A stretch of DNA of 64,000 nt, taken from IMG/VR virus record IMGVR_UViG_3300027712_000017; one strand, given 5' to 3'. Below, piece after piece: positions 1 to 64,000 of this stretch; the first letter of the stretch is position 1, and the number at the start of each line of letters is the position of its first letter. This DNA comes from a virus. Its lineage: Duplodnaviria; Heunggongvirae; Uroviricota; Caudoviricetes. The notes under the pieces were generated by a model, which worked only from the letters and a program-made list of their open reading frames with translations, had not been told where the DNA came from and ran no database searches. A program made the translations under genes and the position numbers.

Positions 1-267
1 AACGATCTAGTTGTTGAATACGATACAAAAGCTGAATTGTGGACTACAACTAATACTCCCGAACTTCGCTTTATTCCAGTTGAAGGTCTTTCAGTTTATG
101 TCAGCACTGACGTTGACTTGCAAGATGTAAACTTCGCAGGAGCAGAAGTTGGTGTCGAATACTACCCAGACATCGCAAAGCTAGATTTGGTCACTTATGT
201 GAAATCTACTTCTGATGCAGATTTCAACTTTGACGGCGCAATCGTTGGCGCTGAATTGAAGTTCTAA
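1..267 (+). CDS. Partial ORF (5' end outside window); putative outer-membrane beta-barrel protein C-terminus
   Basis: Frame 1 is open from base 1 (NDLVVEYDTKAELW...). It shows alternating hydrophobic/polar strands (GLSVYVSTD, GAEVGVEYY) and ends ...AIVGAELKF* with a terminal Phe. Confidence 0.55.
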   Translation, partial: NDLVVEYDTKAELWTTTNTPELRFIPVEGLSVYVSTDVDLQDVNFAGAEVGVEYYPDIAKLDLVTYVKSTSDADFNFDGAIVGAELKF

Positions 268-285
268 TCTAGAGGAACCAGGTCT

Positions 286-474
286 GTGAAAATTATCATC
301 GAAGAAACTATCGTGAAAGCAGCAGCCGCTAAAAGCGGACCTGGTTCGACCTTCCATAAAATATTGATTGACGGTGCAAAATTCTCAAGGGCAGGATTGA
401 CACCTAAGTACATCTATGATGATATATTAGAGATGATAGAAGTCACTTTTGACGAAAAACGAAAAATGAATTGA
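286..474 (+). CDS. Hypothetical protein, 62 aa
   Basis: GTG start after AGAGGA; tightly packed between neighbouring ORFs. Confidence 0.55.
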   Translation: MKIIIEETIVKAAAAKSGPGSTFHKILIDGAKFSRAGLTPKYIYDDILEMIEVTFDEKRKMN

Positions 475-481
475 GGGCACT

Positions 482-892
482 ATGACATTTGATGAATGGT
501 TTAAACTAAACAAAGATATGTTGAAATCTGCGTATGATGCGGGTTTCCAAGAAGGATCTAAACAACCTGTTCCTTTAACTGTTACGACAGTTCCGACACC
601 GCCATATGTTAAATATCCCACGGCAGCAAATCCCAGACCTGATGATCCGTTCAAACGAACTCACGAAGCAACATGGCCTAATATCAAGTCATGCTCGAAA
701 TGCGGGATTAATTTGTCGGGTGTTATGGGTTATGTTTGTTATGATCTACAATGTCCGACACAGATGAGAATCACTTCAGGCGGCGGATTTACTCTTAGCG
801 GCGTAGCACATTCAAGTGGTAGTATTGGTGCTGTAGGCAGTGATAGATATAGTGATACTTGTGGTTATACTAATTGTAAGGATAAAAAATAA
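482..892 (+). CDS. Hypothetical protein with a Cys cluster (CSKC...C...CP), possible zinc finger
   Basis: 136-aa ORF with GAGGG upstream; CxxC-x12-C-x4-C spacing. Confidence 0.6.
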   Translation: MTFDEWFKLNKDMLKSAYDAGFQEGSKQPVPLTVTTVPTPPYVKYPTAANPRPDDPFKRTHEATWPNIKSCSKCGINLSGVMGYVCYDLQCPTQMRITSGGGFTLSGVAHSSGSIGAVGSDRYSDTCGYTNCKDKK

Positions 893-1480
893 TTGCGTGT
901 ATATATCGGACCGTATCGGTATCGTTGGGTCAGCGCTATTCATCACAAATATATGAATTGGAAATACGATCATGATTGGTGCAATAGTCATAATGGGTTT
1001 GAGCGTTTTCTTGAAAAACTAGAATACTTTTTGCAAACTATTTACAATGCAACTATCAATCAAATCCTTGATGGTCGTAAAGATCAAAAGGTAAAAGTTC
1101 GCATTGACAATTATGATGTATGGGGTATGGATGATACCCTCGCATTGATCGTTGATCCTATGTTGAAGTTGCTTAAAGAGAATAAGCATGGATCGCCATA
1201 TGTTGACAATGCTGATGTTCCAGAAGAACTTCGCCATCCAGTCACTGATGATCCTGATCATGATGATACTATTCACAAGCGTTGGGATTGGGTTCTCAAT
1301 GAAATGATATGGGCGTTTGAACAAAAAGCACGTCCGGGTGGGTGGGAATCTGACTTCTATAACTTTGGTCCTAACGGCAATTACATTAGTTCAGATTCCG
1401 AAGGTGTGCAGAAGCATCAGAATCGTATGAGCAATGGTTTTCGACTATTTGGTCGCTATTACGAGGCATTGTGGGACTGA
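893..1480 (+). CDS. Hypothetical phage protein, 195 aa
   Basis: TTG start abutting the previous stop; stop overlaps the next start (TGATG). Confidence 0.7.
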   Translation: MRVYIGPYRYRWVSAIHHKYMNWKYDHDWCNSHNGFERFLEKLEYFLQTIYNATINQILDGRKDQKVKVRIDNYDVWGMDDTLALIVDPMLKLLKENKHGSPYVDNADVPEELRHPVTDDPDHDDTIHKRWDWVLNEMIWAFEQKARPGGWESDFYNFGPNGNYISSDSEGVQKHQNRMSNGFRLFGRYYEALWD

Positions 1481-1710
1481 TGAAAGCACCTATGCAGTTT
1501 AACTCGACACTTGTTGAGGAAGTAGAATTCATTGTTAAAAATCGCAAGATTGAATACATGGATGCTGTTATTATGTGGTGTGAAATGAACAATCATGAAA
1601 TTGAGTTTGCAGGTGATCTTATTCGTCGTCATGCAGTTCTTAAATCTAAAATTCAGTTAGAAGCAGAAAACCTCAACTTCATGCGAAAGAGTTCTCGGTT
1701 ACCTATATGA
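1480..1710 (+). CDS. gp33: Late-promoter transcription co-activator gp33
   Basis: IEYMDAVIMWCEMNNHEIE...KSKIQLEAENLNFM...RLPI matches gp33; lies directly before gp59 and gp32. Likely start is ATG 1480 rather than GTG 1471. Confidence 0.85.
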   Translation: MKAPMQFNSTLVEEVEFIVKNRKIEYMDAVIMWCEMNNHEIEFAGDLIRRHAVLKSKIQLEAENLNFMRKSSRLPI

Positions 1711-2291
1711 GTACAGCATACGATGTTTTCAAAGATTACATTGCGCTGAAGAATCATTTCACAACCAAATCATACGACTACTTCAAATATCAAGGTAAAT
1801 CTCGATCAATTACACCCGAGAAATACAATCAAAGAAAAGACAAAGTTTTCTTCATGAAGTTGGCAAAACATAGGGATCCTAAACATTTCCTCGTTGCCAA
1901 CTTCATTGAAGGAGATACATGGATTGGTTCGCTTGCATATAATGAACAAGCGCAAAACACATATACCAATTGGTTAAAGCGAACACAATCGCTTACCTAT
2001 ATTTTCCAGAACGAAATAGAACAACTTAACGATGAGTTCAATTCGAATTTCATCGTTGAAGAAGGGCAACACCCAAACGCTTTAAAACTGTATCTGCGAA
2101 AAGAAATATCAATCGAAACACTCGTCATTCTTATTGATGTTGTTAGATGTTTTTCGCATTGGCAAAGGCATATGAGTGAAGACATTGTATGGAAAGAGTT
2201 GTCTCATAAATTAATGAAATACAAACCTTTCCTACAATATGATAGGGCAAAATGCAAAAAGATTTTGCTTGATCATTTCAAAACTGCATGA
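1707..2291 (+). CDS. gp59: Helicase loader gp59
   Basis: YIALKNHFTTKSYDYFKYQGK and EISIETLVILID motifs; 33-59-32 synteny. Confidence 0.9.
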   Translation: MSTAYDVFKDYIALKNHFTTKSYDYFKYQGKSRSITPEKYNQRKDKVFFMKLAKHRDPKHFLVANFIEGDTWIGSLAYNEQAQNTYTNWLKRTQSLTYIFQNEIEQLNDEFNSNFIVEEGQHPNALKLYLRKEISIETLVILIDVVRCFSHWQRHMSEDIVWKELSHKLMKYKPFLQYDRAKCKKILLDHFKTA

Positions 2292-2297
2292 TACAAT
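2269..2297 (+). promoter_or_regulatory. Sigma70-like promoter upstream of gene 32
   Basis: TTGATC (2269-2274), a 17-nt spacer, then TACAAT (2292-2297). Confidence 0.55.
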
Positions 2298-2304
2298 GCA
2301 TATA

Positions 2305-2416
2305 TAATGTATCGTTTATGACGCACAAACCGGTGTTATGATCATTAATGCGACATCTTCGATACATTAAATACAAAACATACAAACATTTTATACAAAT
2401 TATACGGAGAATACAT
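2305..2416 (+). promoter_or_regulatory. Gene 32 leader: long hairpin followed by A-rich repeats (putative translational operator)
   Basis: TAATGTATCG (2305-2314) is the exact reverse complement of CGATACATTA (2360-2369). ATGACGCA/TGCGACAT forms an inner 7-of-8 stem. Three ATACAAA copies follow, before GGAG and ATG 2417. Confidence 0.55.
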
Positions 2417-3352
2417 ATGGCACTTTCATTTGCTGAAATGAAGAAATCTCGTCAAAACACACTTGAGTCATTGACCAAGGAATTGACAAAACTCCAGACG
2501 CCCAATGGCGGCGCAGACGACGATGCTCGTTTCTGGAAACCAACTGTTGACAAAGCAGGCAACGGTATGGCAACTATTCGCTTCCTACCTCCAATCGCTG
2601 GTGAAGATATGCCTTTTGTGCGTATGTTCTCACACGGGTTTAAAGGCCCGACCGGTTTGTGGTATATCGAGAACTCATTGACTACTCTCGGTAAGAATGA
2701 TCCTGTTTCAGAATATAACTCTGAATTGTGGAATTCGACCACTGATGATGCATCACCCGCTCGTAAGCAAGTGCGTGATCAGAAGCGTAAGCTGAACTTC
2801 ATCTCGAACATTTATGTCGTGAAGGACAGTGCAAATCCTGCAAACGAAGGCAAGGTATTCTTGTATCAGTATGGCAAGAAAATCTTCGACAAAGTCAACG
2901 AAGCAGTTAAGCCTCCTTCACAATTTGAAGATGAAAAACCTATGAACCCATTTAATTTGTGGGAAGGTGCAAACTTCAAATTGAAGATTCGTCAAGTTGA
3001 AGGTTATCGTAATTATGACAAAAGTGAATTTGAAGCTCCATCACCTTTGAGCAATGATGACGATGTTCTCGAAACCATTTGGAAGAGTGAATATCCATTG
3101 CAAGAATTGGTCGGTCCTGATAAGTTCAAGTCGTATGACGAACTTAAGGCAAAGCTGGTTCGTGTATTGGGTCTTGATGGAAATCCTATGGTATCGCGTA
3201 ACAGAACAGCAGAGAACAACTCGTATGATACAAATGTAGAATCTGCACCTAGTCAGCGAACTGCGACCGCTCCTAAAATTGAATCTTCTTCATTCGCGGA
3301 TGACGATGATGACAATATGGAGTTTTTCAAGAATCTTGCTGATGGAGACTAA
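2417..3352 (+). CDS. gp32: Single-stranded DNA-binding protein gp32
   Basis: DDARFWKPTVDKAGNGMATIRFLP, HGFKGPTGLWYIENSL and YGKKIFDK motifs, with an acidic tail. The start with an SD is ATG 2417, not 2348. Confidence 0.97.
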   Translation: MALSFAEMKKSRQNTLESLTKELTKLQTPNGGADDDARFWKPTVDKAGNGMATIRFLPPIAGEDMPFVRMFSHGFKGPTGLWYIENSLTTLGKNDPVSEYNSELWNSTTDDASPARKQVRDQKRKLNFISNIYVVKDSANPANEGKVFLYQYGKKIFDKVNEAVKPPSQFEDEKPMNPFNLWEGANFKLKIRQVEGYRNYDKSEFEAPSPLSNDDDVLETIWKSEYPLQELVGPDKFKSYDELKAKLVRVLGLDGNPMVSRNRTAENNSYDTNVESAPSQRTATAPKIESSSFADDDDDNMEFFKNLADGD

Positions 3353-3371
3353 TAGTTCAGAAATGAACGTG

Positions 3372-3401
3372 AAGGGAGAGCTTAATTGCTCTCCCTTTTT
3401 T
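3372..3401. terminator. Intrinsic terminator between convergent gp32 and the minus-strand block
   Basis: AAGGGAGAGC-ttaatt-GCTCTCCCTT followed by a T tract. Confidence 0.85.
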
Positions 3402-3402
3402 A

Positions 3403-5010
3403 TTAAGTAAACATTCCGGAATTTTGAAATATAGTTTGTTCAAATACAGTTGCCGCAGGATACGGACTATCAGTTCCTGCGGTAGGATAACCAGTTGTTT
3501 CACTATTATACATGACAGGTTGCGATTGCACAGGTTTTTGTGATTTTGTTTTAGTAGGTGCAACTTTTGCTGCCATAAATGTTTTTGATGACAAATCACT
3601 CAATGTTTTACCTATAGATGATACCATCGAAGATAATGAAGAACCTATTTCACTAATACCACTTAATCCCGTATTTGCTGACATACCTTTGACAGGTTGA
3701 CTGCCATTTAACATACTTTCATGGCTTGAACCTATATTTCCTCCGCCGACATTTCCTACTGTTGTCTTATCATTTTGTGCTGTTTCTTGATTAGGTGGCG
3801 AGTAACTAGCATTTTGAGCGACTGCTGGTGAACTAGTTTGTTGTTGAACTATTCCCGTATTTTTGAAACGAATTACATCTGAAATAAATTTAATTTCATC
3901 TGCTTTTAAAGTTATTTCATCAGTCTTTGAATTTTCATTCATAGAATATGATGTTGGGGATGCTGCACCAAAACTTCTTTGACCTTGAAATCCGGATGGA
4001 GATATAAATTCTCCAATTGATTTCATGTTGCGAAACAATTTATAAAGATCATAAATTGTTTTTAATCCTTTAGCTTCTCCTAAATACGGTACTAGATATG
4101 ATAATGCATTTAACATATCCATTGTAGATAATGGCTGATCACCTAATGCATTATCTCCGACTGCAAGTCCTGGTCCATCTCCTTGATATTTCCACCAATC
4201 TTCAGGTACTAATCCTTGCGAAGCAGCTGCAGGTAACTCACCCGGATGTTCTTTTTCGGGGGGATTAGGATTATTTGCAGGTGTTTGTGGTTCAGGCTTG
4301 AAAATCGGTTTAGCATCTGGTATTAGCGGCTCGGGATTATTCGCAGGTATCAGTGGTTCGCTTGGACCAGGTTTGAAAATTGGTCTAGAATCAGGTCCCG
4401 GCACAGTTATGGGCGGGGTTTCAGGGGCCGGGTTATCTAAAGGTTTAGGAGTCTCTGCTGGCTGTGCAGGTTCAATAACTGGCTCTGGAACAGGTGCGGG
4501 TGCTGTTCCAGGAATAACTGGCTGATCCGCAGGCGCAGGTTCTCCTAATGGTATTGGTTTTGTAATAGGGGGTGCTGCAGGTATAGGTGAAGGTTTTGTT
4601 ATAGGTGCAGGCTGAGCCCCCGGGATTTGTTGCGGCTGTGGCGCAAATATTTCACCAGGAACCGCTTGTCCTTGACGTTGGCCCTGTCTTTGTCTTTGTG
4701 GTTCTTCTTCTTCGTTACCTGGTCTATTTCTTCTTCTTTTTCTTCCATCATCAGATTCATCTTTGCTGTCATCATGATTACAGCAGCAAGGATTCAAAAC
4801 TTTTACAGGTATATAGCCATTATCATCAAAAAATTTGTCTAAATTAGGCATACCGCTAGTTTGATGCTTAAATAGATTTTGATTCTCAGATAAAAAATTG
4901 TAAATTAAATCTAATTCTAATGCAGCATTTTCATTGAAAGCATTTGCTTTCACTAATTGAGAATTAATATCATCAATCTTGTTGCTTAAATTTTCGTTTT
5001 CTTCTTCCAT
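3403..5010 (-). CDS. Pro-rich 535-aa virion-associated protein (hub/tape-measure region), paralogue of 5022-6962
   Basis: Long ORF downstream of gp26/gp51-like; contains PITKP and PIFKP repeats; shares NGYIPVKV(L/I)NPCC with its neighbour. Confidence 0.7.
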   Translation of the reverse strand: MEEENENLSNKIDDINSQLVKANAFNENAALELDLIYNFLSENQNLFKHQTSGMPNLDKFFDDNGYIPVKVLNPCCCNHDDSKDESDDGRKRRRNRPGNEEEEPQRQRQGQRQGQAVPGEIFAPQPQQIPGAQPAPITKPSPIPAAPPITKPIPLGEPAPADQPVIPGTAPAPVPEPVIEPAQPAETPKPLDNPAPETPPITVPGPDSRPIFKPGPSEPLIPANNPEPLIPDAKPIFKPEPQTPANNPNPPEKEHPGELPAAASQGLVPEDWWKYQGDGPGLAVGDNALGDQPLSTMDMLNALSYLVPYLGEAKGLKTIYDLYKLFRNMKSIGEFISPSGFQGQRSFGAASPTSYSMNENSKTDEITLKADEIKFISDVIRFKNTGIVQQQTSSPAVAQNASYSPPNQETAQNDKTTVGNVGGGNIGSSHESMLNGSQPVKGMSANTGLSGISEIGSSLSSMVSSIGKTLSDLSSKTFMAAKVAPTKTKSQKPVQSQPVMYNSETTGYPTAGTDSPYPAATVFEQTIFQNSGMFT

Positions 5011-5021
5011 TTAATTACCTA

Positions 5022-6962
5022 TCAAACCCATGGATTGCGTGCTAAAGTAGCATCGTCAAGCATGTCAAACATATCATGGAACGCAGCCCATGGTTCATCA
5101 ACTGGCGGCGCAGATGATTTAACGTTTATGATTGACGCAGAAGAAACAGCAGGAGCTACTGTCGGTGCCGCCGGAGGTTTATTCAGCTCTAAAGTAGTTG
5201 ATGCTGATTTTGATGCTATATCAGCATGAGGACTTAGTTCATTTGAACTATCTGTTTTTTTAGATACACCTAAATCATCAGGTAATCCGCTCAAATAATT
5301 TAATCTTTGTTGTGTCGCACCTTGAGTATCTGCAGGTCTTTCATATTGTGAAACCAATTTACTGACAATCGACGCAGCATCATCAGTTTTCATGCTTTCC
5401 CATAAACCAGGATAATCTGATTGTATTTCCCATATAGCAGCTTTTGTTTGTTCGGCTACAGTCATATCTTGTGGGTATTTACCGAAATGTTGTTTGATTT
5501 TTTCTGCTCTATTATTATCCCACTGAACAATGCCGTGAGCCATTTGATTCGGATTACTACGAGATGGATCGGCATGTACATCACCAGGTTTACTAAGAGC
5601 TTCACCGGACATATTTGCGACTAATGCTTTTGCAGCTGCGTCATTCAAACCGCTTTCAATAGCTGCTTTGTATGCTTCTGCTTGATTTTCTTTTAGTGAT
5701 CCTGTTGCAACAGTTTTATTGCTCATGTTATATCCGCCGCCATTCATTGGTATAGCAGATTCTTGAGGATTGAATGATACAGTTGATAAATCGCCGCCCA
5801 TACTGCCCCCGTATGAACCCGATGAACCTGATGAAGCACCACTACTCTGATCTATGAACTCAAATTTACCTGCTTCGTATGTGATTTCTTTCGCAACAAA
5901 ATTGATTTTTCTTGCGGTCAATATAGTGTTATCAGTATTATCTTTTGTTATACCGTAGTTACCTAATGCATCATCAGGTTTTTTGTAACTCATATTCTCT
6001 AATATTGGACTATCTTCATCACCAAAAATACTAGGATATTTGCCGCCGCCCACTCCACCTTGTCCGGGCATACCCAAATCTGGCATATTCATCGGTACGC
6101 CACGTCCGCCTCTACCTAAACTTCTATAAGGATTTTCTGCAATACCTTTTAGATTTTCGAACGCAGGTGTTCTACTGGCAGGAGTAGATGATACATTAGG
6201 TTTTGCACCAACCTGTGGGTTTGTATCAGCGGGAAAAATAGGTTTAGGTGAGGTTTCTGTGATAGTTCCCAGAGGTGTTGGCTTATTAATTATCATTACA
6301 GGAGATGCGGGCACAGAATTTTTGTCTGATGTTGCTGGTTGTTCTGCTACTACAGCATTCGGTTGCTTGACTGGATCAGGAACAGATTTTGTTGAAATAG
6401 CATCAGCTGCAGGCATTCCGCCTGTTTTTGCATTTTTTAATCTAGGATCAACTGGTATTGACATTGCATCAGCAGGTGCTGCAACTTCTTCTTCAGCAGG
6501 ATGAAATTTTGAAGCAATATATGCAAGAGCCGGAACAACTGCAGGTATAATATCTGCAAGATATTCTTTGAAACTTTTAGGTTTATCTTTATCTTTGTTT
6601 TTATCTTTATTTGCAATATTGTCTGTTGCAGATTCTTCATCACAACAAGGATTAATTACCTTGACTGGGATGTATCCATTTTCATAAAAATATGTATCTA
6701 AAGATGAGACATAAGGAACAGGTCTCATAGTTTTCAATATTTCATAGATGTCATTTAATCTAATGGCACTATCTTCAGAATAATCAGTCATCCGTTTAAT
6801 TTGTGACGATTGATCAGTTAAACGCATTTTGAATATGCCATATGATTGCGCGTCATATGAATCGGAGACTTTTTCATTCGGGTTTAAAACAGGTTTAGCC
6901 GCCGATGCAGATTTTGCACGGCGGCTTTTTTTATTTTGTGGTTGATTGTTATCGTCTGCCAT
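5022..6962 (-). CDS. 646-aa hub/tape-measure-region protein with a C-terminal phage tail lysozyme-like domain
   Basis: AAKALVANMSGE...AHGIVQWD...EQTKAAIWEI...QYERPAD resembles the Phage_lysozyme2 family; lies immediately after the gp51-like frame. Confidence 0.7.
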   Translation of the reverse strand: MADDNNQPQNKKSRRAKSASAAKPVLNPNEKVSDSYDAQSYGIFKMRLTDQSSQIKRMTDYSEDSAIRLNDIYEILKTMRPVPYVSSLDTYFYENGYIPVKVINPCCDEESATDNIANKDKNKDKDKPKSFKEYLADIIPAVVPALAYIASKFHPAEEEVAAPADAMSIPVDPRLKNAKTGGMPAADAISTKSVPDPVKQPNAVVAEQPATSDKNSVPASPVMIINKPTPLGTITETSPKPIFPADTNPQVGAKPNVSSTPASRTPAFENLKGIAENPYRSLGRGGRGVPMNMPDLGMPGQGGVGGGKYPSIFGDEDSPILENMSYKKPDDALGNYGITKDNTDNTILTARKINFVAKEITYEAGKFEFIDQSSGASSGSSGSYGGSMGGDLSTVSFNPQESAIPMNGGGYNMSNKTVATGSLKENQAEAYKAAIESGLNDAAAKALVANMSGEALSKPGDVHADPSRSNPNQMAHGIVQWDNNRAEKIKQHFGKYPQDMTVAEQTKAAIWEIQSDYPGLWESMKTDDAASIVSKLVSQYERPADTQGATQQRLNYLSGLPDDLGVSKKTDSSNELSPHADIASKSASTTLELNKPPAAPTVAPAVSSASIINVKSSAPPVDEPWAAFHDMFDMLDDATLARNPWV

Positions 6963-6964
6963 CG

Positions 6965-7162
6965 TTATTGAGCACCTGCTGCCATTTTTTGTTTCTCTTC
7001 CAATTCTTCAAGGTATTTCTTGAGCATGTCAAGATAAATATCGCGTTCAAATGGAATCATACTCTCTATATCTTCTAGGGAATATTTATGGTGTTGCAGC
7101 AGCGCAAAATTAATATTATAATAATTTTCTAACGTATTATGATTTAAACTAAGGTAAAAAAA
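6965..7162 (-). CDS. gp51: gp51-like baseplate hub assembly frame not listed in the ORF track; no start codon before its conserved part, probably reached by -1 frameshift from gp26
   Basis: Reads FFYLSLNHNTLENYYNINFALLQHHKYSLEDIESMIPFERDIYLDMLKKYLEELEEKQKMAAGAQ*, matching the short gp51-like motif (HHKYSL..IE.M.P.ER). Confidence 0.75.
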   Translation of the reverse strand, partial: FFYLSLNHNTLENYYNINFALLQHHKYSLEDIESMIPFERDIYLDMLKKYLEELEEKQKMAAGAQ

Positions 7163-7860
7163 TCGACTAACGATGTCATCAGAATTTTTCTTTCTGTGCC
7201 TTTTGAGTTAGTGTATTTTATTTCGTAATTTAAACGTGGCATGTTTAACACAAATTTCCGCATCTTATCGTAAGACAAAGAATCAAATTCATTCTCTAGA
7301 TATTGTTGCAGTTCTGCTTTTGGAACATCACCAATTTCAAATACTTCATCACCCTGGAATATTTTATCGACACAATTAGCGATAAGCATATCAAAATACT
7401 TGTTCATATCAGTTTGAGTGAACTCATCATCAGTCATAAGTGAAGATGGCGCATATTTCATAACAACAACTATGTCATCATTTATTTTAATATTCTTGTC
7501 AATATTTTCGGGAAATTTAACTGAAACTTCATCTAAATTAACTTCAAATTCATATGATTTGTCATCTTCTGAATCTATATAAGAAACCTTAGATATATTG
7601 CTGATTGAGTATGCACGAATCTTAATAAACAAATATTCAATGTCGAAAGTTGTTAAACTATCAATATCAATTTTATCGTCCATGATACAATTATTGACAA
7701 CTTGTCTAACTGCAGTTAATGCGTCTCTAGGATCTCCACCGCTTTTTGCCATAAGAAGTATTTTTTCTTCTTTAACAAGCATAGGACGAATTTTAATTTT
7801 TTTATTTGTTGATGGTATAGTCACATCAAACAGCGGGTGACTAATTTTAGGTAAAGCCAT
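7144..7860 (-). CDS. gp26: Baseplate hub assembly protein gp26
   Basis: MALPKI...IKIRPMLVKEEKILLMA, DIEYLFIKIRAYS and the terminal DFF are typical of gp26. Confidence 0.88.
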   Translation of the reverse strand: MALPKISHPLFDVTIPSTNKKIKIRPMLVKEEKILLMAKSGGDPRDALTAVRQVVNNCIMDDKIDIDSLTTFDIEYLFIKIRAYSISNISKVSYIDSEDDKSYEFEVNLDEVSVKFPENIDKNIKINDDIVVVMKYAPSSLMTDDEFTQTDMNKYFDMLIANCVDKIFQGDEVFEIGDVPKAELQQYLENEFDSLSYDKMRKFVLNMPRLNYEIKYTNSKGTERKILMTSLVDFFTLV

Positions 7861-7879
7861 AATTTACTCCATTATTAAG

Positions 7880-8527
7880 TTATTGTGGTCCTATTACAGT
7901 AGAACCCATATTCGCAGACGAAACAGAAACACTTTCTGAATACCAATCAGTGTATGTAAATGCTACAGGTATTTTCATATAATCGTTTGTATCATTCCAA
8001 TTTAATTGTATGTCACCCATATCAGTAGGATATGCGTCTCTTAATACTACCTTAATTATTTCATCCGTATTCTCTTTAAATACATGAATTGATATATCAG
8101 TTATGTAGTTATCTTTATATGCTAGCTCATATGATCTTGATGAGCCAGTTCCATTAGATTTCAAATTTTTCAAATCGCCATCTCGAACATCAAAATTATG
8201 AATCATTTTTATCCAATTATAAAAGAATGAATGCATGGCACCCTTACTATCACCCATGAACGTCATTGACACGTTATTAAAAGATGAACTAGAAGGCCTT
8301 TTTTCTGTAACACCATAGCCATATCGTCTAATTTGGGTAGTTTGTAGGGAAACACCGGGCAAGTTTGAACTATCACACCATAACTCTACGTATCTTGCTG
8401 TATTTTTAAGATCAGAATTTCCACTAAATCCTACAGGGTAAGGCATTCTTACAAAAAACTTATTGTTTCGTAAAATGCCGTTAGCATTCAAATGCGATGT
8501 GAAATTTGCTATATTAAATCCAGACAT
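7880..8527 (-). CDS. Tail tube-fold baseplate protein (gp54-like tube initiator)
   Basis: FNIANFTSHL...RNNKFFV...CDSSNLPG...FNNVSMTF...AYPTDMGDIQLNW...VAFTY is a tube-family pattern. Confidence 0.7.
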   Translation of the reverse strand: MSGFNIANFTSHLNANGILRNNKFFVRMPYPVGFSGNSDLKNTARYVELWCDSSNLPGVSLQTTQIRRYGYGVTEKRPSSSSFNNVSMTFMGDSKGAMHSFFYNWIKMIHNFDVRDGDLKNLKSNGTGSSRSYELAYKDNYITDISIHVFKENTDEIIKVVLRDAYPTDMGDIQLNWNDTNDYMKIPVAFTYTDWYSESVSVSSANMGSTVIGPQ

Positions 8528-8529
8528 TT

Positions 8530-9168
8530 TTAAAACTGCTTTGAAGAATTGCGGTAAACTTTTGACTTGTCGGCGCCAACGAATTGTTCAGTTGGCAATA
8601 ATATAGTGGTATCCCATTCAGCAGGTGTTATGTAAAAATAACGCGATTTCACATGACTGTATAAATAACGTTTGACACAAGGTCTGAAATAACTAAACTG
8701 TGACGCACTTTTCAATATTCTGTAATTGATATTAAGTTTTGTTGTGTCATCATTATTTTTATTATTTATCGTGGAATATAAAGCATCCATTAATTTGGCT
8801 CTTGCAAGAGGTGAAATATAATGTAGGTTGATACCTAAGAATCCATCAGGATACATTTCAATCGGGAACACCAATGGAAATCTATCCCAATAAGGTAATT
8901 CGTCTTTATACTTCGCATCGTAATAAAACATATACATTCTGCCAATAGAAAATTTATTCATATTGTTAACTAAACGATCTTTATCAGCAGCTAAATTGCT
9001 TTTTGTAATATTGCTTAGTTTCTTAGTATTGTTCAAAAACCATGAACGTGCTTCGTTGATTGCGGAACTTTCAACAGCTCCAACTTTATTCATACTAGCA
9101 ATTTTTTCGAACGTATATGCTACCATTTGATATTTAGTTCTTTCTCTGTCATGATCAGGAATCTCCAT
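8530..9168 (-). CDS. gp2: DNA end protector protein gp2
   Basis: GRMYMFYYDAKYKDELPYWDRFPLVFP...FLGINLHY and LPTEQF motifs. Confidence 0.92.
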   Translation of the reverse strand: MEIPDHDRERTKYQMVAYTFEKIASMNKVGAVESSAINEARSWFLNNTKKLSNITKSNLAADKDRLVNNMNKFSIGRMYMFYYDAKYKDELPYWDRFPLVFPIEMYPDGFLGINLHYISPLARAKLMDALYSTINNKNNDDTTKLNINYRILKSASQFSYFRPCVKRYLYSHVKSRYFYITPAEWDTTILLPTEQFVGADKSKVYRNSSKQF

Positions 9169-9563
9169 TTACGGTCAGCACAATATTCACTCGCGGCTTT
9201 CCATTTTGCTTGGTTTACACCCCAAGTCATGACTTCGTTGATGTATGCTTTATTTATCGTTTTTTTCTTGACTGGTTCGACTGTTTGATTTGCTGGTTTA
9301 ATTTCAACAAGAACAGTTTCGATCACACCTCGTAGGTCTTTCTTATGAACAAGGAAATCAGGAAAATAACGATGTATTTTCCCGTCAACAGGACTTCGAT
9401 ATGGGATTACAAGTTCTTCACTTGCCCAATAAATAACATCAGGATGCTCATCTAAATATTTCATAAATTTTGCTTCCCACGAACTGCGATAAATAATGTT
9501 AGTGGGATCGCCCTTATATCTAGACGGGTTCTTTGGTTTAAATTTACCTTTGTAACTTTTCAT
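9120..9563 (-). CDS. gp4: Head completion nuclease gp4
   Basis: YKGKFKPKNPSRYKGDPTNIIYRSSWE, YFPDF, EIKP and WRFLIMTE motifs. Likely start is ATG 9563. Confidence 0.92.
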   Translation of the reverse strand: MKSYKGKFKPKNPSRYKGDPTNIIYRSSWEAKFMKYLDEHPDVIYWASEELVIPYRSPVDGKIHRYFPDFLVHKKDLRGVIETVLVEIKPANQTVEPVKKKTINKAYINEVMTWGVNQAKWKAASEYCADRKWRFLIMTEKELNIKW

Positions 9564-9568
9564 ACTAC

Positions 9569-9576
9569 TACTTATA
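9569..9576 (-). promoter_or_regulatory. T4-type late promoter variant (TATAAGTA) for gene 4
   Basis: One mismatch from TATAAATA; exactly 5 nt upstream of the ATG. Confidence 0.5.
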
Positions 9577-9589
9577 ACAAGGAAAAACA

Positions 9590-10549
9590 ATGGTCACTAT
9601 CACATCAGGATCACTTAGTTCTGGCTCATCTATTGCGGCAGGATATTCAACGCCGCAAGGGGTATCAGTAACTCGTGCAGACATTGCAGGACCTTCAACT
9701 ATGTATAAGTTGAAAAACATTGAAAGTAATCAGCAAGCAAGTAATCTCACATTCCCGGCTGACATAGGTCCGCATTACATGACGATTGCGATTGCTGAAT
9801 CTACAAGAACAAACAGAACAGATTCAATAGGTGGTGGAACTAGATTTGGCGGGATGAAATTTAAAGGACAATCTTACATTCGTTTGCCGTTACCCGAACA
9901 TATTAAAGACATTAATGAAGTAGATTATACACCTGAAGGTGTTGTTAGTGCTAGCTCAACCGCGGGTGCTCTTATGGGAACTATCGCACCTCGAGGAACT
10001 TTTTTGAACACACTCGTCGATACCGCATCTCAACAAGGTGTCGGGGCTGAATTGAGAGCAAGATCAGGTACTGCCCCGAATCAAATGTTGACCATATTGT
10101 TGAAGGGTCCTAAATATAAAGATCATTCATTTTCGTGGAAATTGTATCCTAGAAATGCAAAAGAATCTGCTGCTGTAAGATCTATAATTCAAACATTAAA
10201 ATCTAGTTCAAGACCCGGATTAAGTCAAAATGGATGGTTTTTCACATTCCCTCGTATTTTTAAATTATCTTTCATCACAGGAAATAAAGAAAATAATGAA
10301 AAGGGAAGTGGATATTTGTTTGAATTTAAACCATCCGTGTTGCAATCTGTTGTAGTTAATTATACTCCATCAGGAGCACCTGCATTGTATTCAGGAACTT
10401 CAGCACCTGATGGTGTCGAATTAACTCTAAATTTTAAGGAATTAGAATACTGGTTGGGTGAAGATAGACCTTCTGAATGGGATTTAGGAGGAGAATTGCT
10501 AGGATCATTCGGATTAGATAATAATACATTACGTGGCACAGATCGTTAA
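9590..10549 (+). CDS. gp48: Baseplate tail tube cap gp48
   Basis: IRLPLP, PNQMLTILLKGPKYKDHSFSWKLYPRN, FTFPRIF and VELTLNFKELE motifs. Confidence 0.8.
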   Translation: MVTITSGSLSSGSSIAAGYSTPQGVSVTRADIAGPSTMYKLKNIESNQQASNLTFPADIGPHYMTIAIAESTRTNRTDSIGGGTRFGGMKFKGQSYIRLPLPEHIKDINEVDYTPEGVVSASSTAGALMGTIAPRGTFLNTLVDTASQQGVGAELRARSGTAPNQMLTILLKGPKYKDHSFSWKLYPRNAKESAAVRSIIQTLKSSSRPGLSQNGWFFTFPRIFKLSFITGNKENNEKGSGYLFEFKPSVLQSVVVNYTPSGAPALYSGTSAPDGVELTLNFKELEYWLGEDRPSEWDLGGELLGSFGLDNNTLRGTDR

Positions 10550-10571
10550 AATTAATAAGGTAAGAATTTAA

Positions 10572-11432
10572 ATGCCAGAACCATTTTTCAGTAAATTCCC
10601 AGTTATAACATATGCAAATACACGATGCATTGACATAACTAAACGAGTCATTATTGACTCTGGATTGAGAAGAAATCCTATTGTGTATGATCAACATGAA
10701 TTGAAACACGCAACAAGAGCAGACGTAATTGCTGAAAATTACTATGAGGATCCTTCCATGGAGTGGATGCTTTTCCTTGTGAATGGCATAATTGACCCAT
10801 ATTATGGATGGAATTTATCTTCATTTGATTTCGATGAACATTTGATAAAAAAATATGGGTCGATTGAATTGTCCAACCAAAAAATAGCATATTACAAAAT
10901 AAACACAGAAGATGAAACTGAATTTAGCGTTGATTATTATGATAGTTATATAACTGAAAATCTTAAAAAATACTACTCACCTAATTTCAATGCAGATCTA
11001 AATATTAGTAGTTACAGCAGAAGAAAAGATAATATAATCGTAAACACAAATAAAGTTTATCAATTTGAAATATCACTAGCTAATTCAACATCAGGGTTTA
11101 CAATCGGAGAATTAGTTACTGCTAGTCCAGGTGCAGCAAATGGTGAAGTAGTTTTTGCAAATTCCACATTCGTAAAAGTTAAAAATGTTACAGGTAATTT
11201 TAACGCAAACATTACACGGGTTAAAGGTAGAAATTCAATAGCAAATGCTAGTGTTATATCAAAAACTTTGTTAAGCACAAATATACCAGATAATGAAGCA
11301 GTTTACTGGACATCAGTGTCTTATTATGATTATGAAAATGACATAAATGAAAAACACAAATCTATAAAACTTATGAATCCTGCATATGCTAGCGAAACTG
11401 CTTTTAACATGAGAAAAATATTAAAGTCATGA
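10572..11432 (+). CDS. gp53: Baseplate wedge protein gp53
   Basis: FFSKFPVITY, RADVIAENYYEDPSMEWMLFLVNGIIDPYYGW (LysM-like), and YDYENDINEKHKSIKL motifs. Confidence 0.88.
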   Translation: MPEPFFSKFPVITYANTRCIDITKRVIIDSGLRRNPIVYDQHELKHATRADVIAENYYEDPSMEWMLFLVNGIIDPYYGWNLSSFDFDEHLIKKYGSIELSNQKIAYYKINTEDETEFSVDYYDSYITENLKKYYSPNFNADLNISSYSRRKDNIIVNTNKVYQFEISLANSTSGFTIGELVTASPGAANGEVVFANSTFVKVKNVTGNFNANITRVKGRNSIANASVISKTLLSTNIPDNEAVYWTSVSYYDYENDINEKHKSIKLMNPAYASETAFNMRKILKS

Positions 11433-12679
11433 GTTTACCTAATTATACACAAGCAATCATAAAAAAATGTTCGATAGATAATATCGACGTTTCATTGCAT
11501 GTCAGACAATTGTATGTTTCATCTTCGATATTGACACCTTATATAACAGCAAAAATATCTATAGCTGATGTTAGTTCATTGCAGGACGCATTATATGAAC
11601 CAGGCAAACCTGTATCTATTGTTTATACTGGCGGTGATAGCTCTATTATCCGTGAATATAATTTAGTTACTATGGGAAGCATGGGCGGAACTAAAGATCA
11701 AAATAATCGTGCAGGTAAAACTGAAATTATTGCAATAAGCAGATGTTATTTTGATATGCAAAATGAGCATACAAGCCATCATCAAAACATTCCGACTTCA
11801 GAAGTATTCAGAAAATTACATAACGAATTAGTTCCTAGTTCAAAGATAGATATAACAAAAACTAAAGGTTTGATCTCAGATATTGAACCTTTTCATTTGC
11901 GTGGAATTAGATTGGGTAGAGCCATAAACATGGTTAGAAATCGTATGACAGATGATAAGTATAAATCTGCTTCATATGTATATTATGTTGATCAAAATTC
12001 TGATTATCATTGCGTCCCGCTAGAACAATTATTCGATAAAGCAGCAGGACCTAAATATATTCAAAGAGTTGCAGGGATTAGTTTTCTTAAAGAACATGAC
12101 ACATTAGCATACAATATCATTTCTATGAAAAGAGGATCGACTAAATCGGGATATGGTAGCGACGATGCTTCTGCGTATCAATCAACACAAAGACAACGAG
12201 GCGGCGCAACCAATGAAGGTTGGGATTGGGCTAGCGGTTCATATACTGCACCTATCGCAAAATCGTATAAACTATCTTCTGTTAAAACAAAAGGCTCACC
12301 GGGTGATGAAATTCTCACAACTCAGGGTGCTGACGCAGCGGGAACAGTAAATCACAATTTCATGATTGACTCTAATCAAAAAAGTTCTGCAGATTTTGAA
12401 GCGGATATTGCAAAGAAAAATATATTGAAATCTTTGATCATGCAAGGTTCATCATTAATTAATGTTCCCCTCGAGGGTGGATTGAACTCGTATGTCGGGA
12501 AGGGATGCTATCTTGATATACCTTCTGATATAGGAGATGGAGACAGCAATAAATCTTTGTATGGCGGCCAACACTTAGTGATCGCTCAAGGAGAATATAT
12601 ATTTCAAGATCAAAATGGCATGATGGGTATTGCTGCAATACAAACATCAAGTGGCGGTAAACAAGGGAGTTTAGGTTAA
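11429..12679 (+). CDS. Putative baseplate hub protein (gp27-like by position)
   Basis: Lies between gp53 and gp5. Has YVSSSILTPYITAKISIAD at the N-terminus and a hub-like C-terminus (INVPLEG...VGKGCYLDIP...YGGQHLV). Confidence 0.5.
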   Translation: MSLPNYTQAIIKKCSIDNIDVSLHVRQLYVSSSILTPYITAKISIADVSSLQDALYEPGKPVSIVYTGGDSSIIREYNLVTMGSMGGTKDQNNRAGKTEIIAISRCYFDMQNEHTSHHQNIPTSEVFRKLHNELVPSSKIDITKTKGLISDIEPFHLRGIRLGRAINMVRNRMTDDKYKSASYVYYVDQNSDYHCVPLEQLFDKAAGPKYIQRVAGISFLKEHDTLAYNIISMKRGSTKSGYGSDDASAYQSTQRQRGGATNEGWDWASGSYTAPIAKSYKLSSVKTKGSPGDEILTTQGADAAGTVNHNFMIDSNQKSSADFEADIAKKNILKSLIMQGSSLINVPLEGGLNSYVGKGCYLDIPSDIGDGDSNKSLYGGQHLVIAQGEYIFQDQNGMMGIAAIQTSSGGKQGSLG

Positions 12680-12680
12680 T

Positions 12681-12992
12681 ATGGCATCTTATGGTCGTGG
12701 TCGTGGGTTCAATTATTTTATAGGTGAAGTTGTTAGTGTCAATTCTCCATATCAGGATGGCAGCGTAAAGGTTCGCGCATACGGCACTGAGGATGATAAA
12801 GCTAAAATCCCAGATGATGCGCTGAGATGGTACAAAGTATTGATGCCGGTGACACATGCACAAATACCCGGACACGGCGGCATCCACGGGCTGCTGAAGG
12901 GCTCTGTGGTGATGTGTATATACCTTGACGACTTCGAACAAATTCCTATGGTGATCGGAACATTAACTTCATCAGGCAAACCTAAAAAGTAA
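12681..12992 (+). CDS. gp5 N-terminal OB-fold as a stand-alone gene
   Basis: FIGEVVSVNSPYQDGSVKVRAYG...LRWYKVLMP...GSVVMCIYLD...QIPMVIG is the Gp5_OB pattern. Confidence 0.8.
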   Translation: MASYGRGRGFNYFIGEVVSVNSPYQDGSVKVRAYGTEDDKAKIPDDALRWYKVLMPVTHAQIPGHGGIHGLLKGSVVMCIYLDDFEQIPMVIGTLTSSGKPKK

Positions 12993-13002
12993 AGAGAAAA
13001 AA

Positions 13003-13602
13003 ATGGCAATTACAATTGATAACTTTTCAATCGGAATACCTGCATCAGCAAGACCAGCAGAGGATCCTAGACTTATAGATGGATTAAAAGGACTTGAAAC
13101 CCTTCACGGGACCTTACAGAATAGCATTGATAACATTTACGATTTATCATATAAACTGACAGGTGGCGAAATACTAAAGAATTTTGATCTTCCTAGCATA
13201 GGTGCTCAAATTTTTGATGGTAATAGCGATGCAGCAAAATTCATCAAACAATTCGATCCTAATAATAAAAGCGGAGCAGTCGGTTTCGCATTAGGATTAG
13301 TAGATAAGATTAATTCTGAATTAGACGAAGGTAAATTGTTGAAGGACTTGATGGGTCCTCAAGTTGCATGTCTCGTCACTTCATTCGTTGACATAAGCAA
13401 TATTATCCCTACTCTATCATTGAATTTTCCTGATATTGTTGGCATGTTAAAAAATAAACTACAAGAAATTCAAAATGCTATGACCTCAGCAATCGACGGT
13501 TTATTAGCACCTGTTAGAAACCTGATAACATCTTTAACAGATGCTTTACAGAAAGTGAATGATTTAATTGGAAAAATTGCTGCTTGTGCTAGTGCAACTT
13601 AA
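13003..13602 (+). CDS. Hypothetical helical protein, 199 aa, between the gp5 fragments
   Basis: Complete ORF; amphipathic helical C-terminal half. Confidence 0.7.
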   Translation: MAITIDNFSIGIPASARPAEDPRLIDGLKGLETLHGTLQNSIDNIYDLSYKLTGGEILKNFDLPSIGAQIFDGNSDAAKFIKQFDPNNKSGAVGFALGLVDKINSELDEGKLLKDLMGPQVACLVTSFVDISNIIPTLSLNFPDIVGMLKNKLQEIQNAMTSAIDGLLAPVRNLITSLTDALQKVNDLIGKIAACASAT

Positions 13603-13613
13603 AGGAATATACA

Positions 13614-14381
13614 ATGGGTAAAATTGCAGACGATCTCGAAAGCATAAAAAAATCAACTGAGGATGCTATAAAATTAGCTAGAACAGTTTTCTCAGGAAGA
13701 ACTCCTGATGCGGGTGACAACAATAAGGGTCAATATCCTTTGCGAAACGTCATGGAGTATATCGGTGGGCATAGACAGGTATTTGATAGCACACCTGGTG
13801 CTAGAGTTGTTGAACAAGCTCACGGTTCAGGCACGTTTCAACAGTGGGCTGAAGACGGGTCAGAAATTCGTGTTGTTGTCAGCAATAAGTATGAACACCT
13901 CAAGGCAGGATATACTTTAACTGTCAATCAAAACGGCGATATTAAGATTGATGGGCATTGCAGAGTTTCTGTTGGCGGTGGTGCCCATGTTGAGGTTGCA
14001 GGTGATGTGTCATTAGTATCAACTGGAACCATTACCCAATACGCAGCAAAAGACATTAACCTTGTCGCAGGCGGTAAAATCAATATTCTTGGCAATAAGA
14101 GTTTGAATTTGACAACTGATGGAACACATACAGTCCGTGTAGGTAAAGATCACAAATCAACTGTTCATGGCAAATCTGATTACATAGTTGACGGCAATCA
14201 CACATCAGCTATTCAAGGAAATTCTGATAATTTAGTTAAAGGCAACATAGGTTTAAGAGTTGATGGTAATGCTACTACTAGAACTACAGGTAATGAATCT
14301 GCAGTTATTGGGGGCAAAAAAGATGTTTCTTCAAGCGGCACTATGACATTTATTGCACCAAAAATAGATTTAAACCCATAA
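13614..14381 (+). CDS. gp5 C-terminal part (triple beta-helix spike)
   Basis: GHRQVFDSTPGAR...HGSGTFQQW...DG followed by ~8-residue V-x-G repeats, ending APKIDLNP. Confidence 0.82.
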   Translation: MGKIADDLESIKKSTEDAIKLARTVFSGRTPDAGDNNKGQYPLRNVMEYIGGHRQVFDSTPGARVVEQAHGSGTFQQWAEDGSEIRVVVSNKYEHLKAGYTLTVNQNGDIKIDGHCRVSVGGGAHVEVAGDVSLVSTGTITQYAAKDINLVAGGKINILGNKSLNLTTDGTHTVRVGKDHKSTVHGKSDYIVDGNHTSAIQGNSDNLVKGNIGLRVDGNATTRTTGNESAVIGGKKDVSSSGTMTFIAPKIDLNP

Positions 14382-14390
14382 GGAAAAACA

Positions 14391-14810
14391 ATGTCAAGAA
14401 TAGACACAAATGTAACTACAAGTAAAAAAGAAAAACGTTACAGTGATCTTGCAATGGGATTTACTATGTCACCCGTGACTGGTAATATTGCTATGGTTTA
14501 TGATGAACAATCAGTCAAACAAGCAATAAAAACATTGATCTTGACTAAACCTGGTGAGCGATTCTATAATAAAGATTATGGGACAAGTGTTCATGATATG
14601 TTATTTGATATGATTGATCCTATCACTGCTGAAAATATAAAAATGAGTATTGAAGAAGCTATTAAAAATTATGAACCTCGGGTTGAAACGCTCGAGGTTC
14701 GAGTAGTAGGTGATGAAGTAAATCTACAGTATGTAATCAATATATTTTTCAGAATAATAAATATACCTGAGGTCCAAACAATGGACATAATCCTAAAAAG
14801 AGTTCGTTGA
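14391..14810 (+). CDS. gp25: Baseplate wedge protein gp25
   Basis: YSDL...VKQAIKTLILTKPGERFYNKDYG...IKNYEPRV motifs. Confidence 0.93.
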   Translation: MSRIDTNVTTSKKEKRYSDLAMGFTMSPVTGNIAMVYDEQSVKQAIKTLILTKPGERFYNKDYGTSVHDMLFDMIDPITAENIKMSIEEAIKNYEPRVETLEVRVVGDEVNLQYVINIFFRIINIPEVQTMDIILKRVR

Positions 14811-14813
14811 AGC

Positions 14814-16652
14814 ATGTCAAATTCATCTATTAATCTAGTAAACTTAGATTTTGCAACCTTAAAATCTAGCCTAAAAACATATATGTCAGCGCAAAATATA
14901 TTCAAAGATTATAACTTTGATGGATCTGCAATGGATGCTTTGCTTGATGTTCTTGCATACAACACATACAAAAATGCTTTCTATCTAAACATGGTAGGCG
15001 CAGAAGGTTTCCTAGATTCGGCACAGATGAAAGGTTCTATATTTTCACATGCTAAAGAACTGAATTATCTACCCAGATCTGCGAGAAGTTCTTCTGCAAA
15101 CGTCACGATAAATTTTACAGCAACAAGTGCAAGCCAACCTTACGTTATTCGTAAAGGTGAAACCTTTAGCACAATTATAAACCAAACCTCATATGTGTTT
15201 AGTGTCGCTGATGATCAAATATTGACTTCAGCAAATAACACATATACTTCTACCTTCAATATTTATGAAGGTTCATATGTGACAGATAATTATATAGTTC
15301 TTGATAGTGACATCTCACAGACATTTATTATTAGTAACGTTGATGTTGACACAGATTCCATCTCTGTTTTAGTCTATGAACACGGTTCTACCACACCTTC
15401 TGTTTACGCCAGAGCAACTTCACTATTAGGATTAAATTCACAATCAAAAGTTTATTTTATTCAAGCAAATTCTACTGGCAAATATGAGATAATTTTCGGT
15501 GATGATGTTATCGGAAAAAGACCTTTGCCCGGAAGTACAGTCATTATTGATTATCGTGTTACTGCAGGTCTTGCTGGTAATGGTGGAAAGAATTTCATAA
15601 TAAATTTTGATCCTACTGGAAGTGGCGAATTAACTTCATCAGTTGCCACAACCACTAACAAATATTCACCTGAAGCAGCCGGTCAATATTCTGCAAATGG
15701 TGATGACGCAGAAAGCATTGAGTCAGTAAGATATTATGCACCTCGTCATTTCCAGACACAAGAACGTGCTATTACTACGAATGATTATGAAACAATTCTT
15801 AAGATGCAATATCCTGAAATCGGCGCTATATCTGTTTATGGTGGAGAAGATGCAACACCACCTAGATATGGTAAAGTTTTTATTGCAATTGATATTAAAA
15901 ATGTTGATGGGTTACCCACATCCAAGAAAAACGAATATTACAATTTCTTGAAATCTCGTATGCCTCTTTCGATTGATCCTATATTCATTCAACCTGAAAT
16001 GACATATGTTCAAGTCAATTCTCGTGTAAAATATAACGTTAACGAAACCACTAGAACTTCAAATAATATCAAGGCAGGAATATCGTTGGCTATTTCTGAA
16101 TTTGCATCAAAATATCTAAATAATTTCAAAGCAGCTCTTTATTATTCAAAATTGACATCTGCAATTGATGCTGTTGATAATAGCATTGTATCAAATCAAA
16201 CAAAACTATACGTCTATAAGAAATTAAGTCTGTCAACTGACATACCTCAAAATTTAGTTATAGATTTCAACATGCCATTGAAGAAAACTTACTATGTTTT
16301 AAACACCTTAATATCAAATAAATCAGTAACTCAAGATGACGTTGAGATGGCACATTCACTTCATTCTTCATTATTTATCTATAATGGAAGTATTTGCGAA
16401 TTGGAAGATAATGGTGCTGGTGTGGTTCGTATAATCAGAAAAACTGATCATGTCATTGTCAAGAATATTGGAACTATCAATTATGAAACTGGTAGAGTAC
16501 TGCTGAATAATTTTTCAGTAGATTCATATGATGGCAATTACTTCAACCTATACATCACCCCACGAGAATCAGATGTAGTGATTAAGAAAAATGAAATTCT
16601 GTATATTGAATCTTCTGGAATTAATGTAACTGTAGAACCTGTGAGAATCTAA
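14814..16652 (+). CDS. gp6: Baseplate wedge protein gp6
   Basis: LDFATLKSSLKTYM...DYNFDGS...LLDVLAYNT, FGDDVIGK and QERAITTNDY motifs. Confidence 0.93.
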   Translation: MSNSSINLVNLDFATLKSSLKTYMSAQNIFKDYNFDGSAMDALLDVLAYNTYKNAFYLNMVGAEGFLDSAQMKGSIFSHAKELNYLPRSARSSSANVTINFTATSASQPYVIRKGETFSTIINQTSYVFSVADDQILTSANNTYTSTFNIYEGSYVTDNYIVLDSDISQTFIISNVDVDTDSISVLVYEHGSTTPSVYARATSLLGLNSQSKVYFIQANSTGKYEIIFGDDVIGKRPLPGSTVIIDYRVTAGLAGNGGKNFIINFDPTGSGELTSSVATTTNKYSPEAAGQYSANGDDAESIESVRYYAPRHFQTQERAITTNDYETILKMQYPEIGAISVYGGEDATPPRYGKVFIAIDIKNVDGLPTSKKNEYYNFLKSRMPLSIDPIFIQPEMTYVQVNSRVKYNVNETTRTSNNIKAGISLAISEFASKYLNNFKAALYYSKLTSAIDAVDNSIVSNQTKLYVYKKLSLSTDIPQNLVIDFNMPLKKTYYVLNTLISNKSVTQDDVEMAHSLHSSLFIYNGSICELEDNGAGVVRIIRKTDHVIVKNIGTINYETGRVLLNNFSVDSYDGNYFNLYITPRESDVVIKKNEILYIESSGINVTVEPVRI

Positions 16653-19639
16653 TGTCGAATATTGAAAAGAATATTTCTCAGTTTATCAAAAATCAATTCC
16701 CTGTTATTTACAGGGAAGAAGGTGATTTGTTTGTTGAATTTGCGACTAAATATTATGAATGGATGGAACAATCGAACAATGTTTTATATTATTCAAGAAA
16801 TTTTTTAGAAAATAGAGATATTGATGAGACTGTAGATGATTTTATCATAAGATTCAAAAATAAGTATCTAAATGATATTCAAATTGACACTGTTTCTAGT
16901 TCAAGAAATCTAGTAAAACATTCATTAGATTTATATCGTGCAAAGGGAACTGAGCGTGCTATTGACACGTTTTTTCGTGCTGTATATGGCGCACCTGCTG
17001 AAATTTATTACCCAGGTAAAGACGTTTTTCGCCTATCAGATGGAAGATGGGTTAAGCCTATCTACCTCGAAGTCAATGAAAGTGAACACAATGTTTTTTT
17101 TGCTGGCAAACAGATTGTAGGTTTGAATAGTGGAGCTACAGCTTTCGTTGAACGATACATCAAACGCAAAATTAAATCAAAATATATTCACATATTTTAC
17201 ATATCTGCAATTAACGGAGAATTTGTAACAGGTGAATCTTTGACGTTGCCCGATCAGACGACTTTGAAAAACATACCTAAAGTTATTGGGTCAGTGACAA
17301 CACTTGATGTTATTGCAGGAAGCAGCGGGTTTGCAATTGGCGATATTGTCAATATATCTTCTGAAAACGGCAATCAAGGTAAAGCAAGAGTTACTGCAAT
17401 CGCAGACGTTACAGGACTTGTGACATTTAATTTAACAGATAGTGGATGGGGTTATACTTCAAATGCTCAAATCCTAGTTTCTGATAAAGTTTTAACTCTT
17501 AGCAATGTTGTTGCAGGACCTGCAACAACAGATTTGCCTTTTAAATTATTTGAGACTATCAAACAACCTTTAGCTAATATCGCCCTTAGAAATGCAAATA
17601 ATACTATTTCAATTGCTAATGGTGATTATCTTTACACATATTATTCAAATAATAAATTAGCAGGAACAGGTCGAGTTTTATCATATACTTCAAATGGTTC
17701 TACAAACGGTGAAGTTTTTGTTGCAGAAGTTTATAACACACTCGGACCAGTAGTTCAGCCATCTGCAAACTTAGCAGGAACTGTTTCTGTAACTTTGAAT
17801 GATACACCTGTTACGGGATATAGCACTATAACTGCTAACTCAACAATCATTGATGGCACAGGAACTGATTTTGTAAGCAATATTAGACTAGGTCAGATTA
17901 TTAAATTATTTGCGTATAATAGCAATAACGTATTATTGAGTATTCAAGACAAAAAAGTTTCAAGTATAGCTAATACTACTCGTCTTACTTTGACAACAAA
18001 TTCGACAACAACTTCTTCTAAAGTCATAATTCAATCTATAGGTTCATTGGGTATAACTGGATCAGGAACTTCTTTTAATACTCAATTTGTTTACGGTGAC
18101 ACAATTGCAATTTTTGGTAATTCTTCTAGTTATGTTTTGAGAACTGTCAATGCTGTTACAAACGCAACATATTTAACTATTCAGGAGAATATTGATTTTA
18201 GTAACACTTCATGCAATTATGCTAATGTGTCATACGACTATAAAGTATATACTGGAGGCAACACATTAAGTGCGAATATTTCAACAAGAACTGATAAATC
18301 TGTTACAGCTAATATTATGGGTGAGTCTGCAAATTTGACGTTATATGTCACGGGCATCAATGGGCAATACACAAACAATCAAATCGTGTATCAACTGAAT
18401 GCAAATAATGTTGAAATTGCTAATGCAATTGTAGTTTCTTCTCAAATCACCGTAGGTTCGAATGTTCTTTATAGTGTTCAGAATTCTAACGGCGTATTTG
18501 TTGTAGGCGGTCAACCTATTAATTCAAGATATGCTAATGGAAAAAATACAGGATTTATTGGCACTTTATCTAGAGTTGATATGAGTATAGGTATTACTGA
18601 TATTGCAGGTGCAGGTTCGTTTACTGATACCACATACAACTATGTCTATGGTGTTGACTCTTCGTCAAATGCTTCTATATCTAGAATAAGTTCAGGTACT
18701 TTAGCTGATTTTAGTATAACTAATACAATGACATATTCTGAAAGTATCATAATATCAACAGATAGAATAACTAAATATGCAAATGTAAGATTAAATTCTA
18801 CTGTATTCGGGTTTCCTGCTAACGTAACTGCAAATGTAATTTCACATAACTTGATAGATATATTACCGCCTTCTACATATGATATAATCATTGGCGGAAT
18901 ATCATCTTTGACAGGCATCAACCCAGGTAAGAATTATGACGTAGCACCATTTGTAACATTATATGAACCTGAAGTTGCTATTTTCGGTTTAAGAGATCTT
19001 GAGTTGCAGATAACAAATCTTGTTGGCGGATATTTCTCACCTGGCGAATTAGTTTATCAAACTTCCGGTGCTAGAGGCATCGTGAAGGAAGCAAATTCTA
19101 CTAATGTTAGTGTAAAGAGATTAAACTTTGCAAATAGTTTCTTACTCACGGAAAATATCACTGGCTCTTTGACAGGATCTTATGCAAATGTAATTTCATT
19201 CTTTACTTCACCTGGTGCAACTCCTATAGGTTTGAATGCTTTAGTTTCTGCTAATGTGCAAACTTCTTCAGGTTCTGTTAGCAAGTTAGAAGTATATGAT
19301 TCCGGTTTCGGATATTTACCTGATGAAGTTACAAAATTTGTTTCAAGTGATGGAACAAGAACAGGTACTACAAAAATAAATTTAGGCAAAAAAGGAATGT
19401 CTGAAGGTTTCTATAAGAATAAAAAAGGTCAATTGAGTGCGTCTAAATACATTTATGACGGCGAATATTATCAAGATTTTTCTTATGAAATTATCACTGA
19501 AATTCATGTCGATAAATATGCTGATATGCTTAAAAAGGTATTACACGTTGCAGGGACTAAATTCTTCTCATCAACAATTTTATCTGACGTAGCAAATAAT
19601 TCAACGAACATTATAACTGTAATTACGAAAGAATCATAA
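16652..19639 (+). CDS. gp7: Baseplate wedge initiator gp7 (with large insertions)
   Basis: QFPVIYREE...FATKYYEW, DLYRAKGTE and a C-terminal DGEYYQDFSYEI...LKKVLHVAG; gp6-gp7-gp8 synteny. Confidence 0.8.
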   Translation: MSNIEKNISQFIKNQFPVIYREEGDLFVEFATKYYEWMEQSNNVLYYSRNFLENRDIDETVDDFIIRFKNKYLNDIQIDTVSSSRNLVKHSLDLYRAKGTERAIDTFFRAVYGAPAEIYYPGKDVFRLSDGRWVKPIYLEVNESEHNVFFAGKQIVGLNSGATAFVERYIKRKIKSKYIHIFYISAINGEFVTGESLTLPDQTTLKNIPKVIGSVTTLDVIAGSSGFAIGDIVNISSENGNQGKARVTAIADVTGLVTFNLTDSGWGYTSNAQILVSDKVLTLSNVVAGPATTDLPFKLFETIKQPLANIALRNANNTISIANGDYLYTYYSNNKLAGTGRVLSYTSNGSTNGEVFVAEVYNTLGPVVQPSANLAGTVSVTLNDTPVTGYSTITANSTIIDGTGTDFVSNIRLGQIIKLFAYNSNNVLLSIQDKKVSSIANTTRLTLTTNSTTTSSKVIIQSIGSLGITGSGTSFNTQFVYGDTIAIFGNSSSYVLRTVNAVTNATYLTIQENIDFSNTSCNYANVSYDYKVYTGGNTLSANISTRTDKSVTANIMGESANLTLYVTGINGQYTNNQIVYQLNANNVEIANAIVVSSQITVGSNVLYSVQNSNGVFVVGGQPINSRYANGKNTGFIGTLSRVDMSIGITDIAGAGSFTDTTYNYVYGVDSSSNASISRISSGTLADFSITNTMTYSESIIISTDRITKYANVRLNSTVFGFPANVTANVISHNLIDILPPSTYDIIIGGISSLTGINPGKNYDVAPFVTLYEPEVAIFGLRDLELQITNLVGGYFSPGELVYQTSGARGIVKEANSTNVSVKRLNFANSFLLTENITGSLTGSYANVISFFTSPGATPIGLNALVSANVQTSSGSVSKLEVYDSGFGYLPDEVTKFVSSDGTRTGTTKINLGKKGMSEGFYKNKKGQLSASKYIYDGEYYQDFSYEIITEIHVDKYADMLKKVLHVAGTKFFSSTILSDVANNSTNIITVITKES

Positions 19640-21996
19640 TGGCTCAATCTAAAAAACTCATAACTAAAGAAACTCGTCTACATAATGCTAGACAGTTATT
19701 AGAATCGGTCAATGAGCCTTCAAATACTGCCTATTACACATTCATAGGTAATCATCTAGATTATGCAAATACTTCGAACATACCACAGCCATATGATTCA
19801 GTATCTGAAGTACATATTGATGCCTATCGGAATATGATTTATGGTAAAAGATTAAATTCCGGTGATATGTCTTTGATGATCAGAAGAAATGATTACGTCA
19901 CAAACACTGTATATACAATGTATGATGACAATTTGGGTGAATCCAATCTCGCATTATTTGACAGTAATTATTATGCTATTGTAAACGCTGATGCCTTTTA
20001 TCATGTATTCAAATGTTTAGATAATAACAGAAACTCACCGTCAACAATCCAACCTGAATTTTCCGAAATTGATGTGGCAGATGAATCATATCAAACTTCT
20101 GATGGATATACATGGAAATATATGTATACTGTCGATGATACTTTTAAAAGAAAATTTGCAACTAGTGAATATTTTCCAGTCGTTGCAAACGCTCAAGTTT
20201 CATCTGCTGCAAAAACAGGTATTATCGACGTTATCAAAGTAGAGACTGCAGGTTCAGGTTATGACAACTACTGTAATGGTGTTTTCCGAGTAGATGATTT
20301 GAGAATCGGAGGTAATGTCAGAACATATTCATTGAACAGTTCAGTTGGTGCAAATACAACAAGTAGATTTTATACAGGGTGCTATATTTACATTTCATCC
20401 GGCACTGGCGCAGGACAATATGCTAAAATTACGGATTATGTCGTAAATTCTACAGTTAAAGCAATAACGATTGACCGAGCTTTTAATGTAAAACCATTAG
20501 CTAGTTCTGCGTATCAGATCTCACCCGGTGTAGTAATTTTAGGTGATGGCACCGAGACTGTTACTGCCGAAGCAAGGGCAATCGTAAATTCATACGGCAA
20601 TACAATTCAAAGAATTGAAATGTTGAATTTAGGTGAAAACTATAATTATGCTACTGCTACAACTGTAACAGATTCAGTTGTTGGTGTCAGTAAAACTGCA
20701 ACACTAAGACCAATTTATTCTCCCCCGGGCGGTCATGGTTATGATGCTGCAAGAGAATTGGGTGCAACCAGATTATGTGTCAGCACTAAATTTTCTAATA
20801 CTGATATAGGTATTCCTCTAAAGAATGATTACAGAACAATCGGAATTTTAAGAGATCCAGTATTTGCGAATGTAACTTTTAACATTACGGGTGCTGTAGG
20901 TTCTTTTGTTGCAGGTGAAAGCATATACAAAGTTAATGGCGTAAAAGTAAGTTCAAATGTTAGTATTTCAGCAACAGATTCTGTAGCTATAAGCAACACC
21001 GGAAATAGTGATTTCCTAAATCAATTTTCTGTTGGGGAATATGTTTATTTAAAAACAGAATCAGGATACCAATTATCTGTAGTAAATTCAATTGTAAATT
21101 CAACTTACATGACCTTTGCGTCAAATAATTATTACACTAGTAATCAGAATGCCGATATCTACAAAACAAATATCGGTGCTAATTTAACATCAGTTGATTT
21201 AACATATTCGACTATATTAACTGGCAATGTTTCTGTTAACACGACTTCTGCAAATATGAATGGAACCGGAACTAGTTTTACTACAGAACTTAAAGCAAAT
21301 AGTAGTTTAGTTTTTATCTATAATGCATCTGCTGGCGGCGGAACTATTCGCAAAGTCAAAACAGTTGTTAGCGACACAGTGGCTATACTAGACTCAAATT
21401 GCAGTTTTGCTAATACGACTGCAAAAGCACAATTATTAAGTTACACTGTAAATTCAATAGTTTCACGAGAAATTGGTGCATCACAAGGATTGTTAACATC
21501 AGTTGCAGCAGGAACCTTTGATGCGTCTGGTGTTTCAGGTATATTTAAAACTGGTGATTCTGTAATAGGAGCAAAATCTGGGGCATTTGCAACTATAAGT
21601 TCTATTATGAGAAGCGGGGTCTACAAAGACTTTAGCACTTTTATTCAGATGTATAAATATAACGCAATTCCCTTTTCGGGAAGTTTTGTCGAAGACGAAA
21701 AAGTGTTTCAAAGCACTACAGGTTCTAGTAGACAGCAATTTGCTAATGCATATTTACATTCAGTCGTTGATTCTAACGTAAACAAAGATTATTACGTTAC
21801 AAATCAAATTGGTTCTTTTCAAACTGGATCCCCGATAATAGGAACTTCTAACACCACACCGAGGGCAGATGTTGTTAATAAATATTCTCCGGAATTGGTT
21901 TTTGGTAGCGGTAAAGTCATGTATTTAGAAAAAGTAGATGCTATATCAAGAAGTAATACTGCAGCAGAAACAATCAAATTTATATTCGAATTTTAA
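19639..21996 (+). CDS. gp8: Baseplate wedge protein gp8 (with insertions)
   Basis: VFKCLDNN, DGYTWKYMYT, PPGGHGYDA, NDYRTIGILRDP and SGKVMYLE...ETIKFIFEF motifs. Confidence 0.88.
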   Translation: MAQSKKLITKETRLHNARQLLESVNEPSNTAYYTFIGNHLDYANTSNIPQPYDSVSEVHIDAYRNMIYGKRLNSGDMSLMIRRNDYVTNTVYTMYDDNLGESNLALFDSNYYAIVNADAFYHVFKCLDNNRNSPSTIQPEFSEIDVADESYQTSDGYTWKYMYTVDDTFKRKFATSEYFPVVANAQVSSAAKTGIIDVIKVETAGSGYDNYCNGVFRVDDLRIGGNVRTYSLNSSVGANTTSRFYTGCYIYISSGTGAGQYAKITDYVVNSTVKAITIDRAFNVKPLASSAYQISPGVVILGDGTETVTAEARAIVNSYGNTIQRIEMLNLGENYNYATATTVTDSVVGVSKTATLRPIYSPPGGHGYDAARELGATRLCVSTKFSNTDIGIPLKNDYRTIGILRDPVFANVTFNITGAVGSFVAGESIYKVNGVKVSSNVSISATDSVAISNTGNSDFLNQFSVGEYVYLKTESGYQLSVVNSIVNSTYMTFASNNYYTSNQNADIYKTNIGANLTSVDLTYSTILTGNVSVNTTSANMNGTGTSFTTELKANSSLVFIYNASAGGGTIRKVKTVVSDTVAILDSNCSFANTTAKAQLLSYTVNSIVSREIGASQGLLTSVAAGTFDASGVSGIFKTGDSVIGAKSGAFATISSIMRSGVYKDFSTFIQMYKYNAIPFSGSFVEDEKVFQSTTGSSRQQFANAYLHSVVDSNVNKDYYVTNQIGSFQTGSPIIGTSNTTPRADVVNKYSPELVFGSGKVMYLEKVDAISRSNTAAETIKFIFEF

Positions 21997-22008
21997 GGTT
22001 CAGGGAAC

Positions 22009-25000
22009 ATGACATTAGAGACTAATTTTAACGTAGCTCCATATTTTGATGATTACAATGAAACAAAGGATTTTTATAAAATCCTATTTCGCCCGGGTGT
22101 TGCAGTACAAGCTAGAGAATTAAATCAATTTCAGTCTATTTTGCAAAAACAGATTGAACGTTTCGGAGACAATATCTTCAAGCGCGGGACAATTATTGAT
22201 GGATGTAATTTTAATTTCTATTCATCATATCAATACGCTAAATTAGTTGATCAACAAAAGGATGGTTTGACTGCTATACCATCAAATTACGTTGGCTATT
22301 TTGCGAAGAGCGTAAATCCTTCAATAGGTGTAAACGCATATATTATTAATTATGCTGACGGATTCGTATCGACTTATCCAGATTTGAAAACTATATATTT
22401 GAATTATATTAACTCAGGTGCTAATGGATCAACAAATACATTTACTGCGGGTGAAACAATCAGCATATATGATCCGAACTATCCTCTGTTAGGTGTGGCT
22501 GCAAACAATGGCGGGTTAGGATTTAGTAATAGTGATTCTGTCGTTATTTCTCCTGCTCTTATTGTAAATGTGTCTTCAGGTACCTTTACTAATACTGAAT
22601 ATTTGTACCAACCTTTCACAGGCGCAAACGTTCAAATTATTGGAATCGACACTACTACGTTAGCAGATACACAACAAGTAATTCTTCGTGTCAAACCTAG
22701 AACAGCTGACTTGATTGATTCTACAGCAAAATCAACTCGTTGGACAATTTCAAATTCACACCCAGTTAGAAATGCGTCAGCGTCAGTAACTGCTGATGTT
22801 GAAGGTATTATAGGAACTGATGCTTCAGCAATTATTGTAACTGATTCTGCAGGTAAAGTTACTGATGTCACTATAACATCTTTAGGTTCAGGCTATGAAA
22901 CACTTCCTTATGTGACTGTGAAATCAGCAAACAATTCTTCGGGATTGTCAACCCTTAACCTACAACCTAGAAATTATATTGCAAATGTCCAAATCTCAAC
23001 ATTACCTAATTCTATAGGTAACGGTTACGCATTTGCAGTCGGAGATGGTATCGTATATCAAAAGGGATATTTCTCAAAAGTAACACCACAAACTGTGATC
23101 GTTTCTAAATATTCCCAAACACCAGATGCAGTAGTTGTTGGGTTCAATACTGCTGAAAGTATTGTTGATAGTAATATTGACACATCATTGTTAGATAATG
23201 CACAAGGAACTGAAAATGAAAATGCTCCTGGTTCTAACAGATTAAAACTTACTCCTGAACTTATGATTGCATCAACTGCAGATGCAGCAGCAAATGACAA
23301 CTTCTTTTCTCTAGTTGAATGGTCAGAAGGTCGTCCTTATAAGCAAAATCAACAAACTGCTTACAATAAAATCAATGATGAAATGGCTCGTAGAACATCA
23401 GACGAATCCGGCGATTATGTCATAAACAAATTTCTTGTTACTACTAGAAGCCCTGCCAATTCTTCACTAGAAGGTAATACTTTTAGTGTGCTTGTTGATC
23501 CGGGTATTGCATACATTGACGGATATAGAGTTGAAACAAAATCAAATTATACTATCAATATTAAAAAAGGTAATGATTACAGATCAGTAAATAATCATGC
23601 TGTCACATTGAATTATGGAAATTATATTAGGATCAAAGAGGTCGGCGGATTATTCCAATATAGCACTGGCGATATTATTAAGCTATATGATACTGCAAAG
23701 AATTTTATTTCTAACACAGCTGCTGCTGCAATAGGTAATACTGCAAACGTAGGAACTCAAATCGGAACTGCTAGAATTCGTTCGATGTTACCTTATAGCG
23801 GAACTGTAGGAACTGCAGATTCAACATATAAGTTGTATTTGTTTGATGTGAATATGAACTTAGGTAAGAATTTCCGTGATGTAAGATCGGTGTATTATGA
23901 TGGCACAAACAAAGGTATTGCTGATGTTGTTACAAAATATGATGCATTAGTCGGAAAAGATACTGCTATTATTGAAGAAACTGCTAATAGCACCCTGGTG
24001 TTCAATTCTGGCGCATATTCAGTAAAAAGCACTGCCAATAGCACATACAACTATAGAACAATTGATCAAAATATTTCAATTGCCAACTCAGGATCTTTGA
24101 CAAAAGATATATCAAGCATTTCAGGTGAATATTATACATTTGTAGGTGCTGCTCAAGTATCTAATTTGCAGGATATGTACTTAGTTCCAACTAGCGCAGG
24201 CTTAGTCGCTACTCTGTTTGCTAATGGCGATGTTAGCGTTAATACAACCTCGCCGAATGTTGTAGGAACAAGCACATATTTCACTAATGATTTTCAGCCA
24301 GGTGATTTTGTCTATATCAGTAATGGCTCGTCAAACAGTACAAAAAGAATTGTCAGTATCACAAACAATACACTTATGGTGCTAGATTCAAATCCTAGCT
24401 ATGCTAATTCTTCTAACAAAGTATATAGATATTTCCCAAAGAACGTTCCAATTTCGATGGGTGTCAGAAATGTGCCTGGTCAATATAGCCATACTGGCAA
24501 CGTTGATGCTAATGGCAATATTTTGACTATAAAATTCAAGCACGCCAACAACACAGACATGACATTCAATGCTGTGGGTTCAACTACTGCAAGTTTAGGT
24601 GTTGAAATTCAACGCAAAGGTGTAAACTCGTTGACTGTGAATGCTAGAAGAAGCGCATATGTGAAACTTAGACTTGCAAACGTTGCAGGAAGTAATATCG
24701 GGCCATGGTGCATCGGTGTTCCTAATGCATTCAGATTGAGATCAGTTTTTGTAGGTAATTCAACTGTTAACGCAACTGGATTCCCTGATGCTATTGATGA
24801 TTTCTATATTGATCATAATCAAACAGCAGATTATAATGGGCTAAGTTACCTATATAAAACTCCAGGTTCATCTTTAAATTTGAATGCTAGCAATGATTAT
24901 TTACTAGTTAAATTTGATTACGGCATTTCAACAGGTGCAGGTTTCATAGACACAACCTCATATACAGGTGATGCGAACGCAGAAACAGTTGCTATAAATG

Positions 25001-26553
25001 ATAGTTTGCCATTGTCAGGTTTGACTACTAAATACAACTCATTTGAAATTCCTGAAGTTTATACTAAGACAGGAAAATATTATGATTTGATTGGCACACT
25101 TGATTTCCGTCCTTCTGTGAGCAATACAGTATCACCTAATACTACATGGTCTAATGCGCCACTGAACCCATCGAATACAATTAGTTTTGGTGTGACTTCA
25201 GATCCCGCAAATGATAAAAAATTCCCAATCCCAGGATCAATTTTTAAAACTAAACTTGATTATTATGTCGGTCGTATTGACTCGGTATTCGTTGATCGTG
25301 AAGGTGATATATTTGTTACTAAAGGATCATCGGGATATATCAATAATATTGCAAAAGCAAAAATACCTGTAAAACCAGATTATTCGATGAGATTGAATAA
25401 TTTAGTTATTCCGCCATATCCTAATTTACCTATAAATCCTTCGAATACTGTAATTGCTATATTAAATAGAAATATAGCAAATGAAAATAAATCAAATGCT
25501 CGCATTGAAAGTAGAGTTGTCGATGTTCCATTAACTAATGCGAATATTGAGGAACAACAACCCACTGGCTATACTATGAAAGATATTGGAAATCTTGATA
25601 GAAGAATTCAGGATCTAGAATATTATGTTTCATTGACTTTGTTGGAAAAGGATATTAAAGAAAAAACAATTCCTTCATCATCAACACCTACGTTGTCTAG
25701 ATTCAAATATGGATTTTTTGTTGATGACTTTTCGACTACTAATAATACTGATCTAAATCATAAAGCATATGCAGCTTCTATTCAAAATGATGATGCATTG
25801 CCTGAAAAATCATTGTTTACATTGAAGAGTAGAGTTGCAGCACTACATCAGGACTATTTTGAATATCCTGCTGTTTCTCAAGTTAACGCAACATTATATA
25901 CTCCAGCATTGCCACCTAATGGTAATGGTACTGGCAACACTGGAACTGGTAATACTGGAACTGGTAATACTGGTACAGGAAATGTTGTTGTTGTTGTCAA
26001 TACGACACCAATTATATCAAACACATGGTTAACTGTTGCAAACCCATCAACTGTATCACCTGTAACCACAACTAATTTTACAATGGCTAATGCGGCAGGT
26101 CCTGTAACACTGTATGGTCATTTCTACTCAGGTCATGATGCGATTGAAGTTTATCAAGGAAACACTTTAATAAGAACTTCATCAAATAGTTCACAACTTG
26201 CTCAATTGACTACTACAGACAAAACGAAGTTATTGTCGAATGTTGTTCCCGGTAAGTGGTTTAATGGAGTGGTATTTGCAAATTATACTACCAAAGCAGT
26301 ATCATCAACTGGCTGGAGCGGTAATGCTGTAAATAATTCATTCAAGTTTACATGGGATCATAATCCATCAGGCGGATTGCAATATACTATTAAAGTTAGA
26401 TTATTCTCATCAATCTGGAGATATGCAGTAGAATATCCCGGAAGCAATATTACAGTTTCTAATACTGTGACAACTAATGTGGCTGTTACTCCCACCATAT
26501 ATACGGGGACAATGACAATCACACCACCATCAGTTGATACTAACTGGCGCTAA
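22009..26553 (+). CDS. Large VrlC/DUF4815-like virion structural protein, 1514 aa
   Basis: NVAPYFDDY...ILFRPGVAVQARELNQFQSILQKQIERFG, APGSNRLK, IQDLEYYVSLTLLE and FKYGFFVDDF motifs. Confidence 0.85.
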   Translation: MTLETNFNVAPYFDDYNETKDFYKILFRPGVAVQARELNQFQSILQKQIERFGDNIFKRGTIIDGCNFNFYSSYQYAKLVDQQKDGLTAIPSNYVGYFAKSVNPSIGVNAYIINYADGFVSTYPDLKTIYLNYINSGANGSTNTFTAGETISIYDPNYPLLGVAANNGGLGFSNSDSVVISPALIVNVSSGTFTNTEYLYQPFTGANVQIIGIDTTTLADTQQVILRVKPRTADLIDSTAKSTRWTISNSHPVRNASASVTADVEGIIGTDASAIIVTDSAGKVTDVTITSLGSGYETLPYVTVKSANNSSGLSTLNLQPRNYIANVQISTLPNSIGNGYAFAVGDGIVYQKGYFSKVTPQTVIVSKYSQTPDAVVVGFNTAESIVDSNIDTSLLDNAQGTENENAPGSNRLKLTPELMIASTADAAANDNFFSLVEWSEGRPYKQNQQTAYNKINDEMARRTSDESGDYVINKFLVTTRSPANSSLEGNTFSVLVDPGIAYIDGYRVETKSNYTINIKKGNDYRSVNNHAVTLNYGNYIRIKEVGGLFQYSTGDIIKLYDTAKNFISNTAAAAIGNTANVGTQIGTARIRSMLPYSGTVGTADSTYKLYLFDVNMNLGKNFRDVRSVYYDGTNKGIADVVTKYDALVGKDTAIIEETANSTLVFNSGAYSVKSTANSTYNYRTIDQNISIANSGSLTKDISSISGEYYTFVGAAQVSNLQDMYLVPTSAGLVATLFANGDVSVNTTSPNVVGTSTYFTNDFQPGDFVYISNGSSNSTKRIVSITNNTLMVLDSNPSYANSSNKVYRYFPKNVPISMGVRNVPGQYSHTGNVDANGNILTIKFKHANNTDMTFNAVGSTTASLGVEIQRKGVNSLTVNARRSAYVKLRLANVAGSNIGPWCIGVPNAFRLRSVFVGNSTVNATGFPDAIDDFYIDHNQTADYNGLSYLYKTPGSSLNLNASNDYLLVKFDYGISTGAGFIDTTSYTGDANAETVAINDSLPLSGLTTKYNSFEIPEVYTKTGKYYDLIGTLDFRPSVSNTVSPNTTWSNAPLNPSNTISFGVTSDPANDKKFPIPGSIFKTKLDYYVGRIDSVFVDREGDIFVTKGSSGYINNIAKAKIPVKPDYSMRLNNLVIPPYPNLPINPSNTVIAILNRNIANENKSNARIESRVVDVPLTNANIEEQQPTGYTMKDIGNLDRRIQDLEYYVSLTLLEKDIKEKTIPSSSTPTLSRFKYGFFVDDFSTTNNTDLNHKAYAASIQNDDALPEKSLFTLKSRVAALHQDYFEYPAVSQVNATLYTPALPPNGNGTGNTGTGNTGTGNTGTGNVVVVVNTTPIISNTWLTVANPSTVSPVTTTNFTMANAAGPVTLYGHFYSGHDAIEVYQGNTLIRTSSNSSQLAQLTTTDKTKLLSNVVPGKWFNGVVFANYTTKAVSSTGWSGNAVNNSFKFTWDHNPSGGLQYTIKVRLFSSIWRYAVEYPGSNITVSNTVTTNVAVTPTIYTGTMTITPPSVDTNWR
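25921..25983 (+). repeat. Coding tandem repeat, ~15-nt unit (GNTGT x3 after GNGT) in a low-complexity linker
   Basis: ggcaacactggaact ggtaatactggaact ggtaatactggtaca. Confidence 0.8.
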
Positions 26554-26578
26554 TCAATAACTCGGAGCAAATTAAAAA

Positions 26579-26902
26579 ATGGGCGCGACTATTAAAAATT
26601 TCACGATACAATGCAAAGGTTTGAAACCCAATACTATTCATCAATTCTTTTATGAGGGGGTTGATAATACCAATCTGTGTTTGTCCGATATGCCAACAGA
26701 AAAAAATACAACAGTATTAAAAACTGATTCGTCGGGGAATATAAATTTTAGATTTGCTTTGAGTGTAAACCAATCACAGAAATATCATGGCATACTTAAA
26801 CATTATACTGAATATTGGTTAGATATTTCTGGTACTAAAAAATTCGAATTGAAGGCAATAAATTCGACCGCAACAAAAACAGTTCTGTTTGCAGATACTT
26901 AA
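26579..26902 (+). CDS. Small structural protein resembling an internal VrlC segment
   Basis: KGLKPNTIHQFFYEG...TDSSGNINFRF; own GGAG SD. Confidence 0.6.
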   Translation: MGATIKNFTIQCKGLKPNTIHQFFYEGVDNTNLCLSDMPTEKNTTVLKTDSSGNINFRFALSVNQSQKYHGILKHYTEYWLDISGTKKFELKAINSTATKTVLFADT

Positions 26903-26917
26903 GGATTAATAAGATAA

Positions 26918-29746
26918 ATGAATAGTATAATTTTTAATTTCGCGCAATCATTTTTAATTGATCCTGCGTCAGTGAAGGGTGCTAAAACAGTTGATGTTTC
27001 TTCTGTTGATTTATATTTCAAAAATAAGCCTACTGCAACCGGAAATAAATCAGGGATAAACAATCCCGGTGCTTATATTTTCTTGTGCGAATTAAACGCT
27101 GATGGTGTTCCTAATATAATTCCATTTGTTAATGGATCGCATTTGCCTGAAGCAAGAGCTGAATATGTTGAAATTAAAGCTACATATGATGCAAGTTTGC
27201 CAACTAAATTCAAATTTAAAACACCTATTAAAGTTCCTACAGGAATCAATTATGCTATTGTAGGTATTTTTGACGGCAATGAAGCATTTACTTTATGGAG
27301 CAGCACAATTGGCGAGAATCTAGTGGGGACGAACACACCCTCAACCGGTTCTAGTGGAAAATACGTTGGAAATTATTTTAGTAGCTTGACTATTTCGCAA
27401 CAACCTTCAATCACCGATCCTAATGCAACACTGCCATTGACTGTTATTCCTACATGGAAACCATCAACGACTACTGATTTGAAATTCAATTTGAATATTG
27501 CAAGATATGCAGTAGACGGTGTTCCTGTCGGGCATAGTTCAATTCAGTCGGGTCTTCCTCCTTCAGCAATTACATATACTTCACCATTGAGTGAAAGAGA
27601 CCAGATAACATATACGACTGATGGAGTGACATTCAAAGTCTCGCCCACACCTTATGAATTTATCACATTTGATAGAAAAAATAGCGTTGTGACAGATAAT
27701 GTATTTGGTGGCGAATATGTGTATCAAAACACTGTATTCTATCCGGGCGGCAGCGGAACGGCTAATATCCAACAAGGGATAGCTGTTGCGACTGTTGCAG
27801 GAAACAATTTGATTACTGCAAATACGAATTATCCTAATGGCGCATTATTTAACTGGTCAAGTGTATATGGATCAATTACTGGAAATGAATATATTGTTAT
27901 TGTTAGTTTAAATGGTACAACAGGAAGAAAAACTGATATTAGAAAAATTGTTACTCAAATTTCTAACACAGTAATTCAGGTTGATGCTGCTTGTGGTTTC
28001 ACAAATTCTGCAGCATATTTTATAAAATCACCTGTTGCAAAAATCGACTTCATCGACAAAGTAAAAACTTTCGATGTGAAAGCAGATACTATGTTTGGAA
28101 GAAGAGCAAAGGTTATAAAAGATCTATTAGTATTGTCTGACTCAAATGCGAATAGCACAGTTAAATTTGTCAACAACACTATAAATTCTATATCAATTAC
28201 TGCCGGCGGTTCAAATTACACTAATTCAGATTACGTTATAGTAAATGGATTTGAAAACGGTGTTGACGTTGCTGCAGGTTATGCTGCTAAAGCAAATATT
28301 GTAGCTAATACATCAACTGGCGCAATTGAACAGATATACTTGTCTAACGTTGGTGCAGGTTTCTCTGATGTTGCAAATATCACATACACAATAACAAGAA
28401 CCACGGGAACAACAGTAGGAACAAGTGCAACATTCTCAGTGACTACAGGAACTGTTTTGCGTTCTGAATATGACGGTCGTGGAACTTTGGATGACGCAAC
28501 ATGGGGACTTGGTGGCAGATTCAATGATTGTAATATCATTAATTTGGAGTTTTATGATTTTGCACCTAAGTCATTGATACAAACTGAATCTAGTTCAATT
28601 TATAATATGACTCATTCGATTCCATATTACGCACGCTATTCTGATTCTACATACTCTGGTGTTGCATATAGAATGGCAAGTAACGATACTATTTTAACAG
28701 CAGAAGTTACGAATCTATCTAATACATCTATCATAAGCAAAAACACTCCAATAATTGCATCAAAGTCTAACGAATACGCAATTATTCAAGATGGCGCAGG
28801 TGCTCCCACTGGTGTTCATTCCGGCGCGGGCTACACAAACATTGTTGCATCTTCGAACAACGATTTTGTTGGTGTTACAGTAAAAGATTTCTCTACAACG
28901 TTTAGTAGATATAATATCAATAGTGATTATTCTGCTGAAAACGGAGATTATGGCAATGCAGCATCAAAACATATAACTAAAAAAATAACTTTTGCACAAG
29001 ATAAAAAAGCAGAAGATTTATTAGTATATTTGTCAGCATATAAACCTTTGAACACTGATATTAAAGTTTTTGCTAGACTGTATAATTCAAATGATCCTGA
29101 AGCATTCGATGATAAAGATTGGACATTGTTGGAATTGTTGGATCCTGTTGCTCCTAAATTCAGTAGTTCAACAAATTCAAATGATTTCTTTGAAATGCAA
29201 TTCGGTTTGCCAGATTCACCCAATACTGCTATCCTCAATGGCGCATCATGGATATATGCAGGGCAAATTAACGTAGAAAACACATCAACAATGAATGTGA
29301 TTGGAACCGGCACAACGTTTTCAACTAATGCAACTAGCAATGTTCAAATCAATGATTTGGTTAAAATTTATTCACCATTGTTCCCGACAAATTATGCTAT
29401 AGCAGTTGTAACAGATGTGCCATCAGATACTAGAGTTGTTATTTCTTCTCCAGTCGGCACAACAGGTCCGACAGGAACCGGATTGAGCATGGCGTTGTTA
29501 GGTCGTGTGGGCAATTCATCATTAGCTTCTGTGAGTTATCCATTGCAAGCATTTAATAATAGAAATAACGGAAATGTCGCAAGATATTACAGTCATTCTA
29601 TGATTGAATATGATACATTCGATACCATGCAATTAAAAGTTGTATTCCTGGCAGATACTGGATTGGTTAGCAGCACAACTTCAAATTTAATTCCTACATC
29701 AATTCCACGCATTGATGATATTAGAGCGGTGGGTGTGTCAGCATGA
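26918..29746 (+). CDS. 942-aa structural protein resembling the VrlC C-terminal region
   Basis: FAQSFLID...VSSVDLYFKNKP near the N-terminus; SKHITKKITFAQD...EDLLVYLSAYKP and C-terminal IPRIDDIRAV. Confidence 0.75.
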   Translation: MNSIIFNFAQSFLIDPASVKGAKTVDVSSVDLYFKNKPTATGNKSGINNPGAYIFLCELNADGVPNIIPFVNGSHLPEARAEYVEIKATYDASLPTKFKFKTPIKVPTGINYAIVGIFDGNEAFTLWSSTIGENLVGTNTPSTGSSGKYVGNYFSSLTISQQPSITDPNATLPLTVIPTWKPSTTTDLKFNLNIARYAVDGVPVGHSSIQSGLPPSAITYTSPLSERDQITYTTDGVTFKVSPTPYEFITFDRKNSVVTDNVFGGEYVYQNTVFYPGGSGTANIQQGIAVATVAGNNLITANTNYPNGALFNWSSVYGSITGNEYIVIVSLNGTTGRKTDIRKIVTQISNTVIQVDAACGFTNSAAYFIKSPVAKIDFIDKVKTFDVKADTMFGRRAKVIKDLLVLSDSNANSTVKFVNNTINSISITAGGSNYTNSDYVIVNGFENGVDVAAGYAAKANIVANTSTGAIEQIYLSNVGAGFSDVANITYTITRTTGTTVGTSATFSVTTGTVLRSEYDGRGTLDDATWGLGGRFNDCNIINLEFYDFAPKSLIQTESSSIYNMTHSIPYYARYSDSTYSGVAYRMASNDTILTAEVTNLSNTSIISKNTPIIASKSNEYAIIQDGAGAPTGVHSGAGYTNIVASSNNDFVGVTVKDFSTTFSRYNINSDYSAENGDYGNAASKHITKKITFAQDKKAEDLLVYLSAYKPLNTDIKVFARLYNSNDPEAFDDKDWTLLELLDPVAPKFSSSTNSNDFFEMQFGLPDSPNTAILNGASWIYAGQINVENTSTMNVIGTGTTFSTNATSNVQINDLVKIYSPLFPTNYAIAVVTDVPSDTRVVISSPVGTTGPTGTGLSMALLGRVGNSSLASVSYPLQAFNNRNNGNVARYYSHSMIEYDTFDTMQLKVVFLADTGLVSSTTSNLIPTSIPRIDDIRAVGVSA

Positions 29747-29970
29747 AGCTAGCAAAAACAGATGCTGATGGTTATTATAAAAATATTGAGACTAATACAG
29801 TCATAAATAATAACAATAATGATTATGCAAATTTCATTCAAAATCGTGAAAGAATAAAACAAATGCAAGGTTTGCAAAACGATATTGAAATTTTAAAAAA
29901 TGAATGTAGAGAATTAAGAGAAATCTTTAAAGAAATAAGCGAGAGATTTAATGTCAAGACAAATCAGTAA
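29743..29970 (+). CDS. Small coiled-coil protein
   Basis: Overlaps the upstream stop; heptad pattern LQNDIEILKNECRELREIF. Confidence 0.7.
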   Translation: MKLAKTDADGYYKNIETNTVINNNNNDYANFIQNRERIKQMQGLQNDIEILKNECRELREIFKEISERFNVKTNQ

Positions 29971-30565
29971 TGTAGAAGTTGCATCAGATACATTCGACTC
30001 ATGGCGTATTAAAACTAACCAGATGGCAAATGCTTTCGGGGATACTGTCACGCTCATTAGAAACTCTACAGGTGAAGCGACTACCGGTAACGGGTTTGTA
30101 GTTGGTATTCTAGGTGCAAACACTTTAGCAACAACTGAATTACGCGGCGGCAACGTTGCAACTACAACATTACTGACTGTTACTTCAAATATTGCAACAG
30201 GCAATACTTCATCTCAAATTTACGTTTCACATAACGATATTACACAAGTTAGAAGTTCATCAAACACGACTACAAATACGGATGTGCAAATCGTTGATAC
30301 ATTTAGCACATTGACATATAGAAGTGGCAAATATATGTTGTCATTGAAAAATCCAACAAACAGCAAATATCAATATACTGAAATTGCGATTCTACATGAT
30401 GGCGGAAATACATATACCACCGAATACGCAAGTTTAATTTCTAATGGAACTATTGGTCAATTCACGTCTAATGTCGATACAGGTTCTAATACTTTTAGAT
30501 TATGGTTGACACCCACATATTCAGATACTGTGGTTAAATATCAAAGAACTCTATTGGCGGTGTAA
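29951..30565 (+). CDS. Fibre/structural protein, 204 aa
   Basis: N-terminal DTFDSWRIKTNQM; C-terminal DTFSTLTYRSGKY...EIAILHDG...TEYA domain typical of T4-like fibre genes. Confidence 0.7.
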   Translation: MSRQISNVEVASDTFDSWRIKTNQMANAFGDTVTLIRNSTGEATTGNGFVVGILGANTLATTELRGGNVATTTLLTVTSNIATGNTSSQIYVSHNDITQVRSSSNTTTNTDVQIVDTFSTLTYRSGKYMLSLKNPTNSKYQYTEIAILHDGGNTYTTEYASLISNGTIGQFTSNVDTGSNTFRLWLTPTYSDTVVKYQRTLLAV

Positions 30566-30566
30566 C

Positions 30567-30893
30567 ATGGCACTCAAAGCAAACATAGTAATAGATCAAG
30601 GAACAACATTTGCCTCTAGTATTTCTATATTAGATGAAAATGAAGAACCTATTGACATGACATACTATACATCTCGCGGTCAAATAAGAAAAACATACAC
30701 CAGCAGCAATGCAGTTAATTTCACAACTGCGTTAGCAAACGGTGTTCTTGTTTTATCGTTGACCGCAACTCAAACTGCAAATATTGTTGCAGGAAGGTAT
30801 GTATATGATGTTGAATTGATTGACGGTTCAAACACAGTAGTAAGAATACTTGAAGGTATTGTCACGATAACTCCAGAAGTCACTAGAGTATGA
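30567..30893 (+). CDS. Ig-like (BppU-type) structural adaptor
   Basis: NIVIDQGTTF...RGQIRK...LSLTATQT...GRYVYDVE...RILEGIVTITPEVT. Confidence 0.7.
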   Translation: MALKANIVIDQGTTFASSISILDENEEPIDMTYYTSRGQIRKTYTSSNAVNFTTALANGVLVLSLTATQTANIVAGRYVYDVELIDGSNTVVRILEGIVTITPEVTRV

Positions 30894-31312
30894 CAAATTA
30901 TATTATAAAATTGAAACCTAATACATCAGGAATAATTGTTAAAGCTAGTTTTTCAACAACTTCAAATCCGACTTCAGAAATTTCTATTAAAAATCAAGTA
31001 TTGAAAGTTACCGGAAATACAACTACTATCTCTGGGTCTAATATGTTTGTATCACCTAACACTCACACGACAGGTATTGTCATTCAGCCGCACTTAAATG
31101 CTACACCAAATCCCAATTCGACTGTAACAATAAAAAATCAAGTATTGACTGTAAGCACCCCTGGTCGTCTCGATCACTTACAAGATGTGGTTGAAGGTGT
31201 GGACCCAACTGCAGGGATGACCCTCGTTTATCATCCGGATAATGATAAATACAAAGTAGAGAGATTACAGATTGCGGACGTTGATGGGCCACTTGATGGT
31301 GGGAATTTTTAA
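30890..31312 (+). CDS. Structural protein with a two-copy internal repeat and a C-terminal DGGNF
   Basis: NPTSEISIKNQVLKV and NPNSTVTIKNQVLTV repeats; aaaaatcaagtattga occurs twice. Confidence 0.65.
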   Translation: MTNYIIKLKPNTSGIIVKASFSTTSNPTSEISIKNQVLKVTGNTTTISGSNMFVSPNTHTTGIVIQPHLNATPNPNSTVTIKNQVLTVSTPGRLDHLQDVVEGVDPTAGMTLVYHPDNDKYKVERLQIADVDGPLDGGNF

Positions 31313-31353
31313 CATGAGTTTGTCCTTCTAAGTTTACATATAAGGGAATAATC

Positions 31354-33978
31354 ATGGCTAATAACCTAATTCAAATTAAAAGATCGCTAAACACTGCAAA
31401 TGCTACAGGTTTAGCAAACGGTGAATTGGCGTTCACTTCAAATGGCGACGTTTTATGGATTGGCGCAAATGGCGCAATACTTCCTATTGCAGGTAAAAGA
31501 GTTCCGGGAACTTTAACCGCCAACCAAGCATTGGTTGCAAACGCAACATCAGGTATTGACAAAGTAATTGCCGCAAACCTTGTTCCTCAAGTCATATCAG
31601 CTAACGGCTCATTCGGCGGTGCTGGCCATGTTCTGAAATCTTCGGGTTCAGGCACAGCAAACGTTTATTGGGAAGCTGTTACTACATCTGCTGGTGTTGC
31701 GGGTTCAAACGGTCAAATTCAATATAATGACGGCGGTTCTACACTTGCAGGTTCTGTCGGTTTTACTTACGACAAAGTTACAAATAACGTAGCAATTGCG
31801 AACACATTGCATATACCTGCAAACGGCGCATATGGTAATGCTACCACAGGCGGTTCACTTGTAAACTCAACAGCGTTTGCTACAGGTAACTCAACTGTAA
31901 ACGCGACTCATACTTCTTCATTAGTTCAAGTAACAAATAGCACAGGCACTGCTAACTTGACGGCAATTGCATTGACTGTTGGCACATCTGTTGTCAATAC
32001 CACAGTTCTTGCTGCTGGTGCAAACGTCATTGCAAATACAATTTCATTCTTTGTTGGAAACTCTGTAGCAAATGCTGTTATTGCTTCAACACTCATTAAA
32101 ATAACAAACAGCACATCAACTGCTAACCTATCCCCAGTCGATCTTGTAATCAATACTTCGGTAGTTAACTCATCAGTTATCGCTGCGGGTGCAAACGTTA
32201 TAGTTAGCACTTCATCTGTGTTTGTTGGAAACTCAACAGTAAACGCAACTCAAACATCGTCACTCCTACAAGTATCAAACACTACAAACACTGCTAACTT
32301 GACAGCAATTGATCTAAAGATCGGTGCTACAGTTGTTAACACTACAGCGGTTGCAGTGGGAGCTAACGTAATTGCCAATACTACTGCGTTGTATATCGGA
32401 AATAGCACAGTAAACGCTGTCACTACATCAACAGTAGTTCAAATATCAAACAGCACGGGTATTGCTAATTTAACACCGATTGATTTGAAGATCGGCGGCT
32501 ATGGTTCAGCAACAAGTGGATTTGTAAGTAATACTATCGCAGTTGCAGTCGGCAACAGTACAGTAAATACAATTGCTACAGCAACTCTAATCCAATTATC
32601 AAATAGCACAACTATCGCTAACCTATCTTCAATTGATTTGAAGTTGGGCGGATACGGCAACACAACCACTGGCGGTTCGGTTACAAATACTATCATTTTT
32701 GCAGTCGGCAATAGCACAGTTAACGCAATTATCAACCCTGCTTCTATTACAGTCGGCGCAAACATAACTGTGAACGCAACCACATTCTTTGTGGGTAACT
32801 CAACTGCAAACGCTAGCGCGACCTCACTTCTTATTCAGGTCTCAAACAGCACAGCAATTGCTAACTTGACTCCACTCGCATTAACTGTAGGAACATCAGT
32901 TGTCAACACAACTGTGCTTGCAGCCGGTGCTAACGTAATTGCAAACACAACTGCATTGTTCGTGGGTAACTCAACAGTTAACGCCATCGCAACATCACTA
33001 CAATTGCAAGTTTCAAACAGCACAGCAATTGCCAACCTAACTGCAATTGACTTGAAATTTGGCGGTTATGGTAACGCAACTACTGGCGGTACTGTCACTA
33101 ATAACGTTATCTACGCAGTAGGTAACAGCAGCGTTAACACAAACATTAACCCTGCTTCTGTGACTGTCGGCGCAAACGCATCTTTAAATACCACAGCTAT
33201 TAAAATTGGCAACACAACTATCAATACCGTCATATCATCAGCTAATGCTATATTTGGCGGTTCGATTGCTGTTAATGGTAGTATAGGTACTGCTGGTTAT
33301 GTTCTAGTATCAGGTGCCGGCACAAACGCATACTGGTCAAATACTTTACCCGGTTTGTTCTATTTCACTGATGTGACTGTCTCAGGTAACTTGACTGTTC
33401 TTGGTGATTTTGTATCATTGAACGTTTCTTCATTGTCAATTGAAGATCCATTGATTGTTCTTGCAAAAGATCAAGCAGCAGGTTTGACATATACTGACGC
33501 AGTAGACATCGGATTTATTGCACCTTATGGTAATACGACAACTGCTAACTCAAACTGGACTGGTTTCTTCCGTGATCAGAGTGATAGCGGGGTGTATAAG
33601 CTATTCTCAGGTAACATACCAACACCAACAACTACAGTTGACACAACTAATACTAACTTCACTTTTGCGACATTGCAAGCCCAACTGAAAACAGGCGGTG
33701 CAGGTGCTGGCGGATTTATTTCAAACGCTACGACTATTGCAATCACTGCAAACTCAACACTAAACGTTGCTATTGTTGCAAACACATTGACACTTTCTAC
33801 TGCACTAGTTGCGACTAGCGGCGGCACAGGACAAAGCGTTTACGCTAATGGTGATATTCTAGTTGGTAACTCATCAAACTTTTTGAATAAATTAGCAGCA
33901 GGTTCTGATGGCTATGTGTTACAAATTAATGGAACTGGCATTGTTGCGTGGAATACATTGGACGGCGGGACTTTTTAA
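31354..33978 (+). CDS. Tail fibre protein, 874 aa, with N-X-S/T-rich repeats
   Basis: N-terminal IQIKRS...GELA fibre anchor motif; repeated VGNSTVNA...QVSNST.IANLT.IDLK.G; ends LDGGTF. Confidence 0.8.
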   Translation: MANNLIQIKRSLNTANATGLANGELAFTSNGDVLWIGANGAILPIAGKRVPGTLTANQALVANATSGIDKVIAANLVPQVISANGSFGGAGHVLKSSGSGTANVYWEAVTTSAGVAGSNGQIQYNDGGSTLAGSVGFTYDKVTNNVAIANTLHIPANGAYGNATTGGSLVNSTAFATGNSTVNATHTSSLVQVTNSTGTANLTAIALTVGTSVVNTTVLAAGANVIANTISFFVGNSVANAVIASTLIKITNSTSTANLSPVDLVINTSVVNSSVIAAGANVIVSTSSVFVGNSTVNATQTSSLLQVSNTTNTANLTAIDLKIGATVVNTTAVAVGANVIANTTALYIGNSTVNAVTTSTVVQISNSTGIANLTPIDLKIGGYGSATSGFVSNTIAVAVGNSTVNTIATATLIQLSNSTTIANLSSIDLKLGGYGNTTTGGSVTNTIIFAVGNSTVNAIINPASITVGANITVNATTFFVGNSTANASATSLLIQVSNSTAIANLTPLALTVGTSVVNTTVLAAGANVIANTTALFVGNSTVNAIATSLQLQVSNSTAIANLTAIDLKFGGYGNATTGGTVTNNVIYAVGNSSVNTNINPASVTVGANASLNTTAIKIGNTTINTVISSANAIFGGSIAVNGSIGTAGYVLVSGAGTNAYWSNTLPGLFYFTDVTVSGNLTVLGDFVSLNVSSLSIEDPLIVLAKDQAAGLTYTDAVDIGFIAPYGNTTTANSNWTGFFRDQSDSGVYKLFSGNIPTPTTTVDTTNTNFTFATLQAQLKTGGAGAGGFISNATTIAITANSTLNVAIVANTLTLSTALVATSGGTGQSVYANGDILVGNSSNFLNKLAAGSDGYVLQINGTGIVAWNTLDGGTF

Positions 33979-33990
33979 ACACACGCTATG

Positions 33991-33998
33991 TATAAATA
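33991..33998 (+). promoter_or_regulatory. T4 late promoter for the homing endonuclease
   Basis: Exact TATAAATA 31 nt upstream of the TTG start. Confidence 0.75.
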
Positions 33999-34029
33999 CT
34001 CTAGAGATAATATCAAAGGAGTATTTAAT

Positions 34030-34662
34030 TTGCAAAAATTTGGGTTCATATATTTGTGGTTTGATAAAAGATATAATAGATTTTATATCGGTAGGCATTG
34101 GGGAACTGAACTAGACGGATATATTTGTTCTTCTACTGTTATGAGAGAAGCACACAGAAGAAGACCATACGACTTCAAAAGACGTATATTAAAAAGAATA
34201 TACACTAATAACGAAGATCTAGTGATTGAAGAACAACGATGGCTTGATATGATTGATCCTATTGAGTGTGGTAATAAATACTACAACAAGACATTGAAAT
34301 CTAATACACCATCAACTAGAGGATATAAACATACCGAAGAAACTATTGAAAAAATAAAAATAGGTAATCAAGGTAAAACTATATCTGATGAAACAAAAGA
34401 TAAAATTCGCTTAGCTAATAAAATTCAATTTGAAGATCTAACCCAACGTGAAATAAGAAAACAAAAAAGCAATAATTTATGGGCAGATGATAAATATCGA
34501 CAGAGACAAATAGATGCTCATACGGGAAAAGTAAATGGTCCGCATTCTGATGAAACAAAAGATAAAATAAGAGAAAAAATGTTGGGTCGTAAATTTTCTC
34601 CTGAAACAATTGAAAAAATGAGAATGTCAGCGAAAAATAGGAAATGTAAAAATGGAAATTGA
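34030..34662 (+). mobile_element. Free-standing GIY-YIG (Seg-like) homing endonuclease gene with NUMOD3-like repeats
   Basis: FGFIYLW...FYIGRH...YICSS, EQRWL and YYNK motifs; repeats HTEETIEKIK, ISDETKDKIR, HSDETKDKIR and FSPETIEKMR. Likely start is TTG 34030 after AAGGAG. Confidence 0.88.
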
Positions 34663-34861
34663 TTTCGTTAATGCGTATATAGAACGTATGATACAAGAAA
34701 TTGTGGAGCTTACTAAAAATAGGCTCCTCAATGAAGCTAGATTATCATACATAGAATCAGTGAATAAAAAACTGATGTTGAAAATAGAAGAATTAGAATC
34801 ACAGATAGAAAAGCAAAATAAACGAAAAGCAAAGGAAGTAAATACTTCTGAAGTGATTTGA
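34652..34861 (+). CDS. Small coiled-coil protein (possible fibre chaperone)
   Basis: 69-aa ORF with a heptad pattern, located in the fibre cluster. Confidence 0.65.
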   Translation: MEIDFVNAYIERMIQEIVELTKNRLLNEARLSYIESVNKKLMLKIEELESQIEKQNKRKAKEVNTSEVI

Positions 34862-34900
34862 TACCTCGGTATATACCGATTGAATTAAGGAGTGCCAATA

Positions 34901-36748
34901 TTGGCCAATAACAGAATCGTCGTAAAGCGGACAAGTACTGCTGGTCGCACCCCAAACACCACAGCACCAGCAAACCTGCAATATATTGCTGCGGGTGAAT
35001 TGGCGCTGAATATGGTCGACAAGACGTTCTTTACGTCTGACGGCACAAACTTAATTTATGTTGGTGCTAACGTCAATTCTCTTTACGTTAGCACCAATAC
35101 TGCTACAATTGGCACTGCAGGGTATTTTGTATCTAATGGATACGTTGGTATTGGCACAGCTTCTCCGACACAAAAATTAGATGTGAGCGCAAGTGGCGTT
35201 CAAACTGTCCGTGTAGCCACAACCGATACATCAGGAACTAATGTTGCGAGGTTTACAGCTCAATATACTGGTGGCGGGGGTGGAACTGCATCGGCTATTG
35301 ATTTAAGAGCTGGTGATGGCTATACTTATTTAGATACACAAACCAATACTCCTATGCTTTTTGGTACTAATGATATAGAAAAAATGCGTATTGCTGCTAA
35401 CGGTAACGTGGGTATCGGCACGACTGCTCCGGGTGCACTACTCACAGTTGATGGCGGTATTATGTCGTTCACTAATTATAGCGGAACTTCACAAATGAGG
35501 TTCCAATATGCTGCAGGAACAAAAGCATCACCTACAGCAGTTTCTACACAATCATTCCTTGGAGCTATGTATGGACTGGCATATGACGGTACTACATACC
35601 GAAATGCAGGTCATGTCGGTGTATATTCTGACGCTGCCGTTAACGCTACATCAAGTCCTGGGTTTCTTCTTTTTGCAACCACACCTATTGATACAGTCGC
35701 CTCAACAGAGAAAATGCGTATTACATCTAATGGGTATGTCGGAATTGGGTTTACAGTCCCGAGTTATAAGTTTTCAGTTTCGGGTGACACTTATGCATCA
35801 GGAAACTCAATTGTTGTGGGCACAGTTAACGCTGCATCATACACTGTTGGAACTGCGTTTACTGCAAACTCAACAGTCGTTAATGCCGTTGCGTATTACT
35901 CAGGAACATTATTGGTTGCTAATACTAGTGTAATAAACGCAACACACTTGGGTGGCACTATTGCTTCTGGGTATCAAACAACTGCAGGACTTTCTGCTAA
36001 CGTTGCAACATTAACAGCAAATAATGCCAATAATTTAGGTACTGTTGCTGCTGCCAATTATGTTCAAAACACTGATTCTAGAACCTTATCGGGTAACCTA
36101 GTTATATCTGGCACATATTTTAACCCATCTGCAAACACAATTCTATTAGGTAATTCAACACAGCGATGGGTATTGTCAGCAAATACTGGTGATTTTAGTG
36201 GCAACGTAAACGTCACAGGAAACGTGACTGCATCATTATTTGTAGGTAATTTATCAGGTTCATATGCAAACCTAACAGGTCAAGTAAACGCAGCGTCACT
36301 TTTACTGAGCACTAATACTGCTACAATAGGCACAGGTTCTTACTTTGTATCTAATGGCAACGTAGGTGTTGGCACTAATGTGCCGTCATATAAACTACAA
36401 GTCAATGGTTCATTCGCTGCAACAACCAAGTCGTTTATTATTGATCATCCAACCAAACTTGATATGAAACTTCGTTACGGATCACTTGAAGGTCCTGAAA
36501 ATGGCGTATATGTTCGTGGTCGCACTACAAGTTCTGTCATAACGCTTCCTGATCACTGGGAAGGATTGGTCGATCCTGGGTCAATCACAGTATCATTGAC
36601 ACCTATTGGTAAATCAATTATGCCATCAGTATTCAGTTATAACAACAAGAAAGTAGTGCTTGATGTTGCTAATAACGTTACAGTGGATTGCTTCTATCAT
36701 GTGTTCGGTGAGCGTAAAGATGTTGATAAACTTGTCGTGGAGTTTTAA
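34901..36748 (+). CDS. Tail fibre protein with a putative C-terminal chaperone-like domain
   Basis: TTG start after AAGGAG gives MANNRIVVKR...GELALN. Contains EKMRI..NG.VGIG repeats. C-terminus is KSFIIDHP...LRYGSLEGPENGVYVRG...LTPIG. Confidence 0.8.
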   Translation: MANNRIVVKRTSTAGRTPNTTAPANLQYIAAGELALNMVDKTFFTSDGTNLIYVGANVNSLYVSTNTATIGTAGYFVSNGYVGIGTASPTQKLDVSASGVQTVRVATTDTSGTNVARFTAQYTGGGGGTASAIDLRAGDGYTYLDTQTNTPMLFGTNDIEKMRIAANGNVGIGTTAPGALLTVDGGIMSFTNYSGTSQMRFQYAAGTKASPTAVSTQSFLGAMYGLAYDGTTYRNAGHVGVYSDAAVNATSSPGFLLFATTPIDTVASTEKMRITSNGYVGIGFTVPSYKFSVSGDTYASGNSIVVGTVNAASYTVGTAFTANSTVVNAVAYYSGTLLVANTSVINATHLGGTIASGYQTTAGLSANVATLTANNANNLGTVAAANYVQNTDSRTLSGNLVISGTYFNPSANTILLGNSTQRWVLSANTGDFSGNVNVTGNVTASLFVGNLSGSYANLTGQVNAASLLLSTNTATIGTGSYFVSNGNVGVGTNVPSYKLQVNGSFAATTKSFIIDHPTKLDMKLRYGSLEGPENGVYVRGRTTSSVITLPDHWEGLVDPGSITVSLTPIGKSIMPSVFSYNNKKVVLDVANNVTVDCFYHVFGERKDVDKLVVEF

Positions 36749-36750
36749 TT

Positions 36751-37488
36751 ATGGGTGTGTTGTATAATCCACGACTAGTTACTAATGGTTTAGTGTTGGC
36801 ACTTGATGCTGCTAATCCTAAGTCGTATGTCGGATCTGGAACGGCGTGGAGTGATTTGAGCGGTAATGGCAATAATGGCACTTTAATTAATGGACCTACA
36901 TATAGTAGTTTAAATGGCGGGTCTATAGTATTTGATGGTATAAATGATTATGTTACTTGTCCCGCTACTTCTTCTACACAGTTTAACGCTGATTTTACGA
37001 TTGAATCTTGGATTTGGATTGATAGTACTGTTACATCATCTAGACCGGATAGTCAAAAAGGTGTAACACTTTTTAGTTCATATCCTCCCGCTGCGGGAGC
37101 TGGTACTTTTGTGGTCGTAATTAGTGGAACTACAAGTACAGCAGGAACAGGACTTCAAATTTATCAAGATTCTACATCAATTAATATGACAATATCTCAA
37201 ACAGTACCATTGGATAGTTGGGTTCATTTAGCAATTGTTCGAGTTGGATCTATAATCTACGGATATATAAATGGAATACCTTATACATTTACACTTGTTT
37301 CTGGATCATCAACAGCTTTACTTGGTAATGATACTGGTGGATCAAGAATAGGGGCAGCACTTAATTCGTCATATATAGGATACTGGAAAGGATATATTTC
37401 TAATATTCGCATTTATAAAGGAATCGGTCTTTCGGCAGCAGAAGTTACACAAAACTTTAATGCACTACGTGGGAGATATGGAATATGA
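36751..37488 (+). CDS. LamG/concanavalin-A-like lectin domain protein 1
   Basis: NGLVLALDAAN.KSY.GSGT.W.DLSGN, FTIESWI, WVHLAIVR...YING, and FNALRGRYGI motifs. Confidence 0.8.
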   Translation: MGVLYNPRLVTNGLVLALDAANPKSYVGSGTAWSDLSGNGNNGTLINGPTYSSLNGGSIVFDGINDYVTCPATSSTQFNADFTIESWIWIDSTVTSSRPDSQKGVTLFSSYPPAAGAGTFVVVISGTTSTAGTGLQIYQDSTSINMTISQTVPLDSWVHLAIVRVGSIIYGYINGIPYTFTLVSGSSTALLGNDTGGSRIGAALNSSYIGYWKGYISNIRIYKGIGLSAAEVTQNFNALRGRYGI

Positions 37489-38180
37489 GTTTAGCACATT
37501 CTCCTAGTATAGTCACAAATGGTTTAGTAATGTATGTTGACGCCGCTAATGTCAAGTCGTATCCAGGGTCAGGTACTGCATGGAGTGATTTGAGCGGTAA
37601 TGGCAATAATGGCACTTTAGTAAATACTCCCGGGTTTGATTCTACATATTCTGGTAGTTTTACGTTCAATGGAACTAATAATGAGGTAACTACAACAACA
37701 CAATTTACAAATCCACAAACATTTAGTATTGGTGCTTGGTTTAAAACATCAACTGCCGGTGGTAAAAAAATAATTGGATTTGAAAGTAATCAAACAGGCA
37801 CTGGTTCTGCAAGTTTCGATAGAGCAATTTACATTAATACCGATGGAACATTATATTTTTATCTTTATGCCCCGATTGGTGGTAGCAAAACAGCAACCTC
37901 ACCTTTAACTTATGCTGACAATAATTGGCATTATGTTTTGGCAACTTATGGTGGCGAAGCAGATACAATGCGATTATATGTCGACGGCGTCTCTGTTGCA
38001 ACACAATCTGCAGTTTCTGCTCAAAATTATAATGGTTGGTGGAGAATTGCTGGATATAGAGGCGGCGGTGATGGGTATTTTACCGGAAATATCAGTAATG
38101 CACATGTTTATAATCGTGGAATATCTGCAGCAGAAGTTAGTCAAAACTTCAATGCCCTTCGTGGGAGATTTGGAATATGA
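37485..38180 (+). CDS. LamG-like lectin domain protein 2
   Basis: Same flanking motifs; FSIGAWFK and WHYVLATY...LYVDG. Confidence 0.8.
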   Translation: MSLAHSPSIVTNGLVMYVDAANVKSYPGSGTAWSDLSGNGNNGTLVNTPGFDSTYSGSFTFNGTNNEVTTTTQFTNPQTFSIGAWFKTSTAGGKKIIGFESNQTGTGSASFDRAIYINTDGTLYFYLYAPIGGSKTATSPLTYADNNWHYVLATYGGEADTMRLYVDGVSVATQSAVSAQNYNGWWRIAGYRGGGDGYFTGNISNAHVYNRGISAAEVSQNFNALRGRFGI

Positions 38181-38869
38181 GTTGTTTTGCTGGACCAGAA
38201 ATCGTAAATAGTGGTTTGTTATTAGCACTTGATGCTGGAAATGTGAAATCATATCCTGGCACTGGAACAACTTGGTCCGATATGAGTGGAAACTTAAAAA
38301 CCACCACGTTAACTAATGGGCCTACCTATAGTTCTTCATTTGGTGGAATGATTAGTTTTGACGGTGTGAACGATTACAGTATTACTTCTAATATGACAGC
38401 GCCAAGTGGCACTAATTATACTGTAAGCATTTGGGTAAGAATAGACAGTTCTATGTCTGGCGTAGATGGTAGATTCCTTTGGCACGGCAATTACGGCGTA
38501 TTCATTTATAAGTATTCGTCAAATGCAGTTACAATATATATTTATAACGGAACTACTGCTGTTCAAGTAGTATTTGGTATTATGAATAACTCAGATATGA
38601 GTTATGGAACTTGGTACAATTTGACTGGAACGTATGATGGATCGTTAATAAAAACTTATGTGAATGGCAAATTCACTAATCAATCAGCACAAACTGGAAA
38701 CATACAGTCCATAAACAATCCAAATTTTTTCGGTTTAGGCGCCAACGGTTTAGATACTAGTACTCCGACAAAGTGTGATATATCACAAGTTTTAATATAT
38801 ACTGCAACTTTATCATCAGACGAAGTCCAACAAAACTTTAACGCCCTTCGTGGTCGCTACGGGATATAA
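38177..38869 (+). CDS. LamG-like lectin domain protein 3
   Basis: Same flanking motifs; YTVSIWVR and WYNLTGTYDG...YVNG. Confidence 0.8.
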   Translation: MSCFAGPEIVNSGLLLALDAGNVKSYPGTGTTWSDMSGNLKTTTLTNGPTYSSSFGGMISFDGVNDYSITSNMTAPSGTNYTVSIWVRIDSSMSGVDGRFLWHGNYGVFIYKYSSNAVTIYIYNGTTAVQVVFGIMNNSDMSYGTWYNLTGTYDGSLIKTYVNGKFTNQSAQTGNIQSINNPNFFGLGANGLDTSTPTKCDISQVLIYTATLSSDEVQQNFNALRGRYGI

Positions 38870-38872
38870 ATA
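38865..38872 (+). promoter_or_regulatory. T4 late promoter
   Basis: Exact TATAAATA overlapping the upstream stop, 5 nt before ATG 38878. Confidence 0.75.
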
Positions 38873-38877
38873 CAGTT

Positions 38878-41187
38878 ATGGCAAATACATATAAGAACAT
38901 AATAATCACACCTAATATAGGTAACACCAGCGATCCGAAGATCGTATTTTCTGGTGCCAATGTAACTGTAAATACTGATGTGTCACTATTCGTATATCCT
39001 GCATCGAATGGAACACTTTCCTTTGAAGGTTCTGCGGGACAGTTATTCTCAATCACCAACGACCTTTCAAATTTGATTTTCTCGGTTGCTGACGTTTCAG
39101 GCATACCATCACTTGAAGTTTATGCTAATGGTTTGGTTAGTGTTATACCATTTAGTGGTAATGTTGTTTTCGGTAATAGCACTGTAAATATTACGGCAAA
39201 TGCTACTGGTACATTGACACAATCAAATAGCACAGTTAACTCGACTCATACTGCATCACTTATTCAAGTTGCAAATAGCACATCAACTGCTAACTTGACA
39301 GCACTTGATCTTAAGATTGGTGCTACGACTGTTGTCAACAGTACCCAAGTAACTGCTACGTTGCATGTCGGTAACGTATCTGGATCATATGCAAACATCA
39401 CTGGTCAAGTTAATACAGCAACTTTGTATGCAACAACAAATGCAAACATTGCATCTGCAGTGCAAGCAAATGCGACTGGTGTATATACAACTGGCACTGT
39501 AAACGCAGCATCACTTACAGTCGGGACAGCATTCACGGCAAACTCTACAGTTGTTAATGCTGTCGCATACTACTCAGGAACATTATTAGTTGCAAATAGC
39601 ACAGTATCTAATGCGACACATTTGGGTGGAACGGCAGCATCAGGTTATCAAACAACCGCAGGTTTGTCAGCAAACGTTGCAACTTTAACTTCGAACAATT
39701 CGACAAACTTTGGCGGATATACATGGGCTGCACCGGCAGCATTGGGTGGCACAACTGCAAACAGTGGCGCATTTACTACTCTGAATGCATCAACAAGTGC
39801 TAACGTAGGTGCTAACGTTCAATTGACAACCAGTCAATTGTTCATAGGTAATGCTACAGTAAATTCAGCTCATACATCAGCGCTATTACAGGTTGCAAAT
39901 AGCACATCAACTGCCAACCTTGTTGCAACAGGATTACAGACATACACTAACTCGACTGTCAATTCGTCAGTAACAGCATCGCTTGTTCAAGTATCTAATT
40001 CAACCGCGACTGCCAATTTAACAGCAACATCACTCAACATATATGCAAACTCTACTGTTAATGGGTCATTCACCTCAACGACAGTTTCTGTTGCAAACAG
40101 CACCGGCAACGTTCAAACAGTCCCCACATCTTTGACTGTCCAGAATAGTACAGTTAATTCTGTAATGGGATTGCAGAGTCTTTTAATTCAAGCAAATACA
40201 ACTGTTAACGGATCTATTACACAAGCATTAGTTCAAATTGCAAATAGCACTGGTAACGTCCAGCATTCTGCTATATCTATACTAGCACAAACTAATACAA
40301 CTGTTAACTCAACAATGACTGCTGCATTAGTTCAAGTTTCAAACAGCACATTTACTGCTAACCTAACTTCAAAAGATCTTACATTAGGTTCAACAGTAGT
40401 TAATAGTGCACAAGTTACTTCAACATTATTTGTCGGTAACTTATCAGGAACCTATGCAAACCTAACTGGTCAGGTAAACGCAGCATCACTTCTATTAAGC
40501 ACTAATACTGCAACAATTGGCACTGCAGGGTATTTTGTATCTAATGGAAACATAGGTATCGGGCAAGCATCACCTGCTTTCAAACTTGATATTACTGGTG
40601 CAGCATTAGGAACAACTGTAGGTAGCCAATCATTCAATCAAAGGATCGCAACTTCTTCTGTTGGTAATGTTGATTATTTTGAAATAACTGAAACTAGACA
40701 ACAAGCAGGTTCTACGTGGGTGGGAGCTGGAACTAGACTTCAACAAAAAATAGACTCTACATGGATGGGATATATCCAATTCAATGGCGGCGATACTACA
40801 TTAAATAACGGCGGATTGTCTTTTGGCACAGGGACAACTACAACCAGTGCTGTAACTATCGCAGAACGTATGCGTATTGACGCTTCAGGTAATGTGGGAA
40901 TCGGAAATACGGCACCTGCTTCTAAATTGGTTGTTTCAGGTAACGTAGATTTCAGGACGGCAAACATTTTACTTGATGGTGTTGTTTCAGGTGGATTCTA
41001 TAAAGGTAACAATTCGAACTCGATTAACCAAGCAGCAGCAGGTAACATCTTTCGTGTCAATTCAAACACATTGACAGCAAGCGTGACGTTTGCTGCAGGT
41101 GAAAACGGAACTGCTACAGGTCCTGTAGCAGTTCAAACAGGTATATCCTTAATAATTTCAACAGGCGCAAGAGTGAGTATAGTATGA
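38878..41187 (+). CDS. Tail fibre protein, 769 aa, N-X-S/T-rich
   Basis: Shares modules with the other fibres; ERMRIDASGNVGIG; C-terminal IFRVNSNTLTASVT...GPV...GARVSIV tip domain. Confidence 0.8.
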   Translation: MANTYKNIIITPNIGNTSDPKIVFSGANVTVNTDVSLFVYPASNGTLSFEGSAGQLFSITNDLSNLIFSVADVSGIPSLEVYANGLVSVIPFSGNVVFGNSTVNITANATGTLTQSNSTVNSTHTASLIQVANSTSTANLTALDLKIGATTVVNSTQVTATLHVGNVSGSYANITGQVNTATLYATTNANIASAVQANATGVYTTGTVNAASLTVGTAFTANSTVVNAVAYYSGTLLVANSTVSNATHLGGTAASGYQTTAGLSANVATLTSNNSTNFGGYTWAAPAALGGTTANSGAFTTLNASTSANVGANVQLTTSQLFIGNATVNSAHTSALLQVANSTSTANLVATGLQTYTNSTVNSSVTASLVQVSNSTATANLTATSLNIYANSTVNGSFTSTTVSVANSTGNVQTVPTSLTVQNSTVNSVMGLQSLLIQANTTVNGSITQALVQIANSTGNVQHSAISILAQTNTTVNSTMTAALVQVSNSTFTANLTSKDLTLGSTVVNSAQVTSTLFVGNLSGTYANLTGQVNAASLLLSTNTATIGTAGYFVSNGNIGIGQASPAFKLDITGAALGTTVGSQSFNQRIATSSVGNVDYFEITETRQQAGSTWVGAGTRLQQKIDSTWMGYIQFNGGDTTLNNGGLSFGTGTTTTSAVTIAERMRIDASGNVGIGNTAPASKLVVSGNVDFRTANILLDGVVSGGFYKGNNSNSINQAAAGNIFRVNSNTLTASVTFAAGENGTATGPVAVQTGISLIISTGARVSIV

Positions 41188-42101
41188 GCACTTTATCAGT
41201 TACAACAGTGACAACAGGTCTTTCAACGACTGATCTGACTTTAAATACAGGCAATACTGCTGCGGGTGATATTGTTATTCAATCAGATGGATTGGGTATG
41301 GTGTTATCAGGCAATTCATCAACAAACACATTTGACTTGGCTCCGAATGGCCATATTAGTATATCAAATAATTCTGTAAATACTTTCGTGTTGACGTCTG
41401 CGGGTGTTTTGACTATTTCAAATACTATAACTGCTGGTATATTTTCTGGCAACACTGTTCTTGTCAGGGACGTAGCATATACTGCGAACGCAACACACAC
41501 TAAAGCTGCTAATTTAGTTGCTATGGTTGTTTACTGCATCGGCGCAGGAGGTGGTGGCGGCGGCGCAACAGGTACTGCTGTTGCTACTGGTGCGTATGGC
41601 GGAGCAGGTGGCGGCGGCGGCGGTGTTTCTATTAAAGTATTGACTAACGCACAACTCGGCGCAACATCTAACGTTGTTGTTGGTATTGGCGGAGCAGGTG
41701 GCACTACTTCTGCAGCTGCAGGTACTGCAGGTTCTAACAGTTCAATTGCTAACTCAACAGGTGGTTTGATTACAGGACAAGGTGGTGGTGGTGCTACAGG
41801 TATTACAGCAGGTATCGCAGGGGCTGCCGTTAACGGAGATGCGAACATTCCCGGCGAACCAGGTCAGATTTTATTAGGCACTGGTGTTTCTCTTGCTATA
41901 GGTTTAGGCGGCGCCGGCGGATCTTCCGCACTTGCTTTCGGTGCGGGCGGAGGTCCTGCAAAAAACGCAGCAGGAGTTTCTGGTAAATTATATGGCGGCG
42001 GTGGTGGTGCTGCAGGACAAGCAAATGCTGCTGCATCTTTAGCAGGTGGCGCAGGTGCTAACGGTCTTGTATGGATTGTAGAATATTATAATGGAGTATA
42101 A
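41184..42101 (+). CDS. Glycine-rich fibre/adhesin protein
   Basis: VYCIGAGGGGGG...KLYGGGGG...GANGLVWIVEY glycine-rich domain. Confidence 0.75.
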   Translation: MSTLSVTTVTTGLSTTDLTLNTGNTAAGDIVIQSDGLGMVLSGNSSTNTFDLAPNGHISISNNSVNTFVLTSAGVLTISNTITAGIFSGNTVLVRDVAYTANATHTKAANLVAMVVYCIGAGGGGGGATGTAVATGAYGGAGGGGGGVSIKVLTNAQLGATSNVVVGIGGAGGTTSAAAGTAGSNSSIANSTGGLITGQGGGGATGITAGIAGAAVNGDANIPGEPGQILLGTGVSLAIGLGGAGGSSALAFGAGGGPAKNAAGVSGKLYGGGGGAAGQANAAASLAGGAGANGLVWIVEYYNGV

Positions 42102-42103
42102 TT

Positions 42104-42355
42104 ATGACATATCAACCAAGTGAAGAAGAAATCAAACATCGCCGAGATGTTTATTTGCAAGCTAGCGACATATATGTATTAACTGATCGCTGGGATAAAT
42201 ATACTCAAGAACAAAAAACAACTTGGGCAAATTATCGTCAAGCTCTGCGTGACATGCCTTCACAGCCAGGATTTCCGTCGACAATTGACTGGCCATTATG
42301 CCCAGTTGATTTAAAAATAGGAATGCCTGAAGGGTGGCCACCTGAATGGGCATGA
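42104..42355 (+). CDS. Tail fibre assembly chaperone-like protein
   Basis: RRDVYLQASD...W.NYRQALRDMPSQPGFP..IDWP motif of the phage tail assembly chaperone family. Confidence 0.82.
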   Translation: MTYQPSEEEIKHRRDVYLQASDIYVLTDRWDKYTQEQKTTWANYRQALRDMPSQPGFPSTIDWPLCPVDLKIGMPEGWPPEWA

Positions 42356-42357
42356 CT

Positions 42358-42365
42358 TATAAATA
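42358..42365 (+). promoter_or_regulatory. T4 late promoter
   Basis: Exact TATAAATA upstream of 42398. Confidence 0.75.
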
Positions 42366-42397
42366 AAAGAAAATAGCCTCGGGGAAAGGGAACCATC

Positions 42398-45300
42398 ATG
42401 GCAGATAAAGATTTTGTTGTAAAGAACGGTCTTATAGTAAACACAAACGCATTAGTAGTTGATGGCACTAACAATAAAGTTGGTGTAAATACTGCATCAC
42501 CTGATGCAACGCTATCAGTAGTGGGTACTGCTAACGTATCAGGCAATGTCGTATTGAACGGTTCAACTATGACAATTGCGTCAAATACTACATTCAATGG
42601 CAACGTGATTATTAACAGCAACACATACTTCAATGAACGTATTTTTGTCGGCAACAATCAACTATTCGTTCCTCTTTATCGCCCAGTTGTGCAAGCAGTT
42701 GATAACTTCAATGGCTTCGTTCAGATGTCATCACAGAATTTGTCTAATGCTTCAGGTAATACCTCTTTAGCTGCAATTCGTATCAATGATATTGATGGAT
42801 CAAGTGGATCTGGTTATAGCAATACAGATTATATTGTAGTTACATCAAACGTCACTGGTGTTGTGAATGCTACTGCTAATGTTGAAACTGATGGCTCAGG
42901 TTCTATCATTTACATTTACAATATTTCTCCTGGCAAAAATTTATCGAATGCAGGTTCTTATTCTGTATCATATTCAATCAAAAAACAAAACGGAACACCT
43001 AGTTCAGGGACTGGCGCAGATCTAACGCCGGTCGTTTTGTATATTCCTAAGGGCGAAAATTTAGGAACTGATTCATGTTCCGACCTCGTAGTTATGGCTG
43101 ATAATACCTTTGAAGGATTCACTTATTTCCTTGATATTGGTATGAACAATTCGAATTACGACGGAACACTCGAATACTTGATTACTAATGCGTCAGCAGA
43201 TTCATTTGCTTTAGGTGCAAACGTATATCAAAAAAATAGTTCAGGAACAGTAACTGCTTATGGCATTTTGAAAGCCCGTGCAAATACTGTCGGCGATAAC
43301 ACTAAGCGTGATCTAATTATTTCAATTCAACGCGGCTATGATTATATCGAACCATCAGATGCAACTTATAAAGATTTGACTGATGGTACTACAAATTCAA
43401 TCGTAACTTCTATATCACACAGAAATTATGCATTTACTATCGGTAAAGGTAACGATGGTTATCTATATACCGCGAATGGTGGCTTGACAATCGGAACATC
43501 TGATGGAGGTCGTCGTCTTTCTTCATTCCAATTGAATGGCGTTTCATTTGCGTCTGCAACTAATGTGATCACTGTAGCTAGCACAGATAACGTATATCAA
43601 GATATGTTAATTACAGGCACAGGTATTCAGACAAATACTTTAGTGCAAACTGTTTTATCAAATACTACAATTCGTTTGACTAAAACTACAAATGCTCTTG
43701 TCACTTCAGGATCAATTCAAGTATATGATGCGATTTATGACATATCAGGCAATCCGATCATTTTCCATACTAACGGAATGTATGCTGAAAATGAAGTGGG
43801 TCGTTTTGTCGGTAATGGCAATTTCGTTGTCGGTCCCAATACTACTTCTCGTGCAGATAAATTTACTGTCGCAGGAACTGCAAATATCACAGGTAATACT
43901 GTATTCGGGAATAACATTGTTGTCGCAGGTAATACGACAATTGGCGGTAATGCTAATGTTGCATCAATTTTTGTCGGCACAAATGCTTCGTTGACAACTT
44001 CAACGTTGCAAATTGGTAATGCTACTGCAAACATAATTGCAAACTCAACAATACTTAAATTAGCAAATAGTTCATCAGTTGCTAACTTATCACCTCTTGA
44101 TCTTAAAATCGGATCAACAGTTGTAAATAGCAGTCAAATCACAGCAACATTATTTAGTGGTAATATTTCTGGCACTTATGCGAACTTCAGCGGTCAGGTC
44201 AACACTGCTACAATCTATGCATCGGGAAGCGCAAATATTGCAGGAGCAGTTCAAGCAAATTCATCAGGTATATGGACAACTGGTCAAGTTAATGCAGCAT
44301 CAGTAACTGTCGGTAATTCGTCAATCACTAATGCATTCGTCGCAAATGCTACTACAATGTTTATCGGCAATTCAGTTGCTAATACTACTCATAATGTTAG
44401 CTTAATTCAACTTGCAAACTCAACTGCAATAGCAAACTTGACACCAATTGATTTGAAATTGGGTTCTACTGTAGTTAATACGACTGTAATTCAAGTCAGC
44501 TCAGTAATGAACATCAACACTACTGCATTGAAGATTGGTGATGCTGCAAATTCATTCATTGCGAATAGCACGACATTGTTACTAGGAAACAGTACTGTGA
44601 ATGCTATTGTCAATTCAACTGCAGTAGTGTTTGCGAATACTATAAAAACAGTTGTATTGTCACCACAGAGTTTCCAAGGAACTGCTCAAGATTCTCAAAA
44701 ATTAAACAACCAAGCAGCTTCGTATTATACTAACTATTCAGATGATAAAGCAGCAAATGCATATGCTAATGCTGTTTCTGCTGCAAATACTTTAGCGGGT
44801 AATGCATATACTAGTGCGATTACATGGTCAGGCAACGCAGCTCTTGCATACGGCAATGCTACAACTTTCGCATCAAATGCAACAAACTTGACTACTGGAA
44901 CTGTTCCTTCAGGTCGTCTAACTGGCGCATACGGCGGTATCACAGGACTAGGCACATTAGGATTGTTACAAATTAGTGGCAATACCTTAGGTAATAATTT
45001 TAGCATGACTTCGAATCCAACGACAAGTGCTAACTTAATTTCATTCGGCGCAGCTAACGTCACATTCGACACAAGTGTTCTTGCAATAGACAGCATCAAT
45101 AATCGAGTAGGTATTAACACCACAACACCTGATGCATCACTTCAAATAGTCGGTACTGCTAACGTATCTGGCAACCTAGCAATAGGTGGTAATATTAACA
45201 TTGGCGGAAGTTTAACTTTTTCTGGTGCATTCACTCCCGGCGGTAATATCAATCCTAGTTCAAATAATCTATATCTAGGCAACACAACAAATCTATGGAA

Positions 45301-46225
45301 TTTTACTGGAAACAATATCACAGTAAATAAGGTAATCACAGCTAATGTTTCTTCAAGTGCAACCATATATGTAGGTGCTAATGTTGTTGCAAACACAATT
45401 TCAATTAAAGTGGGTGACGGATCCGTTTATTCTTCTATCACAAATACTAAAATTGAAACTACAGGTGATGTTGGGGTTGCAGGTGTTATAGTCACAGGTT
45501 CTACAGCAATTAATGCGAATAATGTTACCGTAAGTAATGTTAGCATTAAAATTGCAAATAGCACTGTAAATGCGACTATTAATTCTACTGCAATTGCATT
45601 TGTAAACGCATCAGCTACAGCTGTAATTAATGCAACAAGTCATCCCGGTACTGCAAATAACTCGAATAGATTGAACGGACAATTAGCTTCTTATTATACT
45701 GATTATTCTGATTCAAAAGCAGGTGATGCATATACTAATGCTACGACATATGTAGGCACAACATTAGGTGGTTATGCGTTAAAAACTGGTACGACATTTA
45801 CGGGCCCAGTTATTGTTTCAAATACTGTAAGTATAGCAAATACTTTAACTATCAGCAATGATGTGACAATCAATAGCCCTGGCAAGTTATCTGCTAGAAT
45901 TCAACCTAGAGTTCTTGCATACACACTTAATAGCGCAACTCCTGCTTGCAACACCGATTTATATGACGTTATGATTATCACAGGACAAACAACAAGTATA
46001 ACAAGCATGTCAACAAACTTGACAGGAACTCCATTCAACTCACAGAGATTTTATATTGCAATTACTCTTGCAGCAGCAACTTTTTCAAAAAGCATTACTT
46101 GGGGTTCTGCATTCGAAGATCCTACCGGCAGTTTGCCGAGCTCTATAACTACATCTAGAAAAGATATGGAATTTATATGGAATGCGGCAACTAATAAGTG
46201 GCGTTTAATTAATTACATAGCATAA
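42398..46225 (+). CDS. Long tail fibre protein, 1275 aa
   Basis: MADKDFVVKNGL start; shared fibre modules; two copies of (K/R)LN.Q.ASYYT.YSD.KA..AY.NA; C-terminal ITWG...EFIWNAATNKWRL domain. Confidence 0.8.
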   Translation: MADKDFVVKNGLIVNTNALVVDGTNNKVGVNTASPDATLSVVGTANVSGNVVLNGSTMTIASNTTFNGNVIINSNTYFNERIFVGNNQLFVPLYRPVVQAVDNFNGFVQMSSQNLSNASGNTSLAAIRINDIDGSSGSGYSNTDYIVVTSNVTGVVNATANVETDGSGSIIYIYNISPGKNLSNAGSYSVSYSIKKQNGTPSSGTGADLTPVVLYIPKGENLGTDSCSDLVVMADNTFEGFTYFLDIGMNNSNYDGTLEYLITNASADSFALGANVYQKNSSGTVTAYGILKARANTVGDNTKRDLIISIQRGYDYIEPSDATYKDLTDGTTNSIVTSISHRNYAFTIGKGNDGYLYTANGGLTIGTSDGGRRLSSFQLNGVSFASATNVITVASTDNVYQDMLITGTGIQTNTLVQTVLSNTTIRLTKTTNALVTSGSIQVYDAIYDISGNPIIFHTNGMYAENEVGRFVGNGNFVVGPNTTSRADKFTVAGTANITGNTVFGNNIVVAGNTTIGGNANVASIFVGTNASLTTSTLQIGNATANIIANSTILKLANSSSVANLSPLDLKIGSTVVNSSQITATLFSGNISGTYANFSGQVNTATIYASGSANIAGAVQANSSGIWTTGQVNAASVTVGNSSITNAFVANATTMFIGNSVANTTHNVSLIQLANSTAIANLTPIDLKLGSTVVNTTVIQVSSVMNINTTALKIGDAANSFIANSTTLLLGNSTVNAIVNSTAVVFANTIKTVVLSPQSFQGTAQDSQKLNNQAASYYTNYSDDKAANAYANAVSAANTLAGNAYTSAITWSGNAALAYGNATTFASNATNLTTGTVPSGRLTGAYGGITGLGTLGLLQISGNTLGNNFSMTSNPTTSANLISFGAANVTFDTSVLAIDSINNRVGINTTTPDASLQIVGTANVSGNLAIGGNINIGGSLTFSGAFTPGGNINPSSNNLYLGNTTNLWNFTGNNITVNKVITANVSSSATIYVGANVVANTISIKVGDGSVYSSITNTKIETTGDVGVAGVIVTGSTAINANNVTVSNVSIKIANSTVNATINSTAIAFVNASATAVINATSHPGTANNSNRLNGQLASYYTDYSDSKAGDAYTNATTYVGTTLGGYALKTGTTFTGPVIVSNTVSIANTLTISNDVTINSPGKLSARIQPRVLAYTLNSATPACNTDLYDVMIITGQTTSITSMSTNLTGTPFNSQRFYIAITLAAATFSKSITWGSAFEDPTGSLPSSITTSRKDMEFIWNAATNKWRLINYIA

Positions 46226-46257
46226 TAAATAACTGAAATAAATCATGGGAATTAATA

Positions 46258-46722
46258 ATGTCAACATTGCAAGTAGCGAACGTTCATTTAGAATCTACAG
46301 GTAACAATCGAATCCAGTATGCTGGATTAAATAGCTACACATTGTATGCTGGCGGAGTAGCAACATTAACTGTCAATACAACAGCAATATCAGATACTCT
46401 TGGTTCTGTGCGTGCCGCTCCAATTCAAACTAAATCGAGTGCATATGCAGTAGTAGCTGCTGATGCAGGTTCTACTATATACATATCAACAGGTGGTGTG
46501 ACTTTTAACATAAGCACTCTCTCAGCAGGTGATATGGTCACAATAGTTAATAACTCTGGAACTTCACAAACTATAACTGCTGCAGCATCTGTTACATTCA
46601 GATTGGCTGGAACAGCATCGACGGGCAACAGAACTCTTGCACAGTACGGTATGGCGACATTCCTATGTGTTGTCGGCGGCGCAACTCCCACGTTTATTTG
46701 TTCAGGCGCAGGATTAACATAA
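46258..46722 (+). CDS. Small fibre tip/adaptor protein
   Basis: MSTLQV start; KSSAYAVVAADAG...GNRTLAQYGMATFLC...CSGAGLT. AATAAATA late-promoter variant at 46224-46231. Confidence 0.7.
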   Translation: MSTLQVANVHLESTGNNRIQYAGLNSYTLYAGGVATLTVNTTAISDTLGSVRAAPIQTKSSAYAVVAADAGSTIYISTGGVTFNISTLSAGDMVTIVNNSGTSQTITAAASVTFRLAGTASTGNRTLAQYGMATFLCVVGGATPTFICSGAGLT

Positions 46723-46723
46723 C

Positions 46724-47770
46724 ATGACATTAATGCAAGCATTAGTAGGTAGTATTGCGAAGACTTATTATGTAGCAGTAGCTCATAGTGGATCATCCCG
46801 TCCTTCTGTATATCCCTGGTCTACTTCAGGTTTTGGTTCTAGATTTGCTGATCCAGCTATTGCGCCGCTAACTCTTCTGTTGGGAATAACTTTCTCTGCA
46901 GACGGAGCAACAATAGCCATGTCCAGCCAATCTAGCGGAACTCCTAGTGTTTGTGCTTACCCGTGGTCTGCTTCAGGGTTCGGAGCTAAATTTGCCGATA
47001 CTTCTGTTGTACTGAGTCCTGCCTACAGTGTAGCTTTCTCTCCTGACGGAACAGCAATGGCAATAGGACATGACTCAAGTCCATATATTTCCTTTTTGTC
47101 TTGGTCCGCTTCAGGGTTCGGAGCTAGGATTACTAATTCAGGGGTCACGAATCCAACAGGAACTGGAAATTGTGTAGCTTTCTCTCCTGGCGGAACAGTA
47201 ATAGCAGTAGCACATATCAATTCACCTTATGTTTCGGCTTATCCTTGGTCTGCTTCAGGTCGTGGAGCTAAGTTTGCTGACCCGTCTACGCTCCCCACAG
47301 GTAATGGGCAAGGTGTAGCTTTCTCTCCTGACGGAACAGCAATAGCAGTAGCACATATCAATTCACCTTATGTTTCGGCTTATCCTTGGTCTGCTTCAGG
47401 CTTCGGCACTAAATTTGCTAACCCAGCCACGCTACCAGATGGTGGTGGAATTACAGGTTCTAAAGGTGTAGCTTTCTCTCCTGACGGAACAGCAATAGCA
47501 GTAGCACAGGGCAATTCACCTTATGTTTCGGTTTACCCATGGTCTGCTTCAGGCTTTGGAACTAAGTTTGCTAACCCAGCCACGCTCCCAACAGGCTACG
47601 GATATAGTGTATCCTTTTCTCCTTCTGGAAAAGAAATAGTACTAGGACATGGCACTACACCTTTTGTTTCTGCTTACCCATGGTCTTCTTCAGGCTTTGG
47701 AACTAAGTTTGCTGATCCTTCTACACTTCCTTCCGCGCAGGGACAAACTATAGCTTTTGGCTCACTATAA
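46724..47770 (+). CDS. Seven-bladed beta-propeller with near-identical blades
   Basis: Seven ~45-aa repeats VAFSPDGTAIAVAH.NSPYVSAYPWSASGFGTKFA.P.TLP, plus a terminal IAF strand closing the ring. Confidence 0.85.
   Translation: MTLMQALVGSIAKTYYVAVAHSGSSRPSVYPWSTSGFGSRFADPAIAPLTLLLGITFSADGATIAMSSQSSGTPSVCAYPWSASGFGAKFADTSVVLSPAYSVAFSPDGTAMAIGHDSSPYISFLSWSASGFGARITNSGVTNPTGTGNCVAFSPGGTVIAVAHINSPYVSAYPWSASGRGAKFADPSTLPTGNGQGVAFSPDGTAIAVAHINSPYVSAYPWSASGFGTKFANPATLPDGGGITGSKGVAFSPDGTAIAVAQGNSPYVSVYPWSASGFGTKFANPATLPTGYGYSVSFSPSGKEIVLGHGTTPFVSAYPWSSSGFGTKFADPSTLPSAQGQTIAFGSL
46890..47745 (+). repeat. Coding tandem repeats of ~135-150 nt (propeller blades)
   Basis: 47172-47258 and 47315-47400 differ at only two positions by eye; tggtctgcttcagg recurs in most units. 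Confidence 0.85.
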
Positions 47771-47795
47771 AAATTAAAATATGGAGATAAAATTA

Positions 47796-48059
47796 ATGAA
47801 CGACACAAAAAACTTGACTGAAGACCGTGAAAAAATGTTAAAGGCCGCACTAGAGGGTCGTGAGCAAGAGATCATGCACTATCAAATAAATATCGACAAT
47901 TACACAATTGCGTTAGATGAAATCAGCAATCTACCTGATGATGAACGTTTAGAGCTAGCTGTTTTTGCCGAACAATTAACAGGGCTTCTTGCTTCAGAAA
48001 AACTTGAGCAAAAGAAATCTAAAATCATGCTAAATGTTATAAAAAGACAACTTTTATAG
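47796..48059 (+). CDS. Hypothetical helical protein
   Basis: GGAG SD 9 nt before ATG 47796; follows the propeller gene. Confidence 0.65.
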   Translation: MNDTKNLTEDREKMLKAALEGREQEIMHYQINIDNYTIALDEISNLPDDERLELAVFAEQLTGLLASEKLEQKKSKIMLNVIKRQLL

Positions 48060-48073
48060 CTGGGAAATAAATT

Positions 48074-49507
48074 ATGTCAGAATTAAAAGTTCAAACAATA
48101 GAATCAAATAATACTCTAAAGACAAATACTTTGTTTGTCGGAAACGTTGTTACTGTCAATTCAAGTGGTATTTTTGGACCATCATATACTGTAAATACAT
48201 CAGCAATAGTTGTGGGCAATAGCTCATCCAATGTCTCATTCACAGCAAATATGAGCGTGTCATCTTATATAACAGCTAACGATGTGTATGATTGGTTTGG
48301 TGCGACAACTGACGTATATGCATGGGTAACATCTAATGGCACAACACCGTATAATTGCGTTATTTCTCAAGATACTAGTGTAGGTACAGCTCCTGGTAGT
48401 TTATATTTTCCTCTATTGATAGTACCTACTGGCGGTGATCCTATTCCTGGATCGACATACAATTCAAATACATGGAATTTAGCGCCAACTACTGACGGTG
48501 ATGTATGGAAAGTTTCAGGATATGTTAGATCAGATACAAATTTAACAATAACACCTAGTTCTTTTATATTACTACTACTCGCTAATACTAGCGGAAACTA
48601 CGGAACTGCAGGAACAACAAGCGAACAACCTGACGTAGTTTTAAATAAAAACCAATGGACATATTTTGAAAAATTTATAACCATCAATGGAAATGCAAAT
48701 ACTGCATATGTTCAATTGAGACTTGATGGTGTAAATTCAGGAGATGCTAATTTATGGTATGGTAGTGTTTCGTTAAAAAAAACCTTTTCAAAATCAAGCA
48801 TAACTGAAACTGTAAACACTCAAATATTCACTGCTAACGGCACATGGACAAAACCATCATGGGCAACTGACGGAAAAGAGCTTGTCATTGTTCATGCTTG
48901 GGGTGGCGGTGGTGGAGCATATTTGAATAATGCTGGTGGCGGGGGTGCTTTTGTTTATGGTTATTTTATTTCTTCTCAATGTAATTCAACATGCAATGTA
49001 GTTGTCGGATTAGGGGGGTTAGCCCAAATTACAGCAGGTTCAAACGGACAACCAGGAGGCACTAGTGTTTTTTATGCAAATACTACAAATTCATTAAGTG
49101 CTTATGGCGGCGGCGGCGGAAAGATTGGGTCGACCGGCGGCGGCGGCGGATGGTTTTCAACAGGATCAAGTCCTGGGGCAGGTGGTGGTCCGTTAGGTGG
49201 GGCAGCAGGAGGTACTGGAGGTGATTCTACATTTGGCGGCGGCGGTGGCTTTTCAACGACCCCATATATTGGAGGAAACTCGATATATGGTGGCGGCGGC
49301 GGTTCAAATGGAAGTTCGATATTTGGCGGCGGCGGTGGCGGAAACGGACCAACTAATAATGGAAAATCTATTTACGGGGGTCAAGGAGGTATTACTGCAC
49401 CTAATACTGCAACGATTCCGGCAGGCGGAGGTGGTAACGCAGGCGGTAGCGCATATGACGGAAGTCGTGGTGAAGTTCGTATTTACACTTTAAGGATCGT
49501 ATCTTAA
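48074..49507 (+). CDS. Glycine-rich adhesin-like protein with a putative carbohydrate-binding jelly-roll insert
   Basis: WKVSGYVRS...NQWTYFE...VQLRLD...LWYGSVSLKK, then QIFTANGTWTKPSW...WGGGGG and GGGG repeats. Confidence 0.75.
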   Translation: MSELKVQTIESNNTLKTNTLFVGNVVTVNSSGIFGPSYTVNTSAIVVGNSSSNVSFTANMSVSSYITANDVYDWFGATTDVYAWVTSNGTTPYNCVISQDTSVGTAPGSLYFPLLIVPTGGDPIPGSTYNSNTWNLAPTTDGDVWKVSGYVRSDTNLTITPSSFILLLLANTSGNYGTAGTTSEQPDVVLNKNQWTYFEKFITINGNANTAYVQLRLDGVNSGDANLWYGSVSLKKTFSKSSITETVNTQIFTANGTWTKPSWATDGKELVIVHAWGGGGGAYLNNAGGGGAFVYGYFISSQCNSTCNVVVGLGGLAQITAGSNGQPGGTSVFYANTTNSLSAYGGGGGKIGSTGGGGGWFSTGSSPGAGGGPLGGAAGGTGGDSTFGGGGGFSTTPYIGGNSIYGGGGGSNGSSIFGGGGGGNGPTNNGKSIYGGQGGITAPNTATIPAGGGGNAGGSAYDGSRGEVRIYTLRIVS

Positions 49508-50494
49508 ATGTCAACAGTCAACGTATCTACAATTTATACTGAATATGTTAATGCGACTGGTAATACATTAATATCTAGTACAATTTCTTTTTTTGGCAAT
49601 AATAATATAGCCGTGGGTTCTAACGTTTCTATCAATTCATCATATATTTCTGTTAGTAATTCTACAGGCAATACACAAATTAATTCTACTGCAATATCTA
49701 CTACAGGTATAACTGTTGGAGGTGTATTTTTCAATTCAACTGATTTACAAGTTTCTGATTATCAAGTATTTACTTCAAATGGAACATGGACAAAACCGTC
49801 ATGGGCGCAAGCAAATGATATTGTAACTCTCATGATGTGGGGTGGTGGTGGTGGCGGTACAGGAAACACCACCCACTGGGTTGGCGGCGGCGGCGGTGCT
49901 TGTGTGATAGTTTCTTTGCTTGCATCTACATGTAATTCAGTATGTAATGTTGCCGTTGGCTTAGGTGGCACAGGTACTTTAGCTACTACAACAAATCCTG
50001 CAGGCACCGGCGGTACTAGCTTTTTCTATATAAACTCGACTGCATCTGCTGCTATTTCAGCGTATGGTGGTGCCGGAGGATGGATTACTACTGCTGCTGC
50101 AGGACAATTTGGTGGCGGAGGTGGCGGTTGGTTTTCTGCAGGTGTTTCGAATACAGGGGTTGGCGGAAGTCCTTTGGGTGGAACGCCGGCTGCTGTGGGA
50201 ACAGATTCTACTTTCGGCGGGGGTGGTGGAAGCAATAACACTGTAGGTCAACTTGGCGGTTCGAGTATCTATGGCGGTGGTGGCGGTTCAGGTCGTGGCG
50301 GTGGGTCTTCAATATATGGTGGCGGGGGCGGTGCAACAACACCTACATATGTGGGGGGAACTTCAGTTTTTGGAGGTAATGGTGGTTCTTCTTCTGCAGG
50401 ATTTACCCCTGCGGGTGGGGGAGGCGCCGCTACCTCAGGTGGATTTGATGGTGCTAATGGCGAAGTTCGTATTTGGGTTCAGAAGGTTACTTGA
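49508..50494 (+). CDS. Glycine-rich adhesin-like protein
   Basis: QVFTSNGTWTKPSW...MWGGGGGG...GEVRIWV. Confidence 0.75.
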   Translation: MSTVNVSTIYTEYVNATGNTLISSTISFFGNNNIAVGSNVSINSSYISVSNSTGNTQINSTAISTTGITVGGVFFNSTDLQVSDYQVFTSNGTWTKPSWAQANDIVTLMMWGGGGGGTGNTTHWVGGGGGACVIVSLLASTCNSVCNVAVGLGGTGTLATTTNPAGTGGTSFFYINSTASAAISAYGGAGGWITTAAAGQFGGGGGGWFSAGVSNTGVGGSPLGGTPAAVGTDSTFGGGGGSNNTVGQLGGSSIYGGGGGSGRGGGSSIYGGGGGATTPTYVGGTSVFGGNGGSSSAGFTPAGGGGAATSGGFDGANGEVRIWVQKVT

Positions 50495-51835
50495 ATGAAA
50501 TTATCAACTTCAAATACTAATGCTAATATAGCAATCTATGCAACTAATCGTTTAGTTGCAAATGCTATGGTTATTGATAGTAACTCTTTATATACTACAT
50601 TAAGTTCAGAATTGGCACCAATTTCAACTTATAGTTCAATAGCACAAATTGATGGAATAGCATACACAATAAGAAGAAATACTCTACCTGCAACTAGCAA
50701 TAGTTTAACTATATGTGGGGTTTCTGTGAATAAAACATATTATGTCGATTATTATATTTCTAGTTATACAGGAACAGCAACAGGAATTTTTTCAACTAGT
50801 TCTTTAGGAACAATTGCAACTATCAGTGGTGTAGGTAGAGGTAATTTCACATTTAAATCTAATACTGTTGACAATTTACTTATTGGGGGAAGTGCTTCCG
50901 GAGCAAATTTAAATTTAGATTATGTTTCTGTAAAAGAAGTTGTAGATAAAAATACAATAATAGAATATGATAATACTACAAATAGCTCATCAATAATAAT
51001 ACAATCTGTATCACCATTTGTTGCAACTAATAATAATATCACTACAGTAAATTCAACCGCAATAAATTCACAAAATTCTTTTTTCATAAATGGCGCATCG
51101 CCATTACTTCAGAGCGGATTTTATGGATTTTCTAGTGGCATTGTCAATGCTCAATTTTTTACAGCTAGCGGCACATGGATTAAACCCACATTAGGTGTTT
51201 CAACCTCCGGATACGAAAGTGTATTAATTATGATGTGGGGCGGCGGCGGAGGAGGTTATACTGCAGGAACAGGTTCTGGGGCTGGAGGCGGAGGAGCTTG
51301 TCTTATTGCGACAATTCCATTATGGCAATTAGACGCTACATGTGCAGTAACTATAGGTGCAGGTGGTGCTAGGGGCGTTGCTGGAGGATCTACTACTTTT
51401 GCCGTAAATGCATCTTCAACTATGACTGCTTATGGCGGCGGCTTCGGAACTGGATCTATATCTGGTGGAGGCGGAGGATTATTTGGCACAGGTGCTAGCG
51501 GAGCTACAGGTCTCGGCGGCGGTCCACTCGGTGGCAACTCGACTGTCATAAGTTCAACATTCGGAGGGAGTTACGGTGGAGCTACAGTGTCCTACAGCAT
51601 ATTTGGCGGTGCAGGCGGCGGTGGAGGATCAAGCGCAACGAACTTAAATAAAACAATTTATGGTGGTGGGGGTGGTTCTGGTGGCTCCGGAGTTCAGGCT
51701 ACTGCACCTGGTACAGTTTTTGGTGGACGTGGAGGAAACACATCAGTATCTGCATTAGCACCAGGCGGCGGCGGCAATTCTCTTTCTGGAAATACTGGCG
51801 CTCGTGGAGAAGTAAGAGTTTGGATAATAGGATAG
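50495..51835 (+). CDS. Glycine-rich adhesin-like protein with an N-terminal beta-sandwich
   Basis: QFFTASGTWIKP...MWGGGGGG...GEVRVWII; N-terminal ...LDYVSVKEV. Confidence 0.75.
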   Translation: MKLSTSNTNANIAIYATNRLVANAMVIDSNSLYTTLSSELAPISTYSSIAQIDGIAYTIRRNTLPATSNSLTICGVSVNKTYYVDYYISSYTGTATGIFSTSSLGTIATISGVGRGNFTFKSNTVDNLLIGGSASGANLNLDYVSVKEVVDKNTIIEYDNTTNSSSIIIQSVSPFVATNNNITTVNSTAINSQNSFFINGASPLLQSGFYGFSSGIVNAQFFTASGTWIKPTLGVSTSGYESVLIMMWGGGGGGYTAGTGSGAGGGGACLIATIPLWQLDATCAVTIGAGGARGVAGGSTTFAVNASSTMTAYGGGFGTGSISGGGGGLFGTGASGATGLGGGPLGGNSTVISSTFGGSYGGATVSYSIFGGAGGGGGSSATNLNKTIYGGGGGSGGSGVQATAPGTVFGGRGGNTSVSALAPGGGGNSLSGNTGARGEVRVWIIG

Positions 51836-51839
51836 AAAA

Positions 51840-52601
51840 ATGATAACTAAAGAAATATTAAAACAAATCGCACCACACGCAAATGATGTGATTATAACTA
51901 ACCTAGAAAAATATATTAATGATGCTTTCAATAAGTATCAAATTAATACTTATTTGCGTCAATGTCATTTCCTTGCACAAGCAGCACTTGAAACTGATGG
52001 ATTTAAAACCTTCGAAGAATATGCATCAGGACAAGCATATGAAGGTAGAAAAGATTTAGGTAATGTAAAACCAGGAGACGGGAAACGATACAAAGGCCGT
52101 GGGATGTTTCAACTCACCGGTAGAGCAAACTATAGAGCAATCGGAACAAAATTAGGATATGATCTTGAAAATCATCCCGAACTTGCAATGGGAGCTGATG
52201 TTGCTATATTGACTGCATGTGAATATTGGAATTCTCATAACCTATCACCGCTTGCTGATAAAGATGATATTGAAACTATTACCAAAAGAATCAACGGCGG
52301 ATTAAATGGTTTTGCAGATCGTAAACTATATTTAACAGCAGCTAAAAAATATGTTTCTCAAAACACAACACAAACTATTAATAATGCATCATTCAATGTC
52401 ATAATGGCTAGACAAGGTGATAAATCATCTTATATCAGTGATCTACAAAATATGCTTATTAAAAAAGGTGCCAAAATTGTTGCAGATGGTTCCTTTGGAC
52501 CTACCACAACTTCAGCAGTTAAAGATTTTCAAACTAAAAATAATCTTGAAGTTACAGGTAATATAGATACTAACACATTGAATAAATTAATGGAGAATTG
52601 A
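51840..52601 (+). CDS. Endolysin: GH19 (chitinase/lysozyme-like) with a C-terminal PG-binding domain
   Basis: HFLAQAALET...YEGRKDLGN...GDGKRYKGRGMFQLTGRANY...ITKRINGGLNG; ISDLQNML...DGSFGPTTTSAVKDFQ...L..TG. Confidence 0.92.
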   Translation: MITKEILKQIAPHANDVIITNLEKYINDAFNKYQINTYLRQCHFLAQAALETDGFKTFEEYASGQAYEGRKDLGNVKPGDGKRYKGRGMFQLTGRANYRAIGTKLGYDLENHPELAMGADVAILTACEYWNSHNLSPLADKDDIETITKRINGGLNGFADRKLYLTAAKKYVSQNTTQTINNASFNVIMARQGDKSSYISDLQNMLIKKGAKIVADGSFGPTTTSAVKDFQTKNNLEVTGNIDTNTLNKLMEN

Positions 52602-52904
52602 ATGGACATGGAATCTTCTTGGATTAAAAATTACTGGCGTCCGATGATGGCATATCAGTATCTTGTAGTATGTTTATGTGATTTTGTTGTGTTTCCTTTA
52701 TTGACAATGGTCCTACCAAAACTTATTGGTACACCATATGTTCAATGGGATCCTTTGACATTAAAAGAATCAGGTTTTTATCATTTGTCGATGGGTGCTA
52801 TTATCGGGGTTGCTGCATGGACCCGAGGACAAGAAAAAATTCAAGCAGTATGGAATGGTAAAACTACAACAACTGAAACTACAACCCAAACACCAACAAA
52901 ATGA
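52602..52904 (+). CDS. Holin-like membrane protein (GTA 3TM-holin-like family)
   Basis: WRPMMAYQYLVVCLCDF...WDPLTL...GFYHLSMGAIIGVAAWTRGQEK; adjacent to the endolysin. Confidence 0.7.
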   Translation: MDMESSWIKNYWRPMMAYQYLVVCLCDFVVFPLLTMVLPKLIGTPYVQWDPLTLKESGFYHLSMGAIIGVAAWTRGQEKIQAVWNGKTTTTETTTQTPTK

Positions 52905-52914
52905 GGTTTAAGTT

Positions 52915-53382
52915 ATGTTAGCATTATTGTCGCCGTTAATCGGTATATTTGGCAGTTTATTGCCATCAATTGTGAGAATCTTTGAGCGAAAGCAGGAAAT
53001 ACTACATGACATTGAACTCGCAAAAATTCAAATTCAAGTTAATCAGCAAGCCGCTGCTGGACAGCTTGCCCTTGAAAACGTTAAGGCAGATGTTGCTGAG
53101 GGAGAATCTCTTCGAACTCATGATAGTTCTATTGATGGCGGAAAGTTTATCAATGCACTTCGGGCTTCTATTCGCCCCGTTATTACATACTGTTTCTTCT
53201 TTCTTTTTGTCTCAGTAAAAGTAGCAGCAGCATATGTTATGTTGCAAAATGGGTTACCTGTTCCTGCAATGTTGAGCGCAGTATGGGATTCTGAAACAAT
53301 GGCTTTATTTTCAACCATTCTAGCATTTTGGTTTGGTTCTCGTGTTATTGAGAAAATGGATGCTCGTGTAAAAAAGAAGTAA
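52915..53382 (+). CDS. Second holin-like membrane protein (3 hydrophobic segments)
   Basis: ALRASIRPVITY...ILAFWFGSR motifs. Confidence 0.65.
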   Translation: MLALLSPLIGIFGSLLPSIVRIFERKQEILHDIELAKIQIQVNQQAAAGQLALENVKADVAEGESLRTHDSSIDGGKFINALRASIRPVITYCFFFLFVSVKVAAAYVMLQNGLPVPAMLSAVWDSETMALFSTILAFWFGSRVIEKMDARVKKK

Positions 53383-53424
53383 TATTGACTCCATCATAAA
53401 TAATCAATAAACACGGAGTCGAAC

Positions 53425-54165
53425 ATGGCAGTCCCTAACTCACGAAATACATTCAAAGAAACTTGCCTACGCAGATTAGGTAAGCCAGTCATTGAAATCA
53501 ATGTTGATGATGATCAAGTTGATGATCGTATTGACGAGGCTCTTAGATATTACTGGGACTATCACTTTGATGGTAGTGACAAAATTTACTACAAGCATCA
53601 AGTCACTCAAACTGATATTGCAAACAAATATATCACGCTCCCAGATAATATTCTAGGAGTCGTGAGTATTTTCAATATTGGTGATGCCATGAGTATTGCG
53701 AATATATTCAACATCAGATACCAAATCGCATTGAATGATCTTTATACATTAACAAATGTTTCATTAGTCCCTTACTTTATGGCGATGCAACATATTGCGA
53801 TGATCGAGGAATTGTTGGTAGGTAAAAAACCAATTAGATATAATCGTCATAAAAATATGCTTTATATTGATGCTGATTGGTCTTTAATTAATGTAAACAC
53901 ATTTATAATAGTTGAAGCATATCAGATAGTTGATCCTGATGTTTACACAGATGCCTGGGGTGATCGTTGGTTACAGCAATATTCGACTGCATTAATTAAA
54001 CGTCAGTGGGGTAATAACTTGAAGAAGTTTGCCGGTATGCAAATGCCTGGTGGTTTAACTTTCAACGGGCAAGTAATCTATGATGAAGCAATTGAAGAAA
54101 TTAAAGATCTTGAAAAAGAAATGATCGGGTCTTACTCATTGCCAGTCTCAGATATGATCGGATAA
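53425..54165 (+). CDS. gp13: Neck protein gp13
   Basis: CLRRLGKPVIEINVDDDQVDDRIDEAL...YHFDG; KRQWGNNLKKF.GMQMPGG. Confidence 0.93.
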   Translation: MAVPNSRNTFKETCLRRLGKPVIEINVDDDQVDDRIDEALRYYWDYHFDGSDKIYYKHQVTQTDIANKYITLPDNILGVVSIFNIGDAMSIANIFNIRYQIALNDLYTLTNVSLVPYFMAMQHIAMIEELLVGKKPIRYNRHKNMLYIDADWSLINVNTFIIVEAYQIVDPDVYTDAWGDRWLQQYSTALIKRQWGNNLKKFAGMQMPGGLTFNGQVIYDEAIEEIKDLEKEMIGSYSLPVSDMIG

Positions 54166-54168
54166 GTT

Positions 54169-54897
54169 GTGGCAAGCTCATTTTTCTTCAATAACTTTCA
54201 AAATTCAATGGAGCAAAGACTCCTAGAAGATTTGATTGTTGAGTCTATTAAAATATATGGTGAGGACATGTATTATCTTCCTCGCACACTAAACCATAAA
54301 GATGAACTATATGGCACTGATGACATTTCAAGCTATGACGAAGCAATTCTAGTTGAGTTGTATATCAAAAATGTTGATGGGTTTGGTGGTGACGGAAACT
54401 TCATGTCAAAGTTTGGTCTTGAAATTCGTGACCAAGTTACGTTCACAATTGCTAAGCGTGTATTTGATGAAGAAATTGGTGCAGGTCATGGTTTCTTAAG
54501 ACCTCGTGAAGGTGATTGCATATATTTTCCGTTGAATAATAAAGTATTTCAAATCAAATATGTTGACAACAAACCAATCTATTATCAATTAGGTGCATTG
54601 CAAGTTTATGATTTGACATGTGAATTATTTGAATATAGCGGCGAAACTTTCAATACCGGAATCAGTCAAATTGATTCTATTCAAACTAATTTATCACTTG
54701 ATCTATTTGACTATGGTATTCAAACTGAAACTGGCGGATTCATGCTTGCGACTGAAGATGGCAATTTAATTGTCAACGAAGATTTCAACATTGAAACAAT
54801 TGATCCTACAGCAGATAATGTAAATATTGAAACTGAAGCATTGAACTTTATGGACTTCACTGAACGTGATCCATTCTCAGAGCAAGGTTCTTATTAA
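54169..54897 (+). CDS. gp14: Neck protein gp14
   Basis: EQRLLEDLIVESIKIYG, MSKFGLEIRD, RPREGD and YQLG...YDLTCELFEYS motifs. Confidence 0.93.
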   Translation: MASSFFFNNFQNSMEQRLLEDLIVESIKIYGEDMYYLPRTLNHKDELYGTDDISSYDEAILVELYIKNVDGFGGDGNFMSKFGLEIRDQVTFTIAKRVFDEEIGAGHGFLRPREGDCIYFPLNNKVFQIKYVDNKPIYYQLGALQVYDLTCELFEYSGETFNTGISQIDSIQTNLSLDLFDYGIQTETGGFMLATEDGNLIVNEDFNIETIDPTADNVNIETEALNFMDFTERDPFSEQGSY

Positions 54898-54925
54898 CCC
54901 ATGGATAAAGCAATAGGAGGCTAAA

Positions 54926-55768
54926 ATTTTCGGACATACATGGTATTTCAGCACAATGAGAAAGTATGTCATTTTATTTGGCACGCTATTTAATGACATT
55001 CATATTACTAGAACGAATACTGCAGGAACAACTGTTGACTTGTTGAAGGTTCCTTTGTCATATGCAGCAAAAGAAAAGATGCTAGCAAGACTTGAGAATG
55101 ATCCTGAAATTCAAAGACAAACTGCAATATTATTACCTCGTATGTCTTTTGAGATGACTGGTATATCATATGATCAAACTAGAAAACTAAATACATTAGG
55201 TCGTATTGTAGTAAAGGACACAACAAACCCTAATAAGTTGAAGTATCAATATAACCCAGTGCCTTATAACTTTGATTTTAAATTGTCTGTTTATGTTAAA
55301 AATGCAGAAGACGGCACAAAAATTCTAGAACAGATTTTGCCGTTTTTTACTCCCGACTGGACTGCAACTATTGCATTGATTCCCGAGATGAATGTCAATA
55401 TGGATATTCCGGTAATATTAAATAATGTGACAGTCGAAGATTCTTATGAAGGTAAATTTGAAGAACGCCGTGCTTTAATTTGGACCCTATCTTTCACAGT
55501 CAAAGGTTATATTTACGGACCTGTCAAAAAGAGTGCAGTCATAAAATTTGCAAATACGACATTTTATATACCTGACAATAATATTACAGATATTGCAAAA
55601 GCTGCGGGGGTCAGTACACCCAATGATCGTGTTACTGTTGCTCCAGGACTTGATGCAAATGGTGATCCTACTAATAGTGCTGCTATAAGCATTGATAGAA
55701 ATTTAATTTTAGCAAGTGATGATTTTGGATATGTAACTAATATATCCGGTGTTATATTATCGGAGTGA
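54926..55768 (+). CDS. gp15: Tail sheath terminator gp15 (probable ATT start at 54926; first ATG at 54956)
   Basis: FGTLFNDI, VPLSYAAKEK, LPRMSFE, QILPFF.P and GYIYGPV motifs. AGGAGG SD lies 5 nt before ATT TTC GGA. Confidence 0.92.
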   Translation: MFGHTWYFSTMRKYVILFGTLFNDIHITRTNTAGTTVDLLKVPLSYAAKEKMLARLENDPEIQRQTAILLPRMSFEMTGISYDQTRKLNTLGRIVVKDTTNPNKLKYQYNPVPYNFDFKLSVYVKNAEDGTKILEQILPFFTPDWTATIALIPEMNVNMDIPVILNNVTVEDSYEGKFEERRALIWTLSFTVKGYIYGPVKKSAVIKFANTTFYIPDNNITDIAKAAGVSTPNDRVTVAPGLDANGDPTNSAAISIDRNLILASDDFGYVTNISGVILSE

Positions 55769-55771
55769 TTT

Positions 55772-56203
55772 ATGGCAAAGAAGCCTAAGGCTAATAACGA
55801 CCCAATAAGCAATGCATTGGGTATGGCACCGATGCCTGAGAAACCTAAATTGGTTCTAGGTACTGTTGCTATTGATGATAATACAGATTACGAATATGCC
55901 CGTCAAAATATTTACGGAGTTATTGAAACAGGTGCAAACGCACTTGATCAATTAGCACAGGTTGCAGCACAAACACAACACCCCAGAGCATTTGAAGTTT
56001 TAGCTAATTTAGTTAAAACTATGGTTGAAGCAAATAAAGATCTTTTGAATTTGCGTAAAACTAAAATTGAGATTGAAAAAGCATCAGGTGAGAGCATGAA
56101 TGATAGTATGGGCGGCAATAAAGTCCAGAACAATTTATTTGTAGGTTCTACAGCTGAATTGCAGAAATTCCTAAAGGATATGAAGAATGGCGGAAAAGAT
56201 TGA
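55772..56203 (+). CDS. gp16: Terminase small subunit gp16
   Basis: DYEYARQN, HPRAFEV and NNLFVGSTAELQKFL motifs. Confidence 0.92.
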   Translation: MAKKPKANNDPISNALGMAPMPEKPKLVLGTVAIDDNTDYEYARQNIYGVIETGANALDQLAQVAAQTQHPRAFEVLANLVKTMVEANKDLLNLRKTKIEIEKASGESMNDSMGGNKVQNNLFVGSTAELQKFLKDMKNGGKD

Positions 56204-57863
56204 AATAATTGATGATGTAAATTATAGTAACTTCCGAGGCTATAATGGAAACATCAATTTAAAACGTGCTGGTGTAGGTGTCGATTGGACACCCCACATG
56301 GTATCTGAATATATCCTATGTTCACAGGATCCTGTATATTTCGCTAAGAATTACATGAAGATTATACACGTTGATAAAGGTCTTGTCAACTTCGATTTGT
56401 ATGATTATCAAGAAAAAATGATCCGATCAATGCAAGAAAATCGCTATACGGTTCTTGCAACTGCACGACAGATCGGAAAATCAACAACTACTTGTGCATA
56501 CATCCTATGGTATATCATTTTTCATCCTGATAAAACAGTTGCATTGCTTGCAAACAAAGGCGATACAGCTAGAGAAATTTTAGGAAAAGTTCACCTTGCA
56601 TATCAACATCTCCCTAAATGGTTGCAGCAAGGTGTTGTGGAATCAAACAAGGGGTCATTAGTTCTAGAAAATCAATCTCGTGTTATTGCGACATCAACAT
56701 CCGCAGATTCTATTCGTGGTTTCTCGATTAACTTATTGTTTATTGACGAAGCAGCGTTTATTGAAAATTGGGATGAATTTTTCAACTCAACCTTCCCGAC
56801 GATTTCTTCTGGTGAAACAACTAAGGTTGTTCTCGTGTCAACACCTAATGGTATGAACCACTTCTACAAGACGTGGGATTACGCGCTACAAGGCAAAAAT
56901 GAATACAACCCAATCAAGGTTATGTGGTATGATGTTCCAGGTCGTGATGAAGGTTGGAAAGAACGCACACTTGCTGCTATGTCGTTTGACTACGAGAAGT
57001 TTAGTCAAGAACATGAAGTTGAATTTTTGGGTTCGTCAGGCACACTTATTGCTGGCTGGAAATTAAAAGAACTCGTCGTGAAACCTGCATTAGTTGCTCG
57101 TAATGGGTTGTATCAATACGTTGAACCTATGCCTGGCAAGATTTATACAATTATTGCAGACGTTTCACACGGCAAAGGTCTCGACTATTCAGCATTTCAT
57201 GTGATTGATATTAGCCAGATGCCATATAAACAAGTATGTGTATATCGAAATAATACTATCAGTCCTATCGAATATGCAGAAACTATTGCAAGGATTGCTA
57301 GAATCTATAATGACGCTGCTGTCCTTGTTGAAACAAATGACATAGGTGGTCAGGTTGTTGATGCAATACATAATGAATACGAATATGATAATATCCTATA
57401 TACTGCTGCATCGGGTCGAGCAGGTAAACAAATTTCAAACGGATTTGGTCCAGGAACATCTGAAAGAGGTGTTCGAACAACTAAAGTGTTAAAATCAGTT
57501 GGTTGTTCTTTGTTAAAATTGTTGATTGAACAAAATCAATTGATTGTTCATGACTACAACACTATCCAGGAATTGACTACATTTTCTCGTAAGGGTAGTA
57601 GTTATGAAGCTGAAGCTGGATGTCATGATGACTTGGTTATGCCTTTAGTATTATTTGCATGGATGTCTGATCAAAATTATTTCAAAGAAATGACTGATAT
57701 TAATACATTGATGAAATTGAGAGAAAAGACAGAAGCAGAATTGATGAGTGATTTATTACCTTTTGGTTTTATTGAGGATGGACGTGATGATGTAAATGTA
57801 AATGAACTGGGTGTCGATGTAAGCATGCCTTCATGGTTAAACATGAATGATGGCTGGGATTGA
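56187..57863 (+). CDS. gp17: Terminase large subunit gp17
   Basis: Walker A ARQIGKSTT, Walker B LLFIDEAAF, STPNGMNHF, DVSHGKGLDYS and GCHDDLVM motifs. Confidence 0.97.
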   Translation: MAEKIEIIDDVNYSNFRGYNGNINLKRAGVGVDWTPHMVSEYILCSQDPVYFAKNYMKIIHVDKGLVNFDLYDYQEKMIRSMQENRYTVLATARQIGKSTTTCAYILWYIIFHPDKTVALLANKGDTAREILGKVHLAYQHLPKWLQQGVVESNKGSLVLENQSRVIATSTSADSIRGFSINLLFIDEAAFIENWDEFFNSTFPTISSGETTKVVLVSTPNGMNHFYKTWDYALQGKNEYNPIKVMWYDVPGRDEGWKERTLAAMSFDYEKFSQEHEVEFLGSSGTLIAGWKLKELVVKPALVARNGLYQYVEPMPGKIYTIIADVSHGKGLDYSAFHVIDISQMPYKQVCVYRNNTISPIEYAETIARIARIYNDAAVLVETNDIGGQVVDAIHNEYEYDNILYTAASGRAGKQISNGFGPGTSERGVRTTKVLKSVGCSLLKLLIEQNQLIVHDYNTIQELTTFSRKGSSYEAEAGCHDDLVMPLVLFAWMSDQNYFKEMTDINTLMKLREKTEAELMSDLLPFGFIEDGRDDVNVNELGVDVSMPSWLNMNDGWD

Positions 57864-57875
57864 ATCTGAAGCATT

Positions 57876-57883
57876 TATAAATA
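57876..57883 (+). promoter_or_regulatory. T4 late promoter for gene 18
   Basis: Exact TATAAATA in the gp17-gp18 gap, with an AAGGAG SD downstream. Confidence 0.8.
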
Positions 57884-57928
57884 AAGAGAATATATCTCAT
57901 CATAGAACTTTGAAAAAGGAGAATCCCT

Positions 57929-60298
57929 ATGTCATTCCAAATAAGCCCGGGCATTAATGTCAGTGAAATTGATCTAACTACTATCGTTCCTGTTGTTTCA
58001 ACAACTGATGGGGCTATCGGCGGCGTTTTTCGTTGGGGTCCTGTTGATCAGCGCGTTTTAGTAGATTCTGAAAATAGTTTGCTATCTAACTACGGCAAGC
58101 CAACAAATCTAAATGCTGAAACCTGGTTGACTGCAGCTAGTTTCACTAATTATGGCATTCGTTTGCATGTATCTCGTGCTGCCAATACTGTCGGAACATC
58201 GCCAAAGGTATCTATTGCAAATATTGTTGCAGGATCTGCATCAGTAAATGTTAGCTCTACTGCAAACTTGTCAGCAGGTATGTATGTAATTTCTGCGAAT
58301 TCATCTGGCATTAAGATCGGCGCAAAAATTGATGCTATTACCAATGCAACAGCATTTACACTTTCTGCGTCTTCTGATGCATTAGTTAATGTTAACAGCG
58401 GCACAATTCAATTCGCTACTAACACTGCATTCAGCGCGATTGCAAATACAGGATCTGTTGACAACTTAGCTGCACAAATTATAAAAAGCAGCGCACATTT
58501 CCTTGATAAACCATCATCAGAATTTGATACTAATACCAACTTTGTTGCAAGATATCCAGGTGAAGTAGGAAATTCATTGAGAATTTCTGTCTGCGCCAAT
58601 TCTGCAGGTTATCAATCTAATATCGCACTAACAAGTAATACTTACAAATTTGTAGGAACTGCAACTGATGGTGTGAACACAACAACTATTAACAGATTTA
58701 CTACTTTGGTTGCTCCTAATGGTTCAAAAGTTGTTACAGCAACAATAACTGAAACATCTTCGAACGGTTCAATCGAAAGTGCTAATGCTACTGCACTTGC
58801 TGCAGCAACAACATTACAAAGTCAAATCAATGTCACTGATACTGTTGTATTAGGTAAGGATACATTTAAAGTAATTACAGCAAATCCAGGCACCATTGGG
58901 TTGACGCCATCTTCAAACACTACTAATGCAACAGCGACATTTAGTTTTGTAGTAAATTCTAAAATTGTCAAAGATGCAGGCGGCGTAACTCTTGAGTCAA
59001 ATTCTGCTGTAGTTGCGAATAATACTATTCAGCGCGGATGGGAGTTCAAAGGTTCATTTGATGCCGCGCCAGGAAAATCAAGCTATCAATCTAGCTTCGG
59101 AAATACTTCTGTAAATTCAGATGAAATGCACATTGTTGTTGTTGATGATGGTGGCAAGTTTACTGGTGTTCCTGGTACTATTCTAGAAACATATCGTGGC
59201 GTTTCTCGTGCAACTGATGCTAAAACAGTTGATGGCGGAAAAAATTATTATAAAGATGTAATCAATGATAATTCAGATTACATTTATGCAATTAATAACA
59301 TGGGTGGTGCTACGACAGCAACAGCTACTTTATTGATCAATTCGACACTTGATGTATATCAGAAAACATTTGTTCAAGGCAGAGATGGTGCTGATGAATC
59401 TAATATATCACCTGTCGAACTTTATGACGCATATGCACAGTTTGCATCGCCAACAGATGTTGATGTGTCACTTATTATGACAGGAAAACTACCTACAGGT
59501 ACTAGCGCACAACTTGCAAATTACTTAATCAACATGGCTGAAAATCGCAAAGATTGTGTAGTTTTCATTTCGCCATCTAAAGAAGATGTTGTAGGTAAAT
59601 CAGGTAGCGCAGCTGCTGATGCTATTGTCGCAACAAGAAATCTGATCGACCCATCGTCATATGCCTTCATGGATTCTGGTTATAAATACATGTATGATCG
59701 CTACAATGATGTATATCGTTGGGTGCCATTGAATGGTGACATTGCAGGTCTATGCGCTAGAGCAGACGTTACAAATGATTCTTGGTGGTCGCCGGCAGGA
59801 CCTGCTCGCGGTCAAATCAAAAATCTAATTCGTTTAGCATACAATCCATCAGTTTCAGAGCGTGGCACATTGTATACTAACGGAGTAAATCCAGTGGTTT
59901 CATTCCCGGGTCAAGGAACACTCCTGTATGGTGATAAAACCTTGCTAGGTGTTGCGTCTGCATTTGATCGTATCAATGTTCGTCGTCTGTTTATTCTTCT
60001 TGAAAAAGCAATCGCTCGTGCATCAAAGAGCACATTGTTCGAGTTCAACGATGCATTTACTCGTTCACAGTTCAAAAATCTTGTGAATCCATATTTGCGT
60101 GACATTCAAGGTCGTCGTGGTATCACTGATTTCTTGGTTGTTTGTGATGAAACAAACAATACACCAGAAGTTATTGACCGCAATGAATTTGTTGGCGATA
60201 TATACATTAAACCTGCACGTTCAATCAATTACATTCAATTGAATTTCGTTGCTGTAAGAACTGGCGTTGCCTTCTCCGAAGTCGTCGGACAATTCTAA
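57929..60298 (+). CDS. gp18: Tail sheath protein gp18 (enlarged, 789 aa)
   Basis: SPGINVSEIDLT, FRWGP, DSGYKYMYDRYND.YRWVPLNGDIAG, WWSPAG and FDRINVRRLF motifs. Confidence 0.97.
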   Translation: MSFQISPGINVSEIDLTTIVPVVSTTDGAIGGVFRWGPVDQRVLVDSENSLLSNYGKPTNLNAETWLTAASFTNYGIRLHVSRAANTVGTSPKVSIANIVAGSASVNVSSTANLSAGMYVISANSSGIKIGAKIDAITNATAFTLSASSDALVNVNSGTIQFATNTAFSAIANTGSVDNLAAQIIKSSAHFLDKPSSEFDTNTNFVARYPGEVGNSLRISVCANSAGYQSNIALTSNTYKFVGTATDGVNTTTINRFTTLVAPNGSKVVTATITETSSNGSIESANATALAAATTLQSQINVTDTVVLGKDTFKVITANPGTIGLTPSSNTTNATATFSFVVNSKIVKDAGGVTLESNSAVVANNTIQRGWEFKGSFDAAPGKSSYQSSFGNTSVNSDEMHIVVVDDGGKFTGVPGTILETYRGVSRATDAKTVDGGKNYYKDVINDNSDYIYAINNMGGATTATATLLINSTLDVYQKTFVQGRDGADESNISPVELYDAYAQFASPTDVDVSLIMTGKLPTGTSAQLANYLINMAENRKDCVVFISPSKEDVVGKSGSAAADAIVATRNLIDPSSYAFMDSGYKYMYDRYNDVYRWVPLNGDIAGLCARADVTNDSWWSPAGPARGQIKNLIRLAYNPSVSERGTLYTNGVNPVVSFPGQGTLLYGDKTLLGVASAFDRINVRRLFILLEKAIARASKSTLFEFNDAFTRSQFKNLVNPYLRDIQGRRGITDFLVVCDETNNTPEVIDRNEFVGDIYIKPARSINYIQLNFVAVRTGVAFSEVVGQF

Positions 60299-60304
60299 TA
60301 AATA
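60297..60304 (+). promoter_or_regulatory. Late promoter variant (AATAAATA) before gene 19
   Basis: One mismatch from consensus, overlapping the gp18 stop. Confidence 0.5.
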
Positions 60305-60326
60305 AACGAAAGAATAGGAGAATAAA

Positions 60327-60926
60327 ATGGCATTTAATATCAACACATTTAGATCACAGGGTCTAGTAGGGGGCGGCGCTCGTCCGTCCCTATTCGACAT
60401 AGAAATTGCAGGATATCCAGGACTTGAAAAGCTAAGATTTGTTGCAAGATCATCTCAGATTCCTGCAATGTCAATTGGTTCAATTGATGTTCCTTACTTC
60501 GGCAGAAAAATCAAATTAGCGGGTGATAGAACATTCGCTGATTGGTCGATCACAGTAATGAATGATGAAGATTTCAAAATTCGTGCTAGATTCGAAGAAT
60601 GGTCAAACAAGATGAACACATTGATCTCAAACGTCAATGCTGCAGGAAGTAGCCCAGCTGACTACAAGTGCACTGCAATTGTTCGTCAGTATTCTAAAGC
60701 AGGTAAATCAGGTGATACATCTAGTAAACCAATCAGATCATATCGTTTCGTAGGTATATTCCCAACTCAAATTGATGCAATTAATCTTGATTGGGATACT
60801 GTAAATTCTATTGAAACATTTGATGTTACTTTCTCATATGACTGGTGGGAACCAGTTGCTGATGAAAATAGCACCGGCGCAGTAAATTACGATACAACTA
60901 TTATCGGAAATGGCTTCAATAAATAA
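60327..60926 (+). CDS. gp19: Tail tube protein gp19
   Basis: GGARPSLF, VPYFGRKIKLAGDRTFADWSITVMNDEDF and F.VTFSYDWW motifs. Confidence 0.96.
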   Translation: MAFNINTFRSQGLVGGGARPSLFDIEIAGYPGLEKLRFVARSSQIPAMSIGSIDVPYFGRKIKLAGDRTFADWSITVMNDEDFKIRARFEEWSNKMNTLISNVNAAGSSPADYKCTAIVRQYSKAGKSGDTSSKPIRSYRFVGIFPTQIDAINLDWDTVNSIETFDVTFSYDWWEPVADENSTGAVNYDTTIIGNGFNK

Positions 60927-60974
60927 GTTTTTATTCTAGTCTCTGATATGAACTACTAAATTTTGTTTATATGA

Positions 60975-61007
60975 GGGGCTATCGTAATCGGTAGCCCCTA
61001 TTATTTT
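60975..61007 (+). terminator. Hairpin/partial terminator between genes 19 and 20
   Basis: GGGGCTATCG-taat-CGGTAGCCCC followed by TATTATTTT. Confidence 0.7.
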
Positions 61008-61019
61008 GAAGGAAAATAT

Positions 61020-62606
61020 ATGGCATCTCTATTCGGTTTTGAAATAAAACGCAAGCAAGATACGGAAAACTTGCCTTCCTTTACTCCTGAGTATAAGGAC
61101 GATGGCGCTGTAGTCGTTGCAGCGGGCGGTCAATATGGAACATATATCGACCTAGATGGAACTATCAAAACAGAAGCAGAACTTGTTTCCAAATATCGTG
61201 AAATGGCACTGCAACCTGAAGTCGACCAAGCAATTGATGACATTGTTAACGATGCTATTGTCACAGAAGACAAAGTAAAAACTGTAGAGATAATTCTTGA
61301 TGATGTAAAAATTGCAAATAATGTCAAAAAAGCTATATCAAATGAATTTGACAACATTCTACACCTTTTAGATTTTAAGAAATATTCTTATGACATCTTC
61401 AGAAAGTGGTATGTCGATGGTCGTCTATATTATCATGTAATAATTGATGACCAAAAAATTCAAGATGGCATCAAAGAAATTCGCTATATTGATCCGCGTA
61501 AAATTCGCAAGATCAGAGAAGTAGCAAAATCAAGAAATAAAATTGATCCTAATGCGACAACTATTCAAAAAACAACTGCAGAATATTATGTGTATAATGA
61601 CAAAGGATTCCAAGCAAGGGCAGGCGCTCAGGCTGCAATGGGTTCATCTAGCGGTTTGCGTATTGCTAAAGATTCAATCGTATATGTCACTTCTGGTTTA
61701 ACTGATCGTGACGGGACTATGGTCCTGTCTTATATGCACAAAGCAATCAAACCTATGAACCAACTTCGTGCATTAGAAGATGCTACGTTGATTTATCGTT
61801 TGACTCGCGCTCCAGAACGTCTGATTTTCTATGTTGATGTTGGTAATCTGCCAAAAATGAAGGCAGAACAATATCTTCGTGACATGATGACTAAATACAA
61901 AACCAAATTGGTTTATGATCAAGCAACTGGCGAAGTTCGTGATGATCGTAAATTCATGACTATGACTGAAAACTATTGGTTGCCTCGTCGTGAAGGTGCT
62001 CGCGGTACTGAAATTACAACACTTCCTGCAGGTCAAAATCTTGGCGAAATGGAAGATGTAAAATACTTCCAGCGCAGATTGTTTAGATCACTAAACGTTC
62101 CTTTCAACAGAATTGAACCTGATGCTATGAACTCATTGGGTCGTTCATCTGAAATTACTCGTGAAGAAGTTAAGTTTGCAAGATTCGTTGATCGGTTACG
62201 TTTGCGTTTTTCAGAATTGTTTATGGGATGCCTTGAGAAGCAATTGATCCTAAAGAAAATCATGACACCTGAAGATTGGGATGAATTTTCAAAGGATTTT
62301 ACATTTAAATATGCCCGTGATAGTTTCTTTGCAGAATCAAAAGAGCTTGAAATTTTAGGTGATCGTCTAAGTGCACTAAATAATATCGTGCCTTATGCTG
62401 GTAAATATTATTCAAATGAATGGATTCGTAAAAACGTTCTACGTCAATCAGAAGATGAGATGGAATTGATTGATGGAGAAATTGCCGCAGAAGCTATTAA
62501 CCCACAATATGCTGATCCTAATGCAGAACAAAATCAGGGTGGGGCGCCGCAAGATCAAACACAAGCAGGTCCTCCTGTACCACAGCCCGCTGAAGCACAA
62601 CAATAA
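61020..62606 (+). CDS. gp20: Portal protein gp20
   Basis: LFGFEIKR, WYVDGRLYYH, IYRLTRAPER..FYVDVGNLPK and WLPRREG.RGTEI motifs. Confidence 0.97.
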   Translation: MASLFGFEIKRKQDTENLPSFTPEYKDDGAVVVAAGGQYGTYIDLDGTIKTEAELVSKYREMALQPEVDQAIDDIVNDAIVTEDKVKTVEIILDDVKIANNVKKAISNEFDNILHLLDFKKYSYDIFRKWYVDGRLYYHVIIDDQKIQDGIKEIRYIDPRKIRKIREVAKSRNKIDPNATTIQKTTAEYYVYNDKGFQARAGAQAAMGSSSGLRIAKDSIVYVTSGLTDRDGTMVLSYMHKAIKPMNQLRALEDATLIYRLTRAPERLIFYVDVGNLPKMKAEQYLRDMMTKYKTKLVYDQATGEVRDDRKFMTMTENYWLPRREGARGTEITTLPAGQNLGEMEDVKYFQRRLFRSLNVPFNRIEPDAMNSLGRSSEITREEVKFARFVDRLRLRFSELFMGCLEKQLILKKIMTPEDWDEFSKDFTFKYARDSFFAESKELEILGDRLSALNNIVPYAGKYYSNEWIRKNVLRQSEDEMELIDGEIAAEAINPQYADPNAEQNQGGAPQDQTQAGPPVPQPAEAQQ

Positions 62607-62618
62607 GGAGTTAATATA

Positions 62619-62954
62619 ATGAGTGATGATAAATATAACATTGAAGACATCGTGAATTTTTCTGCACAAGAAAAACCAATCAGTGTCAAGGATGCAGTTA
62701 ATGATGTAATGTTGACGAAGATTCATGCTGAAATTGAAGCTAAAAAACTTGAAGTTGCAAAGAGCATTTTTGGCGGTGACACAGAAATAGATGAAGATGA
62801 TGAAGATTTCGATGACGAAGATTTTGATGATGACGAAGATGAAGACGACGATTTTGAAATCTCTGATGAAGAATTAGACGATCTATTTAATGACCTAGAA
62901 GAATTAGATGACACAGATTTAGAAATAGAGGACGAAGATGGCGAAGACGCTTAA
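62619..62954 (+). CDS. gp67: Prohead core protein, gp67-like, with an acidic tail
   Basis: Follows the portal; IHAEIEAKKLEVAKSIF then a long D/E tract. Confidence 0.65.
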   Translation: MSDDKYNIEDIVNFSAQEKPISVKDAVNDVMLTKIHAEIEAKKLEVAKSIFGGDTEIDEDDEDFDDEDFDDDEDEDDDFEISDEELDDLFNDLEELDDTDLEIEDEDGEDA

Positions 62955-63561
62955 GGATATTCTAGAGGTTGCTAAACCTGTGTCGCCAGCCGACAAAGCA
63001 TTCGTAGCAAAGCACACCATTAAAAAGACACCTGACGCCAACAAGAATGGTGATGATGTTTTCAATGCTACAAAGACAAAAACATACAAGCGCAGCCCAC
63101 ATAATGGTTACGACAATGGCGCTGATGAAAAAGTTTATGAAGAACATATGACTGCTGCTGATAAAGCAAGAGAAGAAGCTATTAAGGCAAAGACTGATCC
63201 GTCAGGCATGAAAGCATCTATGCAGAAGAAATATGGTCCTGAAAAGGGTAAGCAAGTTTACTTTGCAACCATTCGCAAACAAGCAATGGAATCTGTCGAA
63301 GAAATTGATGAAGGTGTTGCAAAAGATCACTATGATACACATCATAAGCGTGCTATGGCTGCTTTGAATGACATTGGCAAGCACTTGATGAAGCAAAAAG
63401 CAATGTGTGATAAGTCAGACAATAAGTGGATTCATTCTGACCAAGCATGGGGAATGAAAGATACAGCTCGTCAACTTGAAGACATGGCACAAGGTGCAGC
63501 ACAACGCACTGAAAATATGACGCCAGTTCCAATGTCACAGCCAGGTATAAGAGGTTATTAA
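62938..63561 (+). CDS. Hypothetical (probable internal head) protein, 207 aa
   Basis: MAKTLKDILE start; K/E-rich; located in the prohead core block. Confidence 0.65.
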   Translation: MAKTLKDILEVAKPVSPADKAFVAKHTIKKTPDANKNGDDVFNATKTKTYKRSPHNGYDNGADEKVYEEHMTAADKAREEAIKAKTDPSGMKASMQKKYGPEKGKQVYFATIRKQAMESVEEIDEGVAKDHYDTHHKRAMAALNDIGKHLMKQKAMCDKSDNKWIHSDQAWGMKDTARQLEDMAQGAAQRTENMTPVPMSQPGIRGY

Positions 63562-63563
63562 TA

Positions 63564-64000
63564 ATGCCAATTCCTACAGTAAGTACTAATAATTATACTA
63601 TGCAGACTGCTCGTCCGCAGTCATTTCTTTTACCTTCTAGAGTTCGTGATGTTGTAGGCAAAATGAAAGTTTCAATGTCTGAAAACATTTACGAAGCAGA
63701 CTTTGAATATGGCACTCAGCCAATGCGCTGGGAAAATTTAATTATTAATACAGCATCTTCAGGTAGCCTTGCAAACATTGCTCACATGCCAGGATTAGGT
63801 GGTGTTAGAATGTTGATTGGCAATAATGCGGGTGATGTTGCTATTCGTCAATCAAGACCTTATCATCGTTACCAGCCAGGTAAAACTATGTATATGGCAA
63901 CTGCTGCAAACTTCGGTGCACCTGTTGCGGGATCAGTCCAAAGAGTCGGATTTTTTGATGATGGCAATGGCGTATTTTTTGAACAAGGAACAGCCACTGC
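63564..64000 (+). CDS. Partial ORF (runs off the window), unknown structural protein
   Basis: Open from ATG 63564: MPIPTVST...RVRDVVGKMKVS...IRQSRPYHRYQPGK...RVGFFDDGNGVFFE. Confidence 0.7.
   Translation, partial: MPIPTVSTNNYTMQTARPQSFLLPSRVRDVVGKMKVSMSENIYEADFEYGTQPMRWENLIINTASSGSLANIAHMPGLGGVRMLIGNNAGDVAIRQSRPYHRYQPGKTMYMATAANFGAPVAGSVQRVGFFDDGNGVFFEQGTAT

Follow-up and report, generated by a model that had tools for sequence, protein, structure and literature searches.

How the second reading frame at the end of gene 26 in an uncultured freshwater (lake-water) T4-like phage comes to be translated is the question raised by this locus. The window, that is, the whole 64-kb stretch of DNA that was analysed, carries gene 26 on the minus strand at 7144..7860, where the ORF list gives a protein of 238 aa that is assigned, through PF12322 and phrog_150, as the short chaperone form (TAC-N). 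The minus strand at the end of this gene reads TCG TTA GTC GAT TTT TTT ACC TTA GTT TAA, with the frame-0 stop TAA at 7146..7144, and it contains a run of seven T's (A7 on the plus strand) at 7156..7162. This run forms a putative slippery heptamer, T TTT TTT (U UUU UUU in the mRNA), which is phased as GA[T TTT TTT] ACC in frame 0 and, as an X XXY YYZ motif, is separated from the frame-0 stop of gene 26 by 5 codons. The -1 frame opens after a TAA inside gene 26 (7208..7210, minus strand, 15 codons 5' of the heptamer, seen in the translation and in the survey of relatives), remains open for 65 codons from the first TTT, of which 63 follow the two phenylalanines, and closes with a TAA at 6967..6965. 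Its translation starts FFYLSLNHNTLENYYNINFALLQHHKYSLEDIESMIPFER, and from the first T of the run the full translation is FFYLSLNHNTLENYYNINFALLQHHKYSLEDIESMIPFERDIYLDMLKKYLEELEEKQKMAAGAQ. No ATG, GTG or TTG was found in this frame between the TAA at 7210..7208 and codon 35; codon 35 itself, the ATG at 7060, is the first. The extension (6965..7155, minus strand) is assigned as a gp51-type C-terminal domain (TAC-C) from phrog_634 and from an alignment with T4 gp51; a virtual gp26-gp51 fusion would have 298 aa, and the junction peptide expected from it is ...LVDFFYLSLNHN... The original prediction had described the gene end, the heptamer, the A7 run, the 63 further residues and the start-less opening of the frame, and all of these were reproduced from the sequence and its translation.

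Both frames fall into families of phage proteins. In a Pfam search gp26 was matched over its full length by PF12322 (T4_baseplate, residues 12-235, E 4.8e-49), and in a PHROG search by phrog_150 (E 1.3e-51); a sequence search of the PDB and of NCBIfam found nothing. The 65-residue extension was matched by phrog_634 (gp51, 'baseplate hub assembly catalyst') with an E of 5.5e-26 and also by the last 50 positions, the C-terminal end, of the phrog_150 profile (E 4.7e-9), and judged by these profile scores its match to the gp51 family is far beyond chance. Directly upstream, at 7880..8527 on the minus strand, lies a 215-aa gene of the tail-tube family (PF23849 Phage_TTP_2, E 2.7e-9; phrog_45 'tail tube', E 3.7e-35), and a homologous gene precedes gene 26 in 20 of the 22 related loci that have a complete upstream ORF. 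Downstream, the sequence CAA TAA CG ATG places the start codon of a 646-aa gene (5022..6962, minus strand) two bases past the extension stop; this gene holds the tape-measure position and matches phrog_9570 ('tail length tape measure protein', E 4.8e-18) as well as the tail-lysozyme domain PF18013 Phage_lysozyme2 (E 1.2e-15). Its tape-measure PHROG match is only partial, and for the gene that follows (535 aa, 5010..3403) no PHROG match was obtained. The succession of a tube-like gene, gene 26 with its overlapping second frame and a tape-measure candidate therefore corresponds to the canonical tail assembly chaperone position.

The AlphaFold model of gp26 has a pLDDT of 93. With an exhaustive structural aligner, its residues 1-96 were matched to solved tail assembly chaperones, namely 3fgx (Z 8.2), HK97 2ob9 (Z 7.2) and YqbN 3klu (Z 7.0), each match spanning about 85 residues of this range; Z values of 7-8 are middling by the aligner's own calibration, and the first unrelated structure in the ranking has a Z of 4.2. 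The concordance among the top matches supports the reading that the predicted fold of the gp26 N-terminal domain agrees with that of tail assembly chaperones. A Foldseek comparison of the same model with the PDB returned no match. The C-terminal two-thirds of gp26 (residues ~95-238, window 7144..7580) is confidently modelled and has no clear structural relative; the sole recurring rows in this part are weak matches to the C-terminal domain of Hsp40/DnaJ (Z 3.1-3.8, 46-49 residues). The extension is modelled as a four-helix domain with a pLDDT of 75, and the predicted complex between the extension and the upstream tube-like protein scored 0.00, which is uninformative either way.

The layout of the window was compared with that of related loci in a survey set of 80 IMG/VR contigs, nine GenBank phages (S-PM2, ACG-2014j, P-SSM2, S-SRM01, S-CRM01, Sinorhizobium phiM12, Vibrio phi-ST2, Pelagibacter HTVC008M and Methylophilales Melnitz) and the window, which together give 88 distinct sequences. 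The proposed comparison of gp26 3' ends found T TTT TTN in identical phase in 88/88 distinct loci, with zero entropy at the six T's and with C, T or A as the last base in 72, 15 and 1 of them, respectively. The first T of the heptamer is invariant, although it occupies the wobble position of a frame-0 codon that does not always encode the same amino acid: AGT, TCT, GAT, GCT, AAT and GGT are all used, for Ser (from both of its codon families), Asp, Ala, Asn and Gly. Similarly, the first Phe codon of the heptamer is always TTT, although elsewhere in gene 26 TTC accounts for 25% of Phe codons. Both patterns point to selection on the nucleotide sequence itself. The second Phe codon is TTC in 72/88 loci, as against that 25% elsewhere in the gene, and the run usually consists of exactly six T's. 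In a scripted survey of start and stop codons covering 85 loci (the window, four GenBank phages and the 80 IMG/VR contigs), the frame-0 stop was located 2-10 codons past the heptamer start in 85/85, the -1 frame upstream of the heptamer was open for only 0-21 codons, and no start codon was found in that upstream part of the -1 frame in any of the 85. Variable phase among relatives, or a start codon for gp51 upstream of the heptamer, is thus not what the survey found.

The frame that carries the coding constraint also changes at the heptamer. The most variable codon position is the frame-0 wobble position 5' of the run and the -1-frame wobble position 3' of it, and the switch takes place exactly at the run. 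When the extension was used as a tblastn query, 534 phage records were matched, and every match straddled the end of gene 26, beginning 12-15 bases before its annotated end; the matches come from cyanophages and from Vibrio, Sinorhizobium, Methylophilales, Pelagibacter, Pseudomonas and Caulobacter phages. Mean column identity is 64% in the extension and 49% in gp26. Compared with a 94%-identical phage record (G001), the extension shows 12 synonymous and 3 non-synonymous differences when scored in the -1 frame, whereas the same differences scored in the other two frames give synonymous to non-synonymous ratios of 1:14 and 1:13. By this substitution pattern, the extension is a real protein domain under purifying selection in the -1 frame.

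It is proposed that gene 26 of this phage is a tail (tape-measure) assembly chaperone gene with two products. The majority of ribosomes would read frame 0 to the TAA at 7146..7144 and release the 238-aa short form (TAC-N). A minority, whose P and A sites hold two tRNA-Phe paired with UUU UUU, would slip back by one base on U UUU UUU (7162..7156); both tRNAs would re-pair with UUU, and the -1 frame would then be read for 63 further codons, giving a 298-aa long form (TAC-NC) that ends in the helical domain of the gp51 type. Going by their homology to T4 gp26 and gp51 and their analogy to lambda gpG and gpGT, the short and long forms would act jointly and non-structurally to build the hub and tape-measure core that serves as the base for tail tube growth. 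The original prediction of a 238-aa gp26 and a fusion of ~298 aa from one locus, of the lambda G/GT type, is borne out as far as sequence comparison reaches by the 88/88 heptamers, the gene order and the N-terminal chaperone fold. One gene thus very probably yields a short and a long chaperone by means of a -1 slip on seven U's, and tandem ribosomal -1 slippage on the heptamer is the likeliest mechanism, with a probability of roughly 85%. What we infer here extends to the ribosomal nature of the shift, its efficiency and the binding partner of the C-terminal domain.

It has been reported that heptamers of the U_UU.U_UU.Y type rank among the highly efficient ones for -1 frameshifting in E. coli and that they shift above background without stimulators (PMC4066793). 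As had been predicted, no strong stimulatory structure was found in the window: the 107 nt on the 3' side of the heptamer fold at -9 kcal/mol (z = +0.5), without a strong hairpin, and few stretches of the locus are less structured than the 70 nt that follow the heptamer (98th percentile). The bases from +9 to +75, counted from the heptamer start (window 7155..7085), fold at only -2.9 kcal/mol. No Shine-Dalgarno-like element was found at 7165..7185 in the window, and the 94%-identical relative is likewise without one. Among related loci, a Shine-Dalgarno-like GGAGG, GAGGG or GAGG is located 8-10 bases 5' of the heptamer in 47 of 86; it is encoded by a conserved Leu-Glu-Gly of gp26, and its spacing is as in dnaX. 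Many relatives also have strong hairpins, down to -24 kcal/mol, that start 2-9 bases past the heptamer in differing registers. When each locus was folded on its own, stable hairpins proved only modestly enriched and in a lineage-specific way (25% of loci rank in the top 5%; the median percentile is 0.15), and neither RNAalifold on 83 sequences nor a fixed-register helix scan over the 88 loci found, respectively, a consensus downstream structure or a helix near the heptamer. Because the window has no downstream hairpin and no Shine-Dalgarno-like element, the frameshift efficiency may be low in this phage.

The main rival to ribosomal slippage, although an improbable one, is transcriptional slippage, in which the polymerase slips on the T7 run during transcription and a fraction of the transcripts gain one U, so that normal translation yields the same 298-aa fusion. 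The signal is a pure homopolymer that the invariant first T makes longer still, a single inserted base produces the identical frame change, and the window lacks ribosomal stimulators. The under-representation of UUUUUUU in all frames of E. coli genes, possibly for reasons of slippage (PMC4066793), points in the same direction. However, 72/88 loci hold the run at exactly six T's by means of TTC, against a 75% preference for TTT elsewhere in gene 26, and a run capped in this way therefore fits a heptamer signal better than a signal of the kind 'the longer the better'. Known slippage-dependent genes use longer runs, typically of about 9, which also counts against this explanation. In addition, the stable hairpins that start 2-9 nt after the heptamer in many relatives and the GGAGG or GAGGG 9-10 nt upstream of it in half of the relatives are features of ribosomal sites. 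The contig from an RNA library shows no indel in the run, a weak point because contigs drop rare variants. A narrower version of the same idea confines it to the AT-rich freshwater lineage, in which the stimulators would have been lost and the run lengthened to U7: since the window has no hairpin, no Shine-Dalgarno-like element and a U7 run, polymerase slippage might make the long form here, in part or wholly. If true, the way of recoding at a single conserved site would have changed in one lineage, but this version too is given only a slim chance.

Ribosomal slippage, the preferred reading, has also to be weighed against the view that the locus consists of two independent genes, gp26 and a small gp51 translated from an internal ATG, which in the window would be the ATG at 7060 and would give 31 aa. 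This is how public annotation treats related loci: GenBank and RefSeq list 'gp51' ORFs of 45-60 aa from internal ATGs in S-PM2, P-SSM2, phiM12, phi-ST2, HTVC008M, Melnitz, S-SRM01 and S-CRM01, and position 35 of the extension is Met almost without exception. However, the 34 codons before that ATG in the window, which contain no start codon, are the best-conserved part of the extension; tblastn matches span extension residues 1-43, the -1-frame periodicity runs from the heptamer onward, and 6 synonymous and 2 non-synonymous of the 15 differences from the 94%-identical relative lie before the first ATG. The first possible start ranges from codon 3 to codon 34 among relatives, none of them being conserved, and in T4 gp51 this segment follows a gp26-like domain in a single frame. 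Independent initiation, which is thus very unlikely, was rejected on the conserved start-less 34 codons, the -1 periodicity, the unconserved starts and the in-frame join of T4 gp51.

The last alternative, that T7 is a homopolymer error in a truly in-frame fused gene or that the downstream frame is a dead remnant, could draw on the error-proneness of homopolymers and on a phage known from metagenome assemblies alone, but its probability is negligible and it was rejected, since contigs from three runs (X1, the probable source DNA run; X2, a lake metatranscriptome library; and X3, a run from another study; two DNA studies and one RNA library in all) cover the T7 run identically and without an indel, which therefore excludes a sequencing error, while the 94%-identical record keeps the same run, the two-frame layout is common to 88/88 related loci and the -1 frame is under purifying selection.

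These results bear on the annotation of related phages. None of the nine public records contains a joined, frameshifted CDS, and the ACG-2014j record omits gp51 altogether. Some annotators already name gp26 and gp51 'tape measure protein assembly chaperone'. Hundreds of public records, from cyanophages and from Pelagibacter, Vibrio and Sinorhizobium phages, misannotate 'gp51', either as a tiny stand-alone ORF or by leaving it out. For the phage of the window, the corrected annotation would be one gene with products of 238 and 298 aa.

Among well-known bacterial sites, the -1 frameshift of E. coli dnaX takes place on A AAA AAG, a heptamer preceded at about 10 nt by a Shine-Dalgarno-like element and followed by a hairpin. 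The gene 26 site resembles it in having a homopolymer-type heptamer, and about half of the related loci have an upstream GGAGG or GAGGG and many have a downstream hairpin. In contrast to dnaX, the window has neither stimulator, and the shifted product is the longer one here, whereas it is the shorter one in dnaX.

A conserved -1 frameshift in tail assembly chaperone genes was reportedly described by Xu, Hendrix and Duda in Mol Cell in 2004. The lambda gpG/gpGT pair is alike in its overlapping frames between the tube-family and tape measure genes, in the X XXY YYZ motif near the end of the first frame and in a minor long form that contains the whole short form. The lambda G/GT shift reportedly works without a stimulatory structure, and none would be needed here. 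The two systems differ in the heptamer, which is G GGA AAG in lambda and T TTT TTT in the window, and gp26 has no sequence similarity to the lambda protein. In addition, gp26 is about twice the typical length of a TAC-N protein, and the chaperone fold is confined to its first ~95 residues.

In T4, gp26 (208 aa) and gp51 (249 aa) both belong to PF12322 (E 8.8e-64 and 3.9e-52, respectively). The complete PF12322 domain occupies residues 1-201 of T4 gp51, and residues 200-246 align with the extension of the window at 38% identity (E 1e-7). As the original prediction had suggested trying, T4 gp51 was compared with the whole virtual fusion, and the alignment runs end to end, extension included; T4 gp26 ends in ...EFFELL, much as gp26 of the window ends in ...DFFTLV. 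With its own PF12322 domain and an extension, T4 gp51 is, by its domain content, a whole long form and not a split-off piece, and T4 therefore encodes the short and long forms as two paralogous genes. The suggestion that T4 genes 26 and 51 are the 'de-fused equivalent' of the fusion does not hold for this reason. The two T4 genes are separate and have opposite transcription directions, whereas the window has a single locus with overlapping frames; unlike their counterpart here, they do not lie between the tube gene and the tape measure gene. By tblastn, the 64-kb window contains only one gp26-like and one extension-like stretch, and no pair of complete genes in the T4 style. T4 also has no slippery run, the FF of gene 26 being encoded by TTC TTT and the junction of gene 51 reading GTG TTT AAG (L085, 3803..3830 and 5070..5090). 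Judging from these sequences, T4 is a natural control: with a gene of its own for the long form it needs no shift, and it has no slippery run.

The closest counterpart is the TAC-N/TAC-NC system of other T4-like phages. As reported by papers that cite it (PMC10885494, PMC12846349), the study of Vladimirov, Gautam and Davidson (Virology 2022; 566:9-15, doi 10.1016/j.virol.2021.11.003) identified gp26 and gp51 as chaperones of T4-like phages. According to the PRFect paper (PMC10885494), some T4-like phages do without a frameshift and instead carry two genes, a short one and a long, fused one, and the phage Adele paper (PMC12846349) treats it as known that TAC-N genes of T4-like phages contain poly-T slippery sequences. 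Literature searches by gene names gave no direct report of a gp26/gp51 frameshift, which is known through the papers citing the 2022 study. The device in T4-like phages was thus already published in 2022, and the site in the window is a solid but ordinary new example, whose value is that of confirmation and annotation. As in those phages, the gp26 family provides the short form, and the long form has a gp51-type C-terminal part; the present case differs by nothing in kind, coming from an uncultured freshwater phage whose record is not so annotated. It differs in detail from its relatives, with U UUU UUU in place of the commoner U UUU UUC and without the hairpin and Shine-Dalgarno-like element that many of them have. 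Such a site connects genes 26 and 51, and with them baseplate hub genetics in T4, to the general tail-assembly-chaperone rule of long-tailed phages.
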